Below are positions 1-64,000 of a DNA stretch of 64,000 bases, in pieces; position 1 is the stretch's first letter; every line of letters begins with the position of its first letter. The notes beneath the pieces were generated by a model. That model was not told the origin of the DNA and searched no databases. It saw only the letters and a list, made by a program, of their open reading frames with translations. Position numbers and translations under genes: made by a program. This DNA comes from an uncultured bacterium (lineage in GTDB: Bacteria; Zixibacteria; MSB-5A5; GN15; FEB-12). Location of the stretch: assembly GCA_965372795.1 (NCBI GenBank), contig CBDVDR010000003.1:128495-192494 (forward strand). The letters run 5' to 3'.

Positions 1-2267
1 TAACATCGGGCAATCAGATATTTTATATCAGCTTCAATCTCATCATGATTGAGAATATTTTCTAAATGATTGAGGACCTCGGGATGATTGCCAATTCCTG
101 CATAAGCAAGAGCCCGATAAGCGGCGATATGCATATTTTCTGGTTTAGCAATATCATATTTATTAGTTTGTTTTAATACTTCTGTAAAATGAATCGTAGC
201 AGCTGATTGATTTTTGCATAATAATTCAGTTAATCCCAAATAGTATTCAGCAACAAATGGAAAATAACCGGATTCAATAGACAAACTAAATTGAATACGG
301 GCTTCACTATATTCTTTTTTAATTAAATAAATATAGCCAGAATCTATATAACAATTCGGTTCACCTTTATATTTTATGGCAAAGCTCAATTTTTCGAGGG
401 CAATATCAAGAGCGCCAAGTTTCATATAATTTTGTCCCAGTAAATAATATGCTCGTCCGTAATCAGGTCCCAACTCAATAGCTCGTTCAAGGGTTGCCAT
501 TGCAATAGTATATTTTTTTTGATTAATACTAATTAAACCAAGCAGCAAATGAGTTTCCAGATCAACCGGAGCAAGCTTCAACGCTTTTTTTGTCCAGTAA
601 GTTGCATCCTCAAGATTATCCTGTCCTGCTTTTAACCAGCCCAGTGTTCGATAAGCGATAGCGTATTTGGGATTTAGATCAATCGCTTTCATTAGGCTTT
701 CTTCAGCTTTTCCCTGTTCTCCGGTAAACATATAATATCTTGCCAATGAACGATGGGCTTCCGGAAGTTTTTGATTAAGCTCTATCGCTCGAAGTGCTTC
801 TTTATGAGCATTATTGATGCGATCTTCGGAACGATCATAAAATGCCATATACATAAATGTATGAACATCCGCTAAACCGGCATGAGCCAGCGCCAGAGTG
901 GGATCAATCTCAATCGCTTTTGTATACATCTCTATCGCAAATTGTAAATCATCGGGTTTATTGGTTTGGTAATAACTTTTACCTTTTAGATAATAATCAT
1001 AAGCTGTAACATCAGCGGTGAATTCTTCTTCAACATCAAATGCTTCCGAATCAGTCGCTTTCGCAAGATTGATTGATGCGAGTTCAGTTGCTTTAGCCAG
1101 GATTTCAAAAAGATTATCAGCATCATCAGTAAATTTTTCACTCCAAATAATTTCTTCACCATTATTGCCATAAATAGTTAAGCTCAATTTTATTTTTTCT
1201 CTAAATAACATTAATGTGCCAACAATTACAAAATCACTTCTCAATCGCTCAAAGGTTTCTTTAATATTTCTTTGATGTGCCGTTGATGGTTCAGCTGTGA
1301 CAACTAAATCAGTTCGGCGTGATATCTCAGTTATGACATCATCAGTAAACCCCTGACAAAAATAATCAAATTCAGTTTTGTTAGCCAAATTTTTTATTTC
1401 TACAACTGTAACTTTTTGCTTAGGTTTTTCCCACTCAAGATCAACTGCCGGTACGCCTTCTTTGCGACAATTATTTATATACTCAATTAGTTGTTCAGTA
1501 TTTTCAAAACGATCTTCTGTTTTTTTCGCCAGTAGTTTTGAAACCAGAGCATCAATCCATATCGGAAGTTCCTGATTAAGTTTTGATGGTTGAATAGGGT
1601 CTTCATGAAGAATCGAATAAATAATACTCGCGCTATAGGCGCCTTCAAAGGGGCGTTGCTTTGTAAACAGTTCGTAGAGGATTACTCCAAAACTAAACAG
1701 GTCTGATCCGGTTGTCAATAATTCACCCGACACCTGCTCGGGAGAGAGATAGTAAAGAGTACCTTCAATATCACCAAATTCATCAATCTCCGAAGCATCA
1801 ACCGGTTTAGCAATGCCAAAATCAAGGATTTTGGGTTGGACGTCCTCATCTACCAAAATATTTTCAGGTTTTAAATCACGGTGGATTAAGCCAACGGCAT
1901 GAGCGGCCCCGATTCCCTCAGCTATCTTTAGAGCTAAATCTATTTTGATATCTTGATCAAAACTTTCAAGCAGTTCTCTCAATTCCTTCCCTAAAATATA
2001 TTCTAATGCCAGGTATGGGATGCCATCAATTTCAGCATATTCATAAACTTTGACAACATAAGGTGAATCTATTTTGGCTGTAAGTTCGGCTTCGTTGGCA
2101 AGATTTGCACGAAACTCATCGGATTGGGCAAATTCTTCGCTAAGCACTTTAAGGGCAACCACCCGACTGTTAATTGTATCATGGGCTAAAAAGACCTCAC
2201 CCATGCCACCCTTGCCAAGGCTTTTCTGGATTTTATAATGGCCAAATAATGAACCGTTTTCAAGCAT
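1..2267 (-). CDS. Ser/Thr protein kinase with central TolB_N-like domain and C-terminal TPR repeats; 3' end (C-terminus) lies beyond the window start
   Basis: Not in the ORF track because it runs off the edge. My manual reverse-complement translation from ATG at 2267-2265 reads MLENGSLFGHYKIQKSLGKGGMGEVFLA...HRDLKPENIL...DFGIAK...SPEQ. These are the Hanks kinase motifs GxGxxG, VALK, HRDLKPEN and DFG. The frame was checked open at several points down to position 3. The tail is rich in TPR-like A/Y/L repeats. Confidence 0.85.
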   Translation of the reverse strand, partial: MLENGSLFGHYKIQKSLGKGGMGEVFLAHDTINSRVVALKVLSEEFAQSDEFRANLANEAELTAKIDSPYVVKVYEYAEIDGIPYLALEYILGKELRELLESFDQDIKIDLALKIAEGIGAAHAVGLIHRDLKPENILVDEDVQPKILDFGIAKPVDASEIDEFGDIEGTLYYLSPEQVSGELLTTGSDLFSFGVILYELFTKQRPFEGAYSASIIYSILHEDPIQPSKLNQELPIWIDALVSKLLAKKTEDRFENTEQLIEYINNCRKEGVPAVDLEWEKPKQKVTVVEIKNLANKTEFDYFCQGFTDDVITEISRRTDLVVTAEPSTAHQRNIKETFERLRSDFVIVGTLMLFREKIKLSLTIYGNNGEEIIWSEKFTDDADNLFEILAKATELASINLAKATDSEAFDVEEEFTADVTAYDYYLKGKSYYQTNKPDDLQFAIEMYTKAIEIDPTLALAHAGLADVHTFMYMAFYDRSEDRINNAHKEALRAIELNQKLPEAHRSLARYYMFTGEQGKAEESLMKAIDLNPKYAIAYRTLGWLKAGQDNLEDATYWTKKALKLAPVDLETHLLLGLISINQKKYTIAMATLERAIELGPDYGRAYYLLGQNYMKLGALDIALEKLSFAIKYKGEPNCYIDSGYIYLIKKEYSEARIQFSLSIESGYFPFVAEYYLGLTELLCKNQSAATIHFTEVLKQTNKYDIAKPENMHIAAYRALAYAGIGNHPEVLNHLENILNHDEIEADIKYLIARC

Positions 2268-2381
2268 GTATTAAAATAAACAGATTTGGATGAACTTAGC
2301 AATAAAATTAGTTGTTGTAAAAAGAGAAGAAACCATTTAATTGTTATATCGAGTACATTGGTCTATTAAGGGGAATGAATC

Positions 2382-3668
2382 ATGCCAGAGATATCAGATC
2401 AGGAATATAACCGCCTGAAACAGGCAGTCGAAGAATTGACGACTTTAAACAAAATTGCTAATTCAATAAATTTAACAATGACCGTCGATCAAATTTCAAG
2501 TAATATCGTCGAGCATTGTCGAAAGAGAGTTAAAGCGGGGCAGGGAGTAATCTTTCTTTTGGATGATGAAGAAAAAGTGGAAGACCGCTTTAAAACATTT
2601 GTCAGAGATATGGCTCCTAAAAAAAATCAACTCCCCTTTCATCTCAATAATAGTCTTTTGGGATGGATGTTAAAAAACAAAGATATTCTCATTAGCAATA
2701 CGCCCAACAGTGATGATCGGCTGCGAGGTGTCGATTTTGATAAACTTGGAATGGATTCTTTAATTGCCGCTCCTTTATTGTCGCGACGGGGATTGATTGG
2801 CATTCTGGTATTGTATAATAAAACCGGTGGGAATGGATTTGAAGAGCTTGATAAAAGATTTCTTGGAATTGTCGGGACTCAGGTTACAAAGGTAATTGAA
2901 GATGCTCGTCTGATTGATAAAGAACGTAAACTAAATAGCATCGAAAAAGAAATAAAAGTCGCTAAGACTATTCAGGAAGGATTTCTTCCCAAAAACAATA
3001 TTGTTAATGATCAATTTGAAATATATGGTTTTAATATTCCTGCTAAAGAAGTAGGCGGTGATTATTATGATATGATTCCTCTTGATGATAATCGGGTCTT
3101 TGTATCACTTGGTGATATTTCGGGCAAAGGAATGCCGGCAGCCTTGTTGACGGGCAATGCCCAAGCGGTGTTACGTTCACAAATTCATCAATCAAGAGAT
3201 ATTAATCTACCTGAATTAGCTGATTGCTTAAATAATCTTATTTACCAATTTACAAGTTCAGAACAATATATAACGGCTTTATTTGGAATTTTTAACAAAG
3301 CAGAAAATAAACTTTCTTATATAAACGCCGGACACCTTCCACCGACAATTGTTAGGAATAATGGCACGATTGAAAGCCATGACCTTGCGAATTTGGTTAT
3401 CGGAGTAGTGCCGGATGCCCCCTTTAATACCTACGAACTATTTCTCGAAAAGGGAGAGTCAGCTTACATTTTCACAGATGGTATAACCGAAGCTATGAAT
3501 GAAAATGATGAACAATTTGGAGATGATCGGTTTAATGAAATATTAATTAAGAATATTGGTAAAAAGCCTGAACATGTCTGTTCTGAAATCCGTAGAGAAA
3601 TTATTCGGTTTCGAGGAAAAGCTGAACAATCAGATGACATAACTGTCTTAACAATTAAAAATGGTTAA
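2382..3668 (+). CDS. GAF-domain PP2C-type (SpoIIE/RsbU family) serine phosphatase
   Basis: 428-aa ORF. The C-terminal half carries PAKEVGGDYYD, GDISGKGMPAA, TDGITEA and DDITVLT, typical of SpoIIE/RsbU PP2C phosphatases. The N-terminal half looks like a GAF sensor. It is divergent from the kinase at 1-2267. Confidence 0.85.
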   Translation: MPEISDQEYNRLKQAVEELTTLNKIANSINLTMTVDQISSNIVEHCRKRVKAGQGVIFLLDDEEKVEDRFKTFVRDMAPKKNQLPFHLNNSLLGWMLKNKDILISNTPNSDDRLRGVDFDKLGMDSLIAAPLLSRRGLIGILVLYNKTGGNGFEELDKRFLGIVGTQVTKVIEDARLIDKERKLNSIEKEIKVAKTIQEGFLPKNNIVNDQFEIYGFNIPAKEVGGDYYDMIPLDDNRVFVSLGDISGKGMPAALLTGNAQAVLRSQIHQSRDINLPELADCLNNLIYQFTSSEQYITALFGIFNKAENKLSYINAGHLPPTIVRNNGTIESHDLANLVIGVVPDAPFNTYELFLEKGESAYIFTDGITEAMNENDEQFGDDRFNEILIKNIGKKPEHVCSEIRREIIRFRGKAEQSDDITVLTIKNG

Positions 3669-3681
3669 TATTTTAAACTTC

Positions 3682-6411
3682 TTACGGACATACCATAGGT
3701 GGCGCACCGCCATCAAAAACGTATCTCACCAGAAACGCTAAATCAATAATATTAATTTCCCCTTCTGGATCACCATTGACATTACTTGCATCACTACATG
3801 GCGGATGAGGACCGCCCAGGAAAAGATAGTCGACAAGAAATGTTATATCACTCATGTCAAGCACGCCCTGCGTGTCACCATTAACATTGCCAGTAAATCC
3901 AAAGCAACAAACTCCGGTAATATATACCGCAAATGTTCTTGAATAGTCAGACCAACTGTTACCATCGTTATATTTATAGCGCCAATAAAATACAGAATCA
4001 TTTCCAAGTGGAACTTCCGGTTGGTACTCAGGAAGAAGCAAACCAGTTATGTCAAAAATAGGATTTCTGAAATCATAATAACGATCAAGTTGGATTTGGT
4101 ATTCTTCGATATTGGCAATAGTATCAACCTGTCGATCCCATTCAAATAAAGGTCGAGAACGATCAGTAGGCATTCCATTGGGAGGTTGGATTGATGAAAT
4201 TTCTTCAACCGTATAATAAAACACTAAACTATCAACCAATGTCTTTATATTTCCGGAGGCGTTATAATTTAAAAATGAAATTGCCTGCTGTGATCCGTTT
4301 ATTCCTATAGCGATTGACATTGTTCCTTCATCGCTTGCTTCCGGTTCCATATCAGCGACAATAACGTATTCTCCATATTCCAAATTATAATCCATAGTTC
4401 TATCGTCGAGTGATCCATCACTGTCAACATCAAGTTCCTGAAATTCAGAACCGGCAACGGTTTGAATATCCTCGGAAATAATATAGCCATCAGGATTGTA
4501 GACTCTTACGGTTGTCTCGTCAAAGGCGGTAACAGTCATTTGATCAATTAGTATATCGGCACTGTCAGAAGGAGTAGTTGCCACCAACAAATCACCCCCA
4601 TTAAGGGCGCCAGAAATAAAATCAAAATTACCATCCCGATCTAAATCCAAAGATGCCAGAGCATATGTTTGTGAATTACTGGTTTGAAGATCAACATAGC
4701 TTGGTCCTTCAAAATTACCGCTCCCATCTCCAAAATAAATCTCAAGCTTTTGGGTAGTGCCATTGGCAATTATCATTTCCAAATTCCCATCCCGATCAGC
4801 ATCAGCAACAGCCAAATTATAGGCAATCCCATACACTCGAATAGTATCAGATTTTAGCAATGAACCGGTACCATCTCCAAGAGCATAGGTAATCATGCTT
4901 TCATTTGTTGAGTTTGTCAATGGAACCACCTGGGCAAAATCACAATTACCGTCATCATTAAAATCAACAACGATAGAAGCAGGAGTCAAATCAATTTTTG
5001 TATCACCAACAAAAATTGAAACTGATTGTTGAAATCCTCCATTGGTATCGTTGAGTAAGATTTTTGTCGAATCTCCATCTATACCGATAACGTCATCATA
5101 TCCATCATTGTTAAAATCACATGAATTGACCGCTTTAAAATTTGTACCAAGCGAAATTCCGGAATTAAAAACATTTAGATCATTGCCATAACGAATTTGA
5201 TCCGGAGCAATGATCAAATCAACATAAATATCAGAATTAAAATGACCAGTAACGAATGAAGGTGCGTTTAGTTCCAATAGGATATTTGAATATTTACTGG
5301 AAGCATTTAAGTTGGTGATCGGAATTGATTCTATATCAAAATTACGATTTCCAAGATTGTATAGGATATAAATATTATTAAGTGTGACAGCAATTATATC
5401 AACTAAGGTATCAGCATTAACATAACCAACATCTAATGCCGCTTGCTTTATCGCGAGATAACTTATCGGTTGTTCCGGATTTGATTCACCCGTACCAAAG
5501 GCAATAAACAATCCTTCAATTGAATTTCCGGTATAAATTATATCGGTATGGTTGTCACGGTCAAGATCAACCGTTTTAACATAATAAATATCAGCCGAAT
5601 CATTGCCAACAATTTCATATGGCAATATCGAGCTGTCACAATGATGTAATATTTCAATAAAGAAACAATCGTTTGCAGATGAGAAATTAACTGATTCACT
5701 CGGATTACAAGCCGAGTTCGGTTGTTCACCGGCTTCGGGAGCTCTTTCACCTGCATATTTAACGCGTACACTCAAACTTCCATAACTGTAAAGGGTATCA
5801 ATGCCACCAATAGAAAAACAGGCCAATCCGGATTCATCTGTTACAGCAAACAGATTCGGTGATTCTCCGGCATCAAGCCCGCAATCATCAAACCCCGGAG
5901 ATAATTCCAAAGTCCTGCCAGCTAATGGAGCCAATGAGCCGTCTTCGCACTCCTGATATAAGCCGGCACAAAATTCGATTACACTTGATGACGATAGAGT
6001 GTCAGGGCATACCAGTCCATTAAAAGTTGTTTCAAATTGAAGGATGGTTGAGCTGCTATTTAAAAATGTAGAAGTACCTAATCCTGTATTTGGATCAGTT
6101 GCACGAAATTCAATATTTTCAACACTTGAAAGATCATTAGTTAATTTCCAGTCAAGACTGAAACTTCCCTCAGAATCACTAATTACTGATTGACTCTGAT
6201 GAACTGTGCCAGCCTGATTGTCAGAGGTATAGTAAATCTCGTCAATTTGCAAATTTGTTAATTCAGAAAATAATTTGCCTTCGATTAAAATAATATCTCC
6301 GGAGAAATAGCTGTTGCCAATAAGTTTCAAATTAGCAGACATCAATGGAACAGCAAGAAAGACTATTAAAATATTAGACAAAAAAATTCTTAACCCATTT
6401 GGGTTATTCAT
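3682..6411 (-). CDS. Secreted FG-GAP/VCBS-repeat protein with C-terminal type-I dockerin-like module
   Basis: 909 aa with an N-terminal hydrophobic signal (LRIFLSNILIVFLAVPLMSA). It has many D-x-D/N-x-DG-x-x-D loops (DLDRDNHTD, DFNNDGYDD, DADRDGNLE, DLDRDGNFD) typical of FG-GAP beta-propeller blades. The last 69 aa (nt 3685-3891) hold two copies of NVNGD...(I/L)D(I/L)xFLVxY(L/V)F, which is a dockerin duplicated Ca-binding segment. Confidence 0.75.
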   Translation of the reverse strand: MNNPNGLRIFLSNILIVFLAVPLMSANLKLIGNSYFSGDIILIEGKLFSELTNLQIDEIYYTSDNQAGTVHQSQSVISDSEGSFSLDWKLTNDLSSVENIEFRATDPNTGLGTSTFLNSSSTILQFETTFNGLVCPDTLSSSSVIEFCAGLYQECEDGSLAPLAGRTLELSPGFDDCGLDAGESPNLFAVTDESGLACFSIGGIDTLYSYGSLSVRVKYAGERAPEAGEQPNSACNPSESVNFSSANDCFFIEILHHCDSSILPYEIVGNDSADIYYVKTVDLDRDNHTDIIYTGNSIEGLFIAFGTGESNPEQPISYLAIKQAALDVGYVNADTLVDIIAVTLNNIYILYNLGNRNFDIESIPITNLNASSKYSNILLELNAPSFVTGHFNSDIYVDLIIAPDQIRYGNDLNVFNSGISLGTNFKAVNSCDFNNDGYDDVIGIDGDSTKILLNDTNGGFQQSVSIFVGDTKIDLTPASIVVDFNDDGNCDFAQVVPLTNSTNESMITYALGDGTGSLLKSDTIRVYGIAYNLAVADADRDGNLEMIIANGTTQKLEIYFGDGSGNFEGPSYVDLQTSNSQTYALASLDLDRDGNFDFISGALNGGDLLVATTPSDSADILIDQMTVTAFDETTVRVYNPDGYIISEDIQTVAGSEFQELDVDSDGSLDDRTMDYNLEYGEYVIVADMEPEASDEGTMSIAIGINGSQQAISFLNYNASGNIKTLVDSLVFYYTVEEISSIQPPNGMPTDRSRPLFEWDRQVDTIANIEEYQIQLDRYYDFRNPIFDITGLLLPEYQPEVPLGNDSVFYWRYKYNDGNSWSDYSRTFAVYITGVCCFGFTGNVNGDTQGVLDMSDITFLVDYLFLGGPHPPCSDASNVNGDPEGEINIIDLAFLVRYVFDGGAPPMVCP

Positions 6412-6791
6412 ATTTTTTTCCCTTTTGAATCTGTTTTGTTTAAGCTAATAAGTGATACGTAGATAATTATGATCTACGATAATAGAAATTATCAATTTTT
6501 GCAATAATAATATTTTATATGATAATTTGAATCTAATTACGGGATTTTGCTTGCCGGATAATGCTATATATTGTGCATAACTTATTATTTATTATAGAAT
6601 TAGGGCTGAAATACAGGCTCTAATTAATTCCTGTTAACAATTTAATCTTATTTAGTCGGGGATTTAAATTTGGTTCGCCTCTTTGAGTCTGACGGTGTAT
6701 TTAAATTACTTTCAAATGTTTAGTATAATTCTCATATAATATTATTGTAAATTATTTTCCATGCAACCTAAGGCAGTTATTTTCCTAATAA

Positions 6792-6820
6792 TTGACAAGA
6801 TAGTATTTTAATAGTATCAT
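6792..6820 (+). promoter_or_regulatory. Sigma70-like promoter for rubrerythrin (TTGACA-17 nt-TATCAT)
   Basis: TTGACA at 6792-6797, 17-nt spacer, TATCAT at 6815-6820. A GAGAGG Shine-Dalgarno lies about 8 nt before the ATG at 6854. The spacer and -10 contain a direct repeat ATAGTAT(N4)ATAGTAT. Confidence 0.45.
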
Positions 6821-6853
6821 CTCTCATAGATAAATAAATTTTGAGAGGAATAA

Positions 6854-7432
6854 ATGGATAAAAACATTAAAGGCACCCAAACAGAAAAGAATTTGCTGAT
6901 CGCCTTTGCCGGAGAATCTCAGGCAAGAAACAGATATACATATTATGCCGGCGCTGCCAAAAAAGAAGGCTTGGTGCAGATTTCTGAAATATTTGCAGAA
7001 ACGGCCAATCAGGAAAAAGAACATGCCAAAAGATTTTTCAAATTTCTTGATGGCGGTGAGGTACAGATTACCGAAACATTTCCTGCCGGTAAAATTGCAA
7101 CTACCCTTGAAAATTTAAGAGACGCCGCTGCCGGTGAAGAACATGAATGGACCGTGATGTATCCTGATTTTGCAAAAGTAGCCAGAGAAGAGGGCTTTAA
7201 AAAAATTGCAACGGCTTTCGAGGCTATTTCAATTGCAGAAAAGCAGCATGGTAAACGCTACAAAGAACTTGCTGATAACCTTGAAGCTGGAAAAGTTTTT
7301 AAAAGAGATGGCAAAGTTGTTTGGCGATGTAGAAATTGTGGCTATTTGCATGAAGCTCAAGAGGCACCAAATTTATGTATTGCCTGTTTACATCCTCAAG
7401 CACATTTTGAATTATTAGGTGAGAACTGGTAA
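6854..7432 (+). CDS. rbr: Rubrerythrin (diiron four-helix bundle plus C-terminal rubredoxin-like Cys4 domain)
   Basis: 192 aa. N-terminus KGTQTEKNLLIAFAGESQARNRYTYYA, then EKEHAK and E-x-x-H diiron ligand pairs. The C-terminus has CRNCGY...CIACLHP (CxxC...CxxC). Confidence 0.9.
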   Translation: MDKNIKGTQTEKNLLIAFAGESQARNRYTYYAGAAKKEGLVQISEIFAETANQEKEHAKRFFKFLDGGEVQITETFPAGKIATTLENLRDAAAGEEHEWTVMYPDFAKVAREEGFKKIATAFEAISIAEKQHGKRYKELADNLEAGKVFKRDGKVVWRCRNCGYLHEAQEAPNLCIACLHPQAHFELLGENW

Positions 7433-7544
7433 AATAATTTCCCCATCGAATTATATCTTGAATATCAGGGTCACAATGGTTTTACCTGACTGACTCTGAT
7501 GTTGTCTATTATATAAACCCAATAAATATTAAATAAATTAATTA

Positions 7545-8057
7545 TTAAATTGATTCCATGATTGATTCGGCTTGAATCTTCAAAGCTTTATTCATAGCAG
7601 TAAAACCGTTTTTGGTTTTTTCCTCAATACTGCTCCAAAGAGGAAGAACCAGAAAGCCGCTAAAATATTCTCCCTGGGTAAACCTGACTTTGCTATTAGA
7701 TATTGGTTCAATTTTAAAATAATGTTCACCGTCAAAAATCCCGGGTATTAAAATTCGTCCCAGCCAGCGCAATTCTGTGTTTGGGGTTGCGATCAATATT
7801 TCCGGATTAAACTCCATTCCATCTTCACCCGCCGGTTTAATGGTTACCCTTATCTGACTGCCCTCTTTCATTTCCCCAGATATATTAGTTATAAAAGGAT
7901 TCCATTTAGGATATTCATTGAAGTTAATCAAAATATTCCAAACATCTTCTGCAGAAGCATTAATCTCGATTTCACTATGTACCTCTCTTGAAGATGACAC
8001 GCTCAGTAAGAAGAGGGCAAGGATAATAGATGCAACTATGATTATAAATTTTTTCAA
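7545..8057 (-). CDS. SRPBCC (START/polyketide cyclase-like) family protein with N-terminal membrane anchor or signal
   Basis: 170 aa. Hydrophobic N-terminus MKKFIIIVASIILALFLL, then INASAEDVWNILINFNEYPKWNPF, typical of SRPBCC ligand-binding folds. Confidence 0.6.
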   Translation of the reverse strand: MKKFIIIVASIILALFLLSVSSSREVHSEIEINASAEDVWNILINFNEYPKWNPFITNISGEMKEGSQIRVTIKPAGEDGMEFNPEILIATPNTELRWLGRILIPGIFDGEHYFKIEPISNSKVRFTQGEYFSGFLVLPLWSSIEEKTKNGFTAMNKALKIQAESIMESI

Positions 8058-8261
8058 TAGAATTTCCTGACTTATAACCGCGTATAATAATTATTTTTAT
8101 ATATACGGACGGAGACTGTTGATAGTTGATATTTTATATAAATTATTATTGAGGTTTTTTGATGTGAATTAAATAACTTGATATAATTGTGATATTTTCA
8201 TTGATTATGGATTAGAATTGACTATTATATAAAACGATTAACATTTAATTTTGATGAAATA

Positions 8262-10550
8262 ATGAATCAGGAAAATAGTCAAAATAAAACAGAAATTTTC
8301 ATCCCGCTTAACAATGGTGATGAAGTCGCTCACTACCGAATTATAGAAAAAATTGGTGCCGGCGGGATGGGCGAAATTTATTTGGCTGAAGATACCAAAC
8401 TCGACCGGAAAGTTGCGTTGAAATTTCTACCTTCATCATTAATTTCCAACAATGAAATTAAAATCCGTTTTACTCGCGAGGCAAAAGCAGTTGCAAAATT
8501 AAGCCATCCTAACATCATTACTATTTACGATGTCGGGGAATATAAAGGGCGACCGTTTTTTGCAATGGAATATGTTGCCGGTAAAACTCTTCGTAATTTT
8601 AATGATGATAAAATGCCACCCATAAGTTCGATAGTTGATCTGTCAATCCAGCTATGTCAGGGGCTTGCCGAAGCCCATCGTATGGGTATTGTCCATCGAG
8701 ATATTAAATCTGCCAATATTATCGTAGATAAACAAAACCGATTACGTATTTTAGATTATGGTCTGGCTTCGGTTGTGGGAAGTGAAGATATAACCAAAAC
8801 AGGTTCAACTCTTGGCACGGTTTCATATATGTCGCCGGAACAAGTCTCGGGTCGGTCAGTTGATAAACGGTCAGATCTATTTTCATTCGGGGTCGTATTA
8901 TACGAACTGTTGACCGGACAACTGCCGTTTAAACGGGATAATGATGGCGCAACGCTTCAGGCACTAATGCAGGAACAACCGAATCCGCTCACTCGATATA
9001 GAAGTGACATTCCTGAAAGTCTCCAACAGATAGTATTAAAACTTCTTGAGAAAAATCTCGAAATTAGATATCAATCGGCAGAAGGCGTTATCGCTGATTT
9101 AAAAAGATTGTTATATGATTCCCATCAATCAACCGGATCGGTGTCATTTGATAGAGCGGATAATAAATCTATTGTTGTGGTCCCGTTTTCAAATTTATCG
9201 GCTGATGCTGATAATGAATATTTCTCAGATGGCTTAACTGAAGAAATAATAACAGACCTTTCTGGAATTAGTGATTTGCGGGTTATTTCAAGGTCATCGG
9301 CTCTTTTATTAAAGGGAACTAAAAAGGATGCACCGACAATTGGGAATGAATTGAATGTCAGATATATTTTAACCGGTTCGGTTCGAAAAGCCGGAAACAA
9401 AGTCAGGATTACTTCACAGCTGGTTGATGCGGTAACTAATCAACAGGTGTGGGCGGATAAATATAAAGGAACTCTTGAAGATATATTTGAAATTCAGGAG
9501 GAAGTTTCCCAGGCGATAGTTTCTAATCTGAATCTAAAATTAACCAGCGACGAAGAGATAAAATTGGCGGAGCGACCGATTGATGATCCCAAAGTGTATG
9601 AACTATTTTTGAGGGCGAAACAGAAAATTCATAATTGGAATGAAGAAGATTTATATATAGCTGAAAAATATCTCAAAGAAGGTCTCAAAATCAGCGGCGA
9701 CAATGCTTTGCTATTCGCCGGGCTTGCCCATGTATATTTTCAATTTGTCAACTCTGGTGTCAAACACGATGAATTTTATAAAATGGCTATTGATTATGCC
9801 AGTAAATCATTAGCCCTTGATCCGAATTTACCTCAAGCCCATCTAATGCAGGCGTTACTGACCCAGGCTTCTGATGGCAACCAACTTGATTGCATCATTC
9901 ATTTTAAAAAAGTACTGGAATTGGAACCTAATAATGCTGAGGCTCTTGGTTGGTATGCTCTTGAAAATGGGTTGATTGATAGAATCGATGAAGGTCGAAA
10001 AATAATTAAGAAAGCAATTGCTCTATCTCCGCTATCATTAGGTTTGAAAGGTGCTTCTTCGTTTATAGAGTTAATGGGTGGAAATTTTGATAAATTTATA
10101 GAAATTGTTGAAGAAATATATGATGTAGATCATAGTATTGCCTTCAGTCATGTTCGAATGTTATTTGCCTATAGTATTGTAGGCGATCTTGATAAAGCCG
10201 AGCCCTTTGTAAAACTTTTACACGGGAAAACATTTTTTGAGCGGATTACTTTAGCTCATTATTACGGAAAAAAGAACGAGGAAGAAAAAGGGCTGGCATA
10301 TATAACAGATGAAAATTTAACCACGGCTAAACGTGATGGTCAATACTCATTATGGATGGCACTGGTTTTCGAGGCTAATAAAGAATATGAGAAAACCATT
10401 GAGTGGCTTGAAAATGCGGCTAAGAATGGATTCCTAAATTATAAGTTCCTGTCTGAATATGATGAAACTTTTAAATCCATCAGGGATACTGATCGCTTCA
10501 AAAAACTTATCGCAAGCATGAAATCGAAACTTGCCAATTTGAATTATTAA
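8262..10550 (+). CDS. Ser/Thr protein kinase with TolB_N-like central domain and TPR C-terminus (paralog of 1-2267)
   Basis: 762 aa. Motifs GAGGMGEIYLA, VALKFL, HRDIKSANI, DYGLA and SPEQ. The central segment SIVVVPFSNLSADADNEYFSDGLTEEIITDLS aligns by eye with VTVVEIKNLANKTEFDYFCQGFTDDVITEIS of the first kinase. Confidence 0.9.
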   Translation: MNQENSQNKTEIFIPLNNGDEVAHYRIIEKIGAGGMGEIYLAEDTKLDRKVALKFLPSSLISNNEIKIRFTREAKAVAKLSHPNIITIYDVGEYKGRPFFAMEYVAGKTLRNFNDDKMPPISSIVDLSIQLCQGLAEAHRMGIVHRDIKSANIIVDKQNRLRILDYGLASVVGSEDITKTGSTLGTVSYMSPEQVSGRSVDKRSDLFSFGVVLYELLTGQLPFKRDNDGATLQALMQEQPNPLTRYRSDIPESLQQIVLKLLEKNLEIRYQSAEGVIADLKRLLYDSHQSTGSVSFDRADNKSIVVVPFSNLSADADNEYFSDGLTEEIITDLSGISDLRVISRSSALLLKGTKKDAPTIGNELNVRYILTGSVRKAGNKVRITSQLVDAVTNQQVWADKYKGTLEDIFEIQEEVSQAIVSNLNLKLTSDEEIKLAERPIDDPKVYELFLRAKQKIHNWNEEDLYIAEKYLKEGLKISGDNALLFAGLAHVYFQFVNSGVKHDEFYKMAIDYASKSLALDPNLPQAHLMQALLTQASDGNQLDCIIHFKKVLELEPNNAEALGWYALENGLIDRIDEGRKIIKKAIALSPLSLGLKGASSFIELMGGNFDKFIEIVEEIYDVDHSIAFSHVRMLFAYSIVGDLDKAEPFVKLLHGKTFFERITLAHYYGKKNEEEKGLAYITDENLTTAKRDGQYSLWMALVFEANKEYEKTIEWLENAAKNGFLNYKFLSEYDETFKSIRDTDRFKKLIASMKSKLANLNY

Positions 10551-10941
10551 TTTTTTTAATTCAACTATTCGCATCTATTACAATTTTAATTTAAAAAATT
10601 AGCTCAAGTAGGGTAAGATCCATGTGATCCTGCCAAACAAATGTTGAAACCGCAGGGGATCCAACCTACTCCTTAATATTTGACAAATTAGGATATTTTT
10701 GTATCTTAAATCATAATGTTTACTTCTTGATATATACAAACTTGTCGATATGCAGGGGATGCCTATGCAGTCAAAATTTGCTAAATTATTTATTGTTATA
10801 ATATGTGTCTTTACTTGTTCTTCGTTTGCTAAATCTGACTATAAAGACACCTTGTTTGGGGGAAAGACCTTATAACAAGTCAACTACGGCATTGATAGCA
10901 TCTCATTGGATATCAAGATTGGAATCGAACTTTAGCTTCAT

Positions 10942-11385
10942 TTATGATTCATCCTCTGTGATTGCATTATAAAATTTTAGTTTAAGCTCTTCATTATCCA
11001 TGTCATCATTTATGACAGCACAGATAATCTCATGCAAGAAATCTTTCTCAATTTTCCCAGCGGCAACATGATAACTTACATTTTCCATCTCCTGAATAAA
11101 TCTTCCTGCAACAAACACATATCCATTGTAAATGAGAAATTGTGCACCAAGAGCTATAGCAATTCGCTTATTACCATCTTGGAAACAATGAAAATTACAT
11201 GCAGAAAAAAACAAGTGCGTTAGTTTTTCTTCAAATGTCAAATAATATTCATCATTTTGTATATGTTGTAATGCACTCTGCAGAGCGCCAGTATCAATAA
11301 TACCAAGGGTCCCTCCGCCACTAACTTTAACAGTTGTTTTATGAATATCAATTGCTTGTTCAAGCGTGAGATAGACGAATGTCAC
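10942..11385 (-). CDS. doc: Doc (death-on-curing) type Fic-fold toxin
   Basis: 147 aa. The catalytic motif HCFQDGNKRIA matches the Doc variant HxFxDGNKR of the Fic motif. N-terminus LTLEQAIDIHKTTVKVSGGG...IDTGALQSAL is typical of Doc family toxins. The GTG start shares one nucleotide with the TAG stop of the upstream gene. Confidence 0.85.
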   Translation of the reverse strand: MTFVYLTLEQAIDIHKTTVKVSGGGTLGIIDTGALQSALQHIQNDEYYLTFEEKLTHLFFSACNFHCFQDGNKRIAIALGAQFLIYNGYVFVAGRFIQEMENVSYHVAAGKIEKDFLHEIICAVINDDMDNEELKLKFYNAITEDES

Positions 11386-12416
11386 TATTCACGCTCCTTG
11401 AGACGCTTGAATACTTCCTTAGATTCCTCAAGTCGATCAATGAGTTCCTTGCTCTTTTCACCAAGAAAACGCTCAAAATCAGCTGAGTCTAATGGAGTGA
11501 CATAGTCTTTTAATTGTAAGTGTAAAGCATCACGGAAAGCAAGATCACGGCTCGCCATCTTGGAGCGAGCCTTTTCAACAAGTGGTTGCCAGAGTGATTG
11601 GGTCTCAAACTCATCAAAAAGCTTATCTACTTCCCATGAAGTTAGTTTACGTTTTACTCTCTTGAATGCTTCTTCTATAACTTTTGCAAAACCAAATTCA
11701 TAAGACGAAATTAAATCCAATATCTCTGAATAGAAAGTATCCCTTACATTGTCTTTTTCTTTAAGTTTGAGAATCTTTCTATATTCCTTTGCATCTTCCT
11801 TAAAAATGCTAACATATATTTTATTTGTATAAGCGGGATATTTGAAATTACCCATATCAACATAGTCTCTCAAGGCGTCGGTAAATTCTTTGCGATAATT
11901 TTCTTCCTTGAAGTATGAGATGATAAAATCTTCATCTCGCTGATTGATATACTTAGTGCCACCACCTGTTTTTTTATTTTGTGTATCAATTACAATATCA
12001 AGGATTGCTTGGCGTAGTAGCCTTGCTCGCTCACTCTCTGTAATAAGCATGGCAAGGTTGAGAAAAGCCTTAAAGTCAAAGATCCCAAGAGCATTTATAG
12101 TGTGCAATTTTTTGCCTACGAAATCAGTTTCGTCATCATATTGTTCTTTGACTGCTAATTTGTAGTTCTGTAAGGACTTACCTCGTAAAACCTCGTAACC
12201 ATTTTGCTTTAATTCAGTTTCATACTTTGAGAGATAATTATCAATTGTTCTCGAAGTAACTCCAAAGAACTCAGCAACTTGCTCCTTAACAAGAGTTAAT
12301 TTTCCTTGATATGCAACTCCTTGCAGGTTAGTAGCTTTCTTAATTTCATCAATTGCATAAGGATTATTTAGAATATTCTGGCGATCGATATCTGAATTGG
12401 TTAAATCTTTACTCAT
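11385..12416 (-). CDS. 343-aa helix-turn-helix protein of unrecognised family; putative partner or antitoxin of Doc
   Basis: Intact ORF translationally coupled to doc. The N-terminal segment LVKEQVAEFFGVTSRTIDNYLSKY reads as an HTH. The rest is helical and charged, and I recognise no catalytic motif. It is reminiscent of the RhuM/Bro/KilA-type DNA-binding genes seen next to Fic/Doc genes inside R-M loci, but I cannot assign the family by eye. Confidence 0.6.
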   Translation of the reverse strand: MSKDLTNSDIDRQNILNNPYAIDEIKKATNLQGVAYQGKLTLVKEQVAEFFGVTSRTIDNYLSKYETELKQNGYEVLRGKSLQNYKLAVKEQYDDETDFVGKKLHTINALGIFDFKAFLNLAMLITESERARLLRQAILDIVIDTQNKKTGGGTKYINQRDEDFIISYFKEENYRKEFTDALRDYVDMGNFKYPAYTNKIYVSIFKEDAKEYRKILKLKEKDNVRDTFYSEILDLISSYEFGFAKVIEEAFKRVKRKLTSWEVDKLFDEFETQSLWQPLVEKARSKMASRDLAFRDALHLQLKDYVTPLDSADFERFLGEKSKELIDRLEESKEVFKRLKERE

Positions 12417-12417
12417 T

Positions 12418-12624
12418 TCAATCTTCCTTTATAGTCCGAAACACGATTTGTTCAGACTTCTCGCGACCTTGATTACGTGTCGCGAAAGTCTGAACAGCGT
12501 AGGCTTTAAGTTGATCATTTCCTTGAAACCATTGGTCAAGGCATATAAACTGTATTGGCTCTGCTTCTGCTATAGCGTCAATCAGCTCTTTTGTCACTTC
12601 ATCTTCAAGGCAGATAAGGAGCAT
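12418..12624 (-). pseudogene. C-terminal stub of an N6-adenine (Mod/type IIG-like) DNA methyltransferase
   Basis: The 68-aa ORF ends ...IQFICLDQWFQGNDQLKAYAVQTFATRN...IVFRTI. This resembles the conserved tail (xxLDxxFxGNDQLKxNxxxx...FRTI) I associate with Mod-type methylases. There is no catalytic domain upstream. An in-frame TGA lies 5 codons before the Met, and only AT-rich non-coding DNA follows to 12872. Its stop is 1 nt from the start of the 343-aa gene. Confidence 0.45.
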
Positions 12625-12835
12625 GCCCTTTGCTCTGTTTCAGCGATTTCTTTTAAGTAATTATAAATCATAATATTTCAAAAATAAAGTTTCAAAACTT
12701 AAAAACATAATCAACAAATTTAAATTAAATAAGAGACTCTTATCGATTATATGTTTAGAAACGGTCCCCAACCTATCTGTCAGTAATCATAACATAATAT
12801 GTCTTGTTTAAGCATTGTTATTGCATTCAATATAA

Positions 12836-12864
12836 TTGACAAAACAGTATCAATTTTATATATA
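12836..12864 (+). promoter_or_regulatory. Sigma70-like promoter (TTGACA-17 nt-TATATA) placed so the transcript would be leaderless or nearly so
   Basis: TTGACA at 12836-12841, 17-nt spacer, TATATA at 12859-12864. The ATG of the next CDS is at 12873, and there is no Shine-Dalgarno in between. Confidence 0.4.
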
Positions 12865-12872
12865 TCGTCTAT

Positions 12873-14015
12873 ATGAAAAACAACCGGGCAATACATTTTT
12901 TATTAATCACATTAGTCTCTGTACTATTATTATCTGGGATAGTATTCAGTTCCGACTCTGTCGAAACAGCCGATACTACTTCAGAATATCGTTGTGACAA
13001 ACATTCCAACGACAGCACAGTTCAAGTAACCAACAGATCCGGTGAAGAACCAATCCATGTTGGAGAAACTGACGAAATTGTGCACGACCACGAAATAGTC
13101 GCTTTCGAAACAGAGGTTCCACCTCCGCCACCAACAGTAATGGATTTTCTTTCATCCGGAAAATATCTGGCATTCTTAATTCTATCAGTTGTGGCTCTTG
13201 GTCTGTTACTAAGCAACAAAGTCAATTACTGGATTCGGTTAGGTATTATATTTGTCGCCTTTGTTCTATTTGGATTAGATTATTTCTACCCCCTGCATCC
13301 CAGCCCGATGTGTGCCATTACCAAACTGTTCATGTTCAAATTTACGTGGGGAGAATTTTTCCCGGCGTTTATTGCTATGTTCGTTGCGATTTTCCTGCCA
13401 AGTTTAATCGGTCGCAAACTTTTCTGCGGCTGGGTTTGTCCGCTGGGAGTGATGCAGGATTTGATAAACAAAATACCGTTTAAATGGCGTATCAAAAATT
13501 TCAATTTTTCACTGTTTAATTCCATTCGTGGCGCTTTGCTGTTGATGTTTGTTCTGGTTTTCTTTGGACTCAAAGATCATTTAGGCTGGCTGGCAACTGA
13601 TATGAATATTGATCCGTCCGAACAGATGTGGGTAGCCTACTCCGCTTATAGTATTTATACCCCGATCAATTTTTTTGAACTGCTCCACTGGGGATTCAAT
13701 CTGACCTTTTTTATCATGTTCCCGATTTTGGTAATTGCCAGTCTGATTTTGTACCGTCCGTTTTGTTATTCAATCTGTCCAATCGGTTTTCTTACCTGGC
13801 TGGTTGAAAAAATTTCTCCCGGAAGAGTTCGTGTCGATCATTCCAAATGTAACAATTGCGGAATCTGTTATGATAAATCACCGTGCCCGACGATTAAACC
13901 GATGGTTGAAAAGGCTTCGGTTCTGCCGGATTGCACTTCGTGCGGCGAATGTTTATCGACCTGTCCCACAAATGCAATTAAGTTTGGTTTTACACCGATT
14001 AAATCAGACAACTAA
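12873..14015 (+). CDS. NapH/MauN/NosR-like membrane-bound polyferredoxin (multi-TM, two CX3CP motifs, two C-terminal 4Fe-4S motifs)
   Basis: 380 aa. Signal or anchor, then a His/Asp/Glu-rich segment ([13 protein letters not shown]) and a PPPPP linker. Several TM helices follow, with CGWVCPLG and CYSICPIG (CX3CP). The C-terminus has [14 protein letters not shown] and [12 protein letters not shown] ferredoxin motifs. Confidence 0.7.
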
Positions 14016-14099
14016 GATATTATTCTTTTTTAAACTTTGATCGCAAAAATACGTCATTAATATTAGATATCTTAACAGAAATTTAATTTAGTTATTATT

Positions 14100-15269
14100 A
14101 TGAACTTTAAGAAAAAGCCCTTTCAATTTTCTGCTATAGTTGGACAGGAAAAAATAAAAACTGCCTACTTAGCAAATATTGTTAATCCTAATATTGGCGG
14201 CTTGCTAATTAGTGGTCCCAAAGGAACCGGTAAAAGTACTATTGTTCACTCGGTTGATTCAATTCTTCCAAAATACAATGCTGTCGATGGGTGCGATTTT
14301 AATTGTGATCCTGACGCTCCTCAAAAATTCTGTTCCAATTGTAATGAATTATCAGAAATTTTACCTATTAATAAGAAAATGCGAATTGTCAATCTACCCC
14401 TGAGTTGCACCGAAGATCGTCTGTTGGGCTGTGTTGATATTGAAACTCTTCTGAAAACAGGCACAAAAAAAATCCAGGTAGGAATTCTCGGTGAAGCAAA
14501 CCGAAATATTCTATATGTTGATGAAGTAAACTTACTTCCAGATCACTTAGTAGATGACATCCTTGATGCTGCTGCTTCTCCATGGAATACTATCGAGCGG
14601 GATGGAATCTCTATTACCCATCCTGCCGAGTTTATTTTAATAGGCACAATGAATCCCGAAGAAGGGGAATTGCGACCGCAAATACTTGACCGGTTCGCAC
14701 TTTGTATAAAAGCTGAATCGATTCATGATCCTGCTCAAAGAGTTGAGATTGTCAAACGCACGCTTATGTATGAAAACAATCCTGATAAATTTATACGCAA
14801 CTTTGAAAATGAAGAAGCAACTCTGAAAACTGTTATATCAAAGGCACGTAAAATTTTAAATAAAGTTATGATTGATGAGGAGTTTTTGATTGTCGTTGCC
14901 GAAGCTAATGCAAAATTAAAAGTTGATGGACAACGGCCGGATATTGTGATTGTTAAAACAGCTCAAACAATTGCTGCCCTTGATGAACGAACCATAGTTG
15001 ATGAAAAAGATGTTTTATTGTCGGCAGAGTTAGCTCTGTCACATCGCACCCGTGATGGCGGGCTGCTGGAACCTCCGACACCGGATGAAATCATAGAAGC
15101 CTTTTCACCATCTCTAAAAAAAAGAAATATCAAATCTGAGAGTTCAAAGAAAAAATTTGTAAATACTTCCGGAAGCCTTGACAAAGATGTTGATAAGTTT
15201 ATTGACAGGGAAAACTTAACCAGTTCTGAAAAAAGTGCCGACGACTCAGAAACCGAAAAAAAAAAGTAA
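14100..15269 (+). CDS. ChlI/BchI-type AAA+ chelatase ATPase subunit
   Basis: 389 aa. FQFSAIVGQEKIKTAYLANIVNPNIGGLLISGPKGTGKST (Walker A), ILYVDEVNLLPDHLVD (Walker B), ERDGISITHPAEFILIGTMNPEEGELRPQILDRF (sensor/Arg finger region). It is collinear with BchI/ChlI as I remember it. It ends in a Ser/Lys/Glu-rich tail and the codons GAA AAA AAA AAG TAA. Confidence 0.85.
   Translation: MNFKKKPFQFSAIVGQEKIKTAYLANIVNPNIGGLLISGPKGTGKSTIVHSVDSILPKYNAVDGCDFNCDPDAPQKFCSNCNELSEILPINKKMRIVNLPLSCTEDRLLGCVDIETLLKTGTKKIQVGILGEANRNILYVDEVNLLPDHLVDDILDAAASPWNTIERDGISITHPAEFILIGTMNPEEGELRPQILDRFALCIKAESIHDPAQRVEIVKRTLMYENNPDKFIRNFENEEATLKTVISKARKILNKVMIDEEFLIVVAEANAKLKVDGQRPDIVIVKTAQTIAALDERTIVDEKDVLLSAELALSHRTRDGGLLEPPTPDEIIEAFSPSLKKRNIKSESSKKKFVNTSGSLDKDVDKFIDRENLTSSEKSADDSETEKKK
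15260..15266 (+). promoter_or_regulatory. Candidate -1 ribosomal frameshift (or transcriptional slippage) site A_AAA_AAG within an A10 run, immediately 5' of the ChlI stop codon
   Basis: In the zero frame the codons are ...GAA AAA AAA AAG TAA. A_AAA_AAG (15260-15266) is the same heptamer as the E. coli dnaX -1 frameshift site. The -1 frame is open from 15230 and continues without a stop into the VWA ORF through 16333. Confidence 0.5.
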
Positions 15270-15415
15270 AAGAAAATTATTCCCCGACAGCAAATGATAT
15301 TCGTACTGAAGAAATTAATTATTCCACAAAATCAAAAAACAGTAAATTTGATTCAATTAAACAATCAAGTAGATCAAAACTAAATATCCCACAATCATCA
15401 ATATCTGATAAAAGA

Positions 15416-16333
15416 TTGTTTCCAACTCTTGATGATTTTTATAAAAAGACAAGAACTTCATTATATAATCTGCTCAAGCAATTACGACGTTCAAATGTTA
15501 GATCAGCTCGGGGGAGCCGGAAACGTAGTCCGGTTGTCTCGTTAAATACCGGAAGGAATATCAGAACAATTAAATATAATAAAGGGAAAAACAGTTTGGC
15601 TCCGGTACCGACTATTGTAAAATCAATTTTGAACAACGGCTATAATATATCAAACAAGCGACTAAAAATTACAGATAATGATCTTGTCGGATGGCACCGA
15701 ACCGAATATGAAAGCCTGACTTTGGTATTGCTTGTCGATGTAAGTAAATCCACCTGGCCGTTTATTGAAGTATTCAAAGAGATACTGCAATCATTAACCG
15801 CGTATTTTGTGCGACATAATGATCGGGTTGGGATGATTTCACTGCAAGGTCTGCAGGCGCGCATCTTTAATCATCCAACTCACAATGTCAGAGTAGTAGC
15901 GCGGGGGCTGGGGAAATTAAAATTTCACGGTGAAACGCCGCTTGCTGATGGTTTACAAAAGTCATTGAATATGGCGAAAATTGAAAGAACTAAAAACCCC
16001 GGTTCAAAATGTTTGGTTATTTTGCTAAGTGATTGTTATCCCGAACCGGTTGCCCGGGGATGTGATAATCTTTTTGAGGATCCAGCTTATAAAGAATCAC
16101 TCAATTCTGCTTCAATATATAAAAAAGAGGATGTTACCTTATTAGTCATCAATCCTATGTTTGAAACTGAGGATGCTAAATTACCGGGAGAAGTTCTAGC
16201 TGAAAAAATTGTAAAAGCAAGCGGCGGGAAATTGATTAAACTTATCCGCCCGCATAACCGAAGACACCTTCGCCCCACCCGTGATGAGATGGATAAAATT
16301 CTTCGAGGTATAGAAACTTCGATGAAACACTAA
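15416..16333 (+). CDS. von Willebrand factor A (VWA) domain protein, ChlD/BchD C-terminal-like; probably the 3' part of a frameshifted ChlD-like gene
   Basis: The track ORF starts at a TTG with no Shine-Dalgarno, but the frame is open from 15230. MIDAS motif DVSKST (DxSxS) sits in LVLLVDVSKSTW. GETPLADGL and VILLSDC are typical of the VWA fold of chelatase D subunits. Confidence 0.8.
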   Translation: MFPTLDDFYKKTRTSLYNLLKQLRRSNVRSARGSRKRSPVVSLNTGRNIRTIKYNKGKNSLAPVPTIVKSILNNGYNISNKRLKITDNDLVGWHRTEYESLTLVLLVDVSKSTWPFIEVFKEILQSLTAYFVRHNDRVGMISLQGLQARIFNHPTHNVRVVARGLGKLKFHGETPLADGLQKSLNMAKIERTKNPGSKCLVILLSDCYPEPVARGCDNLFEDPAYKESLNSASIYKKEDVTLLVINPMFETEDAKLPGEVLAEKIVKASGGKLIKLIRPHNRRHLRPTRDEMDKILRGIETSMKH

Positions 16334-16404
16334 TTACATTTTGTGAAGTGTGTCGATACCAAATCATAAGCATCAACTATTACTATAGATAGAAAGAACT
16401 ATTA

Positions 16405-17418
16405 TCAAAAATCGTTTTGCAATACGATTCTATATCTGGCTTTACCGGCTCTCAGATGATCAATGGCATCATTGACCTTTGACATCGGAAATAGTTCGGT
16501 CTGAGTATTTATATTGTGAAGCTTACAGAAATTTAGCATTTCCATCGTTGTTACCGGACTTCCCAACGGCGACCCCGAAATTGAACGTTGACCGCCAATT
16601 AGTGAAAAGGCTGGAATACAAACCGGTTCAAGAACGGCACCGACAAAATGAAGCCTGCCTTTCGGCTTAAGAGCATTCAAATACAAATTCCAATTCATTG
16701 TAACATTCACCGTCACCAAAAGAAAATCCAGTGATCCGGCGATATTTTCCAAAGCCTGTTCATTACGAGATTCAATAATTTCATCGGCTCCGAATTTTTG
16801 AGCCTCTTCGGTTTTACTTAATGATGAGGTAAAGGCTGTAACATGACAACCCCATTTATTCAAAAACTGAATTGCCAGATGTCCGAGCCCTCCGATTCCA
16901 ACCACGCCGACTTTATGAGTAGGTTTTACTCCAAATTGAATGATCGGATTAAAAACAGTAATTCCTCCGCAGAACAGAGGTCCGGCATTTTCAAGGCTTA
17001 ATTCATCGGGAAGCGGAATCGCCCAGCTCCAGTGACAGCGAATTTTATCTGCAAATCCGCCGTGACGACCGATGATTGTTTGTTCATTATTACTGCAAAG
17101 GTTGTGATCACCAACAAGACAGGATTCGCATTTCATACAGCTTTTTGAAAACCAGCCCAGCCCAACCATTTGACCTAACAGTAAATTGTCAACCCGTTTA
17201 CCTTTGGCAATTATTTCACCGACAACTTCATGTCCGGGAACAAGCGGGTATTGTGACACCTGCCAGGCGTTATCTATAATAGAAAGATCGCTATGACAAA
17301 TCCCGCAATAATAAATCTTTAGCTCTACTTCTTCATCACCAAGCTGTCCGGGATCATACTCAAACGGTTCTAATTTACTGCCTTCACTTAAAACGGCATA
17401 GGCTTTGATAGTATTCAT
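16405..17418 (-). CDS. Zinc-dependent NAD(P) alcohol dehydrogenase (cinnamyl-ADH/YahK-like MDR family)
   Basis: 337 aa. CGICHSD, GHEVVGEI, the structural-zinc Cys cluster CxxCxxCxxxxxxxC (CMKCESCLVGDHNLC) and the Rossmann motif GVVGIGGLGH. Confidence 0.85.
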   Translation of the reverse strand: MNTIKAYAVLSEGSKLEPFEYDPGQLGDEEVELKIYYCGICHSDLSIIDNAWQVSQYPLVPGHEVVGEIIAKGKRVDNLLLGQMVGLGWFSKSCMKCESCLVGDHNLCSNNEQTIIGRHGGFADKIRCHWSWAIPLPDELSLENAGPLFCGGITVFNPIIQFGVKPTHKVGVVGIGGLGHLAIQFLNKWGCHVTAFTSSLSKTEEAQKFGADEIIESRNEQALENIAGSLDFLLVTVNVTMNWNLYLNALKPKGRLHFVGAVLEPVCIPAFSLIGGQRSISGSPLGSPVTTMEMLNFCKLHNINTQTELFPMSKVNDAIDHLRAGKARYRIVLQNDF

Positions 17419-17592
17419 TATTAGCTCCTGATTATTTGATGACTGCTTTATTCAAAATATAACCTGAAACAGAAAGGTCAACTGTTTCTTTCTATTAATA
17501 CGGATTATCGGGTACATTATTTAAAGCAAAATTATATTTTTATCAAATGGTATAATTGCTAATGTGACTTTATTATTTTATACTATATATAT

Positions 17593-17703
17593 ATGACCAA
17601 GCCAACTAAACTTTTTAATAAAAATTTTATACTTATCTGGCAGGGTCAATTTGTCAGTTCCCGGCTGCGCCATCTGACAATGCCGTTGGATATTAAAATA
17701 TAA
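17593..17703 (+). pseudogene. N-terminal stub (36 codons) of an MFS transporter
   Basis: Manual translation MTKPTKLFNKNFILIWQGQFVSSRLRHLTMPLDIKI*. The first ~22 aa match the common MFS N-terminus (xxNxNFxLLWxGQxVSxxG), and the sequence then degenerates and stops. It abuts the 3' end of the convergent gene at 17709. Confidence 0.4.
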
Positions 17704-17708
17704 CTGCT

Positions 17709-18053
17709 CTACCACATGGATGAATCATAATCATCTTCCGGCGGAGTATCCTCAAATTGAGACTTCTTCTTTTTAATGGTTTCAACTCGAACTAATTGAA
17801 TTGTCTCTTTTACTGATGAATTAGGTCGTAAAGGTAAATTAAAACGATTCTGTACTTTCATAATGTGATTGCGGATCTCTTCTGTTGCCCGACAGCTCTC
17901 AATATCGTCAGCAAACTCTTGATAGTCTTCAATATTCTCAGGCAACAACAAATCCCAAATATCCTTTGAAATGCCCGTCAAATATTTCAGAAGTTTAGGA
18001 TAATTTTTTAATTCCTCAGCAATTTTATTTTCCATGAACAATCCACACCTCAA
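17709..18053 (-). CDS. Hypothetical acidic protein (start more likely the internal Met at 18035, MENKIAEEL...)
   Basis: ORF only. No recognisable motif. Confidence 0.45.
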   Translation of the reverse strand: MRCGLFMENKIAEELKNYPKLLKYLTGISKDIWDLLLPENIEDYQEFADDIESCRATEEIRNHIMKVQNRFNLPLRPNSSVKETIQLVRVETIKKKKSQFEDTPPEDDYDSSMW

Positions 18054-18141
18054 AGTTTACTATTATTTTAACAAATACCTTTTAGCTGATATTTAACAAG
18101 AAGTGTGGGTGCAAATGTTCCCGGGATGTGAAAAAAAGATG

Positions 18142-19563
18142 CTACTGTGGACTAATATGCTCCTGTTTAAAGCGCCAGGCTGCGGTTAATCCAAAGAAAA
18201 AAGCTAATAAATAACCGCCCTGTCCCCAGGTCCAGTCACGAGTATAAAAAATAGTTATAAAAAAGATGAACATAGAAATATAAATTGCCATCGAGATTTT
18301 AATGTCGGTTTTATTTTTTCCTATTGTCCTGTAAAGAGTTGCCGTTTTCAAACCATTCCACGCAAGAGCAACTAAAGCGGTGGCTCCGATAATTCCGGTT
18401 TCTGCCAGATATTGTAAAAACACATTATGTGCTGACATATTGGCAACCCTGGCCCACAAACGGGAAACCTGAATTTCAGGTATTAGTTCTATTATTAGTT
18501 TAAAATTACCTATCCCAATCCCGGTAATTGGATCCAATAAAAAAGCTTTCCAGGCGGCTGACCAGAGAAGAAATCGCAGGATGATTGAACCTTCTGTGTC
18601 AGTAGTAGTTAAGAGAAAACTTTCATACCTTTCCCAGACTCCGGCAAATATACTTTCTCGAAATATGATAACGAGACCTAATAAAAGAATTGAAGGCACG
18701 ATGATATATTTTAACTTGAAGTTAAACTGCTTACCCTTATCAGCTTGGCTCTTTTTTAAGCTTACATACAGAAGCACCGGTATGGCAATTATTAATGTAA
18801 CCAGGGGTGCCCTTGATTGGGTGGCAATTATTCCGAAAATTGTTATCAAACATGAAAAGGCATAAAATAAACGCTGTCTGTTATTGTCAGCCCAGATCAA
18901 AAAGGCGAGTGCCATCGGAATCGATGTCATCGCAAATGTTTCATAAGTAAGCCACGGTAAGCCAAAGACTCTTTCTTCACCAAGAAAATATAAATAGGTA
19001 ATTGAATTATGAATTGACAATAAGGTAACCATCAAAATATATAATTTAATTATTTTTTCTACGCCGATGGTTAAAAAGAATTTAAAAAATATTCTGAATG
19101 CGATATAAATAGTAATTATTCTGAAAACCGGTACAATTGAATAGGAAGGGTTGTAAGCAAACAAAGCTGATAAAAAAGTAGCTCCGATAATAAAAAGGAA
19201 ATTAGCATCAAAATTAGTCGGTCTTATTTTATAATTTATATTTAAAATAAAATCGATAAAGATTGATCCAATGGCTAAAGCAAGGCAGACATCAAATGGA
19301 TGGATCGCAAATCCCGCTAACCGGTATGGAAGAAACAGTGCTATAGAGAGAAAAAAGAGATAAAAACAAACTCTGGGTAAAAACAGAAGAATGACAGTCA
19401 GTATTGTGCCAAGGAAAATCAGTCCACTGGTCAAATAACCGAAATAACCCATTGTAATAATCGAAGCAGCTATTGTTAAAATGGTTAAAACGATTAAAAC
19501 CGGATACCCTTTTATAATAGAATTATCTTCAAGACTTATAGCCTCAATTTGATCGGTTCTCAT
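18142..19563 (-). CDS. Polytopic membrane protein, O-antigen ligase/polymerase (Wzy_C/RfaL-like) family
   Basis: 473 aa with ≥10 hydrophobic segments and a larger loop around SRAPLVTL...; this topology and composition are typical of O-antigen ligase-like proteins. The family call rests on pattern recognition only. Confidence 0.5.
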   Translation of the reverse strand: MRTDQIEAISLEDNSIIKGYPVLIVLTILTIAASIITMGYFGYLTSGLIFLGTILTVILLFLPRVCFYLFFLSIALFLPYRLAGFAIHPFDVCLALAIGSIFIDFILNINYKIRPTNFDANFLFIIGATFLSALFAYNPSYSIVPVFRIITIYIAFRIFFKFFLTIGVEKIIKLYILMVTLLSIHNSITYLYFLGEERVFGLPWLTYETFAMTSIPMALAFLIWADNNRQRLFYAFSCLITIFGIIATQSRAPLVTLIIAIPVLLYVSLKKSQADKGKQFNFKLKYIIVPSILLLGLVIIFRESIFAGVWERYESFLLTTTDTEGSIILRFLLWSAAWKAFLLDPITGIGIGNFKLIIELIPEIQVSRLWARVANMSAHNVFLQYLAETGIIGATALVALAWNGLKTATLYRTIGKNKTDIKISMAIYISMFIFFITIFYTRDWTWGQGGYLLAFFFGLTAAWRFKQEHISPQ

Positions 19564-19703
19564 TTAAAGAAAATAACAAAAGATGATCAATTATCAAATC
19601 AAAATTTAATAAGAAAAATTGTTGATAATTTTGATCTTATCTATAGTTTTGAATTAAACTATAGATTAGTAATTCTGATTTAAACAAAGATCGGTCTTAG
19701 GGC

Positions 19704-20432
19704 ATGACTAACAACAAAGTTCTCATTTTTTTTCAAGGCAAATCGCAAGGCTTAACGAAGCTGTTTGAAAAAAATGGGTTTGAAGTGATTGAAGTACTAT
19801 CAACAAAACAAGCAAAAACAATTCTTGAAGATGATCATGAAATTGATATCATCATTGAAGTTTTAGGAAATATTGCTGATTCAAGTTTTAAATTTTTGAA
19901 ATTCACTAAGCTGAATCACAAATTTAAATATATTCCATATTTTATTATTTGTAACACTCCCAATCAGGAACTTATAAACAAATGTGTTCAGAATGGTGCC
20001 AACGATATTATTATTGATACCTCTGATGAAAAAATGGTTTTTGGAAAAGTTGAGAAAGCAATAGCCATTGGGAAACGCAAGGTTCTTATTGTGGATGATG
20101 ACGAAATGATTCTCGATTATCTGAAATTTGTTATTGCATTAGAAAGATTCAAGGTTTATTCAGCATCAACCGGTGAAAAAGCATTGGAAATTCTTAAAGA
20201 TGTAAAAATCCACGCCATAATATCTGATATAATGATGCCGGGAATGAGTGGGTTAGAATTATTAACTAAAGTTAAAGAAGATTTTGATAACATTCCCGTC
20301 CTGCTTATATCCGGTTATGCCGGAAGATCTGAACAAGAATGCCTTCAGGCTGGAGCGGTTGGTTTTCTTAAAAAGCCCTTTAAAAATACTGATCTTGTTA
20401 AAACAATTAGACAAATGACAAAAACCTACTAA
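19704..20432 (+). CDS. Stand-alone response regulator: degenerate N-terminal receiver plus canonical C-terminal receiver, no output domain
   Basis: The C-terminal half has VLIVDDDE, ISDIMMPGMSG (phospho-acceptor Asp), LISGY and LKKPF. The N-terminal half has a receiver-like pattern but lacks the acidic pocket (LIFFQGKSQG; IIIEVLGN). Confidence 0.8.
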   Translation: MTNNKVLIFFQGKSQGLTKLFEKNGFEVIEVLSTKQAKTILEDDHEIDIIIEVLGNIADSSFKFLKFTKLNHKFKYIPYFIICNTPNQELINKCVQNGANDIIIDTSDEKMVFGKVEKAIAIGKRKVLIVDDDEMILDYLKFVIALERFKVYSASTGEKALEILKDVKIHAIISDIMMPGMSGLELLTKVKEDFDNIPVLLISGYAGRSEQECLQAGAVGFLKKPFKNTDLVKTIRQMTKTY

Positions 20433-20603
20433 TACTATCCGGATTCGTTATTTTATAAATATTCCGCTATTATCGAAAATCTACCTCAATTCGAAATAAT
20501 AATCGACAAATTGGATACATTATTTAAATAAATCGGAACCATTTTAGGGAATTGATGTTTTGACTCTTAAATTTAATAGTCGGCAAAAGCCGAGGAAAAA
20601 TAG

Positions 20604-21464
20604 ATGCGAGAGAAACTGTCCGGGTATTTACAGTTAATGAAGCCGACCATTATGCTTTTGGTGATCTTTACCGGTGCGACAGCATTAGTGATTGAGGGAA
20701 GCATGTTGAGTAAGCCGGTAGACTTTTTACTGGTTTTGTTAGGTTTGTTTTTAACTGGCGGGTCCGCAAATGCGTTAAATCAATATTTTGAAAGAGATAT
20801 TGATGCTCTTATGACACGCACCAGCAAACGAAGACCATTGCCACAAAAGCAGTTAAGTGAAGTTCATGCCTTGATTTTTTCAGTTGGAGTTGGAGTAGCA
20901 GGGGTTATTCTTTTCTGGGTTTTCTTTAATGCCTTAACGGCATTATTATCACTGGGAACGATTCTTTTTTACAGTCTGTTTTATACTCTTTATCTAAAAC
21001 CAAGAACTTCTCAAAATATTGTGATCGGCGGCATTGCCGGGGCTATGGGTCCGGTTGGCGCCTGGGCAGCTGCAACAGGAACGATGGACTTTGCGCCATG
21101 GATATTGTTTTTGATAATTTTCTTCTGGACTCCGCCTCATTTCTGGACCTTAGCGTTATTTTGCAAAGATGATTATAAAAAAGTAAATTTACCGATGTTG
21201 CCAATTGTCAAAGGTGACAGTCATACTTATAAACAAATAATGTACTACACTGTAATTCTGTTTATGACATCACTTTCACTGCTGTTTTTTGGAGCAGGTT
21301 GGTTTTATATGATAGTAGCGATATTTCTTGGAGTAATATTTTTTAAAAAATGTTTACAGGTCAACCGATTGAGAACGACTCAAGCCCTAAAAGGATTATT
21401 TGGATATTCGCTGATATATCTTTTTGGGCTGTTCTCGGCGATTATGATTGATTCATTTATATAA
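20604..21464 (+). CDS. ctaB: Protoheme IX farnesyltransferase (heme O synthase)
   Basis: 286 aa UbiA-type polytopic protein with NALNQYFERDIDALMTRTSKRPLP (the NxxxDxxxD prenyltransferase motif) and FFWTPPHFW. Confidence 0.85.
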   Translation: MREKLSGYLQLMKPTIMLLVIFTGATALVIEGSMLSKPVDFLLVLLGLFLTGGSANALNQYFERDIDALMTRTSKRRPLPQKQLSEVHALIFSVGVGVAGVILFWVFFNALTALLSLGTILFYSLFYTLYLKPRTSQNIVIGGIAGAMGPVGAWAAATGTMDFAPWILFLIIFFWTPPHFWTLALFCKDDYKKVNLPMLPIVKGDSHTYKQIMYYTVILFMTSLSLLFFGAGWFYMIVAIFLGVIFFKKCLQVNRLRTTQALKGLFGYSLIYLFGLFSAIMIDSFI

Positions 21465-21613
21465 TGATAAGTTAACAAGACTAATTTTATAGCATTTTGT
21501 TTTATTATATGTTTAATATTGTTGTTAAATTGAAAAATAAATATCTTTTAGATGAGAGTAGGGAAGTAAAAGTATCATATGGACAATATGGTGCCTGTAT
21601 GTCTTCTTTGGTG

Positions 21614-21642
21614 TTGACACCCCGCCTTCTTTTTTTTATGTT
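21614..21642 (+). promoter_or_regulatory. Possible sigma70-like promoter of the act-cox block (TTGACA-17 nt-TATGTT)
   Basis: TTGACA at 21614-21619 and TATGTT at 21637-21642, inside the 250-bp ctaB-actA gap. Confidence 0.3.
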
Positions 21643-21716
21643 AGCAGGCGTTTTGGGTGTAAGAAGTTTCTTCCCCATAACTGAACTTAAACAATAAATT
21701 ATGTTGGATATATTTT

Positions 21717-22364
21717 TTGTCTCAAATATTTCCCAAATGGACTAATGCACTTCCGCTAATATTAGCTGGAACAGTACTAATACTTTTTGTCTCGGTGGTT
21801 GGATTTTTCTGGTATTTTGGTTCGCCAAAATTCACCGATGTTGGTTACCGGCCGATTCAACCGGTGGCTTACAGCCATAAACTTCACGCCGGTGACTTAG
21901 GCATTGATTGTCGCTACTGTCATGTTGCGGTTGAGAACACCGCGGTAGCTTCGGTGCCGCCAACACAAACTTGTATGAATTGTCATACGCTGGTAAAGCC
22001 GGACAGCGACAAATTGAAACTTGTCAGAGAAAGTTGGACCACAGGCAAACCGATAGAATGGGTCAGAGTCCACAAAGTTCCTGATTATGCCTATTTTAAT
22101 CATAGTATTCATATAAATCGCGGCGTGGGTTGTATTACCTGTCATGGCAATGTTGCTGAGATGGAAGAAGTTACTCAAAGTGAACCGCTCAGCATGTCAT
22201 GGTGTCTTGATTGCCATCGTAACCCGGCACCAAATCTTAGACCGGTTAATCAGGTTACTAATATGAAATGGGAACCTTCCGATGGACACTTGGAGAAAAT
22301 GGCTTTGCTAATTAAAGAAAAGAAAATTTCTCCACCAACTGATTGTACAGGATGCCACCGATGA
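21717..22364 (+). CDS. actA: Alternative complex III subunit ActA, pentaheme cytochrome c
   Basis: 215 aa with an N-terminal TM anchor and five CxxCH motifs (CRYCH, CMNCH, CITCH, CLDCH, CTGCH). TTG start. Position is immediately 5' of actB. Confidence 0.8.
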   Translation: MSQIFPKWTNALPLILAGTVLILFVSVVGFFWYFGSPKFTDVGYRPIQPVAYSHKLHAGDLGIDCRYCHVAVENTAVASVPPTQTCMNCHTLVKPDSDKLKLVRESWTTGKPIEWVRVHKVPDYAYFNHSIHINRGVGCITCHGNVAEMEEVTQSEPLSMSWCLDCHRNPAPNLRPVNQVTNMKWEPSDGHLEKMALLIKEKKISPPTDCTGCHR

Positions 22365-25333
22365 AAAAAAATCTGAATATAAATGCCAAGGGTAAAGATT
22401 ACTGGCGTTCGCTTGAAGAATTATCCGGGACAGAAGAATTTAATGATTTTCTTTATCGGGAATTTCCCAAGGGTGCCTCGGAGTTAAATAATAACTGGTC
22501 GCGCCGTAATTTCATTACCATGATGGGTGCGTCACTTGCCCTCGCCGGATTAGCTTCCTGTCGCAGACCTGAAGAAAAAATCGTGCCTTATGTTAAAGCC
22601 CCGGAAGAAATTATCCCGGGACAGGCGCTGTTTTATGCAACCAATATGCCCTTTGGTAATTCTTCTTACGGGCTTGTTATAGAAACTCATGAAGGACGCC
22701 CGACTAAAGTTGAAGGAAATAAATTACATCCTTCATCACAAGGTTCAGCGCATACTTTTGCATTAGCATCGATGCTTGGATTGTACGATCCTGATCGTTC
22801 CGGCAAAGTATATAAGGGCAAAGAAGAAAAAGAGTGGGCTGATTTTGTATCATTCTGGAATGATAAATCAACAGAGTTTGAAACCGGCAAGGGTGAAGGG
22901 TTGGCAATTTTAAGCGAATCATATTCATCGCCTACCATTGCAAGGTTACGCAAAAAATTTGAAAAGAAATTTCCAAAAGCAAGCTGGGTTGTATATGATC
23001 CGGTGAGTGATGAAAATATATATGAAGGTATCAAAATTGCAACCGGTGAATCGTTCAAACCGGTTTATGATTTTGGCAAAGCTGATCTGATTCTTTCACT
23101 TGATTCTGATTTTCTGCAAAATGATAGCGAGAGCTTAACTGCGACCCGAGGATTTGCAGAGGGTCGTAAGATGCATACTGAAAATGATAAAATGAATCGC
23201 CTTTATGTAGTAGAGTCAAGCCTTACCCTGACCGGTGGAATGGCAGATCACAGACTTAGAATAAAAAGCAGTGAAGTTTCAAAATTTACCTTGAATCTTG
23301 CTTTTGAGCTTAATCAGCAGGGTTTAAATATAAAAGGGTTAAATGGTTTAACAAACCCGACTATTCTTAATAATTCTAAATGGTCCAAATGGCTCAAACC
23401 GCTGGCGAAAGATTTGATTTTGTCTAAGGATCGTTCGGTGGTTACAGCAGGTCGTCGTCAGCCAAAAGAGATTCATGCTTTGGTGTTTGCTATCAATGAA
23501 GCTCTGGAAGCCAATAACAATATAGTGAAACTTTATAATTTTGATGATTCCGACTATTCAACAAGTTCAGATTTGTCAGAGTTAGTTACTAAGATGCGTT
23601 CCGGCTCGGTCAACACCCTTTTGATGTTAGGTGTAAATCCGGTATATAACGCTCCTGTTGATTTAAGATTCTACAGTTCCTTACAAAAAGTTGAAAATAA
23701 AATTCATCTTAATCTATACCGTGATGAAACTGCAAAATCTTCAAGCTGGCATATTCCGATGGCGCATTATCTTGAAAGATGGGGCGATGTCCGTTCTGTT
23801 GATGGTACCGCCGGTCTAATTCAACCGATGATTGAGCCAATATTGGGTGGCAAAAGTGAAATTGAATTATTAAGCTTAATTATAGATGGTAATGAAAGCA
23901 AAGGATACGATCTTGTTCAAGAATCCTGGACTTCATTACTAAAGGGTGATCTGTTCGAAACCAAATGGCGTCGAGTGCTTCATGATGGTTTATTAGAAAA
24001 CAGCCAGACAAAGCCTGAAAAGAAAAATTCAAATTCAAAGTCAATCAATGCCGCTCTCAATAATTTAACTTTTAAAAATTCAGAAGAAATAGAAATTGTA
24101 TTTGCATCCTCGGCATCATTATTTGATGGCCGGTTTGCAAATTGTGGCTGGTTGATGGAGCTTCCTGATTCGGTAACAAAGATTTCCTGGGATAATGTAG
24201 CGGTTATAAGCAAAAATACTGCGTTGAAGTATCAGCTTCAAAATAAAGATGTTGTTGTGCTTTCATTTGATGGCAAAGAACTTGAAGCGCCGGTTTGGAT
24301 TTTACCCGGTCATGCTGATAACTCTATTACTGTCGAGCTTGGATATGGTCAGAAAGATTTAGGCAGAATTGCTGACGGAGTCGGTTATAATGCTTTCCAA
24401 TTAAGAAATTCAACAAATCCCGATATTGGGGTTGGTCTGAAAATATTCAAAACCGGCCGCACGATGAAGATTGCCAATACGCAGGATCACAGCAGTATGG
24501 AAGGGCGACCGTTAATTCGTGAGGGATCATTAGAAGAATATAAAAAAAATCCTAATTTTGCTGAAGAGATGGTCAAACATCCGCCTCTGCTGTCATTGTG
24601 GGATGATCATAAATATGACAAAGGCAATCAATGGGGGATGTCGATAGACCTTAATTCCTGTACCGGCTGCAATGCTTGTACTATTGCCTGTCAGAGTGAA
24701 AATAATATTCCGGTTGTCGGTAAAGATGAAGTCGAAAAGGGTCGCGAGATGCACTGGCTGCGAGTTGACCGTTACTTCACCGGTGAAGTTGAAGATGCCG
24801 GTATGGTCACTCAACCGGTTGCCTGTCATCATTGTGAAAATGCGCCTTGTGAACAGGTTTGTCCGGTAGCTGCCACCACTCATGATGAAGAAGGATTGAA
24901 TACGATGGCGTACAATCGGTGTATTGGTACCCGTTATTGTTCAAATAACTGTCCATATAAAGTACGTCGGTTTAATTTCTTCAACTACACCAAAGATCTT
25001 CCGGAACTTATTAAAATGGCACAGAATCCTGATGTTACTGTTCGTTCCCGGGGTGTGATGGAAAAATGTACGTACTGCGTTCAGAGAATTAACACGGCCA
25101 AAATAAGTGCGAAAAAAGAAGATCGCGAAATTCGTGATGGTGAGTTTGAAGTTGCTTGTCAGCAATCCTGTCCGGCGAAAGCGATTTCCTTTGGAAATAT
25201 ACTCGACAAAAAAAGTCAGGTTTATAAAATGAAAAACAATAGTAGAACTTACCATATGCTGTCAGAGTTAAATGTCAGACCGAGGACTTCGTATCTTGCA
25301 AAAATAAGAAACCCTAATCCGGAAATGGCGTAG
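22361..25333 (+). CDS. actB: Alternative complex III subunit ActB (fused molybdopterin-like B1 plus FeS B2 domains), Tat-exported
   Basis: I chose ATG 22361 (ATGA overlap with the actA stop) over the track start 22343. Twin-arginine signal SRRNFITMMGASLALAGLASC. The C-terminal third has multiple Cys clusters (CTGCNACTIAC, CHHCENAPCEQVCP, CIGTRYCSNNCP, CTYCVQR...CQQSCP). Confidence 0.85.
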   Translation: MKKNLNINAKGKDYWRSLEELSGTEEFNDFLYREFPKGASELNNNWSRRNFITMMGASLALAGLASCRRPEEKIVPYVKAPEEIIPGQALFYATNMPFGNSSYGLVIETHEGRPTKVEGNKLHPSSQGSAHTFALASMLGLYDPDRSGKVYKGKEEKEWADFVSFWNDKSTEFETGKGEGLAILSESYSSPTIARLRKKFEKKFPKASWVVYDPVSDENIYEGIKIATGESFKPVYDFGKADLILSLDSDFLQNDSESLTATRGFAEGRKMHTENDKMNRLYVVESSLTLTGGMADHRLRIKSSEVSKFTLNLAFELNQQGLNIKGLNGLTNPTILNNSKWSKWLKPLAKDLILSKDRSVVTAGRRQPKEIHALVFAINEALEANNNIVKLYNFDDSDYSTSSDLSELVTKMRSGSVNTLLMLGVNPVYNAPVDLRFYSSLQKVENKIHLNLYRDETAKSSSWHIPMAHYLERWGDVRSVDGTAGLIQPMIEPILGGKSEIELLSLIIDGNESKGYDLVQESWTSLLKGDLFETKWRRVLHDGLLENSQTKPEKKNSNSKSINAALNNLTFKNSEEIEIVFASSASLFDGRFANCGWLMELPDSVTKISWDNVAVISKNTALKYQLQNKDVVVLSFDGKELEAPVWILPGHADNSITVELGYGQKDLGRIADGVGYNAFQLRNSTNPDIGVGLKIFKTGRTMKIANTQDHSSMEGRPLIREGSLEEYKKNPNFAEEMVKHPPLLSLWDDHKYDKGNQWGMSIDLNSCTGCNACTIACQSENNIPVVGKDEVEKGREMHWLRVDRYFTGEVEDAGMVTQPVACHHCENAPCEQVCPVAATTHDEEGLNTMAYNRCIGTRYCSNNCPYKVRRFNFFNYTKDLPELIKMAQNPDVTVRSRGVMEKCTYCVQRINTAKISAKKEDREIRDGEFEVACQQSCPAKAISFGNILDKKSQVYKMKNNSRTYHMLSELNVRPRTSYLAKIRNPNPEMA

Positions 25334-25355
25334 GATGGAAGGTATAGAAATTTAA

Positions 25356-26765
25356 GTGAGTACTGTTGCAAAAGATATAGCAGCTTTAAAAGCCAGAAAA
25401 GATGTTCTAATTCAGGGTAATCCCTCTTTCGGGAAAATTACCCGCGATATTTGTCATATTGCAGAAGGCAAGCCGAATCGCAACTGGTGGATTTTATTCA
25501 GCATCTCATTAAGTTTGACATTGGTATTATTTATACAACTTGGATACCTTTTCTGGGAAGGAATCGGTATTTGGGGGTTGAATAATCCTGTCGGATGGGG
25601 CTGGGCAATTGTAAATTTTGTTTGGTGGGTCGGTATCGGCCATGCTGGCACTTTGATCTCTGCGATTTTGTTTCTGTTAAGACAACAATGGCGAACTTCG
25701 ATCAACCGCTTTGCGGAAGCCATGACTATCTTTGCGGTTATATGTGCCCTGATGTTTCCGGCAATCCATGTCGGTCGTGTTTGGGTTGTGCACTGGGTGC
25801 TGCCAATTCCGAACTCGATGGCAATATGGCCGAATTTCCGAAGCCCGCTTCTATGGGATTCATTCGCGGTCGGAACATATTTTACCTGTTCGTTTTTATT
25901 CTGGTACACTGGCTTGATTCCTGATCTGGCAACTCTCCGAGATCGTGCTGTAACTCGCATAAGAAAACTTGTACTCGGAATTTTCTCGCTGGGATGGCGT
26001 GGTGGAAACAGACAGTGGAAACATTATGAATTGGCGTATATGATTCTGGCAGGTATTTCGACCCCGCTGGTTTTGTCTGTTCATAGTATCGTATCGACTG
26101 ATTTTGCAACTTCTTTGTTGCCCGGATGGCATACAACAATTTTCCCGCCGTATTTTGTGGCAGGGGCAATTTTCTCGGGCTTTGCAATGGTTATGACGCT
26201 GACTCTAATCACTCGCTCGGCTTTTGAACTAAAGCATATCATTACAATACGACATCTTGAGTTAATGAATAAAATTATGCTCCTGACCGGTATGATGGTC
26301 GGGTATGCCTACTCGATGGAGTTTTTCATTGCCTGGTATAGCGGGAACGGTTACGAACAGTTTGCTTTTGTAAATCGTGCTTTTGGTCCTTATGCCTGGG
26401 CATATTGGATTATGGTTTCCTGCAACGTCTTGGTTCCGCAGTTATTCTGGTTTAAAAAATTACGGACAAGTATTCCGATTATGTTTGCTGCTTCGATATT
26501 GATTAATGTCGGGATGTGGTTCGAGCGTTTTGTGATTGTCTCAACATTATCACGCGGATTTATTCCAGCGACCTGGGATTATTATAGTCCGACAATTTTT
26601 GATATTGGAATCTATCTGGGCTCTTTCGGATTGTTCTTCACCCTCTTTTTATTATTCATTAAATTCCTTCCGATTGTAGCGATTTCCGAAGTTAAAAATG
26701 TTCTGCCACAGGCTGACCCGCATCACAAACATATAGAAATTATCTCATCGGAAGTCAAAGCATGA
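25356..26765 (+). CDS. actC: Alternative complex III subunit ActC (NrfD/PsrC-like quinol-interacting membrane subunit)
   Basis: 469-aa polytopic protein with a GTG start. NrfD-like composition and position after actB. Confidence 0.8.
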
Positions 26766-27310
26766 AATATTTTAAAAAAGCACCGGATATTATGCTGGCA
26801 GAGATTCAATCTCCCGAAGAACTTATTCATGCCGCCGAAAAAATCTGTGAAGCCGGATATGAAAAATATGATTGTCACTCGCCCTTTCCAATCCATGGTA
26901 TGGATCAGGCGATGAAGCTCAAACGCTCGCCAATCGGTTATATTGTTGGGACAATGGGAGCAATTGGTTTATTGGGATCATTATTCCTCCAGTGGTGGAC
27001 CTCATCAGTTGATTACCCGTTAGTAATCTCTGGTAAACCTCTTTTCAGTTTTCAGGCTTTTGTTCCGGTAACCTTCGCCCTGACGGTTTTGCTGTCTGCT
27101 TTTGGAGCTTTATTCGGGATGCTTGGATTTAATAAGCTGCCCCAATTATATCATCCGATTTTTAATTCAGAACAATTTAAGAAATTTTCTGATAATGGTT
27201 TCTTTATAAGTATTAATGCGGATGATCCAAAATATGATGCTGAGGCAACTGCTAAGTTTTTGGAATCTATTGGCGGAACCAATGTGGAGGTTGTTAAAGA
27301 TGAAGATTAA
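26762..27310 (+). CDS. actD: Alternative complex III subunit ActD
   Basis: 182 aa. ATGA overlap with the actC stop, two central TM helices, and the conserved position in act clusters. Confidence 0.65.
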
Positions 27311-27911
27311 ATCCTCCAGAATAATAATTTTGTTGGCAGTCACAATATTTATAGCCGGGTGTTATCAGGGGCGTCCCTCAAATAAAACACCATTGCATTT
27401 TAATCCAAGCATGGATCAACAGAAAAAATATAAAACTCAATCCTCAAGTATGTATTTTGAAAACGGTTCGACTATGCGTCTTCCGGTTGAAGGTACCGTA
27501 GCCCGCGGTTTTCTTCGAGAAAATGTTGAGTATTATACCGGCAAAAATAAAAAAGGTGAGTTTATAAAAAAATCTCCGGTAGCAACTGATATGGCTTTGA
27601 TGCTCAGAGGTCAGGAGAGATTTAATATTTATTGCGCTCCTTGTCACGGTCGAATTGGACAGGGTCAGGGAATAGTTGTGAAAAAGGGCTTGCTGCCTCC
27701 GCCATCTTTTATGGATCCGAAAATCCTGGCTTATCCTGATGGACAAATTTTTGATGTCATTTCAAATGGTATTAGAAATATGCCATCCTATCGACATCAG
27801 GTTCCGGTGCCCGACCGATGGGCGATAATTTCTTATTTCCGTGCTTTGCAACGCAGTCAAACAGCAACTGCAAAAGATATTCCTGAAGATATTATGAAAA
27901 GTATGAGGTAG
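27300..27911 (+). CDS. actE: Alternative complex III subunit ActE, monoheme cytochrome c lipoprotein
   Basis: I prefer start ATG 27300 ([21 protein letters not shown], lipobox-like IAGC) to the track start 27216, which overlaps actD by 95 nt. Single CAPCHG heme motif and a distal Met region (NMPSY). Confidence 0.7.
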   Translation: MKIKSSRIIILLAVTIFIAGCYQGRPSNKTPLHFNPSMDQQKKYKTQSSSMYFENGSTMRLPVEGTVARGFLRENVEYYTGKNKKGEFIKKSPVATDMALMLRGQERFNIYCAPCHGRIGQGQGIVVKKGLLPPPSFMDPKILAYPDGQIFDVISNGIRNMPSYRHQVPVPDRWAIISYFRALQRSQTATAKDIPEDIMKSMR

Positions 27912-27920
27912 TTGATATAA

Positions 27921-29102
27921 ATGAAATGGGATGCTGATTCATTAAGAATTAACTCGGTCGGATCAATCGGTCAATTGGCACTTGTTGTCGGAATTGTCGG
28001 ATTGCTTGCCAGTGCCTATGGTTATACAACTGATAAAAGTCAGTTCATGTTTTCATATTTAACAGCCTTTATGTTCTGGGTGTCAATCAGCCTTGGTGCT
28101 CTGTTCTTTACTCTGGTGCATTACCTTGCCAATGCCAAGTGGAGTGTTGTGATAAGAAGAATTTCAGAAGCAATAGGAAGTACTTTTTCTATCTTGCTGA
28201 TTTTGTTCTTACCGATTCTATTCGGAATCCACGATCTATTTCATTGGAGCCACGAAGAGGTTGTTGCAGTCGACGAAATTTTACAATCAAAAGAAGGGTA
28301 TCTAAATCCCACCTTTTTCATTATCCGCAGTTTGGGGTATTTTGTTATCTGGATTTTTCTTTCACTGTTCCTCTTTAAAAAATCAACCAACCAGGATACA
28401 AATCCTCAGGATGACTTTTTAAAAAAGGTACGTAAAGTTGCGGCTCCGGGTATGATTCTATTTGCGTTTTCTATTACCTTTGCTTCTTATGACTGGCTGA
28501 TGTCACTTGACCCGCACTGGTATTCTACAATTTTCGGAGCGTATTATTTCTCAGGCTCATTCTTAGCCTTTTTATCATTCATGATTTTAATAGGAAAATA
28601 TTTTGCCAGTCGAGGTATCCTTAAAGATATAATTACTGATGAACACTATCATGATATTGGCAAATTTTTATTCGGCTTTGTTATCTTCTGGTCATATATG
28701 GCATTCTCGCAGTATTTTATTATCTGGTATGCTAATATTCCTGAAGAAACGGTTTGGTTCCTGAAACGGTGGGAAGGAAGCTGGGTCAATATGAGCCTGC
28801 TTCTAATATTCGGACATTTTGTAGCCCCCTTTATTTTAATGATTACAAGATGGTCAAAAAGAAATACGTTCATGCTGGTACTGATGGCTTTTTGGATTTT
28901 ATTTATGCGCTGGGTTGACCTGTATTGGCTGATCTTTCCGGTTCATAGCGAAAGCGGAGTGCATTTGTCTTGGATGGATGTCACGACTTTATTGGGTATT
29001 GGCGGTATTTTTGTATGGTTTGTACTATACCAGCTTACAAAAAATGCTCTAATTCCAATAAAAGATCCGGAATTGGGAACTTCTTTACGACATGTCAATT
29101 AA
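27921..29102 (+). CDS. actF: Alternative complex III subunit ActF (ActC-related membrane subunit)
   Basis: 393-aa polytopic protein in the last canonical position of the act cluster. Confidence 0.7.
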   Translation: MKWDADSLRINSVGSIGQLALVVGIVGLLASAYGYTTDKSQFMFSYLTAFMFWVSISLGALFFTLVHYLANAKWSVVIRRISEAIGSTFSILLILFLPILFGIHDLFHWSHEEVVAVDEILQSKEGYLNPTFFIIRSLGYFVIWIFLSLFLFKKSTNQDTNPQDDFLKKVRKVAAPGMILFAFSITFASYDWLMSLDPHWYSTIFGAYYFSGSFLAFLSFMILIGKYFASRGILKDIITDEHYHDIGKFLFGFVIFWSYMAFSQYFIIWYANIPEETVWFLKRWEGSWVNMSLLLIFGHFVAPFILMITRWSKRNTFMLVLMAFWILFMRWVDLYWLIFPVHSESGVHLSWMDVTTLLGIGGIFVWFVLYQLTKNALIPIKDPELGTSLRHVN

Positions 29103-29142
29103 TAAGTAAATAGAGAGGTCTTTAATAGATTTTGAGGGAAAA

Positions 29143-29442
29143 ATGAGTGGATACGAAGAAACAGATATAAGCGTTGCGAAAACAGTTATCGGCGCAATCG
29201 TAGTCGTTCTATTTATAGGCGTTTTTCTGGTTATCCTCAATGAATACTTTCTTTCTGTGAAAGAAGAGATTGTTTACGAGACAGTTCTTAAACCTGAATC
29301 AATAAGCTTGAAAGAATTGTACTTGCGTGAAGATTCAGTATTAACAACCTACGAATTAACTGATACAGCCAAAGGCATCTACCGGATACCAATTGATAAA
29401 GCTCTGGAAATCGTAGCACAGGAAGCACAAGCAACTAGATAA
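29143..29442 (+). CDS. Small single-TM protein of unknown function between actF and SCO
   Basis: 99 aa with one TM helix (VIGAIVVVLFIGVFLVILNEYF). GAGGGA Shine-Dalgarno-like sequence upstream. Co-directional and tightly spaced with neighbours. Confidence 0.5.
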   Translation: MSGYEETDISVAKTVIGAIVVVLFIGVFLVILNEYFLSVKEEIVYETVLKPESISLKELYLREDSVLTTYELTDTAKGIYRIPIDKALEIVAQEAQATR

Positions 29443-29456
29443 TAAGTATTAACTTT

Positions 29457-30314
29457 ATGAAAAAGAATACAAATACATATATCCGTTCGGCGGCATTTTT
29501 TTTAATGCTAATATTGACTATATCGAGCCTTGTTGTCTCATATGCTTCTGCCCAGATAATCAAAGAAAATGACCCCCAATTAAATAAGATTGATGTCATA
29601 GAGCATCTGGGTGAATATATCCCGCTTGATTTATCATTTAAAAATGATAGAGGGCAGGAAGTTCTCCTCGGTGATTATTTTAGTAAAAACAAACCGGTTA
29701 TTTTGGTCATGGCATATTATGAATGTCCGATGCTTTGCAATTTGGTTTTGAACGGTTTAAGTAATGGCATCCATAAGCTCGGATGGCAGCCGGGTGAAAA
29801 CTATCAAATTCTAACGGTTAGCTTTGATCCGACAGAAACACCGGAGTTAGCGGCCTCGAAAAAGAAAAATTATTTAGCATCAATAGATGTCAACGAATCT
29901 TCAGGGTGGGATTTCTTAGTTGGCGAAGAAGAGCAATCAAAAAAATTAGCTGAGGCATTGGGGTTTCAATATTACTATGATGAGTCGCAGGAACAATATG
30001 CTCATCCGGCAGTTATATTTTTATTATCCGAAGATGGAAAAATCAGCCGTTATCTGTACGGGATGGATTTCCCGAAAAAAAACTTAAAATTAGCAATTTT
30101 AGAAGCTGCTGATGGAAAAGTTGGCACTACCATTGATCGAATAATTCTTTACTGTTTTCACTATGATCCTAATGCCGGTGGCTATGTTGTTTTTGCAGGC
30201 AATGTCATGAAGCTCGGCGGTGCCATTACTCTGTTGGCGCTGCTTGTTTTGGTCGCAGTTTTATGGAGCAAGGAACAGTATCGAAAAGTTCAATCGCAAA
30301 CGGTTAAATTATAA
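29457..30314 (+). CDS. SCO1/SenC-family copper chaperone with N-terminal signal and C-terminal TM anchor
   Basis: 285 aa. Thioredoxin-fold CxxxC motif in YYECPMLCNLV and a conserved downstream His (YAHPAVIFL). Confidence 0.75.
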   Translation: MKKNTNTYIRSAAFFLMLILTISSLVVSYASAQIIKENDPQLNKIDVIEHLGEYIPLDLSFKNDRGQEVLLGDYFSKNKPVILVMAYYECPMLCNLVLNGLSNGIHKLGWQPGENYQILTVSFDPTETPELAASKKKNYLASIDVNESSGWDFLVGEEEQSKKLAEALGFQYYYDESQEQYAHPAVIFLLSEDGKISRYLYGMDFPKKNLKLAILEAADGKVGTTIDRIILYCFHYDPNAGGYVVFAGNVMKLGGAITLLALLVLVAVLWSKEQYRKVQSQTVKL

Positions 30315-30338
30315 GCAGGAGATGCAAGGTTAGTTAAT

Positions 30339-31280
30339 ATGGATTCAAGTTTTGCAAGTGTAATGCCACAAGGGTCATCGACTATTGCCGGCGACGTTGA
30401 TTCGCTGTTCAATTTCATTTTTTACAGCAGTGCGGTAATATTTGGATTAGTGGTTTTTGCGATTATATTTTTCATAGTTAGATACCGGCGTAAAGGGGAA
30501 GCTACGAAAACATCCGGAGTTGATCATAACTTAACTCTGGAAATTGTCTGGACTGTTATTCCGACAATATTAATTATTATCGTATTTATATGGGGTTTTA
30601 AAGATTATGTGCGAATGTTTGTAACTCCCCATGATGCGATGGAAGTCAAAGTCACCGGGCAAAAATGGTTTTGGAGCTTTGATTATCCCGAAGGAGCCAA
30701 TTCGGTTAATGAACTGGTAGTGCCCTTTGGCCGGCCGGTAAAACTTCTGATGTCCTCAAAAGATGTTATCCATAGTTTCTTTGTCCCTGATTTTCGCGTT
30801 AAGATGGATGTTCTTCCTAATCGATATTCAATTACCTGGTTTCAGGCGACCGATACCGGGAGCTATGATCTATTTTGTACCGAGTTTTGCGGCAAGGGTC
30901 ATTCTGAAATGATCGCCAAAGTAAGAGTCCTTCCGGAAGAAGAATTTATTAAATGGCTTGATGAAAGCAGTGCTTCCGGCGAAGGAATGACGCTTGAAGA
31001 GTTTGGAGCCAAACTGTATCGAACCAAAGCCTGTTACACTTGTCATTCGGTTGATAATACAAAAAATGTAGGACCAAGTTTTAACGGAATTTTTGGCAAA
31101 ATGGAAAAGATGGAAGATGGGTCCGAGGTTTTAAGTGATGAAAATTATATTAGGGAATCAATTCTAAATCCTAAGGCAAAAGTTGTTGCCGGATATGAAC
31201 CGGTAATGCCGACTTATCAAACGATTTTAAAAGACAGACAGATTGATGCTTTGATTGCCTATATAAAGTCTCTTAAGTAG
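30339..31280 (+). CDS. coxB: Cytochrome c oxidase subunit II with fused C-terminal cytochrome c (caa3 type)
   Basis: 313 aa. CuA site HSFFVPDF...CTEFCGKGHSEM and a C-terminal CYTCHS heme c motif. Confidence 0.9.
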   Translation: MDSSFASVMPQGSSTIAGDVDSLFNFIFYSSAVIFGLVVFAIIFFIVRYRRKGEATKTSGVDHNLTLEIVWTVIPTILIIIVFIWGFKDYVRMFVTPHDAMEVKVTGQKWFWSFDYPEGANSVNELVVPFGRPVKLLMSSKDVIHSFFVPDFRVKMDVLPNRYSITWFQATDTGSYDLFCTEFCGKGHSEMIAKVRVLPEEEFIKWLDESSASGEGMTLEEFGAKLYRTKACYTCHSVDNTKNVGPSFNGIFGKMEKMEDGSEVLSDENYIRESILNPKAKVVAGYEPVMPTYQTILKDRQIDALIAYIKSLK

Positions 31281-31291
31281 TGAGAAAGTAA

Positions 31292-32899
31292 ATGAGCGAT
31301 AAACCAAAATTAAGTTATTTAAACGAGGAAAAAGGATTAAAGTCCTGGCTGTTGACCAAAGATCATAAACGAATCGGGATCATGTATCTCTATGCGATTA
31401 TGACTTCTTTCTTCATAGGCGGGATGTTTGCCCTGTTGATTAGACTCGAACTTTTTAGTCCCGATAAAATAATTGTTGATGCTGATACTTACAATCAGTT
31501 ATTCACCCTCCACGGGGCGATAATGATTTTCCTTTTTATTATTCCTTCGATTCCGGCAGTTCTTGGTAATTTTGTTTTACCCTTGATGCTTGGTGCCAAG
31601 GATGTTGCCTTTCCCAGAATAAATTTACTGAGTTGGTATATCTATATCATAGGAGCCATGTTTGCTCTTTACTCGCTGGTGTCGGGCGGGGTAGATACCG
31701 GCTGGACCTTTTATACGCCATACAGTGTCGAATCAACAACTTCGGTTATTCCAATGACATTCGGTGCTTTTATAATGGGCTTCTCCTCGATTTTTACGGG
31801 GCTGAATTTTATTGTTACAATTCATAAACTTCGCGCACCCGGAATGACCTGGTTCAAACTTCCCCTGTTCGTCTGGGGTATCTATGCCACAGCAATTATT
31901 CAGGTTTTAGCCACTCCGGTTTTAGGTATTACATTATTGTTATTAATCATTGAAAGAGTTGCTGCCATCGGAATTTTTGATCCGGCGATGGGGGGCGATC
32001 CGGTGCTCTACCAGCATTTCTTCTGGTTCTATTCTCACCCGGCGGTTTATATAATGATTTTACCCGGAATGGGAATTATCAGTGAAGTTATTTCGGTCTT
32101 TTCACATAAGAAAATTTTCGGATATAAAGCGATTGCCTTTTCAAGTTTAGGAATTGCCTTTGTTAGTTTCATGGTCTGGGGACATCATATGTTTGTCAGC
32201 GGACAATCGGAACTGGCTGCTATGATCTTTTCGTTTTTAACCTTCCTGGTAGGCATCCCTTCCGGCATTAAAGTATTCAACTGGCTGGCAACGATGTATA
32301 AGGGTCAGATAGAACTGAAAACCCCGATGTGGTACGCTTTGTCATTTTTGGTTCTGTTTACTATCGGCGGCTTAACCGGTATTTTTCTCGGTGCTTTGTC
32401 AGTTGATGTACATCTTCACGACACCTATTTTATTGTAGCCCATTTCCATTATGTTATGGTCGGCGGAACCGTGATGGCGTTCTTAGCCGGACTTCATTAT
32501 TGGTGGCCAAAATTATGGGGCAGAATGTATAATGAAAAACTGGCGAATCTTTCCTGTCTGATAATTTTTATTGGTTTTAATATGACTTTCTTTTCTCAGT
32601 TCATGCTGGGCATGAATGGTATGCCGCGCCGGTATTATACATATCTGGAACAATATCAACCTTTACATGGTTTTTCATCGGTGGGATCACTTGTGATGGC
32701 GGTTGGATTCTTTTTGATGGGCTTCTATTTGATTCATTCTATTTTCAAAGGACGATTAGCTCCCAAAAATCCATGGTCGGCTCTGACTTTTGAGTGGACG
32801 ATTGATTCCCCTCCTCCGGCTGGGAATTTTGATGAGGTTCCGGAACTTACTCATGGACCATACGATTTTGATAAAATTATTGTTAAAAGAGAGGTGTAG
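31292..32899 (+). CDS. coxA: Cytochrome c oxidase subunit I
   Basis: 535 aa. [31 protein letters not shown] and [13 protein letters not shown], the hallmark heme-copper oxidase A-family motifs. Confidence 0.95.
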
Positions 32900-33550
32900 T
32901 TGATGAATCATTCGACGAGTCACCCTTCACATTTGCAACATCATTTCAGCGATACCCATCAACAGAAAGAGTCTGCAAAATTGGGTATGTGGATTTTCCT
33001 TTTAACCGAAATTCTTCTTTTTGGCGGGTTGTTCTGTGCTTATGCGATCTTCCGTGCCTGGAATCCGGATGTGTTCCACAATGCTCACTTACACCTTGAT
33101 GTCTGGCTGGGAACGCTGAACACGGTTGTGTTGATTACCAGTTCTTTAACCATGGCTTTGGCTATTCGGGCAATGCAATTAGGACAGAAAAGCAATACAA
33201 TTACTTTTTTAGTAACAACATTTTTCTTAGCTGCCATCTTTTTGGTTGTTAAATATTTTGAATATGAACATAAAATCCACCTTGGACAGCTGCCGGGGAA
33301 ATTTTATACCTTTGATGGTATTGAAGGAAATAACCCCCATATCTTTTTCTCAATTTATTTTCTAATGACAGGCTTGCACGGTATACACATTCTTGGCGGG
33401 ATGTCAGTCATTGGTTGGTTGATTTTTAAAACGAGGAATGATTCTTTTTCAGAAGAATATTATACACCGATTGAGATGACCGGATTATACTGGCATTTGG
33501 TTGATCTAATCTGGATTTTCCTCTTTCCGCTATTTTATTTAATAGGATAA
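32900..33550 (+). CDS. coxC: Cytochrome c oxidase subunit III
   Basis: 216 aa. GMWIFLLTEILLFGGLF...YWHLVDLIWIFLFPLFY. The start may be ATG 32903 rather than TTG 32900. Confidence 0.85.
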   Translation: MMNHSTSHPSHLQHHFSDTHQQKESAKLGMWIFLLTEILLFGGLFCAYAIFRAWNPDVFHNAHLHLDVWLGTLNTVVLITSSLTMALAIRAMQLGQKSNTITFLVTTFFLAAIFLVVKYFEYEHKIHLGQLPGKFYTFDGIEGNNPHIFFSIYFLMTGLHGIHILGGMSVIGWLIFKTRNDSFSEEYYTPIEMTGLYWHLVDLIWIFLFPLFYLIG

Positions 33551-33554
33551 TATA

Positions 33555-33989
33555 ATGAGTACCAATAAAGAACATGCCCACCATATCATCCCGTTGGGGA
33601 CCTATATAAGTATTGCAACCACATTAATAGTATTAACCGGGATAACAGTTTATATTTCTTTTTATGATTTTGGAGCTTTCAATTTAATGGTGGCGATGGT
33701 TATTGCCGCAACTAAAGCATCTCTGGTGGCTCTATATTTTATGCATCTCAAATATGATAATAAAATCTATTCCATAATCCTTGTCGGATCACTTCTGTTT
33801 TTGGCGATTTTTATTATTTTGACGATGTTTGATACTTTGCGACGCGATGATATATATAAAATCAAAGGCGGACCGGTAAATCCTGATGCGATTATTTATC
33901 GCCAGGAAGCGATTACTGATTCCTTGCCTCTATTTCTTGATTCTACTACTACTGACAGTTCAGTAGTGGATACCCTTTCAAACCATTAA
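33555..33989 (+). CDS. Cytochrome c oxidase subunit IV (bacterial CoxD/CtaF-like) with extended C-terminus
   Basis: 144 aa with three TM helices. KASLVALYFMHLKYD is typical of prokaryotic oxidase subunit IV. Confidence 0.6.
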   Translation: MSTNKEHAHHIIPLGTYISIATTLIVLTGITVYISFYDFGAFNLMVAMVIAATKASLVALYFMHLKYDNKIYSIILVGSLLFLAIFIILTMFDTLRRDDIYKIKGGPVNPDAIIYRQEAITDSLPLFLDSTTTDSSVVDTLSNH

Positions 33990-34064
33990 TGCTTGCTCGA
34001 TTATAATGAATTTGCTAATTTTAATGTATCAGAGTAGGCTCCAGCCATATCACGGGGAGTGTAA

Positions 34065-34979
34065 ATGAAACTTTTTCAAAGATTTGCTTTAATATCAACC
34101 ATCGGAACCTATGTCGTAATTTTTATCGGGGGACTGGTGCGGGTTTCCGGAGCCGGTCTTGGTTGTCCGGATTGGCCCCAATGTTTCGGGCGATGGATTC
34201 CACCAACAAGTATCGATCAGCTTCCGGCTCATATTGATCCCAGCCGATTTAATTTTGTCTTAGCCTGGATTGAATATCTTAATCGTGTTAGCGGGATGAT
34301 GCTCGGATTAGTAATTCTAACAACGGCACTTATTGCAATTACAAAACATCGTGACAAACGAACTTTGTTATTTGGATCAATGGCAGCCGCGGTTTTAGTC
34401 GCTCTGTTGGGACTTCAGGGTCGCATGGTTATAATCTCAGAACTCGAACCGATGATTGTAACAGTTCATATGCTTCTGGCACAGGTACTTGGAAGTCTAT
34501 TGATCTTTGTGACTTATAAAGCCTACCATTACAATAAACCGCTTAAGGTTGAAATCCCAAAAGCTACCGGCAAATGGGTTTTTTCACTATGGTTGATAGG
34601 TGTTATACAAGTTGTTTTTGGAACTCAGATTCGATCAAAACTAGAGATGATTGCTGAGCAATTCCCACTGTTATCTGACAGCGAATGGTTGAAAAAAGTA
34701 GGAATGCTGAACCATTTACATATGACGATTGGTTTTGTACTGGCAATCTTAACGACTATTATCTGTTGGCGGATATTTATAAACCAGAAAGAACAAAACC
34801 TCATTAAAATCAGTTCACTGCTTGTAATTGTTGCTATTACAGTTCAACTTGTGCTGGGTATCGTATTTATATCAGTAGGTATGGCTGAATTGGTCAGAGT
34901 CTTTCATCTTTGGATTGCCTCGATTTATCTTGGATTGCTCTTTTTGATTTTTACAGCAATCAAAAGCGTAAGGAAATAG
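34065..34979 (+). CDS. ctaA: Heme A synthase (COX15/CtaA family)
   Basis: 304-aa polytopic protein. Paired Cys in GAGLGCPDWPQCFG and conserved His in TM helices (EYLNR, TVHM, HLHM, VFHLW). Confidence 0.75.
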   Translation: MKLFQRFALISTIGTYVVIFIGGLVRVSGAGLGCPDWPQCFGRWIPPTSIDQLPAHIDPSRFNFVLAWIEYLNRVSGMMLGLVILTTALIAITKHRDKRTLLFGSMAAAVLVALLGLQGRMVIISELEPMIVTVHMLLAQVLGSLLIFVTYKAYHYNKPLKVEIPKATGKWVFSLWLIGVIQVVFGTQIRSKLEMIAEQFPLLSDSEWLKKVGMLNHLHMTIGFVLAILTTIICWRIFINQKEQNLIKISSLLVIVAITVQLVLGIVFISVGMAELVRVFHLWIASIYLGLLFLIFTAIKSVRK

Positions 34980-34981
34980 TT

Positions 34982-35569
34982 ATGGCAAAAGTAATGTCGT
35001 GGTTTATCCCATTACTGATAGTATTAGTGGTAGGGGCGTATTTTGTAATAAATACCGCCCAAAAATCGGTTGCCGACCTTCCAATTTTGGGGGAAGTCCC
35101 CAAATTTACATTTACAAATCAACATTCCAAACCGTTTTCACAGGAAAATCTTAAAGGAAAAATTACTGTTGTCGATTTCATTTTTACCAATTGCCATGGA
35201 CCATGCCCGATAATGTCGGCTAATATGGCTGAGCTATATCGTTTGAGTGAATCCACCGACAAAATTCAGTTTGTTTCGATATCGGTTGACCCCGAACGGG
35301 ATACAATCGAAACCCTGCTGGAATATTCTAAAAACTTTGATGTTAATGATAACCGCTGGCAATTTTTATATAGTGAAATTGAAGGGGTAAAAGAACTTTG
35401 CGAGGGAGGGTTTATGCTGGCGGCTGATGATCTCCCGGGAAATCACAGCACCAAGTTTATCATGGTTGATCAATTAGGCTTGATAAGAGGCTATTATGAT
35501 GGCACTGATGAAGCCAGCATTAATATTCTCAAAACCCATCTCCGTCAATTATTATCAGAAATTGAATAA
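34982..35569 (+). CDS. Second SCO1/SenC-family copper chaperone
   Basis: I chose internal ATG 34982 (MAKVMSWFIPLL..., 3 nt after the ctaA stop) over track start 34910, which overlaps ctaA. CxxxC motif in FTNCHGPCP, and a conserved His in NHSTKFIMVD. Confidence 0.8.
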   Translation: MAKVMSWFIPLLIVLVVGAYFVINTAQKSVADLPILGEVPKFTFTNQHSKPFSQENLKGKITVVDFIFTNCHGPCPIMSANMAELYRLSESTDKIQFVSISVDPERDTIETLLEYSKNFDVNDNRWQFLYSEIEGVKELCEGGFMLAADDLPGNHSTKFIMVDQLGLIRGYYDGTDEASINILKTHLRQLLSEIE

Positions 35570-35572
35570 ATT

Positions 35573-35986
35573 ATGACAATTACTGATCTGCCACTGTTGA
35601 ACGCCTCACTAAATTCTCTTACCGCAATTTTACTTATCATCGGATACCGATATATTAAAAATGGTGATGAAGTTACCCATAAAAAGTTTATGCTGGGAGC
35701 TTTGGGATCTTCAACAATATTTCTAACTAGTTATCTTATATACCATTACTATGTCGGGTCAATCCCATATCCGTATCATAACTGGACTCGCCCCGTTTAT
35801 TTTACGATTCTTATTCCTCATGTAATATTAGCTGCTTTAATGATACCTTTTATTCTAACGGGTGTCTGGTTTGCAATTAAGGGGAAATTCGACCAACATA
35901 AACGGCTTATGAAAATTGTATTTCCGGTCTGGATTTTTGTCTCAATTTCCGGAGTTCTGGTCTATTTGATGTTGTATCAGCTTTAG
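35573..35986 (+). CDS. DUF420/CtaM-like membrane protein associated with aa3/caa3 oxidases
   Basis: 137 aa with four TM helices. HKKFM...YLIYHY...HxxLA pattern and position at the end of the oxidase cluster. Confidence 0.6.
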   Translation: MTITDLPLLNASLNSLTAILLIIGYRYIKNGDEVTHKKFMLGALGSSTIFLTSYLIYHYYVGSIPYPYHNWTRPVYFTILIPHVILAALMIPFILTGVWFAIKGKFDQHKRLMKIVFPVWIFVSISGVLVYLMLYQL

Positions 35987-36072
35987 TTTTATTTTGTATT
36001 TTCTAATATCCTTCCCCACTTTATAAAAGTTAAAAATTATTGAATAAAAGGGTCTTGTGTACCACAAAAAGG

Positions 36073-36100
36073 TTGACAGTTGAGACAATCAGGATATATT
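36073..36100 (+). promoter_or_regulatory. Sigma70-like promoter of the atp operon (TTGACA-16 nt-TATATT)
   Basis: TTGACA at 36073-36078 and TATATT at 36095-36100, 29 nt before the first atp-associated ORF. Confidence 0.4.
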
Positions 36101-36128
36101 TGCGCTTTAATAAGATTGAAGGGTAACA

Positions 36129-36389
36129 ATGGCCCTATTAAGTCCTGATAAGAAGAACAAAGACAACAGCGATTATCGTCAGATTTCTCTTCTGGCAGTT
36201 ATTCCTGCTTTGTTATTAGCCGCACCTTTGGTAGGCTTTTTTAGCGGACAATGGTTGGATGAAAAATTTGAGACTGAACCGTATTTGATGACTTTGGGAG
36301 TGATTTTGGGTTTTGGTTCTGCGGGAATTGAAATCTATAAACTCGTAAAGAAATCAGAAGCGATGGAAAAGAATAAAAATGACGAGTAA
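36129..36389 (+). CDS. AtpZ/AtpR-like small membrane protein (ATPase_gene1 family)
   Basis: 86 aa with two TM helices and a conserved charged loop (GFFSGQWLDEKF). First gene of the atp operon, as in atpZ-atpI-atpB arrangements. Confidence 0.5.
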   Translation: MALLSPDKKNKDNSDYRQISLLAVIPALLLAAPLVGFFSGQWLDEKFETEPYLMTLGVILGFGSAGIEIYKLVKKSEAMEKNKNDE

Positions 36390-36795
36390 ATTTGATCTAA
36401 ACTTTCTCGACCGAACATTGAAAACGACTGGAATTCTCCTGTTGATATTTCTGCCGTTTGGACTGTACTATTTCGGATCATATCCTACTTTGGCAGTCTT
36501 TTCCGGCGGTATCTGGGGAATGCTTAATTTTATCTTTCTATCGGCTTTAATTCGGTCAACTATTACACCCGAAGGCGCCGACAAATTCAAAGCAATCTCA
36601 TTGCTCTTGATAAAATTCCCTTTACTTTATCTCTCCGGTTATTTTCTTTTAAAAATTCAGATTTTTGAACCAATGCATTTAATGATTGGATTTACATCAC
36701 TATTTGGAATTATGCTCTTAAAAGTTCTGGGTCGTCTGTTTTTGGCTCTGGATGATAAAAAGCAAGTAGATGAAAGGTTGCAAAAGGCTCATTAA
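36379..36795 (+). CDS. atpI: AtpI-like ATP synthase accessory membrane protein
   Basis: 138 aa with four hydrophobic segments. It overlaps its neighbours by 11 nt and 1 nt, directly 5' of atpB. Confidence 0.45.
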   Translation: MTSKFDLNFLDRTLKTTGILLLIFLPFGLYYFGSYPTLAVFSGGIWGMLNFIFLSALIRSTITPEGADKFKAISLLLIKFPLLYLSGYFLLKIQIFEPMHLMIGFTSLFGIMLLKVLGRLFLALDDKKQVDERLQKAH

Positions 36796-37598
36796 TGGGT
36801 AGTATAAATTATATCTATTTTCTGGCAATAGCATCGGTGGGTCCGATCTTATCGGCTGCCTCAGGCGGTGCGACACATCTCCCCGATGTGGTAGGCATGA
36901 TCTCTCACAGTGATACAATTACCTTATGGAAACCGGTTATTTACTCTTTTATTATTGCGATATTTATGTCATTAATCGCTGTGAAAGCTTCACGTCATAG
37001 AGAGCTTATCCCGGGTAGATTTCAAAATGTAATTGAGATGCTTGTTGAAGGAATGTACAATTTTCTTAGCACAATTCTTGGTAAAGATGCTAAAAAATAC
37101 ACTCCGTTTTTGGGGTCTTTGTTTTTCTACATTCTTTTAATGAATTTCATGGGTATTATTCCGGGTGGTTTCTCACCGTCAACCAGTATCAATATCACCG
37201 CTTCACTGGCAATCATTGTATTTTTATATGCCCAATATACCGGCGTGAGAAGACTCGGTATTGTCGGCTATCTCGATCACCTTGCCGGCCAGCCGCGTGA
37301 TGTCATCAGTTGGTGCCTGGTTCCGTTGATGCTTCCCATGCATATTATTGGCGAGATTGCCAAGCCGTTCTCATTAGCTTTGCGTTTATTCGGTAACATT
37401 ACCGGTGAGGATATTCTGGTTGCCGCTTTTGTCGGACTTGGATTATCAGCCTTGGCTATATTCAATTCTCCAATCGGATTGCCGTTTAACGTACCGTTTA
37501 TTTTGTTAGGAATATTATTGTCGACGATTCAGGCTCTGGTGTTTACCCTGTTGTCGACTATTTATATATTAATGATGCTTCCTCACGAGGAACATTGA
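36795..37598 (+). CDS. atpB: F0F1 ATP synthase subunit a
   Basis: 267 aa. LALRLFGNITGED contains the essential Arg of subunit a. Confidence 0.85.
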   Translation: MGSINYIYFLAIASVGPILSAASGGATHLPDVVGMISHSDTITLWKPVIYSFIIAIFMSLIAVKASRHRELIPGRFQNVIEMLVEGMYNFLSTILGKDAKKYTPFLGSLFFYILLMNFMGIIPGGFSPSTSINITASLAIIVFLYAQYTGVRRLGIVGYLDHLAGQPRDVISWCLVPLMLPMHIIGEIAKPFSLALRLFGNITGEDILVAAFVGLGLSALAIFNSPIGLPFNVPFILLGILLSTIQALVFTLLSTIYILMMLPHEEH

Positions 37599-37654
37599 TA
37601 GGTTTTAAAAACGAAAATAAGTAAATTTAACTTAGTATTAAAGGAGTATGAAAA

Positions 37655-37888
37655 ATGGAATATCAAGCAATGTTAGCTTGGGCGCTGCCGATGGGTGTTG
37701 GTCTTGCCGCCGTAGGTTCAGGTCTTGGATTGGGTCGTGCAGTTGGTTCTGCTATGGAAGCTATCGGTCGTCAGCCGGAAGCCTCTGGTAAAATTCAGAC
37801 CGCAATGATTATCGGTGCTGCCCTTATTGAAGCATTGACTATCTATGCTTTGGTCGTATTCTTTATTCTTTCCGGAAAAATCGGGTAA
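37655..37888 (+). CDS. atpE: F0F1 ATP synthase subunit c
   Basis: 77-aa hairpin with the GRQPE loop and the carboxylate in [19 protein letters not shown] Shine-Dalgarno upstream. Confidence 0.9.
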
Positions 37889-37953
37889 AACGGTTTTTTA
37901 GGACGGGCAACCGTCTTGTTTATTTAACCGTTAACTCGTAAAGTGGAGAAGCC

Positions 37954-38436
37954 ATGGATATTCAATGGCAATTACTTTTAACTCACGGAATTGGCTTTTT
38001 AATCACTCTGTGGATTTTGAAAAAATTCGCATGGGGACCGATTCTTGGTATTATTGATGAACGTCAGGAAAAAATTGCTGACGAATTTAAAAATATCGAA
38101 AATGAAAAAGACAAAGCTGCAAATTTATCCGTTGAGTATGAAGCCAAGTTAAAAAATATAGATGATGAGCGCCGCGCTAAAATGGTTGAAGCTGTTGACG
38201 AAGGCAAAAAAATTGCTGAAGAAATTAAAAAATCTGCTCAAAATGATGCCAAACTTCTCAGTGACAAAAATAAACTGGAACTCGAGCGTGATGTTGCCAA
38301 AGCCAAAGTTCAATTGAAAGAAGATATGGTCACAATGACTATGGCAGCGGCTGAAAAAATTATTAAAGAGCGTCTTGATGATGCCAAGCATCGTCAATTG
38401 ATAAACGAATTCATCGATAATTTGGAGAAAGCGTAA
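37954..38436 (+). CDS. atpF: F0F1 ATP synthase subunit b
   Basis: 160 aa with an N-terminal TM helix, then a long charged coiled-coil (ERQEKIADEFKNIENEKDKA...). Confidence 0.8.
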   Translation: MDIQWQLLLTHGIGFLITLWILKKFAWGPILGIIDERQEKIADEFKNIENEKDKAANLSVEYEAKLKNIDDERRAKMVEAVDEGKKIAEEIKKSAQNDAKLLSDKNKLELERDVAKAKVQLKEDMVTMTMAAAEKIIKERLDDAKHRQLINEFIDNLEKA

Positions 38437-38439
38437 TAG

Positions 38440-38988
38440 ATGCTTGCTCAGGAAGTAGCCCAGAAATATGCTCGTGCATTGTTTGCATCTACTAAAGACA
38501 GAAATAGTCTCGATGCGGTGTACGGCCAGTTGACTGATTTGAACGAGTATGTTGAAAAAGATAAATCGTTGATGGATTATTTAAATTCCCCCAACGTTTA
38601 TGAAAACAAAAAAATCGACCTTCTGAGAACGGTGTTCTTAGAAAAGCTCAATCGAATCGTAGTTGAATTTCTTATTGTTCTGGTGGAAAAGAAACGGATC
38701 GGGTTCCTGCCGATTATTATTGATGAATATATCAGATTAGTAGAATCTGAAAAAGGTATTGCCCGTGTTACCGCTATTGTTGCGATGCCTTTGAAAGAAG
38801 AAGAAAGAAACAAATTAGTTCAAAAGCTTTCTGAAAAAACCAATATGAAAATTAAGTTGGAAGTGACTCAGGACCCGTCGATTATCGGAGGCATGATCGT
38901 GGTTATGCATAATAATATTATTGACGGTTCGATCAAACACCAACTTGAACTGGTTACAGAAAAAATGAGCTCGGTTAGAGTTCATTAA
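38440..38988 (+). CDS. atpH: F0F1 ATP synthase subunit delta (OSCP)
   Basis: 182 aa. N-terminus VAQKYARALF..., end IIGGMIVVMHNNIIDGSIKHQL. Position between atpF and atpA. Confidence 0.75.
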   Translation: MLAQEVAQKYARALFASTKDRNSLDAVYGQLTDLNEYVEKDKSLMDYLNSPNVYENKKIDLLRTVFLEKLNRIVVEFLIVLVEKKRIGFLPIIIDEYIRLVESEKGIARVTAIVAMPLKEEERNKLVQKLSEKTNMKIKLEVTQDPSIIGGMIVVMHNNIIDGSIKHQLELVTEKMSSVRVH

Positions 38989-39078
38989 TAAGCTTTTACC
39001 TGATTGATAAAGTAAGAATTAAATCGCCTGATATGGCGGTTAACCAAAAAAACAGGCAAAGCCTGTAGGAGTTATACG

Positions 39079-40593
39079 ATGGGTCTCAACCCTGAAGAAG
39101 TTTCGTCAGTTATTCGAAAAGAAATCGAAAAGTACGAAAAGAAACTTGAGATGGAATCAGTAGGGACGGTTCTTCAGGTCGGTGACGGTATTGCCCGTAT
39201 TTGGGGTCTCGAAGATGTCCAAATGTCCGAGCTGATTTTATTCCCCGGTGATATTATGGGAATGGTGCTGAACCTCGAAGCTGATAACGTAGGTGCGGCA
39301 ATCTTCGGATCCGACATAAATATTAAAGAAGGTGATACTGTTCGCAGAACCGGCAAAGTTGCATCTGTTCCCGTTGGTGATGCCTTAATTGGTCGTGTTG
39401 TTAATCCGTTAGGAAAACCGCTTGATGCCAAAGGTCCAATTGCTACTGATAAAACAAGAATTATCGATGGGATGGCTCCTTCGGTTATTGAAAGACAGCC
39501 TGTAAAAGAACCGTTGCAAACCGGACTTAAAGCTATTGATTCGATGATTCCAATCGGTCGCGGTCAGCGTGAATTGATTATTGGTGATCGACAAACCGGT
39601 AAAACAGCCTTGGCTATTGATACTATCATTAATCAAAAAGATACTGATGTTATCTGTGTCTATGTTGCTATCGGTCAAAAATCATCAACCGTTGCTCAGG
39701 TCGTGGAAATTTTGAGAAAGAACGGCGCCATGGAATATACCATTGTGGTCGTGGCTTCTGCTAATGATCCCGCTCCGTTGCAATATATTGCTCCTTATGC
39801 CGGATGTGCTATGGGTGAAGAATTCATGTACAATGGCAAACATGTTCTCTGCGTATATGATGATTTAACAAAACAAGCAGCTTCCTATCGCCAGTTGTCA
39901 CTTCTGCTTCGCCGTCCTCCGGGTCGTGAAGCATATCCCGGTGACATTTTCTATTGTCACTCCCGCTTGTTGGAACGTGCCGCAAAACTTTCTAAAGAAA
40001 AAGGTGCCGGTTCATTAACAGCTCTTCCGATTATTGAAACTCAGGCTGGTGATGTTTCTGCATATATTCCTACTAACGTTATTTCAATTACTGATGGTCA
40101 AATATTCCTGGAATCAGAACTGTTTGCTGCCGGTGTTCGTCCGGCTATTAACGTCGGTATCTCTGTCTCACGTGTGGGCGGTAATGCTCAGACAAAAATG
40201 ATGAAACAGGTTGCCGGATCATTGAAACTGGATCTGGCGCAGTTCCGCGAATTGGAAGCCTTTACCCAGTTTGGTTCTGATTTGGATGAAGCTACTTTGA
40301 AACAGCTAAATCGCGGACAGAAAATGGTTGAGATGCTCAAACAAGGTCAATATGAGCCAATGCATGTCGCTCATCAGGTTATGATTATCTGGTGCGGAGC
40401 CAATGGTCATGTTGATGATATTCCGACTGAAGATATTGGTCGCTTCCAGGATGAATTAATCGCTTACTGCATTAAAAACTTCCCTGATATCGAACATAGT
40501 TTGAATAAGGAAATGAAAATTTCTGATGATCTTGGTGCGAAGATGAAAAATGCGGTTGATAATTTTAAAACTCAGTTTAAGAAAACTGAATAG
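39079..40593 (+). CDS. atpA: F0F1 ATP synthase subunit alpha
   Basis: 504 aa. GDRQTGKTA (Walker A), VYVAIGQK, and the [18 protein letters not shown] signature. Confidence 0.95.
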
Positions 40594-40607
40594 GTAAGTA
40601 ACAACAG

Positions 40608-41480
40608 ATGCCTACACTGCGTGAAGTAAAAAATAGAATTCGTACCGTCATATCGACTGAACGAATTACAAGAGCGATGGAGATGGTTGCTGCTGCCAAG
40701 TTACGTCGGGCACAGGAAAAGGTTGAACAATCGCGTCCATACAGTAAGAAGATGGATGAGATGCTCAGCCAGCTGGCATCCGGCGCAACCGGTGAAATCA
40801 GCCATCCATATTTTGAAGAACGTGAATTAAAAAAACGTACCGTGGTCGTGATTACATCTGATCGCGGTTTGTGCGGATCTTTTAATTCAAATATTATCCG
40901 TAAAGCTAATAATTGGCTTGTGAATAACAGAGATGTTGAAACTGAAATAGTAACTATTGGAAAACGATCCTTCGATTTTTTCAAAAGACGTGAATGGAAG
41001 TTGATTGAGGATTTTTCCGACTGGGGCGGTTCCTTACAATTAAGTAAAGCCCAACAGGTTGTATCATTCCTTACCGAGCGTTTTGTCGGTGGGGAAACTG
41101 ATGAAATAGTTCTGTTTTATACCCGTTTCTTAACGATGGTGAAATATAAAATTGTAAATGAAAAATATCTTCCGATTGCTCCGCCGGATACTGATTCAGT
41201 TGAACAGACCGGCAGCAATATGGAATATATTTACGAACCTTCACCGGAATCTATTTATGGCGCCCTGATGCCCAGTTATGCCATGACCAAAATGATTACA
41301 GCATTGGTTGAATCTTTTGCCAGTGAACATGGCAGCCGGATGATGGCGATGGGTAATGCAACCAAAAATGCCGGTGATATGATACAGTCGTTAACCCTTG
41401 ATTATAATAAAGCAAGACAGGCACAAATTACTAAGGAATTACTGGAGGTTGTCTCCGGTGCTGAAGCTTTGAACGCCTGA
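40608..41480 (+). CDS. atpG: F0F1 ATP synthase subunit gamma
   Basis: 290 aa. N-terminus MPTLREVKNRIRTVISTERITRAMEMVAAAKLRRAQ and C-terminus NKARQAQITKELLEVVSGAEAL. Confidence 0.9.
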   Translation: MPTLREVKNRIRTVISTERITRAMEMVAAAKLRRAQEKVEQSRPYSKKMDEMLSQLASGATGEISHPYFEERELKKRTVVVITSDRGLCGSFNSNIIRKANNWLVNNRDVETEIVTIGKRSFDFFKRREWKLIEDFSDWGGSLQLSKAQQVVSFLTERFVGGETDEIVLFYTRFLTMVKYKIVNEKYLPIAPPDTDSVEQTGSNMEYIYEPSPESIYGALMPSYAMTKMITALVESFASEHGSRMMAMGNATKNAGDMIQSLTLDYNKARQAQITKELLEVVSGAEALNA

Positions 41481-41522
41481 TTAAAGTAGAAAAAAAAGAT
41501 TTTAATAAATTGGAGTTTTTAA

Positions 41523-42929
<1,407 letters not shown>

Positions 42930-42931
42930 TT

Positions 42932-43336
42932 ATGTTTCATCTATCGATAGTGACACCTGAAAAAATCTACTGTGAGGCTGAAGTAAACTCATTGTCCGTT
43001 CCGGGTACGGAAGGATATTTGGGGATTTTGTCTCATCACGCTCCATTGATTTCAGCCTTGATCCCCGGTAAGATAGAATATCGAGATGCCGAAGAGAAAG
43101 TCATTGAATTGGCTGTGTCCGGTGGATTTTTGGAAGTTTCTGACAACAAGGCTACTATTTTAGCTGATGCTGTTGAAAATGCCAATGAGATAGATACTAA
43201 TCGAGCCAAAGCCGCTAAGGAACGGGCTCAAAAACGGATCAATCATTCAGGTGAAAAAGATCAGAGCATTAACGTTTATCGTGCTCGAATTGCTTTATTG
43301 AAAGCTTTGAACAGACTAAAAGTTGCCAATCGGTAG
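42932..43336 (+). CDS. atpC: F0F1 ATP synthase subunit epsilon
   Basis: 134 aa. Beta-sandwich start LSIVTPEK...GILSHHAPLI and a helical tail. Last gene of the operon. Confidence 0.85.
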   Translation: MFHLSIVTPEKIYCEAEVNSLSVPGTEGYLGILSHHAPLISALIPGKIEYRDAEEKVIELAVSGGFLEVSDNKATILADAVENANEIDTNRAKAAKERAQKRINHSGEKDQSINVYRARIALLKALNRLKVANR

Positions 43337-43408
43337 TATTACTTAGCTGATTGGCTGCTAAAAAAAGGCAGACTATAGTTTAGATTGCCCTGTTCAGAAA
43401 AACAAAAT

Positions 43409-43470
43409 GCCCGAAGTGCCTGCAATCTCTCTGTAACCCGTTGGATTGCATACCCTTTTGGGCTTTTTTT
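43409..43470 (+). terminator. Rho-independent terminator of the atp operon (long imperfect hairpin plus T7)
   Basis: GCCCGAAG..TGCAATC [loop] GATTGCA..CTTTTGGGC (43409-43463), followed by TTTTTTT (43464-43470). Confidence 0.65.
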
Positions 43471-43474
43471 CTGC

Positions 43475-43503
43475 TTGACTTTTCCGTCTTTTTTGCCTAA
43501 AAT
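43475..43503 (+). promoter_or_regulatory. Sigma70-like promoter (TTGACT-17 nt-TAAAAT) for the yceD-rpmF-plsX-fab operon; near-leaderless geometry
   Basis: TTGACT at 43475-43480 and TAAAAT at 43498-43503. The yceD ATG is at 43512, with no Shine-Dalgarno. Confidence 0.45.
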
Positions 43504-43511
43504 ATGAAGCT

Positions 43512-44036
43512 ATGATATTATATTTGAGTAAATATGACTATTTTCCGGTAAATGTAAAACTGGATGGAAGTCAGGATAAAATTGAATTTGAAAATGAATC
43601 GGTTGTCACAGCCAAGTCAATTGAAATAGATATAGATATTCAACAATCCGGTAACGAATTTTTTTGCCAGGGATCGGTCATTGCTGATCTCAAACTTGAA
43701 TGTGCCAGATGTTTGACTGAATTTGATAAAAACATTCAAAATAAAATGGATTTTATAATTTGCGATAAGGAATATCATACTTCAACTGAGGGTGATGCCA
43801 TTGATACTGAGGATTATGTTTATTATACCGGACCGGAACAAAAAGCCGATCTGAGGGAAATCGTTCGTCAGACTATCCTTTTGGGACTGACAATGAAACC
43901 ATTATGCTCTGAAGATTGCAAAGGACTTTGTTCTTCATGTAGTATAAATTTAAATATATCCGATTGTGAATGCGATAATGAAAAAGTTGATCCCAGGTGG
44001 GATGCGTTAAAGAATTTAAAGAATAGTTCACTATAA
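43512..44036 (+). CDS. yceD: YceD/DUF177 family protein (23S rRNA accumulation / L32-associated)
   Basis: 174 aa. Cys pairs (CARC...; CSEDCKGLCSSC...CEC) and DPRWDALKNL near the C-terminus. Conserved position 5' of rpmF-plsX. Confidence 0.7.
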   Translation: MILYLSKYDYFPVNVKLDGSQDKIEFENESVVTAKSIEIDIDIQQSGNEFFCQGSVIADLKLECARCLTEFDKNIQNKMDFIICDKEYHTSTEGDAIDTEDYVYYTGPEQKADLREIVRQTILLGLTMKPLCSEDCKGLCSSCSINLNISDCECDNEKVDPRWDALKNLKNSSL

Positions 44037-44052
44037 ATTGAGGTTTTAAAAA

Positions 44053-44235
44053 ATGCCACTTCCAAAACGGAGACATTCTCGTACGCGCGGTAGAAAGCGT
44101 CGAACTAATTGGAAACTTAGTATGCCTACTCCGGTAGACTGTCCACATTGTCATCAGGCACGTCTTCCGCATCATATCTGCCCACATTGCGGTTATTACA
44201 ACGGAAGACAAGTTATAACCGTAAAAGAGATATAA
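44053..44235 (+). CDS. rpmF: 50S ribosomal protein L32
   Basis: 60 aa. MPLPKRRHSRTRGRKRR and a zinc ribbon CPHC...CPHCGYY. Confidence 0.9.
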   Translation: MPLPKRRHSRTRGRKRRTNWKLSMPTPVDCPHCHQARLPHHICPHCGYYNGRQVITVKEI

Positions 44236-44275
44236 GGATTATAATCGATTAGGGAAATCGATTATCAAGGAGGAC

Positions 44276-45376
44276 ATGGAAGAGGCTAAAAAATACACTA
44301 TAGTTCTTGATGTTATGGGTTCTGATAACAAAGAAGAACCTATAATTTTGGGCGGTGTCGAAGCTGCGAGGCAGATTGGTGAATCGCTTGAACTGATCCT
44401 GGTAGGTCAGCAGGATTCAATCAATAAAGTTCTGTCTGGGATTAATAATGTCCCTAAAAATATTTCTGTTCTGCACGCTGAAACGGTCGTACCAATGACT
44501 AGTTCGGCTACCGAAGGTGTTCGGATGCGTGACAGCTCGATTAGTGTCGGACTGAAATGTATAAAAAAGAATAACTATGACGGCTTTGTCTCTCCGGGAA
44601 ATACCGGAGCAGTCATGGCCACTTCTTTGCTCACTTTGGGACGTATAGAAGGAGTCAGTCGCCCTGCTATAACAGCTGTCTTTCCAACTTCAACCGGAAA
44701 ACCTGCTGTTGTTTTAGATGTCGGCGCGAATGCGGATTGTAAACCAATGCATATCTCCCAGTTTGCAGTAATGGGATCTGTTTATTATTCCACGGTCTTC
44801 AACCATGAAAATCCTCGTGTCGGTCTTGTCTCGATTGGTGAAGAACGGAGCAAAGGAAACGAGCTTATTTTTAATGCCCGGGAATTATTAAAAGGTTCTA
44901 AAATTAATTTTGTGGGTAATATTGAAGGTCGGGATATATTATCAGGTGATGTTGATGTCGCTGTAACTGACGGATTCACCGGTAATATTTTATTAAAGTT
45001 TGCTGAATCCATCAAACCATTATTGGTCGATTCAATTCAGCGACAAATTCAAACAAATATATTTTCTCGGATGGGAGTAGTTTTACTTCTTCCATTTATG
45101 AAACGGATGCGAAATTTATTCGCCTATGAACGATGGGGAGGAGCCCCGCTTTTAGGTGTTAATGGTATTGTTATTATTTGCCATGGCTCTTCAAATTCAA
45201 CTGCAATTTGCAATGCTGTGAAAGCCGCCTTTGAAATGGCAGCAAAGAAAATCAAACAACGTATTCATGATGAATTAATCACAAATCATTTTGGACAAAA
45301 TAATGGATCAAAAGATAAGAGCCAGAATAATCGGAACGGGTTCATATGCTCCTCCGCAACGGATGACAAACGCTGA
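44276..45376 (+). CDS. plsX: Phosphate acyltransferase PlsX
   Basis: 366 aa. DVMGSDN, GNTGAVMA, DGFTGNILLK, GAPLLGVNGIVIICHGSS. The 3' tail overlaps fabH. Confidence 0.9.
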   Translation: MEEAKKYTIVLDVMGSDNKEEPIILGGVEAARQIGESLELILVGQQDSINKVLSGINNVPKNISVLHAETVVPMTSSATEGVRMRDSSISVGLKCIKKNNYDGFVSPGNTGAVMATSLLTLGRIEGVSRPAITAVFPTSTGKPAVVLDVGANADCKPMHISQFAVMGSVYYSTVFNHENPRVGLVSIGEERSKGNELIFNARELLKGSKINFVGNIEGRDILSGDVDVAVTDGFTGNILLKFAESIKPLLVDSIQRQIQTNIFSRMGVVLLLPFMKRMRNLFAYERWGGAPLLGVNGIVIICHGSSNSTAICNAVKAAFEMAAKKIKQRIHDELITNHFGQNNGSKDKSQNNRNGFICSSATDDKR

Positions 45377-46292
45377 CTTAGAAAAATTAGTAGATACAAC
45401 TGATGAATGGATTACTTCCCGAACCGGTATTAAGGAACGGCGAATCGCTGATAAAAATACATCATGTTCGGATCTGGCGGTTGAAGCCTGCAAAAATGCT
45501 CTTGAAATGGCAAAGGTTGCCAACGAAGATATTGACTTACTGATTTGCGGAACGGTTACACCGGATTATCGTCTGCCGTCTAACGCTTGTGTGATACAGG
45601 AAAAACTCGATCTGCCCAATGCTGCTGCCTTTGATGTGGTTGCCGCTTGCACCGGATTTATTACCGGTCTGTCGATGGCTGATAGTTTTATTCGATCAGG
45701 GAAGTATCAAAAAATTCTGATTGTAGGAGTTGAGAAACTTTCAACTATTACAAATTATACGGATCGTAACACCTGCATCCTTTTTGGCGATGCCGCCGGA
45801 GCGGCTGTTATAAGTGCGGAAAAAACTGATCGAGGCATACAATCTACATTTTTACGGTCAAATGGTAAAATGAGAGAACTGCTTTGGATTAAAGCCGGTG
45901 GTTCGGCTTATCCGATTGATTCTGATTTTGAATTTGACGGTTCTGACAAAGTCTTAATGACCGGTGGCGATGTTTTCAAAGTTGCTGTTCGCGAAATGGG
46001 TAATGCTGCTAAAGAGGTGCTCAAACAGGCTGGAGTCGATCCATCAGAAATTTCTTTGATAATTCCTCATCAGGCAAATATTCGGATTATTGAAGCCTTG
46101 ACAAAGAGATTGAAAATTGACAAAGATAAAGTTTATTTGAATATTGATAAATATGGAAATACATCGGCTGCCTCTGTACCCCTGGCACTTGATGAAGTCA
46201 ATCGGCAGGGTTTAATCAAAGAAAACGACTATGTTTTAATGGTCGCTTTTGGAGGTGGTTTGATATGGGGTTCAGCACTAATTAAATGGTAA
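45303..46292 (+). CDS. fabH: 3-oxoacyl-ACP synthase III
   Basis: I prefer ATG 45303 (MDQKIRARIIGTGSYAP) to the TTG at 45291. Active-site Cys in AACTGF, plus HQANIRI and GNTSAASVP. Confidence 0.9.
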   Translation: MDQKIRARIIGTGSYAPPQRMTNADLEKLVDTTDEWITSRTGIKERRIADKNTSCSDLAVEACKNALEMAKVANEDIDLLICGTVTPDYRLPSNACVIQEKLDLPNAAAFDVVAACTGFITGLSMADSFIRSGKYQKILIVGVEKLSTITNYTDRNTCILFGDAAGAAVISAEKTDRGIQSTFLRSNGKMRELLWIKAGGSAYPIDSDFEFDGSDKVLMTGGDVFKVAVREMGNAAKEVLKQAGVDPSEISLIIPHQANIRIIEALTKRLKIDKDKVYLNIDKYGNTSAASVPLALDEVNRQGLIKENDYVLMVAFGGGLIWGSALIKW

Positions 46293-46295
46293 CCT

Positions 46296-47228
46296 ATGAG
46301 TAAAACTGCATTATTATTCCCGGGTCAGGCATCTCAGTATGTCGGCATGGGACAGGATTTATATAACGCTTCATCTGAAGTAAAAAAATTGTATGAAATA
46401 GCCTCCGATGCTATGAGCTTTGATATTGCCAAATTGTCATTTGAGGGACCGGCGGAAGAATTAAAACGAACCCGCTTCACCCAGCCGGCAATATTGCTTC
46501 ATTCTCTGGCTGTTTTAACCTTCTTAAAAGATTCGATGCCTTCTTTTGATTTTGCCTGTGGTCATTCTCTGGGTGAATATTCGGCTCTGGCAGCAGTTGG
46601 TGCTTTGAGTTTTGAGGATGCCATCAAAGCTGTGGTTGAAAGAGCTTCATTGATGGAAAAAGCCTGTCAGGAAAATAAAAGCACGATGGCTGCGATCATC
46701 GGGCTGAATGAAGAAAAAATTGTAGAAGTTTGTAAAAAAGCTTCTGAGAAAGGTATTGTAGTTCCGGCTAATTTTAATTCATCGACTCAAATTGCTATTT
46801 CTGGATCGTTTGAGGCTGTTGAAGCGGCAACGGTTATCGCTAAAGAGATTGGTGCCAAGCGCGCTATGTTGCTTGAAGTTGGCGGAGCCTTTCACTCTCC
46901 ATTGATGGAATCGGCCAAAAGTAAAATGGAAGAATTCCTTAATAATATTACTATCAATAACCCTACTGTGCCAATTATTGCAAATGTGACTGCACAACCG
47001 GTAACCGATGCCCGGGAAATCAAAAAATTATTAGTCGAACAGATTACTTCTCCGGTAAAATGGGCACAAACTATGAATATTCTTGTTAGTAATGAAGTAT
47101 CACAAATAATTGAAATAGGACCCGGTAAAGTTCTTTCAGGGCTTGCAAAGCGAGACATGAAACCGGAACAATCGACCAGTTTGGATAAACTTGAAGATGT
47201 CGAAACCTTTTCGGCAGCTTTAACGTAA
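46296..47228 (+). CDS. fabD: Malonyl CoA-ACP transacylase
   Basis: 310 aa. FPGQASQYVGMG, GHSLGEYSAL, and GAFHSPLM. Confidence 0.9.
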   Translation: MSKTALLFPGQASQYVGMGQDLYNASSEVKKLYEIASDAMSFDIAKLSFEGPAEELKRTRFTQPAILLHSLAVLTFLKDSMPSFDFACGHSLGEYSALAAVGALSFEDAIKAVVERASLMEKACQENKSTMAAIIGLNEEKIVEVCKKASEKGIVVPANFNSSTQIAISGSFEAVEAATVIAKEIGAKRAMLLEVGGAFHSPLMESAKSKMEEFLNNITINNPTVPIIANVTAQPVTDAREIKKLLVEQITSPVKWAQTMNILVSNEVSQIIEIGPGKVLSGLAKRDMKPEQSTSLDKLEDVETFSAALT

Positions 47229-47237
47229 GGATTTAAA

Positions 47238-47972
47238 ATGGATTTTACCAATAAAACGGTTGTTGTAACCGGATCAGGGCGAGGTATAGGGCGAACAATT
47301 GCCGAAAGTTTTGCTGCTAAAAATGCCAATGTTGTCATAAGTGACCTTGATACTGACCTGATTAATAAGGTCGCCGCTGAAATTGGTGGCAATACTATCG
47401 CTATTAAGGCAAATGTGACTGAAAATGCCGATTTAGAGAATCTTTTTACCAAAACCAAAGAAAAATTTGGCTCTTTAGACGTTTTAATCAATAATGCCGG
47501 AATTACACGGGATACTTTAATGATTCGAATGGATGAAAAAGATTGGGATATGGTACTTGACATAAATCTTAAAGGTGCTTTTCTTGCCACAAAATTAGCG
47601 GCCAGGATTATGATGAAACAACGCTCGGGAAAAATTGTAAATATTAGCTCGGTTGTTGGACTGATGGGGAATGCCGGTCAAACGAATTATTCGGCAAGTA
47701 AAGCCGGACTGATCGGATTCACAAAATCTGCCGCCCGCGAACTTGGTTCCCGCGGTATAAATGTTAATGCAGTTGCTCCCGGTTTTATTCTAACCGAGAT
47801 GACTGATAAACTTAGTGATGAAGCAAAGGATGCTTTTTTAAAAAATATTAGTATTAAACGCCCCGGCACTCCGCAGGATATCGCTTCGGCTGTTATGTTT
47901 TTAGCTTCGGAGGAAGCTTCTTACGTGACCGGCCAGGTTCTTGCCATTGACGGCGGCTTAACAATGCAATAA
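47238..47972 (+). CDS. fabG: 3-oxoacyl-ACP reductase
   Basis: 244 aa [26 protein letters not shown]. Confidence 0.9.
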
Positions 47973-48000
47973 AATAATTACTATAACAAGGAGACTAAAC

Positions 48001-48237
48001 ATGTCAATCGAAGACAGAGTAAAAGAAATTATCGTTGAACAGCTTGGCGTAGATGTAGGTCAGGTAACTGAAAAAGCTAAATTTGTTGAGGATCTTGGCG
48101 CTGATTCTCTAGATACAGTAGAATTAGTTATGGCATTAGAAGAAGAATTTTCAATTGAAATTCCGGATGAAGATGCTGAAAAAATCACCTCTGTCGGTGA
48201 CGCCGTAACTTACATTAACGAACATCAAACTAATTAA
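48001..48237 (+). CDS. acpP: Acyl carrier protein
   Basis: 78 aa. [20 protein letters not shown] carries the phosphopantetheinyl Ser. Confidence 0.95.
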
Positions 48238-48255
48238 TATATTTCTGAGATAATT

Positions 48256-49503
48256 ATGGAACATAGAGCCGTAGTAACAGGATTAGGGGTCGTTTCCCCC
48301 TTAGGATGCACTCTTGACGATTTCTGGAACGGTTTACTTGAAGGTAAATCAGGAGTTGGTCAGGTTACCAAATTTGATGTAACTGAGTTTTCGACAAAAA
48401 TTGCTGCCGAAGTTTCAAACTTCGACGGCTCTATGTATATCCAAAAGAAAGAAATTCGCCGTTTGGATATGTCAGAGCAATATGCAATTGTTGCTTCTGA
48501 AGAAGCTGTAAAAGATTCAGGCTTGGATTTGGAAAAACTTGATCTTGATCGCTGTGGAGTTGTTATAGGTTCCGGTATCGGTGGTATCGGTACTTTTGAA
48601 AAGCAACACAGTTTGCTTGAAAAATTCGGACCAGGTAAGGTCTCTCCATTCTTCATTCCCATGATGATTATCGATATGTGTGCCGGAATGGTATCTATCC
48701 GTTTTGGATTCAGAGGTCCTAACTATGCCACCGTATCAGCCTGCGCTTCTTCATCACACGCTATTTTAGATGCTATGAGAATTATCCAAAGAGGTGAAGC
48801 TGATGTGATAATTTCCGGCGGTTCCGAAGCAACTATTACTCCAACTGCCTTAGCAGGATTTTGCCAGGCAAGAGCTTTATCAACGCGAAACGATGATCCC
48901 CAAAAGGCTTCTCGTCCGTTTGATGTGGATCGAGATGGTTTTGTCATGGGTGAAGGTTCAGGGATTTTAATTGTTGAATCGCTGGAACATGCCCAGGCAA
49001 GAGGTGCCAGGATTTATGCTGAATTACTTGGTGCTGGAATGACAGCTGATGCTTATCATATGACCGCACCTCATCCGGAAGGTCTTGGGGCGATAAAAGC
49101 TATGGAAAAAGCTTTAATTGATGCCAAATTAAATTGCAATCAAATTGACTATGTCAATACTCATGGAACCTCAACCCCGCTTGGGGATGTTGCTGAAACA
49201 AAAGCTGTAAAAAATGTACTGGGTGACCATGCTAATTCAATCGTTATTAATTCAACAAAATCTATGATAGGCCATCTTTTAGGAGCTGCCGGAGCTATTG
49301 AAGCTGTGGCTACAATTAAATCGATTGAAACTGGTTTCGTTCATCCGACTATAAATCTGGATAACCCTGATCCACAGTGCGACCTTGATTATGTTCCACA
49401 TACCAAGAGAGAGAAGGATGTATCTTACGCATTAACTAATTCGTTTGGTTTTGGAGGACATAACGTCTCGCTGGCGATCGGCAAGGCTAACGGCATTGAT
49501 TAA
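48256..49503 (+). CDS. fabF: 3-oxoacyl-ACP synthase II
   Basis: 415 aa. SACASS (active Cys), NTHGTSTPLGD, SFGFGGHN. Confidence 0.95.
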   Translation: MEHRAVVTGLGVVSPLGCTLDDFWNGLLEGKSGVGQVTKFDVTEFSTKIAAEVSNFDGSMYIQKKEIRRLDMSEQYAIVASEEAVKDSGLDLEKLDLDRCGVVIGSGIGGIGTFEKQHSLLEKFGPGKVSPFFIPMMIIDMCAGMVSIRFGFRGPNYATVSACASSSHAILDAMRIIQRGEADVIISGGSEATITPTALAGFCQARALSTRNDDPQKASRPFDVDRDGFVMGEGSGILIVESLEHAQARGARIYAELLGAGMTADAYHMTAPHPEGLGAIKAMEKALIDAKLNCNQIDYVNTHGTSTPLGDVAETKAVKNVLGDHANSIVINSTKSMIGHLLGAAGAIEAVATIKSIETGFVHPTINLDNPDPQCDLDYVPHTKREKDVSYALTNSFGFGGHNVSLAIGKANGID

Positions 49504-50244
49504 ATGAGTCTACGGAAAAAAATTAAAGCCCTCTTCAAAGGGTATAAAAATTCCGATCAGGAACTTATTAAAAAAACGCAAGAGATTATCGGGTATACTT
49601 TCAGAGATGAATCTCTTTTAATTTTATCTCTAACTCATAGATCTTTTACCAGAGCAACAAATGTATCGCATCCCGCCAACGAACGTCTGGAATTTTTAGG
49701 TGATTCGGTGCTGGGAATGGTTATTTCCCACAAACTATTTGAAGATCACCCCGAACTTCGAGAAGGTGAATTAACCAAAATCAAAGCTATGATGGTTAAT
49801 GAGACGACTCTTTCTAATATAGGCAAAAAAATCGGGCTTAATCAGTGTATTCTTATGTCCCCGGAAGAAGAACGCTCAGGCGGGCGCGAACGACCCTCTA
49901 TTATTTCTGATGCTTTTGAGTCTGTACTGGGTGCTGTTTTTTTAGATGGAAATCTAAATCCGGCGCGGGATGTCATTCTTCACCTGCTTTATACAAACAA
50001 AATTGATATCTTATCTGATATTTCACAAAAAAATTACAAAGGCGAGCTTCTGGAAGCTGTTCAAGCTATGGGGGAAGGGATGCCTCGTTATGATGTTGTT
50101 AGCGAAGAAGGTCCCGATCACGATAAAACCTTCAACCTTGAAGTCATTGTATCCAATAAAAAAATTGGCCAAGGTTCGGGCTTTACTAAAAAAGAAGCTG
50201 AACAAAAAGCTGCCGCTATGGCACTCCAATATTTAAAAAAATAA
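49504..50244 (+). CDS. rnc: Ribonuclease III
   Basis: 246 aa. NERLEFLGDSVLG signature and a C-terminal dsRBD (GPDHDKTF...GSGFTKKEAEQKAA). Confidence 0.9.
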   Translation: MSLRKKIKALFKGYKNSDQELIKKTQEIIGYTFRDESLLILSLTHRSFTRATNVSHPANERLEFLGDSVLGMVISHKLFEDHPELREGELTKIKAMMVNETTLSNIGKKIGLNQCILMSPEEERSGGRERPSIISDAFESVLGAVFLDGNLNPARDVILHLLYTNKIDILSDISQKNYKGELLEAVQAMGEGMPRYDVVSEEGPDHDKTFNLEVIVSNKKIGQGSGFTKKEAEQKAAAMALQYLKK

Positions 50245-50403
50245 TTAAATCTATCATATTCTCGTATAATCTTTTATAAAGTTTTTTATTGACATAAATT
50301 GACCATGTTGTGAAATTTATAAGTTAATTAGATTCCTTTATAAGATTGTTATATTAATGAAGTACCCTATAACCGTCAAACCTATTTAAGGGAGATTTAT
50401 TCA

Positions 50404-50769
50404 ATGCGTAGAACTGCAAGAAAAGCAGCGCCAAGGAAGACGACGCGCAAAGCAACCACAAGAAAGGCTAAAAGACCGGCTACACGTCCGGGAGCTAAAG
50501 CCTGGACAACAGCGGAAGCTGCCAATTTGAAAAAGATGTACAAGACCAGAACTGCAACTCAGATTGCTAAAACTTTGAGAAGGTCTCTGTCATCGGTCAA
50601 ATCAAAATGCCGTGCCATGGGTTTGAGAAAAACCATTGTGGCTAAAAAGGCTGCTCCAAAAAGAAAAACTACAACTCGTAAAGCTGCTCCAAAACGGAGA
50701 ACAACAGCTCGCAAAGCAGCCCCGAAACGGAAAACTGCCAAGAGAAAAGCGGTTAAACGTCGTCGTTAG
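50404..50769 (+). CDS. Small highly basic DNA-binding protein: GcrA-like/Myb-like HTH core flanked by histone H1-like Lys/Ala/Pro/Arg/Thr repeat tails
   Basis: 121 aa. The core WTTAEAANLKKMYKTRTATQIAKTLRRSLSSVKSKCRAMGL resembles the GcrA N-terminal HTH (WTxE..LKKLW..G.SASQIA..LG..SRNAVIGK.HRLGL). The C-terminus has three tandem 33-nt / 11-aa repeats AAPKR(K/R)T(T/A)x(R)K at 50650-50748. AAGGGAG Shine-Dalgarno upstream and a strong terminator downstream. Confidence 0.6.
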   Translation: MRRTARKAAPRKTTRKATTRKAKRPATRPGAKAWTTAEAANLKKMYKTRTATQIAKTLRRSLSSVKSKCRAMGLRKTIVAKKAAPKRKTTTRKAAPKRRTTARKAAPKRKTAKRKAVKRRR

Positions 50770-50795
50770 ATTTGGTAGTATTTGTTTTTGAAAAA

Positions 50796-50818
50796 GCCCG
50801 CAATAGCGGGCTTTTTTT
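50796..50818 (+). terminator. Rho-independent terminator
   Basis: GCCCGC-AATA-GCGGGC followed by T7. Confidence 0.8.
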
Positions 50819-50911
50819 ATTGGAATACATTTATTTAGCCTCTCTTGACAACAACCCCCCATTTCACCATATTGTGCTTTAATTTTACGTTAATGACTGA
50901 CAGGAGTTGTA

Positions 50912-51697
50912 ATGAATATAGTTGTCTTGGTAAAGCAGGTTCCCGAAATCGCACTGATTAAAGTTGATGAAGCTGCTAACGAAGTGGTTCTGCCACAGGG
51001 TCCCGGAACAGTTAATCCGCAGGATGAATACGCTGTCGAAGAAGGGTTGCGTCTAAAAGAAAAAAACGGTGGAAATTGTGTCGTGATGACCGTTGGAACC
51101 GAACGCGCCGAATCAGCTCTTCGCGACTGTCTGGCTCTTGGAGTTGACGATGCCTATCTGCTTTGCGATGAAGCTTTTAACAAATCCGATCCGCAGGCAA
51201 CCGCAAAGATTTTAGCGGCCGGTCTCAAAAAACTTGAGAGTTTTGATCTGATCCTCGCCGGTAAACAAGCGATTGACACTGACTCTGCTCAGGTTCATGG
51301 TGCCGTAGCCGCCAATATGGATATTCCTCAGGCAATGTTTGTTAGAAAAGTTGAATCTATAGAAAATGGCAAAGCAACTGTCCATCGGATTACCGAAGAA
51401 GGCTATGATGTCGTCGAATTGAACCTGCCGGCTTTGATTTCAGTTGTAAAGGAAATCAACGAACCGCGCCTTCCATCTCTAAAAGGTAAAATGGGAGCCA
51501 AAAAGAAAATCATCACAAAATGGTCTGCTTCTGATCTTGAAATTGATACTTCCTCATTAGGATTGAACTCCGGTACTAAAACTGTCAAAGTTGCCCCGCC
51601 GCCTCCTCGGCCATCGGGTGAGATGATTGAAGGTGAAACGCCTGAAGAAATCGCTGATAATCTTTTTGATAAACTTCGTGAAAAGAAAATAATCTGA
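50912..51697 (+). CDS. etfB: Electron transfer flavoprotein beta subunit
   Basis: 261 aa. MNIVVLVKQVPE..., ILAGKQAIDTDSAQV, PRLPSLKG. No etfA follows. Confidence 0.85.
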   Translation: MNIVVLVKQVPEIALIKVDEAANEVVLPQGPGTVNPQDEYAVEEGLRLKEKNGGNCVVMTVGTERAESALRDCLALGVDDAYLLCDEAFNKSDPQATAKILAAGLKKLESFDLILAGKQAIDTDSAQVHGAVAANMDIPQAMFVRKVESIENGKATVHRITEEGYDVVELNLPALISVVKEINEPRLPSLKGKMGAKKKIITKWSASDLEIDTSSLGLNSGTKTVKVAPPPPRPSGEMIEGETPEEIADNLFDKLREKKII

Positions 51698-51713
51698 TAA
51701 ATTATTTATAAAA

Positions 51714-51735
51714 GCCGCCCTTTGGCGGCTTTTTT
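51714..51735 (+). terminator. Rho-independent terminator
   Basis: GCCGCC-CTTT-GGCGGC followed by T6. Confidence 0.8.
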
Positions 51736-51746
51736 ATTGGAGTAAT

Positions 51747-52115
51747 ATGCTAATTAGAAAACTAAATGATTGCCCCGAAATTATTGCCGCCGATAAAACT
51801 ATTTTAAGGGAATTACTTCACCCTGATCGGGATTATCCTTTCACCGCAAGATATTCACTGGCTCATGCTTTAATTCCAACCGGAAATAGCTCGATTAAAC
51901 ATATTCTCAAATCGAGTGAAGTGTATTATATCCTGAAAGGGAATGGAATCATGCATATTGATGAGGATTTTTCACCCGTGGAAAAGGGTGATTCGTTTGA
52001 AATCCCTCCAAATTCTGTCCAATGGCTTGAGAATAAAGGTGATTGTGATCTGGAATTTCTCTGTCTTGTCAATCCTGCCTGGAAAAAAGAAGATGAATCA
52101 ATCAAAATCGACTGA
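51747..52115 (+). CDS. Cupin-domain protein
   Basis: 122 aa. The H-x-H..E-like region (IKHILKSSEVYYILKGNG) and a second motif (IPPNSVQWLEN) are typical of a small single-domain cupin. Confidence 0.6.
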   Translation: MLIRKLNDCPEIIAADKTILRELLHPDRDYPFTARYSLAHALIPTGNSSIKHILKSSEVYYILKGNGIMHIDEDFSPVEKGDSFEIPPNSVQWLENKGDCDLEFLCLVNPAWKKEDESIKID

Positions 52116-52165
52116 TTGAAAATCATATAATTGACAATTGTATTAAATTACCGATATATTACAGT

Positions 52166-54418
52166 ATGATTCAAGGAATGAATACAGTTACAAAGAGGAT
52201 AATTTTTTCAGCAATTATTCTATTCCTGCTTTTAGCGCCAATTGCTTCAAATGCCGGAAATGCTGATCCCTATAAATATTCCCTGTGTGATATTCGGGTT
52301 TTGTATGTCTATGAAAACTCCGAACAAATTGACTGGGCTTCAATATTTTATCTTAATGATAAATATGGCTGTCGGGTGGATCTGTTAAATATCAAGCTGG
52401 GCTCTAAATTAGATAGAACCGCATCCGGAATTCCTGATAAAGAGATATATCTTAATGTCATAACAGTAAATGCTGATGATTCAAGCTGGACAAAAAAACT
52501 TGCCAAAGATCTTTTCACATCTCGAAAACCTGACATTGTAATATTTGGATCAGCCGCCAACAATCAAACCAAAGAATTTAAAAAATATATTCTGGAACTA
52601 AAGAAAACACCGAGAGAATATTTTGGGATTCGCAAAGTTTATGAATTTTCTAACAATCCCAAATCAGAACTCGAAAGCAACCGGCGTTCAATAACTCTAA
52701 GCCATCGTGAATTGTTGAATCGCTATCATGATAGAATAGAATACGAAGTCCCCAATTTATTCCCGTTTTATAAAATAGACGAATTTGGAAATAACAATCA
52801 AGGGCGGTACATCCTACTAAAGAATAATATCAGATCTGCTTTTGATGAAGTTGATTTTCTTTCCGGTCTTGAAAGAATCCGTTTGATAGATGCTATAAAT
52901 ACAATTTTTCAAGCCGGTCCAAAAAAGAGCACTCTTCATAAACAGGCAACAAGATTCATTTCATTTTTTAACCTGTCCCGTAACAGTATAAATCCGAAAA
53001 AAACTGAACTGTTAATTGATGGTTATCGTGAATTGGATAATCTTGTTCATGAGCAAAATTTTGGTGCCGAGGCAGAAGCGATAGTTGATTTTATTCCTTA
53101 TCTGAATGAATTATTCAATCGGGTTGAAAATGTCGTTTTAAATGTAATCGGTATAAATTGGGAAGGAAAAATATTCCTTCGTGATTCTCCTCATGGTCCC
53201 AAAGCGAAAATAAGAGTGATCCTATCGGTCGACAGCCCGCTTGATGTTAAATTAAGAAGATTAGTGTTCCACCCCTATTGGGATACTACCCGGGTTATGC
53301 TTAGTGATGAACCAATAAAAATATCACCGCATCAGAGTTTCGAAAGAGAATATCTGGTCGATATTGATCGTCAATACCTTGAAGCAAACCAGCCGGAATC
53401 ACTTCTTTTTTCAGCCGATATTATTTACCGTAAAAATATTATGACCTTTAGAAACAGCTTACCCGTTTGGGAGGCTCCTCACTTAAGCGTCAGTTTTATT
53501 CCTGATTTTCAATTTATACCGCCATTTAAACAACTTGAAATTGATCGCGTCGTTACATCAATGAGAGTTCGAGTCAATATTACCAAACCGAAAAATTTTG
53601 CAGATACGGTTAAACTGCATCTTGAAACTCCCCATGGTATGTTTGCCGGATCATATAAGTCTGTACATTACCTTGAAAAGGGAGTAACCCAGAAATCACT
53701 TAGCATACCATTTACAATTTCAAATCTATTCGAATTGGGAATCCAGCATCAGTATGTTAAATTAATTGTCGATAACCGCGAGATTGCAGTTGATACCGGA
53801 TTGATAAGGATTGCGTCCTGTAAAATAGCTGATAATGTCAAAGTAGGTTTTCTGCCGGACACCACCGGTTTGCTGGAAGATATTCTACGGATGACTGATG
53901 CTGCTTATCAACCCTTAACAGAACAAACATTACTGACCTATGATTTGAATGCTTACAATGTTATTGTTTTAGGTTCAGGGTCGTTTAGAAAATACCCCTC
54001 AATTCTAAGAATTAAAGGGCGGCTTGAAAATTATATTAGACAGGGTGGATCATTGGTTATTTTTGGTCAACCTGATGACTGGAGTGAGGGCGTTCTACCG
54101 GTCGGATTTGTTCCCGCCGAAGAATATGTTTCAAAAGATGAAATAGTGAATCGAATCCCAGAGGCGAGGGTTTTATCCGGCAAATATCCTGTGTCTGATA
54201 AAAATCTATTCTCTTCATTTTATAAAAAGAAAAAGGTGAATTCAGCCGTCATATCTCCGGCGGAAGTTGTCTACAAAACCCCAAGCGGGGGAGCTTTGCT
54301 TTCAATATCGAGAATCGGTGATGGACAGATAATTTATTGCGGTTTACCTCTGCTGGAAATGATTACCCGACTTGACATTGACGCCATTCATCTATTTGCA
54401 AATCTTTTGAACTATTGA
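52166..54418 (+). CDS. Large secreted or membrane-anchored protein of unknown function; the C-terminal ~190 aa look like a class-I glutamine-amidotransferase-like (ThuA/DUF4159-type) fold
   Basis: 750 aa. N-terminal signal (IIFSAIILFLLLAPIASNA). The C-terminal segment VKVGFLPDTTG...YNVIVLGSGSF...GGSLVIFGQPDDW has the beta-alpha-beta pattern of GATase1-like domains, but I did not recognise a catalytic Cys-His pair. Confidence 0.55.
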   Translation: MIQGMNTVTKRIIFSAIILFLLLAPIASNAGNADPYKYSLCDIRVLYVYENSEQIDWASIFYLNDKYGCRVDLLNIKLGSKLDRTASGIPDKEIYLNVITVNADDSSWTKKLAKDLFTSRKPDIVIFGSAANNQTKEFKKYILELKKTPREYFGIRKVYEFSNNPKSELESNRRSITLSHRELLNRYHDRIEYEVPNLFPFYKIDEFGNNNQGRYILLKNNIRSAFDEVDFLSGLERIRLIDAINTIFQAGPKKSTLHKQATRFISFFNLSRNSINPKKTELLIDGYRELDNLVHEQNFGAEAEAIVDFIPYLNELFNRVENVVLNVIGINWEGKIFLRDSPHGPKAKIRVILSVDSPLDVKLRRLVFHPYWDTTRVMLSDEPIKISPHQSFEREYLVDIDRQYLEANQPESLLFSADIIYRKNIMTFRNSLPVWEAPHLSVSFIPDFQFIPPFKQLEIDRVVTSMRVRVNITKPKNFADTVKLHLETPHGMFAGSYKSVHYLEKGVTQKSLSIPFTISNLFELGIQHQYVKLIVDNREIAVDTGLIRIASCKIADNVKVGFLPDTTGLLEDILRMTDAAYQPLTEQTLLTYDLNAYNVIVLGSGSFRKYPSILRIKGRLENYIRQGGSLVIFGQPDDWSEGVLPVGFVPAEEYVSKDEIVNRIPEARVLSGKYPVSDKNLFSSFYKKKKVNSAVISPAEVVYKTPSGGALLSISRIGDGQIIYCGLPLLEMITRLDIDAIHLFANLLNY

Positions 54419-54471
54419 TCTGATAGGTTGTTAAATTCTTAATAAGCGGAATTGATTTTTTTGGAATATAG

Positions 54472-56235
54472 ATGAAAGATAATAAAAACTCTGAACAACC
54501 GGCGCTCTTTTCTACCGTTACTAAATACTTTAAAAAATACCAACGCTATTTATATCTTGGTGGTATTACAATATTAGTATCTAATGCGTTGATGCTTTAC
54601 ACGCCGTATCTTACCAAAAAAATATTTGATGGACTTGAAGAGGATGCTCCTTTAAGTGAAATCAAAAACTATGTCTTGTTAATTATCGGGTTGACTATTG
54701 TTGGCGGTTTCTTTCGTTTTGGAATGAGACGCACTATTATCTGGATGTCTCGCTTTATTGAATATGATCTTCGCGATGAACTCATGGCACACCTTCTAAA
54801 ATTATCCCAGTCATTTTATCACCAGACCAGAACCGGTGATATCATGGCGCGATTGACAAACGATCTTGAGGCTGTTCGCCAGATGGTTGGTCCCGGGGTC
54901 ATGTATATTTCTGATTCAATTGTGAAACTGGTGATTGCTTTTTCAATGATGATCTATCTCTCACCGAAATTAACATTGTATGCGGCTATTCCATTAACGA
55001 TTTTACCGATTGCGGTAAACCTTGTGGCAAATATGCTTCATAAAAAATCGATGAAAATCCAGGAACAGTTCTCAACTCTTACGACTACGGCTCAGGAAAA
55101 TCTATCCGGTATCAGAGTTATCAAAGCTTATCAGCAGGAAGATCATGAAATAAATAACTTTGCCAAACATTCCTCAAAATATGTCGAACTAAATATGTCT
55201 CTGGCAAAACTTCAGGGTGTATTTATGCCGGTGATGCGTTTAACGGCGACTTTATCATATCTTGCCGTTTTCTTCTTCGGCGGACTGGCTGTGATTGATG
55301 GTGATATCAGTCTTGGTACGGTGGTTGCCTTTTTTGCATACCTCTCAATCGTCATGTGGCCTGTTATTGCTCTGGGATGGGTGCTGGCACTTTATCAAAG
55401 AGGTACCGCATCTTTAAAACGGATAAATAAAATTCTTCATACTGAACCGGAAATTGACGATAACAGCTCTCAATTGTACAATGAAAAAATGAACGGTGAT
55501 ATCGAATTTAGGAATTTACGTTTTAAATATAATGGTGACTATGTCCTTGACGGCATCAATTTAAAAATTAACGCCGGCCAATCGGTCGGAATTATCGGTA
55601 TGACCGGTTCAGGTAAAACCACGCTGGTATCGCTTCTCCCGCGCCTATTCCAGGTTGATAAAGGACAACTATTAATCGACAATATAGATATTACTGACTG
55701 GTCTTTAAAATCACTGCGAAGCCAGATCGGGTTTGCTACTCAGGAACCATTTTTGTTTTCAGATACAATTGCCAATAATATTCAGTTTGGACTGGATAAT
55801 AATGATGATGAAATGATGGCTTCTTCGGCTGATACAGCAGCCCTTTCAAAAGATATTCAAATGTTCCCCGATGGCTACGAAACTGTTGTAGGCGAGCGGG
55901 GGATCACATTGTCCGGGGGACAAAAACAAAGGACAGCCATAGCCCGAGCGATTGTCGTTGACCCATCTATTTTAATCCTTGATGATGCTACCAGTGCTGT
56001 TGATACCGAGACCGAACATGAAATCAATGACCGCATCAAAACGGTTCTAAAAGGCAGAACTTCCATAATTATTTCTCATCGGATTTCCGCGGTGAAAGAT
56101 ACTGATTTAATCATCTGTTTAGAAAATGGTAAAATTGAGGAACAGGGAACCCATGAAGAACTATTGCTGCAGAACGGTATTTATGCCGATCTGTATCGTT
56201 CGCAACTTCTTGAGATGGAGCTTGAAAACCTATAA
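54472..56235 (+). CDS. ABC exporter half-transporter (TMD-NBD, MsbA/MdlA-like), partner 1
   Basis: 587 aa. Six-TM N-terminal half, Walker A GMTGSGKTT, signature LSGGQKQR, Walker B ILILDDATSAVD. Confidence 0.9.
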   Translation: MKDNKNSEQPALFSTVTKYFKKYQRYLYLGGITILVSNALMLYTPYLTKKIFDGLEEDAPLSEIKNYVLLIIGLTIVGGFFRFGMRRTIIWMSRFIEYDLRDELMAHLLKLSQSFYHQTRTGDIMARLTNDLEAVRQMVGPGVMYISDSIVKLVIAFSMMIYLSPKLTLYAAIPLTILPIAVNLVANMLHKKSMKIQEQFSTLTTTAQENLSGIRVIKAYQQEDHEINNFAKHSSKYVELNMSLAKLQGVFMPVMRLTATLSYLAVFFFGGLAVIDGDISLGTVVAFFAYLSIVMWPVIALGWVLALYQRGTASLKRINKILHTEPEIDDNSSQLYNEKMNGDIEFRNLRFKYNGDYVLDGINLKINAGQSVGIIGMTGSGKTTLVSLLPRLFQVDKGQLLIDNIDITDWSLKSLRSQIGFATQEPFLFSDTIANNIQFGLDNNDDEMMASSADTAALSKDIQMFPDGYETVVGERGITLSGGQKQRTAIARAIVVDPSILILDDATSAVDTETEHEINDRIKTVLKGRTSIIISHRISAVKDTDLIICLENGKIEEQGTHEELLLQNGIYADLYRSQLLEMELENL

Positions 56236-58043
56236 TGGCAGTTAATAATTTCCATGAAGAAGAAGTCTTAGGAAAAGCCTACGATAGCCGCTTGATGAAA
56301 CGGTTGTTGAAGTATATCAAACCCTATAGTTGGCTGGTGGCTGCTTCGGTGGCAATTCTTCTGATGATGTCTTTTCTGCAAATATATATCGGCTTATTAA
56401 CTCGTGATGGTATTGATGGATTTGTTTTAACCGGAGATAAAGTTGGTTTTGTAACCATTGCGGTTAAATATTTAATAGTCCTGGTCATTGTTTTTATCGG
56501 TAGTTTTGGGCAAATATATCTAACAGCCCTGTTAGGTCAAAAAGTTCAACATGATATTCGTACTCAGGTGTTCAGTCATTTACAGCGCTTGCACCTCGGC
56601 TTCTATGATAAAAACCCCGTAGGCAGAATGGTTACGCGGGTTACCAATGATATCAATACTCTCAATGAACTGTTCTCATCCGGAGTAGTTGCCATCATCG
56701 GTGATGTCTTTATGCTGATCTTTATCGTAGCGGCTTTGTTATATTTGAACTGGCAACTGGCATTAATAACTTTTATCTCTGTCCCCATACTTTTGGTAGT
56801 CACATTTTTCTTCCGTTCCCGTGCCCGTGATGCCTACCGAATTGTTCGCTTGAAACTTGCCCACCTAAACTCATTCGTTCAGGAACATTTAACTGGAATA
56901 AATCTGGTTCAATTATTCAGCCGTGAGAAAAAAATATTTTCAGACTTTAATTCTATCAATAAAGATTTACGAAACCAGCATTTCAGGTCAGTCACTTATT
57001 ATGCCATATTTTTCCCAACTGTTGAAATTATCGGGGCTATCTCGGTCGGCTTGTTGTTGTATTATGGCGGAATTCGTATTAGCGGAGAAACGCTGACTTT
57101 TGGTGAATTGGTTGCCTTTATGTATCTGGTCGAATTATTTTTCCGTCCTATCCGTGATCTATCCGAGAAGTATAACATCCTCCAGGCTTCAATGGCATCA
57201 TCCGAACGAATATTCAATTTACTCGATACTCCGCCGGGTATAGTTAATAAGCCGGATATCAAACCAATCGAAAAGTTTAATGGCAAGCTTGAGTTCAAAA
57301 ATCTTTGGTTCGCCTATAATGATGAAAAATGGGTGCTTCGCGATGTCAGCTTTACCGTTAACCCCGGTGAGAAAGTTGCCGTCGTTGGTGCTACCGGTGC
57401 TGGAAAAACCTCACTGATATCACTTCTATATCGTTTCTATGAATATCAAAAAGGAACTATTTCACTTGATGGGGTCGACCTGAAAGATTTCCCGGTTGAA
57501 AAACTTCGATCTCATCTTGGCTTAGTCATGCAGGATGTTTTCCTGTTCCAGGGCGATTATCGCAGTAATGTTCGCTTGCGTAGTGAAGAAATTTCAGACG
57601 AAGAAATAAAAAAAGCCTTAACTCGGGTAGGCTTTGATCGGTTTTTGAAAAACCTTCCCGATGGTATAAATACTTCCGTTAAAGAACGCGGTGCGACCCT
57701 TTCAACCGGCCAAAAACAACTTCTCTCATTTGCCCGGGCTTTGGCATTTGATCCTGATATTTTAATTCTTGATGAAGCGACCAGTTCGGTTGATACTGAA
57801 ACCGAGCGATTAATTCAACAGGCACTTGAAGAACTTATGAAAGACCGTACTTCTATTATTATTGCCCACCGACTTTCGACCATTGAGAAGGCTGATAAAA
57901 TTATTGTCCTCCACCATGGTGAGATGCGTGAAATCGGCAAACATAAAGAACTGCTTGAAAAGAAAGGGATATATTATAAATTGTATCTCATGCAGTTTAA
58001 AAACCAGATTATGGAAAAATCCATGCCTTCGGTTTCAAATTAA
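56235..58043 (+). CDS. ABC exporter half-transporter (TMD-NBD, MdlB-like), partner 2
   Basis: 602 aa. Walker A GATGAGKTS, degenerate-looking signature LSTGQKQL, Walker B ILILDEATSSVD. The start overlaps the stop of partner 1 (ATAATG), which suggests a heterodimer. Confidence 0.9.
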   Translation: MAVNNFHEEEVLGKAYDSRLMKRLLKYIKPYSWLVAASVAILLMMSFLQIYIGLLTRDGIDGFVLTGDKVGFVTIAVKYLIVLVIVFIGSFGQIYLTALLGQKVQHDIRTQVFSHLQRLHLGFYDKNPVGRMVTRVTNDINTLNELFSSGVVAIIGDVFMLIFIVAALLYLNWQLALITFISVPILLVVTFFFRSRARDAYRIVRLKLAHLNSFVQEHLTGINLVQLFSREKKIFSDFNSINKDLRNQHFRSVTYYAIFFPTVEIIGAISVGLLLYYGGIRISGETLTFGELVAFMYLVELFFRPIRDLSEKYNILQASMASSERIFNLLDTPPGIVNKPDIKPIEKFNGKLEFKNLWFAYNDEKWVLRDVSFTVNPGEKVAVVGATGAGKTSLISLLYRFYEYQKGTISLDGVDLKDFPVEKLRSHLGLVMQDVFLFQGDYRSNVRLRSEEISDEEIKKALTRVGFDRFLKNLPDGINTSVKERGATLSTGQKQLLSFARALAFDPDILILDEATSSVDTETERLIQQALEELMKDRTSIIIAHRLSTIEKADKIIVLHHGEMREIGKHKELLEKKGIYYKLYLMQFKNQIMEKSMPSVSN

Positions 58044-58054
58044 ATATTAAAAAT

Positions 58055-58849
58055 ATGAAAATGAAAAGTATTACAAATAAAGAAATAAAAGAATTCAGAG
58101 AATTCGCAGCCCAATCCGCTATTGGGGCTGGTAAGATTTTAAAAAAAGGTTTTAAACTTCCTAAAAAAACAGTCTACAAAGGACGCATTGATCCCGTTAC
58201 ACAATTTGATCTGAAATCTGAAAAATATATTGTTGATCAAATAAATAAAAAATATCCGGATCATACAATTTTAGCAGAAGAAGGAAGCGGCAACAAACAA
58301 AACTCTGCTTTCAGATGGATTATTGACCCGCTTGATGGAACCGTAAACTTTGCCCATGGATTTCCTGTCTATTCTGTTTCGATTGCCCTTGAATATAATG
58401 ATAAAATTATCGCCGGTGCCGTATTTGATCCCGAACGAAATGAACTTTTTAAAGCCGGAATCGGCAGTGGTTCATTTTTAAATGATAAAAAAATATCGGT
58501 ATCTACAGAATCAAAACTGAACCGCGCTTTACTTGCCACCGGATTTTCTTATGATGTTGCCACCGTCAGGAAAAATAATCTGGGACATTTTGCTAAAATG
58601 GTAAAAACAGCTCAGGCAGTAAGACGAGCCGGTTCCGCGGCAATCGATCTCTGTTGGCTTTCGTGTGGACGGATTGACGGGTTTTGGGAATTTTACCTTC
58701 ACCCTTGGGATACTGCTGCTGCGGTTTTGATAATAAAAGAAGCTGGTGGCAGGATTTCAAAAATCGATGGCAGTAAATATTCCATTTTCGACCGGGAAAT
58801 TTTGGCAAGTAACTCAAAATTGCACAATAAGATTGCCGGCGCCCTATAA
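58055..58849 (+). CDS. Inositol monophosphatase family protein (SuhB-like)
   Basis: 264 aa. ILAEEG, WIIDPLDGTVNFAHG and the WDTAA motifs. Confidence 0.85.
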   Translation: MKMKSITNKEIKEFREFAAQSAIGAGKILKKGFKLPKKTVYKGRIDPVTQFDLKSEKYIVDQINKKYPDHTILAEEGSGNKQNSAFRWIIDPLDGTVNFAHGFPVYSVSIALEYNDKIIAGAVFDPERNELFKAGIGSGSFLNDKKISVSTESKLNRALLATGFSYDVATVRKNNLGHFAKMVKTAQAVRRAGSAAIDLCWLSCGRIDGFWEFYLHPWDTAAAVLIIKEAGGRISKIDGSKYSIFDREILASNSKLHNKIAGAL

Positions 58850-58960
58850 GTTGTTGTCGGGCTAGGGCATACAGTTGCTGTAAGGGCTTGTATAATTATT
58901 CATAAAAGAGTATAATGAAATACAGTAAAATCTATTTTAATTTTATTCGATAAAGAGTAT

Positions 58961-60319
58961 ATGGGAAACAAAATTCTAATAAAATCGACATCCGGTGTCA
59001 GGGGTATTATCGGAAACGGACTTGACCCTCAAATAGTAGTTTGCTATGGAGCTGCTTTTGGGACCTTTCTCAAAAAGGGTAAAGTAGTAGTTGGGCGCGA
59101 CAGCCGGCCATCGGGTGAGATGATCAAAAATGCTGTTATTGCTGGCTTGATGTCGGCCGGTATAGATGTCATTGATCTTGGTGTAGTGCCAACCCCAACC
59201 GTTGAAATTGCCGTTAAAGGATTAAAAGCCAGGGGCGGGATTTGTGTTACTGCCTCACATAATCCATCCGAATGGAATGCCTTGAAATTTTTTAACGCTG
59301 CCGGTGAATTTATAACCCCCGCAGAATATAAAAAACTCAATAAAATTTATGAGAGTGAAAAGTACGCTTATCAACCGGTTTCAAAACTTGGTAAAATTTC
59401 TTATCAGAATCATTGGGTTGATGAACATATTAAAAAAGTTTTAAAGATAAAAACTATTAGACCGGCTTTGATAAAACGGAGAAAATTTAAAGTTGTCGTG
59501 GATGCTATCAACAGTGCCGGATCGGTAGCCCTGCCGGAAATGCTTGAAAAACTGGGCGCCAAAGTTATTAGAATAAATTGCGATGGCTCCGGTAAATTTG
59601 TTCATGGCGCTGAACCGATAGCAAAAAATTTGACCCAGCTATGCAAAGCTGTAAAAAAACATAAAGCCGATTTAGGCATGGCGTGTGACCCGGATGCTGA
59701 TAGATTAGCATTGGTTGATGAAAATGGAAATGCAATAGGGGAAGAATTGACCCTGACTATCGCCGTCAAACAAGTCCTTAAGAAAAGCCGTAGAAATGTT
59801 GTAATCAATCTTTCGACATCAAATGTTACGGCTGATATTGTCCGTGAAGCAAAAGCCAAACTGATCTATTCAAAAGTCGGTGAAGCGAATGTTGTCCAAA
59901 TGATGCATAAGAAAAAAGCTATAATAGGCGGAGAAGGAAACGGCGGAGTAATCTATCCGGAATGTCATGCCGGTAGAGATTCGCTGGTTGGTGCCGCATT
60001 AGTGCTTGGCTGTCTGGCCGAAGAAAAAATTTCCCTCACAAAATTGGTTGAAACCTTTCCTGTTTATTACAATATAAAGACCAAAGCAAAACTTCCGGCA
60101 AGTTTTCAAAATAAAATTAAAAGAATTGAAAAAGATGCTGTTCATCTTTTTGGAAAAACAAAAATTGACAGACGTGATGGCTTACGTTTTGATTTCGATC
60201 AAGGCTGGCTTCAGATAAGAACTTCAAATACCGAACCGATTTATCGACTGATTGTTGAAACATCTGATAAAAATCTCACGAATCGTCTGTTAAAAAAAGT
60301 TCATAACTTTTTAAAATAA
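58961..60319 (+). CDS. Phosphohexomutase (alpha-D-phosphohexomutase superfamily; GlmM/ManB-like, possibly phosphoglucosamine mutase given adjacency to glmS)
   Basis: 452 aa. Active-site loop TASHNPSEWNALKF, metal loop DPDADR, sugar loop GGEGNGG. Confidence 0.85.
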   Translation: MGNKILIKSTSGVRGIIGNGLDPQIVVCYGAAFGTFLKKGKVVVGRDSRPSGEMIKNAVIAGLMSAGIDVIDLGVVPTPTVEIAVKGLKARGGICVTASHNPSEWNALKFFNAAGEFITPAEYKKLNKIYESEKYAYQPVSKLGKISYQNHWVDEHIKKVLKIKTIRPALIKRRKFKVVVDAINSAGSVALPEMLEKLGAKVIRINCDGSGKFVHGAEPIAKNLTQLCKAVKKHKADLGMACDPDADRLALVDENGNAIGEELTLTIAVKQVLKKSRRNVVINLSTSNVTADIVREAKAKLIYSKVGEANVVQMMHKKKAIIGGEGNGGVIYPECHAGRDSLVGAALVLGCLAEEKISLTKLVETFPVYYNIKTKAKLPASFQNKIKRIEKDAVHLFGKTKIDRRDGLRFDFDQGWLQIRTSNTEPIYRLIVETSDKNLTNRLLKKVHNFLK

Positions 60320-60333
60320 CGGTTGGATTAATT

Positions 60334-62163
60334 ATGTGTGGAATAGTTGGATATGTAGGACACAAACAAGCAATACCTATTTTAATGAGCGGTCTAAAAA
60401 GACTTGAGTATCGCGGGTATGATTCCTCAGGAATCGCATTGCTTTCCAAAGATAGTTTAATGGTCGCAAAAACTGCCGGCAAAATTGTTCGGCTTGAAGA
60501 AGCTATCAAAGATATTGAACAAAATTGTTGTTATCACGGTATCGCTCATACCAGATGGGCTACTCATGGCGAACCGACAACGCTGAATGCGCACCCTCAT
60601 ACTGATAATAAAGAAGAGATCGCACTGGTGCATAATGGTATCATTGAAAATTACAGAGCCTTGAGTCAATTTCTCAAAGGACAGGGTTTCGTAATTAATA
60701 CTGACACCGACACTGAAATTCTTGTCCACCTGATTCGCTTTAATTACAAAGGCAATCTTACCGATGCGGTCAGAAGAGCCTTAACTCAAGTTGAAGGGAC
60801 CTATGGCATAGCGGTTATCTCTTCGCTTCATCCGGGCGTCATTGTTGCCTCAAGGATGGGTTCACCACTGGTTATTGGACAGGGTGACAAAGAAAATTTT
60901 GTTGCTTCCGATGTGTCTGCGATGCTTGAGCACACCAACAAGGTTGTTTATCTCGATGATGGAGAAATCGCAACGGTCACTGCCGATAGTTTTAGTATCA
61001 CAACCATTCGCAATGAACAGATTGAACCGCAGGTTCAGGAAATTACCTGGAAACTTGATGAAATCGAAAAAGCCGGCTACGAACATTTTATGCTCAAAGA
61101 GATTCATGAACAACCGATTACTCTTCGCAATGCTTTTCGGGGTCGCTTAAATTTTGAAGATGGTATAACCCGCCTCGATGGTCTTAATCTCCAATATGAA
61201 GAACTACGAAAAATTAAACGTATTCTCTTTACCGCCTGCGGAACTTCATGGCATGCTGCTCTTATAGGAGAATACCTTATTGAAGAACTGGCTCGAATTC
61301 CGGTTGAAGTGGAATATGCTTCCGAGTTTCGATATCGCTCACCGATAATTGATGACCAAACAATTCTTTACGCTATTAGTCAATCCGGTGAAACAGCCGA
61401 TACTCTGGCTGCTATGCGGGAAGCAAAAAACCATGGTGCAACTTCGTTGGGTCTGGTTAATGTTGTCGGGTCAACCATTGCTCGTGAATCCGATGGCGGA
61501 GTTTATATTCATGCCGGTCCTGAAATCGGAGTCGCCTCAACCAAAGCCTTTACCTCCCAGGTCATGGTTCTTTCACTGGTTGCTACTTTGTTAGGAAGGA
61601 TGCGTCAGCTTTCGGTTCCACAAGGTCGGGAATTAATTCAACATATTGAAAAAATTCCGGATCAAGTCGAGTCTATTCTGCAACGTGGAAAACAGATCGA
61701 AAAAATTGCCGAGCAATATTATAAATCGAATAACTTCCTATATCTTGGACGGGGAATCAATTTCCCGGTTGCCCTTGAAGGCGCCTTGAAACTTAAAGAG
61801 ATTTCATATATCCATGCCGAAGGGTATCCGGCGGCAGAGATGAAACATGGTCCCATCGCTTTGATCGATGAAAACATGCCGGTCGTTGTAATAGCGTTAA
61901 AAGATCCTGTCTATGATAAAGTGATGTCAAACATTGCTGAAGTTCGCGCCAGAAATGGACGCGTGATTGCAATCGCCACCGAAGGTGATACTGAAATTGC
62001 CGAACGGGTGAACGATGTCATTTATATCCCACAAACCTCTCGATTACTGACACCATTGCTTTCGATAATCCCGCTTCAACTTTTGGCTTATTATATCGCG
62101 GTGATGCGAGGCTGTAACGTTGACCAACCTCGTAATCTGGCAAAATCAGTTACGGTCGAATAA
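60334..62163 (+). CDS. glmS: Glutamine--fructose-6-phosphate aminotransferase
   Basis: 609 aa. N-terminal nucleophile MCGIVGYVG, two SIS domains, C-terminus NLAKSVTVE. Confidence 0.95.
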   Translation: MCGIVGYVGHKQAIPILMSGLKRLEYRGYDSSGIALLSKDSLMVAKTAGKIVRLEEAIKDIEQNCCYHGIAHTRWATHGEPTTLNAHPHTDNKEEIALVHNGIIENYRALSQFLKGQGFVINTDTDTEILVHLIRFNYKGNLTDAVRRALTQVEGTYGIAVISSLHPGVIVASRMGSPLVIGQGDKENFVASDVSAMLEHTNKVVYLDDGEIATVTADSFSITTIRNEQIEPQVQEITWKLDEIEKAGYEHFMLKEIHEQPITLRNAFRGRLNFEDGITRLDGLNLQYEELRKIKRILFTACGTSWHAALIGEYLIEELARIPVEVEYASEFRYRSPIIDDQTILYAISQSGETADTLAAMREAKNHGATSLGLVNVVGSTIARESDGGVYIHAGPEIGVASTKAFTSQVMVLSLVATLLGRMRQLSVPQGRELIQHIEKIPDQVESILQRGKQIEKIAEQYYKSNNFLYLGRGINFPVALEGALKLKEISYIHAEGYPAAEMKHGPIALIDENMPVVVIALKDPVYDKVMSNIAEVRARNGRVIAIATEGDTEIAERVNDVIYIPQTSRLLTPLLSIIPLQLLAYYIAVMRGCNVDQPRNLAKSVTVE

Positions 62164-62164
62164 G

Positions 62165-62190
62165 TGGCAAAGCCACTTTAAATTTTTTAT
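62165..62190 (+). terminator. Small hairpin plus T-rich tract directly after the glmS stop
   Basis: GTGGC-AAA-GCCAC followed by TTTAAATTTTTT. The stem is only 5 bp. Confidence 0.45.
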
Positions 62191-62213
62191 AAGTTATTTA
62201 TTTTATCGTAGCT

Positions 62214-62246
62214 TAGGTCTCTCTTCTCTTGGAGACCTGAGTTTTT
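62214..62246 (+). terminator. Second hairpin plus T5 after glmS
   Basis: AGGTCTC (62214-62220) pairs with GAGACCT (62232-62238), followed by GAGTTTTT. Confidence 0.5.
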
Positions 62247-62250
62247 CAAA

Positions 62251-62456
62251 TTGCTTTGCCAGCTAGCCTTGATCGTATTAAAGTAAATGAAATTATTCTA
62301 CAAGACTCATGCTTAATCTACTTTTGATTTATATAAAACTGGCTATGCCAGCTAACCTTGATCGTATTAAAATAAATTTTAGTTTGGTTAAACTTGTTAA
62401 TCCTAATCTACTTTTAATTTATATAAAACTGGCTATGCCAGCTAGCCTTGATCGAC
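62251..62456. repeat. Three copies, spaced ~90 bp, of a 35-60 nt element with core TGGCTATGCCAGCTA(R)CCTTGATCG; the third copy supplies the last codons and stop of the ACAD gene
   Basis: The GCCAG of the core is at 62258, 62347 and 62437. Copies 2 and 3 share the left arm TAATCTACTTTT(R)ATTTATATAAAAC. Copies 1 and 2 share the right arm TATTAAA(R)TAAAT. Each core holds the hairpin CTGGC-TAT-GCCAG (degenerate in copy 1). Read on the minus strand, the hairpin is followed by TTTTATATAAAT. Confidence 0.8.
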
Positions 62457-63647
62457 TTTTGGTAAATCCAGTTCCAGCTCTTTATCAATCCGATGTCCCA
62501 ATACATAATCGGCTTGCATAATCGTATGAATTTCGCGAGTCCCTTCATAAATAGAAGCACCTTTACAATTTCTATAAAACCGTTCAACCGGATACTCATC
62601 AGAAAAACCATAAGCGCCATGAACCTGAACCGCGTTAGCCGCAGCTTCTTCAGCCTCTTTGCATGCGATCCATTTTGCCATCGAAGTCGCTTTAGTTGAA
62701 CGCCTACCCTGATTTTTCAACCATCCTGCCTTCATCCATAAATAGGTCGAATATTCATAGCCCGCTTCCATTTTGGCAATCATTTGCTTGACCAGTTGAT
62801 GGTCCCCGATTGGGTGTCCAAATGTTTGGCGCTCTTTAGCATATTTAGCTGAAGCATCCCGGCAGGCTTTTATCAAACCGCATGATCCGGCGGCAACAGT
62901 ATAGCGTCCCTGATCCAAACAGAACATGGCAATCTTAAATCCGGCGCCTTCTTTGTAAACCAGATTTTCTTTTGGTACTTTTACATCCTGAAAAGAAATA
63001 AATCCGGTACTGCCGGCACGAACCCCGAGTTTCCCGTGAAGAGATCCGGTTGTTATTCCATCATATTCTCTTTCAACGATAAACGCCGATAACCCGCTAT
63101 GGTCGCGGTTTTTCTTTTTATCCAAATCAGTCCAGGCAAAAACCAAAAAGAGATCAGCCATATCAGCTAAAGAAATCCACATCTTCTCGCCGTTCAAAAT
63201 ATAATTATCGCCATCATTCACAGCCGTAGTCTGAATCCCAACCGCATCAGAACCCGCTGCCGGTTCGGTCAAACCGAAAGTTGCCAGTTTTTCACCTTTG
63301 GCTGCCGGAATCAGATATTTCTGTTTTTGTTCTTCATTTCCCCAGGTTAGAATCGGCAGGGAGAAAAGCCCGATATGAACTGACAAAATCACTCGTGCCC
63401 CGGTATCGCCATATTCCATTTCTTCTGATGCCAAACCAAGCGAGATATAATCGGTGCCCAGTCCGCCATATTGTTCAGGAATACAAAACCCGAGCATATT
63501 CGCCTCTTTCATTGCCGGAATCAGTTTCGGATTAGCTTTCTGTTCCTGATCGTATTTTTGGATATCCGGAATAATTACTTTACTGGCGATCTCACGGGCA
63601 ATATCCCGAACCATCAACTGGGTTTCGGTAAACTTAAAATCTATCAT
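62442..63647 (-). CDS. Acyl-CoA dehydrogenase
   Basis: 401 aa. FGLTEPAAGSD, the catalytic-base region IYEGTREIH, and QVHGAYGF. Confidence 0.9.
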   Translation of the reverse strand: MIDFKFTETQLMVRDIAREIASKVIIPDIQKYDQEQKANPKLIPAMKEANMLGFCIPEQYGGLGTDYISLGLASEEMEYGDTGARVILSVHIGLFSLPILTWGNEEQKQKYLIPAAKGEKLATFGLTEPAAGSDAVGIQTTAVNDGDNYILNGEKMWISLADMADLFLVFAWTDLDKKKNRDHSGLSAFIVEREYDGITTGSLHGKLGVRAGSTGFISFQDVKVPKENLVYKEGAGFKIAMFCLDQGRYTVAAGSCGLIKACRDASAKYAKERQTFGHPIGDHQLVKQMIAKMEAGYEYSTYLWMKAGWLKNQGRRSTKATSMAKWIACKEAEEAAANAVQVHGAYGFSDEYPVERFYRNCKGASIYEGTREIHTIMQADYVLGHRIDKELELDLPKVDQG

Positions 63648-63801
63648 ATACTTTTCAACTCCTCTTTTAATCTATGTTTTCGGTATATACTTTATTAATC
63701 GGTTTAAGTCAATTGGGTTCCGTCTAAATCGTTTTTGATACCATTTTTATCTTCTTATATAATTTCACCATATTTCCTGATAATTGGGAAATCAAAAAAA
63801 A

Positions 63802-63912
63802 TAAACAGGTTAAACCTGTAAATCAGGTTTTGCCAATAAATCAGCCCGTGGCTAATAAATCAGACTATGCCAATAAATCAGGCTTCGCCTTATAAATCTG
63901 ACTATGTCAGTT
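63802..63912. repeat. Array of six head-to-tail 18-19 bp units (consensus AAATCAG-N-core-AAT), most carrying a different 4-6 bp stem / 3-nt loop mini-palindrome
   Basis: Units: TAAACAGGTTAAACCTGT, AAATCAGGTTTTGCCAAT, AAATCAGCCCGTGGCTAAT, AAATCAGACTATGCCAAT, AAATCAGGCTTCGCCTTAT, AAATCTGACTATGTCAGTT. Palindromes: ACAGGT/ACCTGT, AGCC/GGCT, AGGC/GCCT, CTGAC/GTCAG. Confidence 0.75.
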
Positions 63913-64000
63913 GCGGGAGATTGGTTGGTTGATTATATTCAATCAAATTAAAGGAGTCCCAATTGAATAATCTGCCCCATGTCAAAGCTGATCTTGTCCC

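What the first reader, a model, noticed from the sequence alone, without database searches (positions are those of the whole stretch)
10942..12416. Doc-type kinase toxin coupled to a large (343-aa) HTH protein instead of a Phd-type antitoxin
Canonical Doc toxins (motif HxFxDGNKR, here HCFQDGNKR) are neutralised by a ~70-aa Phd/YefM antitoxin encoded just upstream. Here the translationally coupled upstream gene is nearly five times that size. It has an N-terminal HTH and a long helical, charged body with no motif I recognise.

Similar large DNA-binding genes are seen next to Fic/Doc genes embedded in type I/III R-M loci, but their function is, as far as I know, uncharacterised. The pair could be one of two things:
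- an atypical toxin-antitoxin system,
- an abortive-infection back-up that fires when the associated R-M system is compromised.
Basis: partly seen in the sequence, partly recalled or inferred. Interest (0 to 1): 0.6.

Follow-up and report, generated by a model that had tools for sequence, protein, structure and literature searches.

The report
Doc toxin with giant DNA-binding partner
A Doc-type toxin gene sits behind a 343-aa DNA-binding gene in place of the usual small Phd antidote. The pair is real, widespread, very conserved and already listed as an untested phage-defence candidate, and here it has outlived the restriction-modification operon that once carried it.

Summary
**Observation:** confirmed. 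On the minus strand, a 343-aa gene (12416..11385) overlaps a 147-aa Doc gene (11385..10942) by one base (TAG/GTG). Doc passes the curated DOC_P1 threshold and carries HCFQDGNKR.

**The partner ("A"):**
- It matches no Pfam or NCBIfam family and no solved structure.
- Its N-terminus is an ORF6N/KilA-N-like HTH domain, followed by a long helical body and a conserved C-terminal tail.

**Prior listing:** both proteins match PADLOC candidate PDC-M59 (A: 6e-100; B: 2.5e-38). PDC-M59 is one of 145 untested "guilt-by-embedding" candidates.

**Distribution:** the pair occurs across many phyla. A is 66-85% identical although synonymous sites are saturated.

**Context:**
- About a quarter of relatives lie inside type III mod-A-doc-res operons; others lie in type I loci.
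- In this window only stubs remain: the last 68 aa of Mod and the first 39 aa of Res. The pair stands alone here.

**Genetic signature (toxin-antitoxin-like):**
- Every Doc-sampled locus with upstream sequence has A.
- Seven loci have a dead or lost Doc beside an intact A.
- Natural truncations keep A's C-terminal 89-174 aa together with an intact Doc.

**Most likely reading:** an autonomous Doc toxin-antitoxin or abortive-infection module neutralised through A's C-terminal region. The "R-M back-up" reading cannot apply at this locus.

**Rating:** new variant of a known kind, moderate interest.

The parts
11385..12416 (-). Gene A: 343-aa partner protein, the PADLOC PDC-M59A family. It has an ORF6N/HTH N-terminal domain, a helical body and a conserved C-terminal tail.
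   Evidence: ORF. PDC-M59A E 6.4e-100, full length. No Pfam or NCBIfam hit. AlphaFold2 model pLDDT 85. At least 7993 homologues.
10942..11385 (-). Doc gene: 147-aa Fic-fold Doc-type putative kinase toxin (PDC-M59B).
   Evidence: PF02661 E 1.4e-11. TIGR01550 45.3 bits against a cutoff of 38.65. PDC-M59B E 2.5e-38. Aligns to PDB 9VZC and 3K33.
11383..11387 (-). TAGTG junction. The stop codon of A and the GTG start of doc share one base, which indicates translational coupling. An AAGGAG Shine-Dalgarno lies 8 nt upstream, inside A.
   Evidence: Read directly from the sequence. The junction is -4 to +3 nt in nearly all related loci.
11164..11190 (-). Doc catalytic motif HCFQDGNKR (residues 66-74).
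   Evidence: The pattern H-x-F-x-D-G-N-K-R is kept in 68 of 68 paired homologues.
12042..12329 (-). ORF6N/KilA-N-like DNA-binding domain of A (residues 30-125). The HTH is at residues 44-64 (window 12225-12287).
   Evidence: 10 of 33 family members hit Pfam ORF6N PF10543, best E 1.2e-5. BFVD fold hits are KilA-N, antirepressor and regulatory phage proteins, E 7e-5 to 1e-3. PHROG 2657 "transcriptional regulator" E 1.5e-7.
11388..11501 (-). Conserved C-terminal tail of A (residues 306-343, ...FERFLGEKSKELIDRLEESKEVFKRLKERE). This is the candidate Doc-neutralising element.
   Evidence: Mean column conservation is 0.84, against 0.71 for the DNA-binding domain. pLDDT is only 51-54 for residues 321-343. 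R338 and L339 are nearly invariant, present in at least 90% of an alignment whose members reach down to 33% identity. The shortest natural truncation still followed by a Doc ORF starts at residue 255 (L089), but there the contig ends at Doc residue 99. The truncations followed by a complete Doc start at residues 213 (L090) and 170 (L091). All of these keep the tail.
12418..12633 (-). Relic of a type III Mod methyltransferase. Only the last ~68 aa remain, as a 68-aa ORF 12624..12418.
   Evidence: tblastn gives 72% identity to Mod C-termini, E 4.5e-33 and 60% identity, E 1e-20. PADLOC MTase_III positions 566-611 of 621. Stop codons lie upstream in all frames.
10825..10941 (-). Relic of the type III Res gene. 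The first ~39 codons start right after the doc stop (TAAATG) and are interrupted by two stop codons.
   Evidence: 58% identity to Res N-termini, E 6.7e-9. The translation reads MKLKFDSNLDIQ*DAINAVVDLL*.
12667..12695 (-). Best sigma-70-like promoter match upstream of the relic-A-doc transcription unit (TTGAAA-17-TATGAT).
   Evidence: 10 of 12 positions match. This is a consensus match only. Counts in the region are not above those in shuffled sequence.
12450..12496 (.). Strong hairpin or palindrome (17-bp stem with one bulge) inside the Mod relic, 35-80 nt upstream of the A start. It could be a regulatory site, and it is specific to this locus.
   Evidence: -34.8 kcal/mol, z = -5.3. It is not conserved in about 75 related loci.

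Best explanation
The two genes form an autonomous toxin-antitoxin-type module. It is PADLOC candidate PDC-M59.

**Doc (inferred from homology).** Doc is a Fic-fold kinase. Like P1 Doc, it would phosphorylate EF-Tu and stop translation.

**Gene A.** The 343-aa protein is made first from the same mRNA, and doc translation is coupled to it. This much is shown by gene order, the overlap and the Shine-Dalgarno site.
- A most likely holds Doc inactive by direct binding through its conserved C-terminal region (residues 255-343, especially the tail 306-343). This would work in the way the C-terminal helices of Phd, and the "Phd-C" element of PanA, cover the Doc active site. This step is inferred.
- A's N-terminal ORF6N/HTH domain binds DNA, either for autoregulation or to sense a trigger. 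This step is also inferred.

**Origin and present state.** The module lives mainly inside R-M operons (type III mod-A-doc-res, or type I) and on mobile elements. At this locus the host type III operon has decayed to two short stubs, and only the pair has stayed intact.

**Likely biological role.** The module probably arrests translation when A is lost or displaced. That would give abortive infection of phage, post-segregational stabilisation of the carrying element, or both.
For: **Toxin identity**
- Doc identity and an intact catalytic motif.
- The motif is kept in 68 of 68 homologues.

**Operon and linkage**
- Antitoxin-first bicistron with a 1-nt overlap, conserved across loci.
- The pairing persists down to 36% A identity and 42-43% identity (L133).

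**Asymmetry typical of toxin-antitoxin pairs**
- In a Doc-centred sample, 41 of 41 loci with upstream sequence have A directly upstream. The only exceptions are loci where Doc itself is broken.
- In the A-centred sample, Doc is frameshifted, stopped, truncated or deleted beside an intact A in L005, L016, L018, L021, L022, L040 and L066.

**Natural N-terminal truncations of A**
- Unrelated host-gene fragments are fused in frame to A residues 255-343, 213-343 or 170-343. A Doc gene follows each (L089-L091). It is complete in L090 and L091; in L089 the contig ends at Doc residue 99.

**C-terminal tail**
- The tail is highly conserved but poorly ordered in the monomer model.

**Precedent**
- A large accessory antitoxin can neutralise Doc through C-terminal helices: PanA Phd-C in PMC10440598.

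**Selection and co-inheritance**
- dN is 0.10-0.31 while dS is saturated, so both genes are under strong purifying selection, including in stand-alone loci.
- Pairwise identities of A and Doc correlate (r = 0.57).

**Mobility and defence context**
- R-M embedding and BREX BrxC neighbours.
- Carriage next to the integrase of Streptococcus satellite phages.
- Both PADLOC PDC-M59 models match.

**Survival after R-M decay**
- Mod and Res relics flank the pair here and in about 12 other loci.
Against: - No experiment exists for this family. PDC-M59 is one of 145 untested candidates.
- No model of the complex could be made.
- No natural full A-Doc fusion exists among the hits.
- The resemblance of A's tail to the Doc-binding helix of Phd (LGEKSKELIDR against LDSTNKELVNR) is not statistically significant: hmmsearch p ~0.05, hhalign P 0.05-0.16.
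- A is more conserved than Doc: mean pairwise identity 70.6% against 65.7%, and A is the more conserved partner in 83.5% of locus pairs. This is unusual for a simple labile antitoxin and hints at an additional constrained function.
- The truncation evidence rests on three short metagenome contigs that could be assembly chimeras.
- The A-centred sample is biased towards intact A.
- A few A homologues have no Doc downstream (L022, L087).
Confidence: 0.55

Rival explanations
1. **PrrC-style R-M guard.** Doc, with A as adaptor, is kept silent by the Mod/Res complex of the operon it sits in. It is unleashed when a phage anti-restriction protein disables that enzyme.
For: - The pair is embedded between mod and res, and doc/res junctions are as tight as -4 nt (L023, L039, L047, L063).
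- 18 of 76 upstream neighbours are type III Mod and 16 of 67 downstream neighbours are Res.
- More distant lineages sit in type I contexts.
- PrrC is cited as the archetype of embedded systems in the PADLOC embedding paper.
Against: - At this locus the R-M is gone. The Mod stub is 68 aa and the Res stub is 39 aa with two stops, and there are no other R-M genes in the 64 kb.
- Many pairs stand alone among housekeeping genes, for example panB-[A-doc]-panC in L005 and also L003. They are still under strong purifying selection.
- Silencing therefore cannot depend on Mod or Res.
- In Ilyobacter the pair lies after res, not between the genes.
Confidence: 0.12
2. **Pure addiction element.** The molecular mechanism is the same (A neutralises Doc), but there is no role in phage defence. 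The module merely stabilises the R-M operon, plasmid or satellite that carries it by post-segregational killing.
For: - The pair outlives its R-M operon here and in about 12 other loci. That is the behaviour expected of an element that is hard to delete.
- It is carried on a megaplasmid and on phage satellites next to the integrase.
- P1 Phd-Doc itself is a plasmid-addiction system (established knowledge).
Against: - Saturated dS with 66-85% protein identity across phyla implies long-term selection on the protein functions, not just persistence.
- The tight association with defence loci and satellite cargo positions is typical of anti-phage systems.
- Chromosomal stand-alone copies have nothing obvious to stabilise.
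Confidence: 0.25
3. **A is not a simple binding antitoxin.** It could be an enzyme or target protector that reverses or prevents Doc's modification, in the way DarG acts. Alternatively it could be a DNA-state sensor whose helical body carries the main, highly constrained activity.
For: - A is larger and more conserved than the toxin.
- It has invariant polar clusters: TGGGTKYINQRDEDF at residues 150-164 and KMASRDLAFRDALH at residues 286-299.
- It has no known fold relatives apart from weak DdrC and KilA-N-type hits.
Against: - No catalytic motif or enzyme fold was recognised: Pfam, NCBIfam, a profile search against PDB sequences and Foldseek were all negative.
- Natural truncations that remove residues 1-169, 1-212 or 1-254 still sit before a Doc ORF. 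That Doc is complete in two of the three, and cut by the contig end in L089. This suggests the body is dispensable for keeping Doc tolerable.
Confidence: 0.12
4. **Regulatory pair, not toxic.** A acts as a controller-type transcription factor for R-M establishment, and Doc is a regulatory kinase acting on A or on R-M subunits.
For: - A has a DNA-binding domain.
- The pair sits between mod and res, where timing control would matter.
Against: - Stand-alone pairs with no R-M to regulate are common and conserved.
- Doc passes the trusted cutoff for the toxin family and keeps the complete P1-type catalytic loop.
- Recurrent inactivation of Doc, but never of A alone in the loci sampled (which were retrieved through A and so favour intact A), fits a harmful gene.
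Confidence: 0.06

Closest known systems
Phd-Doc of phage P1 and chromosomal Phd-Doc (PDB 3K33, 3DD7; E. faecalis 9VZC, PMC13034048)
   Same: - The toxin family and catalytic loop are the same (H66...K73 R74 equivalents).
- Both are antitoxin-first overlapping bicistrons.
- Neutralisation is expected to occur through a C-terminal helical element of the upstream protein.
   Different: - The upstream protein is 343 aa, not ~73 aa.
- It has no PhdYeFM domain (PF02604 absent) and carries an ORF6N/HTH domain plus a ~200-aa helical body.
- Similarity of its tail to Phd residues 52-73 is not significant.
- It is more conserved than its toxin.
Doc:PanA with a "Phd-C" element (Corynebacterium doosanense; Ernits et al. 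2023, PMC10440598)
   Same: A large globular antitoxin whose accessory domain is not the neutraliser. Doc is blocked by two C-terminal helices appended to it. A's last two helices (residues 311-318 and 321-342) are placed the same way.
   Different: - A has no Panacea/DUF4065 domain.
- The neutralising role of its tail is inferred here, not tested.
PADLOC phage-defence candidate PDC-M59 (Payne et al. 2024, bioRxiv 10.1101/2024.01.29.577857)
   Same: Both HMMs match essentially end to end: M59A E 6.4e-100 over positions 2-335 of 338, and M59B E 2.5e-38. This window's pair is a member of that catalogued family.
   Different: - PDC-M59 is only a candidate, defined by embedding in BREX, DISARM or type I R-M, and is untested.
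PrrC-EcoprrI (anticodon nuclease embedded in a type Ic R-M operon)
   Same: A toxic effector gene nested inside an R-M operon. It is the archetype of the "embedded back-up" idea.
   Different: - PrrC is silenced by the R-M enzyme itself and is almost always embedded.
- This pair brings its own partner and is frequently free-standing.
RhuM family (PF13310, also called PDC-S05; reported anti-phage in PMC12881386)
   Same: - Both are R-M-associated proteins with an HTH/ORF6N-type N-terminus.
- RhuM lies next to the pair in L069 and L002.
- Doc gives a weak PADLOC hit to PDC-S05 (E 1.2e-3).
   Different: - A does not hit PF13310.
- hhalign of A or Doc against a RhuM protein is not significant (P 0.12-0.17).
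- RhuM is a single gene.
AbiE (AbiEi-AbiEii) type IV toxin-antitoxin / abortive-infection system
   Same: A large winged-HTH antitoxin (~200-300 aa), with DNA-binding and C-terminal neutralising parts, sits upstream of an enzyme toxin. The system has both abortive-infection and stabilisation roles.
   Different: The toxin family is unrelated (a nucleotidyltransferase) and the antitoxin fold is unrelated. The only link is one weak AbiEi_4 hit, in 1 of 33 members at E 0.031.

Membership tests
Doc toxins (Fic-fold kinases; TIGR01550 DOC_P1 / PF02661) | Match to the family model above the curated threshold | tested here: met
   TIGR01550 scores 45.3 bits against a cutoff of 38.65. PF02661 scores 45.6 bits against a cutoff of 24.
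Doc toxins (Fic-fold kinases; TIGR01550 DOC_P1 / PF02661) | Doc-type catalytic loop H-x-F-x-(D/N)-(A/G)-N-K-R, with K in place of the Fic G and no trailing xxR | tested here: met
   HCFQDGNKRIAI at residues 66-77. It aligns with HIFNDANKR of P1 Doc. The motif is kept in 68 of 68 homologues.
Doc toxins (Fic-fold kinases; TIGR01550 DOC_P1 / PF02661) | Phosphorylates EF-Tu (T382) and arrests translation; toxic when unopposed | not testable with these tools
   Inferred from homology only (Castro-Roa 2013, as cited in PMC10440598).
Phd/YefM-Doc type II toxin-antitoxin system | Upstream antitoxin belongs to the Phd/YefM family (PF02604, ~70-90 aa) | tested here: not met
   The 343-aa protein gives no PF02604 hit at E <= 1. 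True Phd proteins do carry PF02604.
Phd/YefM-Doc type II toxin-antitoxin system | Antitoxin-first bicistronic operon with coupled translation | tested here: met
   TAGTG overlap and an internal Shine-Dalgarno. Conserved across loci.
Phd/YefM-Doc type II toxin-antitoxin system | The toxin gene is not found intact without its antitoxin, whereas the antitoxin can outlive the toxin | tested here: met
   41 of 41 Doc-sampled loci with upstream sequence have A. Seven loci have an intact A with a dead or lost Doc. The samples are modest, and the A-centred one is biased.
Phd/YefM-Doc type II toxin-antitoxin system | Neutralisation by a C-terminal helix homologous to Phd 52-73 bound in the Doc groove | tested here: inconclusive
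   The motif resemblance has P 0.05-0.16. Natural truncations keep the C-terminus.
PADLOC PDC-M59 (two-gene phage-defence candidate) | Adjacent genes matching the PDC-M59A and PDC-M59B models | tested here: met
   E 6.4e-100 and E 2.5e-38; the genes overlap.
PADLOC PDC-M59 (two-gene phage-defence candidate) | Confers protection against phage | not testable with these tools
   No paper mentions PDC-M59. The source preprint lists all 145 PDCs as untested.
PrrC-like R-M-embedded guard | Effector embedded in an intact R-M operon whose enzyme silences it | tested here: not met
   Only Mod and Res stubs flank the pair, and there is no R-M elsewhere in the window. About a quarter of relatives are embedded, but many stand alone.
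PanA (Panacea, DUF4065) antitoxins | Panacea domain in the antitoxin | tested here: not met
   No DUF4065 hit, either for A or among 33 family members at E <= 1.
RhuM family (PF13310) | Match to Virulence_RhuM | tested here: not met
   No hit for A or Doc. hhalign against a bona fide RhuM gives P 0.12-0.17.
ORF6N / KilA-N superfamily DNA-binding domains | N-terminal domain matches the ORF6N profile or the KilA-N fold | tested here: inconclusive
   The window protein itself does not hit the profile. 10 of 33 relatives do (best E 1.2e-5). The AlphaFold2 model matches viral KilA-N and antirepressor models at E 7e-5 to 1e-3 but with low TM scores of 0.26-0.33.

The most novel reading that the evidence does not exclude
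A is a sensor-antitoxin rather than a passive plug. Its ORF6N/KilA-N-type domain and its unusually constrained helical body would recognise a phage-derived or restriction-derived cue. That cue could be a phage protein related to the antirepressor-like proteins A resembles, or DNA ends or unmodified DNA produced when type III or type I restriction fails or fires. On recognition, A would release its C-terminal tail from Doc. DNA-level immunity would then be wired to an EF-Tu-kinase translation shut-off. The module could also work alone once the R-M system is lost. This would define a new, structurally uncharacterised antitoxin/sensor fold present in thousands of genomes.
Probability: 0.2. Interest if true: 0.7.

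Novelty: new variant of a known kind. Interest (0 to 1): 0.45.

Why it matters
**If the model holds:**
- A very widespread protein family would gain a function. It has at least 7993 sequences and about 1000 clusters at 50% identity, and it has no Pfam entry and no solved structure.
- That function would be a large DNA-binding antitoxin or sensor for a Doc kinase.
- It would explain what one common class of "extra" genes inside type III and type I R-M operons does.

**Testable predictions from the relic-flanked copies:**
- The pair is harder to lose than the R-M genes around it.
- The last ~90 residues of A are the part that cannot be lost while Doc is active.

**Tractable starting points:** cultured carriers exist, namely Ilyobacter polytropus DSM 2926 and the Streptococcus satellite phages.

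**Limit on novelty:** the pair is already catalogued as PADLOC PDC-M59, and the concept of Doc with a non-Phd antitoxin has precedents.

Tried and rejected

2. **Search for natural A-Doc fusions, using a concatenated query.**
   - No full fusions were found.
   - Only junction-spanning deletion products turned up: P0168, P0161, P0187, P0212, P0255, P0271.

3. **Homology of A's tail to the Doc-binding C-terminus of Phd.**
   - By eye the resemblance is attractive.
   - It is not significant: HMM p ~0.05, hhalign P 0.05-0.16.
   - The Phd homologue set was too shallow to help.

4. **Fold and profile searches for A.**
   - PDB Foldseek gave only weak DdrC hits (E 0.018, TM 0.23-0.42).
   - A profile search against PDB sequences gave nothing.

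5. **A conserved operator or hairpin upstream of A.** The strong hairpin at 12450-12496 is unique to this locus, so it is not a family feature.

6. **RhuM relationship.** Not supported statistically.

7. **dN/dS.** It could not be computed because dS is saturated. Only dN values are reported.

8. **A 15-nt direct repeat bracketing the cassette as an insertion scar.** About 0.5 such pairs are expected by chance, so I did not rely on it.

9. **The Fic inhibitory motif (S/T)xxxE(G/N).** It appears at SIFKED/SIFKEN (residues 203-208), but the last position is not conserved. I dismissed it as probably chance (inspection).
Full report
**1. What is in the sequence**

Both genes lie on the minus strand.
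- A 343-aa ORF, here called A, runs 12416..11385. It has an ATG start and an AAGGA Shine-Dalgarno.
- A 147-aa ORF runs 11385..10942 and starts with GTG. That GTG shares one base with A's TAG stop (AAGGAGCGTGAATAGTG), and an AAGGAG Shine-Dalgarno lies inside A's 3' end.

The second protein is a Doc.
- It hits Pfam Fic at E 1.4e-11 and NCBIfam TIGR01550 DOC_P1 at 45.3 bits, above the 38.65 cutoff.
- It aligns to P1 Doc (3K33) and E. faecalis Doc (9VZC).
- It carries HCFQDGNKR at residues 66-74, the same positions as the P1 catalytic loop.

**2. The partner protein**

A matches no Pfam or NCBIfam family.

An AlphaFold2 model built from 33 homologues is confident (pLDDT 85, pTM 0.75). It shows three parts:
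- a small alpha/beta DNA-binding domain at residues ~30-125, with the HTH at 44-64;
- a long helical body;
- two terminal helices, of which the last (residues 321-342) has pLDDT of only ~52.

Comparisons with known structures and families gave the following.
- Foldseek against the PDB finds nothing significant. The best hit is DdrC at E 0.018 with TM 0.23-0.42.
- A family profile finds no solved relative.
- Against viral models, the hits are KilA-N, antirepressor and "regulatory protein" phage proteins at E 7e-5 to 1e-3.
- 10 of 33 family members hit Pfam ORF6N, with best E 1.2e-5.
- PHROG 2657 "transcriptional regulator" matches residues 32-257 at E 1.5e-7.

So A is an ORF6N/KilA-N-type DNA-binding domain followed by an uncharacterised helical domain and a conserved tail.

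**3. The pair is already catalogued, but untested**

PADLOC-DB matches A to PDC-M59A (E 6.4e-100, full length) and Doc to PDC-M59B (E 2.5e-38). PDC systems are 145 candidates defined by "guilt-by-embedding" in BREX, DISARM and type I R-M loci, and the authors state they are untested. No paper in the library mentions PDC-M59.

**4. Distribution and conservation**

- A has at least 7993 homologues in the 5.8-billion-protein set.
- It has 1016 cluster representatives at 50% identity, with full-length members down to ~33% identity.
Only the best 80 were examined in detail. They come from Zixibacteria, Ignavibacteria, Planctomycetota, Spirochaetota, Desulfobacterota, Chlorobiota, Verrucomicrobiota, Cloacimonadota, Nitrosomonas, Campylobacterota and Clostridia. 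All 80 are 66-85% identical to the window protein.
- This is not recent transfer. Synonymous sites are saturated, while dN is 0.10-0.24 for A and 0.14-0.31 for Doc.
- A is the more conserved partner. Mean pairwise identity is 70.6% for A and 65.7% for Doc, and A is higher in 83.5% of locus pairs. The two identities correlate (r = 0.57).
- The Doc loop H-x-F-x-D-G-N-K-R is intact in 68 of 68 homologues.

**5. Linkage**

- In the 80 A-sampled loci, nearly every locus with downstream room has Doc at a -4 to +3 nt junction.
- The pairing holds at 36% A identity.
- To remove the sampling bias I fetched 43 metagenome loci using Doc as the query. All 41 with upstream sequence have A directly upstream. 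The only anomalies are L117, an internal deletion that fuses A 1-143 to Doc 28-147, and L134, where Doc is deleted.
- Conversely, seven A-sampled loci have an intact A with a frameshifted, stopped, truncated or deleted Doc: L005, L016, L018, L021, L022, L040 and L066.

Doc never alone, and A sometimes alone, is the classic toxin-antitoxin asymmetry.

**6. Context, and what happened at this locus**

- Among immediate neighbours, 18 of 76 upstream genes are type III Mod methylases. 16 of 67 downstream genes are type III Res.
- This gives mod-A-doc-res operons, with doc/res overlaps of 4 nt in some.
- More distant lineages, from rumen and gut, sit next to type I specificity subunits.
- BrxC, RhuM, hsdM and hsdR also occur as neighbours.
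- Many pairs sit alone among housekeeping genes, for example between panB and panC.

In the window:
- The 68-aa ORF just upstream of A (12624..12418) is the C-terminal end of a type III Mod (72% identity, E 4.5e-33).
- The 117 nt just after the doc stop encode the first 39 residues of Res (58% identity, E 6.7e-9), interrupted by two stop codons.
- No other R-M gene exists in the 64 kb.

About a dozen other "stand-alone" loci keep similar stubs, with the last 26-87 aa of Mod and/or the first 22-40 aa of Res. The locus is therefore a decayed type III operon in which only A-doc survived intact.

**7. Which part of A matters**

- The tail (residues 306-343) is more conserved than the DNA-binding domain (0.84 against 0.71). 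R338 and L339 are nearly invariant (present in at least 90% of the alignment) in a set reaching down to 33% identity. Yet the tail is poorly ordered in the monomer model. That is the profile of a segment that folds on binding a partner.
- Three metagenome contigs carry chimeric ORFs. In each, a fragment of an unrelated gene (aldehyde dehydrogenase, a GT2 glycosyltransferase, DctQ) is fused in frame to A residues 255-343, 213-343 or 170-343. A complete Doc follows the last two (L090, L091). In L089, which has the shortest retained part of A, the contig ends at Doc residue 99.
- All deletions that remove the tail also remove Doc's N-terminal half. That is geometrically expected for junction-spanning deletions, so it is weak evidence.
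- Precedent: in Doc:PanA, two C-terminal "Phd-C" helices of a large antitoxin neutralise Doc while the globular domain is accessory (PMC10440598).
- A's LGEKSKELIDR looks like Phd's LDSTNKELVNR, but this is not significant (p ~0.05 to 0.16).

**8. Mechanism I commit to (confidence ~0.55)**

This is an autonomous Doc toxin-antitoxin-type module.
- Shown: operon structure, coupling, strict co-occurrence, the asymmetry of decay, an intact catalytic loop, strong purifying selection, association with defence loci and mobile elements, and survival after R-M loss.
- Inferred: Doc phosphorylates EF-Tu and is toxic. A binds Doc through its C-terminal ~90 residues. The ORF6N domain autoregulates or senses. 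Loss or displacement of A triggers translation arrest, giving abortive infection and/or addiction.

That A is more conserved than Doc is the main oddity. It keeps open a sensor or enzymatic role for the helical body.

**9. Mobile and culturable carriers**

- Ilyobacter polytropus DSM 2926 megaplasmid pILYOP01 has mod-res-A-doc. The genes are annotated "DNA-binding protein" and "death-on-curing family toxin".
- Streptococcus satellite phages Javan742, 758, 313 and 319 carry A between the cI-like gene and the integrase. There A is mis-named "CiaB protein" and is 43-46% identical. It is followed by a Doc that is 43% identical and carries FHMFNDGNKR.

**10. Verdict**

- The finding is real and correctly described.
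- The toxin-antitoxin reading is supported genetically but not biochemically.
- The R-M back-up reading does not fit this locus.
- Novelty is limited by the existing PDC-M59 entry and the PanA-Doc precedent.
- The partner protein remains a large, extremely conserved family with no Pfam entry and no solved structure.
- Interest: 0.45.

Noticed in passing
window 12450-12496: A strong hairpin or palindrome lies inside the Mod relic, 35-80 nt upstream of the A start codon. It has a 17-bp stem with one bulge and a ~12-nt loop, and folds at -34.8 kcal/mol (z = -5.3 against shuffles). It is absent at the equivalent place in about 75 related loci, so it evolved after the mod gene died. It could be an operator, an RNA-stabilising element or an insulating element.
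   Followed up: partly
window 10707-10721 and 12664-12678: An imperfect 15-nt direct repeat (TAAATCATAATGTTT / TAAATCATAATATTT) brackets the whole Res-relic/doc/A/Mod-relic segment, 1957 bp apart. By my estimate about 0.5 such pairs are expected by chance in this AT-rich stretch, so it may or may not be an insertion scar.
   Followed up: partly
L089 606-1463; L090 550-1101; L091 3-725: These metagenome ORFs fuse a fragment of an unrelated host gene (aldehyde dehydrogenase, GT2 glycosyltransferase, DctQ) in frame to the C-terminal 89-174 residues of A. A Doc gene follows each one: complete in L090 and L091, and cut off by the contig end at residue 99 in L089. They are either natural deletion derivatives or assembly chimeras.
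   Followed up: partly
L136 (Streptococcus satellite phage Javan742) 5995-7451; also Javan758, Javan313, Javan319: Phage satellites of S. pneumoniae and S. mitis carry the A-Doc pair between a cI-like HTH gene and the integrase. There A is annotated "CiaB protein", which looks like a mis-annotation.
   Followed up: partly
L135 (Ilyobacter polytropus DSM 2926 plasmid pILYOP01) 1895-8450: A cultured organism carries mod-res-A-doc, so the pair lies after res rather than between mod and res. The locus sits beside an S24 peptidase gene and replication genes on a 962-kb replicon.
   Followed up: no
L021 10-3628; L022 ~8001-9439: In L021, mod-A-res has Doc deleted except for its last ~27 codons. In L022, an intact A is followed by an unrelated 140-aa ORF in place of Doc. 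Both are cases of A surviving without the toxin.
   Followed up: partly
protein P0123 (639 aa): A C5 cytosine DNA methylase domain (PF00145, residues 4-193) is joined to a full-length A (residues 300-639). This is either a real fusion or a read-through call. It suggests the pair is also embedded behind type II-like methylases.
   Followed up: no
L069 6792-7916; L002 11614-11943: A RhuM-family gene (PF13310) lies directly next to the pair. RhuM is PADLOC PDC-S05, which is reported to give ~1000-fold protection against T7 and T5 in PMC12881386. Doc shows a weak PADLOC hit to PDC-S05 (E 1.2e-3), but hhalign gives P 0.12, so any relationship is unresolved.
   Followed up: partly
window 14100-16333: A MoxR/Mg-chelatase-like AAA+ ATPase gene (389 aa) is followed by a VWA-domain gene (305 aa), on the opposite strand to the pair. 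This is a common two-gene arrangement and is unrelated to the finding.
   Followed up: no
window 8262-10550: A 762-aa Ser/Thr protein kinase with a C-terminal TPR region lies immediately beyond the Res relic. A second kinase-TPR gene lies further out, beyond the 909-aa gene at 3682-6411: the record annotation shows a 794-aa kinase-TPR product there. These are host genes, not part of the cassette.
   Followed up: no

Follow-up and report, generated by a model that had tools for sequence, protein, structure and literature searches.

The −1 frameshift form of chlD, fs-chlD, is a published case of recoding (Antonov, 2013, PMC3711429; Kuznetsov, Milenkin and Antonov, 2022, PMC9227772; also Antonov, 2020, MBE, as cited in PMC9227772). 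Members of this family have a ChlI-like ORF in the zero frame and, after it, a VWA ORF in the −1 frame; 7–11 consecutive As form the slippery site, the two ORFs of ~1000 nt each are annotated as adjacent genes, and in-frame fused relatives exist. For the Mg-chelatase cluster, poly-A-dependent −1 frameshifting in E. coli reporters amounted to 63% (A11), 40% (A9), and 10% (A7) (PMC3711429). The published description also mentions stimulatory RNA structures, which are usual for the family but not defining. Primarily, fs-chlD provides CobN with both of its partner subunits, and some fs-chlD genomes are devoid of the large subunit and of the B12 and chlorophyll pathways, i.e., genome-wide orphans are documented (PMC9227772).

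Three other systems are comparable. The motors BchI/ChlI with BchD/ChlD and CobS/CobT have a homologous AAA+ module and a medium subunit laid out as AAA+, linker, and VWA domain with a MIDAS. In dnaX, the heptamer A_AAA_AAG brings about a −1 shift, and the two products, tau and gamma, have a common AAA+ N-terminus; work attributed to Larsen and colleagues, of 2000, is said to have found that transcriptional slippage on an A run does the job of the dnaX frameshift in some species. The MoxR-type pairs (RavA/ViaA, NorQ/NorD, CoxD/CoxE, and CbbQ/CbbO) are composed of an AAA+ ATPase and a MIDAS-bearing VWA partner acting on a client, and NorQ/NorD and CoxD/CoxE are maturation factors of metalloenzymes.

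The stretch analyzed here, termed the window, comprises 64,000 nt from an uncultured bacterium (GCA_965372795.1 CBDVDR010000003.1:128495-192494). It harbors a new member of the fs-chlD family, from a Zixibacteria-like lineage, which shares with the published members the ORF order and frame relation, the poly-A run, the annotation as two genes, and the existence of in-frame fused relatives (Table 1). An earlier note on this DNA had described the ChlI-like and VWA ORFs as two chelatase-motor genes and had taken their combination with an upstream membrane polyferredoxin (ORF1) to be undescribed. The ORFs and their coordinates were confirmed, and the pair proved to be a genuine conserved module; the separateness of the two genes was not borne out, as a conserved −1 frameshift site joins them, and the module is that of the published fs-chlD recoded gene. 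Judged from sequence, it is very probable that ORF2 and ORF3 constitute one recoded gene of the fs-chlD type and that the polyferredoxin is unrelated to it.

Table 1. Features of the module and of the gene upstream of it, with positions counted from the first nucleotide of the window.
Feature	Position	Strand	Remarks
ORF1, NapH/MauN/NosR-like membrane polyferredoxin	12873-14015	+	380 aa; outside the module
ORF2, fs-chlD zero-frame ORF, ChlI-like AAA+ small subunit	14100-15269	+	389 aa, ~43 kDa
Walker A GPKGTGKS	14214-14237	+	in ORF2
Invariant Cys4 insert between Walker A and Walker B	14292-14342	+	in ORF2
Walker B LYVDEVNLL	14511-14537	+	in ORF2
Recoding site	15256-15269	+	A10 run 15256-15265, G 15266, zero-frame stop TAA 15267-15269
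−1 frame continuation	15266-16333	+	355 codons plus stop
Low-complexity linker, 50 residues	15266-15415	+	−1 frame
ORF3, VWA/MIDAS ORF as listed by the ORF finder	15416-16333	+	TTG start, 305 aa
Conserved basic segment RSARGSRKRSPVVSLNTGRNIR	15500-15565	+	−1 frame
MIDAS DVSKS	15737-15751	+	VWA domain
MIDAS GETPLADG	15929-15952	+	VWA domain
MIDAS LLSDC	16022-16036	+	VWA domain

The AAA+ module of ORF2 is clearly homologous to ChlI/BchI by sequence comparison. Its match to TIGR02442 covered positions 1-365 of the model (434 bits), and the PDB matches of ORF2 included ChlI (8osf, E 1e-85) and BchI (1g8p, E 1e-71). Against the BchI-ChlI model (TIGR02030), ORF2 scored 344 bits, the trusted cut-off being 467. 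The module is set apart from BchI/ChlI and BchD/ChlD by scores below the equivalog cut-offs and by the invariant Cys4 insert. A Cys4 insert between Walker A and Walker B is not known from BchI/ChlI. The sole MoxR-related Pfam match of the module, bpMoxR, was weak (E 0.0014) and below the cut-off, and its AAA+ subfamily differs from that of the MoxR-type pairs. The C-terminal tail of ORF2 is acidic and unconserved and terminates in KKK-stop.

The 3′ end of ORF2 reads GAA AAA AAA AAG TAA. Its terminal A10 run contains the dnaX heptamer A_AAA_AAG (15260-15266), which is in phase with the zero frame and abuts the stop; this direct contact between heptamer and zero-frame stop is a difference from the described fs-chlD. 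Relative to ORF2, the VWA frame is shifted by −1; it runs open from 15230 through the A10 run and past the zero-frame TAA, and the two frames overlap by 40 nt. The recoding site is the one A10/T10 run in the 64 kb, as against ~5 expected from shuffles. Folding of the 80 nt downstream of the site in the window and in seven relatives gave z-scores from −0.42 to +1.04, no better than shuffled sequence. Unlike fs-chlD as described, the window has no predicted downstream RNA structure, and, in contrast to dnaX, neither a downstream hairpin nor an upstream SD-like element was found at the recoding site.

ORF3 matched VWA_2 (E 3e-8) and TIGR02442 at model positions 395-640, the best PDB match of the C-terminal part was the integrin-I domain of BchD (2x31), and the MIDAS residues were found to be conserved among relatives. 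The predicted product of a −1 shift is a ChlD-like medium subunit of 744 aa (~83 kDa), with the AAA+ module followed by the linker and an integrin-I/VWA domain with MIDAS, and with the predicted junction peptide ...SETEKKKVKENYSPTANDIR. This trans-frame product is colinear with the fused family: one uninterrupted alignment with TIGR02442 takes in its residues 8-715 and positions 1-640 of the 641 in the model (525 bits). Its scores remained below the NCBIfam trusted cut-offs (525 vs. 779 for TIGR02442; 342 vs. 467 for BchI-ChlI; 261 vs. 500 for BchD-ChlD). Start-like codons were absent from the −1 frame between 15230 and 15416. The stop-free span from the site to the first start-like codon measured 50 codons in the window and up to 80 in the related locus L009, in which that codon falls within conserved sequence, and the linker was stop-free in all relatives. 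The medium subunit with the AAA+-linker-VWA layout is predicted to exist solely through the frameshift. In this respect the window is unlike the BchI/ChlI with BchD/ChlD and CobS/CobT motors, since it encodes both subunits in one gene.

The arrangement is not peculiar to the window. The relatives mostly showed 44-55% identity among the matches listed, the close clade being sampled through ~10 loci, and the frameshift arrangement was found also in Zixibacteria, WOR-3, a Bdellovibrionales-labelled MAG, Gemmatimonadetes, and many Anaerolineae. The window clade, Zixibacteria-like and including the WOR-3, Bdellovibrionales-labelled, and Gemmatimonadetes members, distinguishes this case from the published fs-chlD. 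Among the loci listed, 33 of 37 relatives with the −1 overlap carried an in-phase A7-A11 run, and all six A7 runs lay in the one phase giving X_XXY_YYZ. The KK at the site was invariant in 25 of 25 aligned homologues, within an otherwise unconserved tail, and for 117 of 120 close homologue clusters (the best 120) KK fell within 25 residues of the C-terminus, against a background of 8.8%. In-frame fused versions were found in 49 relatives among the loci listed, the sister clade included.

Gene callers annotated two genes throughout the relatives, as would be expected of two ordinary separate genes, with the VWA protein starting at TTG 15416 or by translational coupling and the A run doing no more than encode a Lys-rich tail. 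This reading also agrees with the position of the TTG, which in the window coincides exactly with the onset of conservation in the VWA frame, and with the best 120 ORF2 homologues, all of which are stand-alone proteins of ~390 aa. Separate genes, however, need no fixed −1 overlap, no in-phase heptamers such as those counted above, and no single productive A7 phase. The starts chosen by the callers were inconsistent for the same VWA sequence (230 aa in L007 vs. 345 aa in L008), and the stop-free linker, the placement of the first start-like codon in L009, the in-frame fused orthologues, and the 10-63% frameshifting given by reporters of family members (PMC3711429) likewise argue against two genes, a reading that is considered improbable. 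A homopolymer sequencing or assembly error splitting an in-frame fused gene of the TIGR02442 type was also considered, as A10 runs are error-prone and fused relatives exist. It was rejected, because more than 30 independent assemblies, spread over several phyla, show the same −1 relation at an A run; the ORF2 sequence was also identical in two deposited copies, and 117 of the best 120 homologue clusters end just past KK. Such an error has a negligible probability, the lowest of the explanations weighed here.

In a single recoded gene, ribosomes remaining in the zero frame would stop at the TAA (15267) and yield the ChlI-like AAA+ ATPase of 389 aa. A fraction of ribosomes would change frame by −1 at the A10 run, either by slippage of tRNA-Lys on A_AAA_AAG or on transcripts to which RNA polymerase has added one A, and would pass through the linker into the VWA/MIDAS domain to give the 744-aa ChlD-like protein. 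The AAA+ module would be common to both products; the shift in the window would give the longer product, whereas that in dnaX gives the shorter one. By homology with BchI/BchD and CobS/CobT, the two products should assemble into an ATP-driven I/D motor whose subunit ratio would be set by the slippage rate. We infer that both products are made and assembled. A CobN-type subunit with its gene elsewhere in the genome could be the client of the motor, but so could something else, as in the published fs-chlD genomes that have no large subunit.

The upstream gene ORF1 is separated from ORF2 by 84 nt (14016-14099). Its description in the earlier note as a NapH/MauN/NosR-like polyferredoxin was upheld by motifs and coordinates: two CX3CP motifs lie in the multi-TM core and two CX2CX2CX3CP (4Fe-4S) motifs at the C-terminus, and Pfam reported Fer4_5 twice (E 2e-17) and a C-terminal 4Fe-4S ferredoxin. 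On its scores it is classed as NapH-like, not NapH, because it reached 71 bits against a NapH cut-off of 234 (NosR, 28 vs. 1000), and no nap, mau, or nos genes were found among the window ORFs scanned or listed. It differs from these proteins also in belonging to a family of conserved stand-alone single genes, present in Zixibacteria and Acidobacteriota MAGs. The His/Asp/Glu-rich N-terminal stretch, for which metal binding had been suggested, does exist, but it lies in a segment that is unconserved in the family.

It had been proposed that the polyferredoxin and the AAA+/VWA motor form a redox-coupled system for metal insertion or maturation, possibly acting on the act/cox complexes. The two genes are co-directional with no terminator-like site in the gap, and AAA+/VWA pairs elsewhere are known to mature metalloenzymes. 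The earlier note had made this proposal depend on conservation of the pairing in related genomes, and the pairing was found to be confined to the window. ChlI/VWA genes followed the polyferredoxin in none of six homologue contexts (L001-L005 and L174; 53-67% identity), and a polyferredoxin homologue was found by tblastn near none of ~165 ChlI-like loci listed, in fetched flanks of up to 10 kb on each side; these loci include the closest among the matches listed (67-70% identity). L002 retains the synteny polyferredoxin ... Wzy_C ... UbiA-ActA-ActB with a photolyase in place of the module, and the gap contains one promoter-like match. Together with the unconserved N-terminal stretch, these observations make a coupled system highly improbable, and by gene context ORF1 appears to be an unrelated chance neighbor of the module. 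The suggested maturation of a respiratory complex found no context support, because the module travels without act/cox genes. Nor was the idea of an NTPase/VWA conflict system substantiated: PADLOC gave a generic AAA+ match for the ChlI-like protein (E 6e-6, 23 bits) and no match for the VWA protein.

The earlier note had further stated that the window has no CobN/ChlH-type large subunit and that no tetrapyrrole, cobalamin, or photosynthesis genes adjoin the module. The absence of the large subunit was confirmed for the 64 kb. Two verified CobN queries gave no tblastn match in the window, no ORF of at least 1000 aa is present in it, and a Pfam survey of most window ORFs of at least 150 aa detected no cobalamin or chlorophyll genes, the haem-related genes in the same survey being CtaA/CtaB of the cox block only. 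Of the components of a class I chelatase, the I and D motor subunits are thus predicted from the sequence, and the large PF02514 subunit is absent within 64 kb. This differs from the BchI/ChlI with BchD/ChlD and CobS/CobT motors, which are accompanied by an H/N subunit, and resembles the fs-chlD carriers that have no large subunit or B12/chlorophyll pathways, the absence in the window being known for 64 kb.

The motor could serve a CobN-type subunit encoded elsewhere, as part of an ordinary ATP-dependent cobaltochelatase of the B12 pathway, of the kind that Pseudomonas or Burkholderia build from cobN and fs-chlD. In keeping with this, the family model with the best match bears the name "putative cobaltochelatase," and fs-chlD has been described as primarily a source of both subunits for CobN (PMC9227772). 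Further points in its favor are that the organism is equipped with an aerobic respiratory chain (ACIII, cox, and ATP synthase are encoded) and that, in L019, L039, L054, and L070, fs-chlD is preceded by divergent genes for B12-dependent mutases (MeaB plus a B12-binding subunit, or an IcmF-like fusion). Among the loci listed, however, CobN was found in the fetched flanks of 0 of 38 frameshift-type loci, compared with 16 of the 49 in-frame fused loci and 8 of the 15 split ones, and the NJ tree placed the window clade apart from all CobN-linked clades. Rfam revealed no cobalamin or other riboswitch: it gave no match in the window at gathering scores and none in 12300-16500 at E up to 1, and a tRNA-Sec was its sole match in seven related loci. 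B12 genes are missing from the 64 kb, and genome-wide orphans have been described before. A CobN encoded elsewhere is therefore possible but somewhat doubtful. This explanation contests the "orphan" status alone and is compatible with recoding. A literature search on Zixibacteria with cobalamin or chelatase returned nothing relevant.

All-against-all clustering of the flanking ORFs, for the 37 frameshift-type loci and then for all loci, revealed no recurring conserved third partner, a check that the earlier note had put forward. The recurrent flank clusters were antisense shadows of the module and lineage-level synteny in Anaerolineae; in the non-frameshift classes, CobN, ChlD, and an Fe/B12-type ABC transporter recurred. 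The module differs from the MoxR-type pairs also in that no client gene is conserved beside it, and these AAA+/VWA pairs may possibly serve by analogy as a model for a ChlI/ChlD motor without a large subunit. It is conceivable, although an uncertain proposition, that the recoded ChlI/ChlD motor in the Zixibacteria/WOR-3-type clade works without any genomic CobN/ChlH, its MIDAS acting on a non-chelatase client, e.g., as a MoxR-like remodeller or a metal-insertion chaperone, with the slippage rate setting the I:D stoichiometry. If true, class I chelatase motors would gain a second, older function.

Reading the module as one recoded gene corrects an annotation habit, since what are listed as two "genes" are one, and removes a tempting false lead, the coupling of the motor to a redox membrane protein. 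The published fs-chlD family is extended to a Zixibacteria-like clade with relatives in the FCB group and other candidate phyla. In the sampled loci, the frameshift type was never found beside CobN, whereas the in-frame and split types often were, which sharpens the question raised in the literature about a ChlI/ChlD motor without a large subunit, and the window points to clades suited to the study of such motors.

ORF1 (a NapH-like polyferredoxin), ORF2 (a ChlI-like AAA+ gene) and ORF3 (a VWA gene) were confirmed as co-directional at the positions reported in the earlier note. ORF2 and ORF3 were found to match successive parts of one model, TIGR02442, a fused chelatase family named 'putative cobaltochelatase', ORF2 covering model positions 1-365. 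Comparison of ORF2 with the PDB identified ChlI (8osf, E 1e-85). The 3' end of ORF2 reads ...GAA ACC GAA AAA AAA AAG TAA, and the frame of ORF3, -1 relative to ORF2, is open from 15230 through this slippery site. The earlier note had correctly described the two genes as a module and had overlooked the frameshift link at the A10 run. A -1 shift, or one A added in the mRNA, would lead to ...ETEKKK-VKENYSPTAND... followed by the VWA domain, with the junction peptide ...SETEKKKVKENYSPTANDIR expected in the trans-frame product. The predicted 744-aa trans-frame protein matched TIGR02442 in one continuous stretch (positions 1-640 of 641, 525 bits), and its VWA part contains the MIDAS residues DVSKS, GETPLADG and LLSDC, conserved in the clade. 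The 50-codon linker after the site is without a start-like codon. No RNA structure was predicted downstream of the slippery site. The 64-kb window contains no second A10/T10 homopolymer, as against 5.1 +/- 3.4 such runs expected from dinucleotide-preserving shuffles; hence, long runs seem to be avoided elsewhere in the window and retained at the recoding site alone.

Features of the window and of related loci (L-numbered), with coordinates
Feature	Position	Strand	Description
Two overlapping genes directly upstream of ORF1	10942-12416	-	343 aa, no Pfam match; 147-aa Fic/DOC
ORF1, polyferredoxin	12873-14015	+	380 aa; Fer4_5 x2 and C-terminal 4Fe-4S ferredoxin (Pfam)
ORF2, ChlI/BchI-type AAA+ ATPase	14100-15269	+	389 aa; TIGR02442 434 bits, BchI-ChlI 344 bits
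Cys4 motif CxFxC ... Cx2C	14292-14342	+	C65, C69, C78, C81 of the ChlI-like protein
A10 run	15256-15265	+	with the following G gives A_AAA_AAG, in phase with the zero frame, abutting the stop
ORF3, VWA-domain protein	15416-16333	+	305 aa; TIGR02442 positions 395-640
B12-dependent mutase genes	L019:5796-9248	-	
B12-dependent mutase genes	L039:8314-10001	-	
B12-dependent mutase genes	L054:6979-8456	-	
B12-dependent mutase genes	L070:7483-8930	-	
~336-aa ORF	L093:12971-13981	-	three more loci besides those in this table
~336-aa ORF	L097:4872-5891	-	
~336-aa ORF	L099:6479-7471	-	
~336-aa ORF	L103:12858-13877	-	

To place the arrangement among its relatives, ~165 non-redundant ChlI-like loci listed from 80 GTDB genomes, 80 metagenome contigs and the contexts read were classified. 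The VWA frame was -1 and overlapped the ChlI stop at 38 loci, an in-frame fused gene was present at 49, and at 15 the VWA match fell on another, downstream ORF, in most cases a distinct chlD. After removal of one near-duplicate from the -1 overlap class, 33 of the remaining 37 loci showed an X_XXY_YYZ heptamer, in phase, within an A7-A11 run; the run had 7 As at 6 loci, 8 at 3, 9 at 15, 10 at 8 and 11 at 1. The six runs of 7 As were all in the sole phase that gives an in-phase heptamer, evidence in favour of slippage by the ribosome, for short runs at least. The acidic tail is unconserved save for the residues KK at its end, which were invariant in 25/25 aligned close homologues; KK within 25 residues of the C-terminus was found in 117 of 120 homologue clusters vs 8.8% of random 25-residue windows. 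In the -1 frame of L009, no start-like codon occurs until 80 codons downstream, within conserved sequence, and in the sequence shared by L007 and L008, the starts chosen by gene callers were 115 codons apart. Two independent genes would be at odds with the in-phase heptamers, the KK conservation, the L009 start and the inconsistent called starts, and a sequencing error with the conservation of the site across relatives; these observations fit a reading of ORF2 and ORF3 as one recoded gene. At L016, L119, L129 and L136, the overlap of the VWA frame with the ChlI stop is +1. L123 was grouped with these loci, the overlap in the group being +1, or -1 without an A run; a T6-T7 run lies within the overlap, e.g., GGTTTTTTC, and is possibly a distinct recoding signal particular to certain lineages.

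Antonov et al. (2013; PMC3711429) described 23 Mg-chelatase genes of bacteria and archaea that form one -1 frameshift cluster, each gene being annotated as a pair of neighbours of ~1000 nt. The AAA+/VWA module, which the earlier note took as part of a combination it did not know as a described system, belongs to this published fs-chlD (recoded chlD) family. As judged from its sequence, the module is a new fs-chlD member from a Zixibacteria-like lineage, and its predicted expression by recoding at the slippery site is well supported by the comparison with relatives. Frameshifting in E. coli reporters was 63% with 11 As, 40% with 9 As and 10% with 7 As (PMC3711429); interpolation between these values, an inference and not a measurement, suggests that frameshifting at a run of 10 As may reach tens of percent.

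The earlier statement that the window holds no large chelatase subunit was upheld, as tblastn with two Pfam-verified CobN queries from related loci gave no CobN/ChlH match in the window, and no ORF of at least 1000 aa is present in its 64 kb. The remaining ORFs scanned are housekeeping genes, among others ACIII, cox with SCO1/CtaA/CtaB, ATP synthase, fatty-acid synthesis, RNase III, ETF and ABC exporters. Among the loci listed, CobN was present in the fetched flanks of 0/38 frameshift-type vs 16/49 in-frame fused vs 8/15 split loci. In a neighbour-joining tree of the AAA+ module, the window formed a clade with L007, L009, L010, L012 and L019. Its sister was an archaeal clade of in-frame fused genes whose flanks lack CobN, and it stood apart from every CobN-linked clade; the Chloroflexi frameshift genes formed a second clade. 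No cobalamin riboswitch was found in the window or in seven related loci. Within the 64 kb searched, the module is an orphan; for the genome as a whole this is only inferred. A weak hint in the opposite direction, towards a connection of CobN-less fs-chlD with cobalamin, comes from two phyla: at one locus of a Gemmatimonadetes MAG and three of Anaerolineae MAGs, B12-dependent mutase genes stand immediately upstream of fs-chlD in divergent orientation, as an IcmF-like fusion in one locus and as MeaB with a B12-binding subunit in the other three.

The polyferredoxin belongs to a well-conserved single-gene family (window, L001-L005 and L174) with ~500 homologues, chiefly in Zixibacteria and Acidobacteriota MAGs. 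Its top NCBIfam models, NapH and the NapH/MauN family, scored 71 bits, far below their cut-offs of 234 and 213. Alignment with 11 homologues revealed an invariant core, including YRPFCYxxCPxG and two CX2CX2C...CP motifs; a further invariant motif of the family is PLHPSPMC. The His/Asp/Glu-rich N-terminal stretch, earlier read as metal-binding, is present but lies within residues 1 to ~85, which were unconserved in this alignment. No ChlI or VWA gene adjoined the polyferredoxin homologues (53-67% identity) in any of the six contexts read, and no recurring partner was seen there. The locus L002 keeps the order polyferredoxin ... Wzy_C ... UbiA-ActA-ActB of the window, with a photolyase at the place of the module. 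Conversely, the closest ChlI-like relatives (62-70% identity), where the contig was long enough, had a VWA gene downstream in otherwise unrelated neighbourhoods, and tblastn of the flanks fetched, at most 10 kb per side, found no polyferredoxin homologue near the ~165 ChlI-like loci listed. The co-occurrence survey proposed in the earlier note thus found the pairing unconserved both ways, the outcome it had named as refuting one system of polyferredoxin and motor; the polyferredoxin is a chance neighbour of the module. The other suggestions fared no better: a role in respiratory-complex maturation had no support, as L002 has the polyferredoxin and UbiA-ActA-ActB without the module, nor did a PADLOC search support an NTPase/VWA conflict system, and no conserved third partner emerged as a recurrent neighbour in the sampled flanks of frameshift-class loci. 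The 343-aa and 147-aa proteins encoded upstream of the polyferredoxin match PDC-M59A (E 6e-100) and PDC-M59B (E 2.5e-38), a pair listed by PADLOC as a defence candidate, which suggests that 10.9-18 kb of the window is a variable region.

The Cys4 motif, placed between Walker A and Walker B of the ChlI-like protein, does not vary among close homologues. Of 84 relatives sampled across all classes, CobN-linked ones included, 78 have it. It is not known from BchI/ChlI, and possibly it is a site for Zn or Fe-S that characterises the TIGR02442-type branch. The ChlI-like proteins of L023, L026, L027, L030, L140 and L148 carry His-rich C-terminal tails (e.g., HAHSHSHRHK) that recall those of metal-delivery GTPases; all of these loci except L148 (5/6) have CobN in the fetched flanks. 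A ~336-aa ORF with no Pfam match, a putative gene and possible partner, adjoins seven in-frame fused relatives (~49-54% identity) on the opposite strand.

In Kuznetsov, Milenkin and Antonov (2022; PMC9227772), citing Antonov (2020), fs-chlD is described as widespread, with some genomes having it without the large subunit or the B12 or chlorophyll pathways. For such genomes, Spirochaeta thermophila and Brevefilum fermentans being examples, the authors call the function of a ChlI and ChlD complex without the large subunit unstudied and unknown; several Anaerolineae with fs-chlD also have a separate chlI (PMC9227772).

Follow-up and report, generated by a model that had tools for sequence, protein, structure and literature searches.

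The gene between positions 14100 and 16333 of the window, as the whole 64-kb stretch of Zixibacteria DNA analysed here is called, is very probably a recoded gene of the fs-chlD type, from which both a short and a long product would be made. Its reading frame is broken, in the -1 direction, at a run of ten A, and for this reason the gene probably gives rise to two subunits, one short and one long. The gene is a well-supported further example of published chlD recoding: an earlier note on this DNA had mentioned that frameshifting in chlD-type genes was already in the literature, and was right (PMC3711429, PMC5009743, PMC9227772). Recoding, having already been published for chlD genes, is therefore not a new mechanism, and its current understanding is left unchanged by the gene. 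The fs-chlD recoding family is extended to Zixibacteria, which are not among the host phyla named in these three papers. In annotation, the called genes of 389 and 305 aa are to be treated as one recoded gene, with a long product of 744 aa.

Organization of the gene and of its frame junction

The features of the gene are listed below, with coordinates referring to the window.

14100..15269, + strand: ORF1, ChlI/BchI-like AAA+ ATPase and start of the linker; zero frame, termination product of 389 aa
14292..14342, + strand: four-cysteine motif CDFNCDPDAPQKFCSNC, an insert in the AAA+ domain, from motif count and alignment A1
15230..15269, + strand: overlap of the zero and -1 frames, 40 nt, to which any shift would be confined
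15256..15265, + strand: A10 homopolymer, the slippery element, from the sequence and from its presence in relatives
15257..15266, + strand: two overlapping in-phase -1 slip heptamers, A_AAA_AAA at 15257-15263 and A_AAA_AAG at 15260-15266
15267..15269, + strand: zero-frame stop codon TAA, directly behind the heptamer
15266..16333, + strand: continuation in the -1 frame, Ser/Lys/Asn-rich linker and VWA; residues 390-744 of the fusion, stop at 16331-16333
15416..15418, + strand: TTG, start of the VWA ORF according to the gene caller; the only ATG/GTG/TTG in the -1 frame from 15230 to the VWA domain
15722..16033, + strand: VWA_2 domain with intact MIDAS (Pfam VWA_2, E = 4.6e-8)

ORF1 matches the Pfam models Mg_chelatase, AAA_5 and AAA_lid_2 and, in PDB, ChlI (8osf, 6l8d) and BchI (1g8p), with E down to 6e-85; against TIGR02030 it scores 342.1 bits, below the curated NCBIfam cut-off of 466.95. 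In alignment A1, where the conceptual fusion is compared with 19 single-ORF homologues, Walker A (G39-T47), Walker B (D141/E142), N185, R192/R198 and R279 are invariant. Invariant are also C65, C69 and C78 of the four-cysteine insert, whose motif, C-x2-4-C-x8-16-C-x2-C, is found in 109 of the 120 best homologues; ChlI/BchI sequences are not known to carry this insert.

The 3' end of ORF1 reads ACC GAA AAA AAA AAG TAA, with the stop codon at 15267-15269 and A_AAA_AAG in the zero frame immediately 5' of it, at 15260-15266. The last stop of the -1 frame before its opening is TGA at 15227-15229: from 15230 this frame is free of stops, through the VWA domain, up to TAA at 16331-16333. All these positions, which the earlier note had read from the sequence, were confirmed. 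After a -1 slip, both heptamers would yield the same peptide, EKKKV. The tract is the sole homopolymer of at least 9 in the AT-rich 64-kb window, where runs of at least 8 number 9 for A and 4 for T. The genome tolerates such runs: two of the A8 runs lie inside ORF1 and are also in slip phase; a shift there would merely truncate the protein. Judged from this window alone, the presence of A10 at the junction exceeds chance only modestly. The case is strengthened by the linker between the ORF1 stop and TTG 15416, which is free of stops and has its best codon-usage score in the -1 frame, and by the comparison with relatives. A second contig with an identical ORF1 exists; it probably belongs to the same assembly and therefore provides no independent confirmation of A10.

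Elsewhere in the window, an A8 run at 22364 was considered as a recoding site and rejected, as it belongs to an ordinary ATGA start/stop overlap.

The predicted fusion product

The conceptual product of a -1 slip is 744 aa long, with junction ...SETEKKK/VKENYSPTANDIR. It aligns to positions 1-640 of the 641 of TIGR02442 (putative cobaltochelatase; E = 2.9e-157) and, in A1, is collinear with the single-ORF homologues from end to end, the ATPase and MIDAS residues being all invariant. In the same alignment, the junction residues EKKK|V are matched to VKKKV, VKKKQ and LKKKD in those three fused proteins that are closest to the product. The MIDAS is formed by D547-x-S549-x-S551, encoded at 15737-15751, and is completed by T613 and D645. 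The expectation of an AAA+/linker/VWA fusion of 744 aa, with the domain order of ChlD/BchD, next to a ChlI-like termination product of 389 aa, is supported, and so is its end-to-end match to single-ORF homologues. With 524.9 bits, against a curated TIGR02442 cut-off of 779.45, the protein represents a divergent branch; the score against TIGR02031 (261.4 bits) is also below the curated cut-off (499.55).

As to mass spectrometry, the peptide EKKKVKENYSPTANDIR, proposed for this purpose in the earlier note, would be cleaved by trypsin.

Conservation of the tract among relatives

The gene was compared with its relatives. The close ones are metagenome contigs; among GTDB-representative genomes, the best match is just 49-53% identical. 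An in-phase run of 7 to 10 A is found, at the same place, in all the 21 relatives featuring the VWA domain in the -1 frame, which derive from independent metagenomes and phyla and range in GC content from 37 to 71%: the slip site, whose fate in orthologs the earlier note had left to be checked together with the frame break, is kept in every -1-split relative examined. The run is separated from the ORF1 stop, in these relatives, by 1-17 nt. Junctions, 1,323 nt in all, contain 21 A-runs, against 2 in the 22,443 nt of ORF1 bodies. This conservation of the tract at the break is far beyond chance. The sign of the break is -1 in 16 relatives and +1 in 4, and A-runs are absent from the four loci with +1 breaks.

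The junction is identical in one relative, L010 (GAA AAA AAA AAG TAG), and reads GAA AAA AAA AAG AAG TAG in another, L001 (73% identical in the AAA+ part by tblastn; 68% by BLASTP); in several lineages the tract ends with AAG, then a stop. Shorter tracts, A7 (3 of 3) and A8 (2 of 2), are all in the one or two phases giving X_XXY_YYZ. Within the closest clade, a run of A7-A10 is present in 10 of 10 members, 7 split and 3 fused. Fused relatives keep a single A8-A10 run in the linker in 8 cases out of 23, while no such run occurs in 34.8 kb of their domain-coding sequence. The tracts of the closest fused homologues are in frame (A9 in L084 and L091, A10 in L085), which makes them effectively a 1-nt indel away from the gene in the window. 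In L091, where the sequence is CTA AAA AAA AAG GAT TAT AA, a -1 slip would meet a stop after 2 codons. By these comparative data, the frame break appears to be neither a sequencing error nor the mark of a pseudogene. A paper by Antonov (MBE, 2020) is said to deal also with frameshifted chlD, and may already cover in-frame genes keeping the tract.

Slippage signal and proposed mechanism

Sequences downstream of the heptamer (15267-15346) are not predicted to fold into a significant structure (MFE -3.5 kcal/mol, z = -0.29 vs shuffles), and the folding of 15200-15420 is no better than that of shuffled sequences (z = -0.68). The upstream 20 nt, TGCCGACGACTCAGAAACCG, contain no GGAG, GAGG or AGGA, and a search of Rfam at E <= 1 gave no match for a known frameshift element. 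No tRNA genes, including tRNA-Lys, are found in the window, and a scan of the window for promoters and terminators returned counts at the level of shuffles. Among relatives, downstream z values of -2 or lower are seen only for L051 and L053; L051, whose tract is A7, features a strong hairpin (z = -2.9).

Standard decoding would stop at TAA 15267, producing the ChlI-like AAA+ ATPase of 389 aa. A programmed -1 shift on the A10 tract (15256-15265) would bring a sizeable part of translation to the frame of the VWA domain, and the shifted product would be a ChlD-like protein of 744 aa, composed of the AAA+ module, the linker and the VWA/MIDAS domain. Both products may then assemble into a AAA+ motor-adaptor complex of the ChlI/ChlD type. 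The signal would consist of the A-tract itself and of the stop directly behind it, with no dnaX-like SD or hairpin. The mechanism common to the family is probably ribosomal -1 tandem slippage on A_AAA_AAA/A_AAA_AAG: the X_XXY_YYZ phase of the A7 and A8 tracts, along with the L051 hairpin, indicates a ribosomal component in the family. Tracts of ten A are, in addition, classic sites of slippage by RNA polymerase, and permit transcriptional slippage as much as a ribosomal shift; at A10, RNA-polymerase slippage very probably would supplement the ribosomal one, a single inserted A sufficing to put the mRNA in frame. By analogy with reporters carrying A9 and A11 tracts of other genes in E. coli, the yield may be about 40-60% of long product. 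The anatomy of the gene, the homology of the fusion over its whole length and the conservation of the tract where the frame breaks are observed; that the shift takes place in this organism, its level, its efficiency and what the complex does biochemically are inferred.

Alternative explanations

Two products could also arise by transcriptional slippage alone, with the polymerase adding one A, or dropping two, and the messages being read conventionally. Ten A are more than bacterial RNA polymerases need for slipping: transcriptional slippage in T. thermophilus dnaX takes place on A9 (PMC1088944; PMC3711429), and runs of 9 A/T have been the search criterion for polymerase slippage (PMC1088944). 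Consistent with this possibility, folding and Rfam searches did not find ribosomal stimulators, the efficiency of fs-chlD members in E. coli reporters rises with the length of the A-run, being 10% for A7, 40% for A9 and 63% for A11 (PMC3711429), and the 8 of 23 single-ORF relatives described above keep their run in the linker, outside the domain-coding sequence. Transcription, however, would not need the X_XXY_YYZ phase, always observed for the short tracts (A7 in three cases, A8 in two), nor does it require the hairpins located 7 nt downstream in some short-tract members; the tract end seen in several lineages, AAG followed by the stop, is a classical ribosomal context. Slippage by the polymerase alone is rather unlikely, and is a sub-variant of the fs-chlD interpretation, not exclusive of it.

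Errors of replication and sequencing arise easily in homopolymer tracts such as A10, and the closest fused homologues (L084, L085, L091) differ from the gene by an effective 1-nt indel: the true run could be A11, miscounted in sequencing or assembly, and the gene an ordinary single-ORF chlD-type one. Yet the same -1 break is found at the same tract in 20 other independent assemblies, 16:4 toward -1, with a zero-frame stop 17 nt or less from every such break; were the errors random, both signs would be expected and a stop close by would not be maintained, and an error is therefore improbable. The break has, moreover, been published as a conserved feature (PMC3711429, PMC5009743). Long A-tracts are also reported to slip during replication (discussion in PMC1088944) and the same tract is in frame in some relatives and out of frame in others, as would be expected from a switch at the DNA level, either a hypermutable contingency locus with a phase-variable long form or a recent pseudogene. 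Catalytic and MIDAS residues, however, are all kept in both halves, the 355 downstream codons of the -1 frame contain no stop, and decay does not fit the conservation of the split arrangement in different phyla; phase variation is not needed as an explanation, and we give either variant little credit. Finally, gene callers annotate two separate genes, in the window as well as in relatives; translation of a VWA protein would then begin on its own at TTG 15416, or through reinitiation, without any fusion being made. The earlier note had argued that the VWA ORF lacks an ATG and a Shine-Dalgarno sequence (SD) of its own. TTG 15416 is indeed the only candidate start and has no SD-like sequence upstream, but the argument is weak: a simple SD-like motif is present in just 16 of the 41 long ORFs of the window, and ORF1 itself has none upstream. 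Many genes of the window being without SD, its absence does not exclude initiation. Against two genes stand the 62 codons open in the -1 frame upstream of the TTG, in a sequence of 29% GC: from the ORF1 stop to the TTG this frame has 0 stops, vs 1 and 9 in the other frames, and the best codon-usage score (+11.3 vs -9.2 and -84.8). In addition, the TTG aligns with the internal LFSS/LFDP of single-ORF homologues, and is more likely the codon of a Leu within the conserved motif LFPTLDDFY than a start; the VWA starts called in relatives do not agree with each other (GTG, ATG or TTG, 35-220 nt past the ORF1 stop codon), and two separate genes would offer no explanation for an A-tract in phase. Two independent genes are thus very improbable, and the start at TTG 15416 is almost certainly spurious.

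Chelatase identity and gene neighborhood

The proposal that the gene encodes two chelatase subunits stands as far as AAA+ and VWA homology is concerned; the NCBIfam scores below cut-off do not sustain it further, nor does the window, where no CobN/ChlH gene (PF02514) and no ORF of at least 1000 aa were found. The term "chelatase" rests on homology only, because of the lack of a CobN/ChlH gene in the window. CobN/ChlH genes were not seen in contigs of the close clade either, while CobN genes adjoin distant relatives (45-52% identical). No conserved neighbors are shared within the close clade: a NapH-like Fer4_5 gene is found in the window, and SpoIIE, S8 peptidase, DUF6754, UvrC and DAG kinase genes at close-clade loci.

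It may tentatively be proposed that the poly-A tract is kept regardless of frame, split genes, where the slip gives the long product, and fused genes, where it gives the short one as in dnaX, being interconverted by 1-nt changes. The result would be a two-product switch, operated mainly by transcriptional slippage and serving an orphan AAA+/VWA complex with no CobN/ChlH partner. This reading is less likely than not; if it holds, the family would illustrate how a switch between two products can operate in nature irrespective of frame.

Comparison with known systems

Like the ChlI/ChlD (BchI/BchD) and CobS/CobT class I ATP-dependent chelatases, the gene has intact Walker A/B, sensor and arginine residues, and its fusion product ends with a VWA domain carrying a MIDAS, in the domain order of ChlD. 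It differs from them in scoring below the equivalog cut-offs, in having no CobN/ChlH gene in the window or in close-clade contigs and, as predicted from its residues, in a long product whose AAA+ module would remain catalytically intact.

The closest resemblance in layout is to fs-chlD genes, 23 of which, with -1 shifts, form the Mg-chelatase cluster of fs-genes described in NAR by Antonov et al. (2013; PMC3711429). The family's conserved shift site, A_AAA_AAR, is under purifying selection (Atkins et al. 2016, a review; PMC5009743), and its members occur across phyla, some genomes being devoid of the large subunit (Kuznetsov et al. 2022; PMC9227772). In the window, as in this family, a ChlI-like AAA+ ORF is followed by an overlapping VWA ORF in the -1 frame, an A_AAA_AAR/poly-A site lies in the overlap just 5' of the stop, single-ORF fused homologues exist, and the AAA+ module is common to the short and long products. 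A downstream stimulatory structure, described as usual, not obligatory, in published fs-chlD genes, is missing here. The gene may be an instance where the A-tract and the adjacent stop are the entire signal, useful to separate ribosomal from transcriptional slippage. No large-subunit gene is found nearby, as in the genomes that Kuznetsov et al. assign to "stage 1" (PMC9227772), which draws attention to what a ChlI/ChlD-like motor might do where the gene for a large chelatase subunit is not close by.

The label "dnaX-type", used in the earlier note, holds for the heptamer: A_AAA_AAG is found in the zero frame in E. coli dnaX as well, and there too two products (tau and gamma) share a AAA+ N-terminal module and enter one complex, as may be the case here. 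It does not extend to the stimulators, since the shift in E. coli dnaX depends on an SD-like element located upstream and a hairpin located downstream (PMC3711429, Fig. 1 legend), both absent at our gene (z = -0.29 for the hairpin), nor to polarity: the shift yields the short product in dnaX, and would yield the long one, of 744 aa, here. In layout, E. coli dnaX is nearer to the fused relative L091 than to the gene in the window.

Genes known for transcriptional slippage, such as Thermus thermophilus dnaX (A9), Shigella mxiE (T9) and those of IS elements (PMC1088944), likewise feature a homopolymer of at least 9 at the frame junction. They differ in that fs-chlD relatives with short tracts show the phase and the hairpin expected for ribosomal shifting. 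As in Shigella mxiE, slippage would be required here for the longer product.

Structure of the proposed frameshift junction

ORF1, the zero-frame ChlI-like AAA+ reading frame, ends in an A-rich tract, at which an earlier note had proposed a -1 frameshift into the VWA part. On re-reading the sequence, ORF1, A-run, heptamer, -1 frame and the TTG codon at 15416 were all found as described there, and the sequence observation is confirmed. The features, in window coordinates, are the following.

14100-15269, + strand: ORF1, 389 aa; 3' end ACC GAA AAA AAA AAG TAA
15256-15265, + strand: A10 run, the sole homopolymer of at least 9 nt in the window
15257-15263, + strand: -1 heptamer A_AAA_AAA, in phase, inside the A-run and overlapping the next heptamer
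15260-15266, + strand: -1 heptamer A_AAA_AAG, in phase, overlapping A_AAA_AAA
15230 to 16331-16333, + strand: open -1 frame, ending with TAA; prior stop TGA at 15227-15229

A -1 slip at either heptamer yields the identical peptide; the conceptual fusion is 744 aa long, with junction ...SETEKKK/VKENYSPTANDIR. Over the 49 codons between the ORF1 stop and TTG 15416, the only ATG, GTG or TTG in the -1 frame ahead of the VWA domain, the -1 frame contains no stops, against 1 and 9 in the other frames, and its coding score is the highest (+11.3 vs -9.2 and -84.8). The absence of a Shine-Dalgarno sequence before this TTG, used in the earlier note as an argument, is real, but it counts for little: a simple SD-like motif is present in just 16 of 41 long ORFs of the window, and ORF1 likewise has none. 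A-runs, moreover, are not rare in the window. For these two reasons the case rests on comparative evidence, not on local sequence alone.

ORF1 itself contains two extra A8 runs, at 14465-14472 (ACA AAA AAA ATC) and 15116-15123 (CTA AAA AAA AGA), each of them in slip phase. A -1 shift there would lead to termination after 6 and 4 codons, respectively; the runs may represent background slippage that is tolerated, or else give rise to truncated products.

Identity of the two halves

ORF1 matches the Pfam families Mg_chelatase, AAA_5 and AAA_lid_2, scores 342 bits against TIGR02030 and, over residues 5-336, matches the solved ChlI/BchI structures 8osf, 6l8d and 1g8p (E down to 6e-85); by these matches it is a ChlI/BchI-type AAA+ ATPase. 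A VWA_2 domain (Pfam) is encoded in the -1 frame. The fusion, for which a ChlD-like architecture had been proposed, aligns with positions 1-640 of the 641 of TIGR02442 "putative cobaltochelatase" (E = 2.9e-157), with a score of 525 bits, below the curated cut-off of 779; matches to the BchD-ChlD and BchI-ChlI models are likewise under their curated cut-offs. When the fusion was searched against a database, thousands of single-ORF proteins with this architecture came up (750-850 aa, many from Bathyarchaeia), along with a few of about 410-440 aa, covering only the N-terminal half. Alignment with homologues (20 sequences) bears the proposal out: invariant are the ATPase residues of Walker A (G39-T47) and Walker B (D141, E142), N185, R192/R198 and R279, as well as the MIDAS residues D547, S549, S551, T613 and D645, while in the three closest fused proteins the segments VKKKV, VKKKQ and LKKKD align exactly with the junction EKKK|V.

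An insert in the AAA+ domain (window 14292-14342, ORF1 residues 65-81) carries the four-Cys motif CDFNCDPDAPQKFCSNC (C-x3-C-x8-C-x2-C), present in 109 of the 120 best homologues; three of its Cys are invariant in the alignment. It resembles a knuckle that binds a metal or an Fe-S cluster.

Frame of the VWA part in related loci

All six short close homologues feature a C-terminal Lys run, and in the DNA of all six split loci of the close clade an in-phase A-run lies shortly ahead of the ORF1 stop and the VWA part is in the -1 frame.

L001: GAA AAA AAA AAG AAG TAG
L089: GAA AAA AAA AAT TAA
L002: GAA AAA AAA ACT CTC CAA TAG
L087: GAA AAA AAA AGC...
L088: GGA AAA AAA GCG TAG
L090: CCA AAA AAA GAC CGA GGC TGA

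In a more distant set of 80 relatives, fetched from reference genomes, the downstream VWA part was detectable in 39: in frame in 22, at -1 in 13 and at +1 in 4. Wider totals (25, 16 and 4, respectively) also count further loci, among them the copy from the window. An A7-A10 run is found 1-17 nt ahead of the ORF1 stop in every -1 locus, Chloroflexota at 52-71% GC included; a Gemmatimonadota locus (L010) reads GAA AAA AAA AAG TAG, identical to the window's tract. Over all 21 -1 loci, runs of at least A7 number 21 in 1,323 nt of junction vs 2 in 22,443 nt of ORF1 bodies, both of the latter belonging to the AT-rich window itself; none of the four +1 loci contains an A-run. Such bias, placement and conservation are not what random homopolymer errors or decay would produce, and both were rejected as the source of the frame break. 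The ortholog comparison suggested in the earlier note thus finds an in-phase A-run at the frame break of every -1 locus, and the note's frameshift interpretation is supported.

Two of the +1 loci, from Njordarchaeota MAGs (L006, about 7310-7320; L008, about 2880-2890), share TTT TTT CGC within a short frame overlap, which could be a candidate +1 shift site; the remaining two, L009 and L016, appear to be separate genes or distant pairs.

The tract is also found in fused genes. Exactly one A8-A10 run is present in 8 of 23 fused relatives, always within the linker (10.7 kb in total); the domain-coding sequence of the 23 (34.8 kb) contains none. The three closest fused genes all carry it (L084, A9; L085, A10; L091, A9). 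Six linker tracts of A8-A10, at the homologous position, are located as follows, each with a shifted-frame stop 0-3 codons away.

L084:1947-1955
L085:9116-9125
L091:4125-4133
L011:7168-7177
L070:997-1005
L030:7060-7067

In L091 (CTA AAA AAA AAG GAT TAT AA) the stop comes two codons after a -1 slip, as in the dnaX layout, where slippage leads to an early stop; in L084, with GTAG right behind the tract, the +1 frame reads AAG TAG, like the window. Fused genes may therefore also yield a short product, and the tract may be retained as a switch between two products, whichever the frame state.

Stimulatory elements and level of slippage

The site had been described as dnaX-type. The zero-frame heptamer A_AAA_AAG agrees with this, while the dnaX stimulators are missing: GGAG, GAGG and AGGA are absent from the 20 nt upstream, and for the 80 nt downstream the predicted folding (-3.5 kcal/mol, z = -0.29) is no stronger than that of shuffled sequences. 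A folded span of 221 nt gave z = -0.68, and an Rfam search no match.

Tracts across the -1 loci are A10 in five, A9 in 11, A8 in two and A7 in three, and the short ones are in every case in the phase giving X_XXY_YYZ. For most A9 and A10 loci no significant downstream structure is found. A strong downstream hairpin (z = -2.9) is seen in L051 (A7; 5377 region), and L064 (7111 region) and L072 (2552 region), both A8, feature an 8-bp stem, GCTGA(C/T)CG...CG(G/A)TCAGC, 7 nt past the run. The pattern suggests that tract length trades off against a structural stimulator; long tracts would slip without a helper element. It also fits an ancestral mechanism of -1 slippage by the ribosome. A/T tracts of at least 9 are classic RNA-polymerase slippage sites as well (PMC1088944), and T. 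thermophilus dnaX has an A9 slippage tract (PMC3711429); ribosomal and transcriptional slippage cannot be told apart by computation. Reporters of three family members gave 10% (A7), 40% (A9) and 63% (A11) frameshifting (PMC3711429); by analogy with these yields, about half of the product made from the window's A10 gene would be expected to be the long form.

Genomic context

The window is a segment of a 732-kb metagenome scaffold (ENA ERZ23498685, ZORZ22-1 scaffold_2); nearly all named best matches to the ATP synthase beta subunit encoded in the window come from Zixibacteria (82-88% identity). Upstream of the split gene lies a gene for a NapH-like Fer4_5 membrane protein, and downstream, on the opposite strand, one for a zinc-type alcohol dehydrogenase. 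No ORF of at least 1000 aa is found in the window (14 kb upstream and 48 kb downstream of the gene), hence no CobN/ChlH-type large subunit within that span. Contigs of the closest relatives show neither shared neighbours nor a large subunit; more distant relatives (45-52% identity) adjoin CobN genes (PF02514 scores above 1200 bits). Next to the -1-split gene of L010, a gene for an IcmF-like fused B12-dependent acyl-CoA mutase (B12-binding, MeaB and MM_CoA_mutase domains; L010:1799-5248, minus strand) gives the sole indication, across the -1-split loci, that cobalamin may be involved.

Just upstream of the Fer4_5 gene, on the minus strand at 10943-12624, a gene of 147 aa with a Fic domain precedes 343-aa and 68-aa ORFs for which no Pfam match is recorded; together they may form a small toxin or defence module. 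The operon at 21717-29102 includes genes for a 215-aa multihaem cytochrome c and for an Fe-S protein (Fer4_11) of 996 aa, along with other ORFs, and resembles one for alternative complex III or a quinol oxidoreductase related to it. Its A8 run, at 22364, was rejected as a recoding site: start and stop codons merely overlap there as ATGA, with Lys codons next.

Comparison with known systems

Frameshifting in chlD-type genes, described in the earlier note as already reported, is indeed documented. Antonov et al. 2013 described a Mg-chelatase cluster of 23 -1 fs-genes from bacteria and archaea, three of them validated (PMC3711429); according to Atkins et al., A_AAA_AAR is under purifying selection in these genes, and the chelatase name may not match the true ligand (PMC5009743). 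Kuznetsov et al. 2022, in a statement citing Antonov 2020, place fs-chlD genes in all major phyla; hosts include genomes with neither large subunit nor B12 or chlorophyll pathway, where function is unknown (PMC9227772).

The likeness to dnaX is confined to the heptamer: both dnaX stimulators are absent, which makes the window gene a clean test case, and the polarity of the products is opposite. By sequence, the gene falls within the published frameshifted chlD family and is to be annotated as a single recoded gene with a 744-aa product instead of as two genes. In sequence it shares the defining features of that family, except the "usual" downstream structure, and adds a Zixibacteria member to an already known recoding family.
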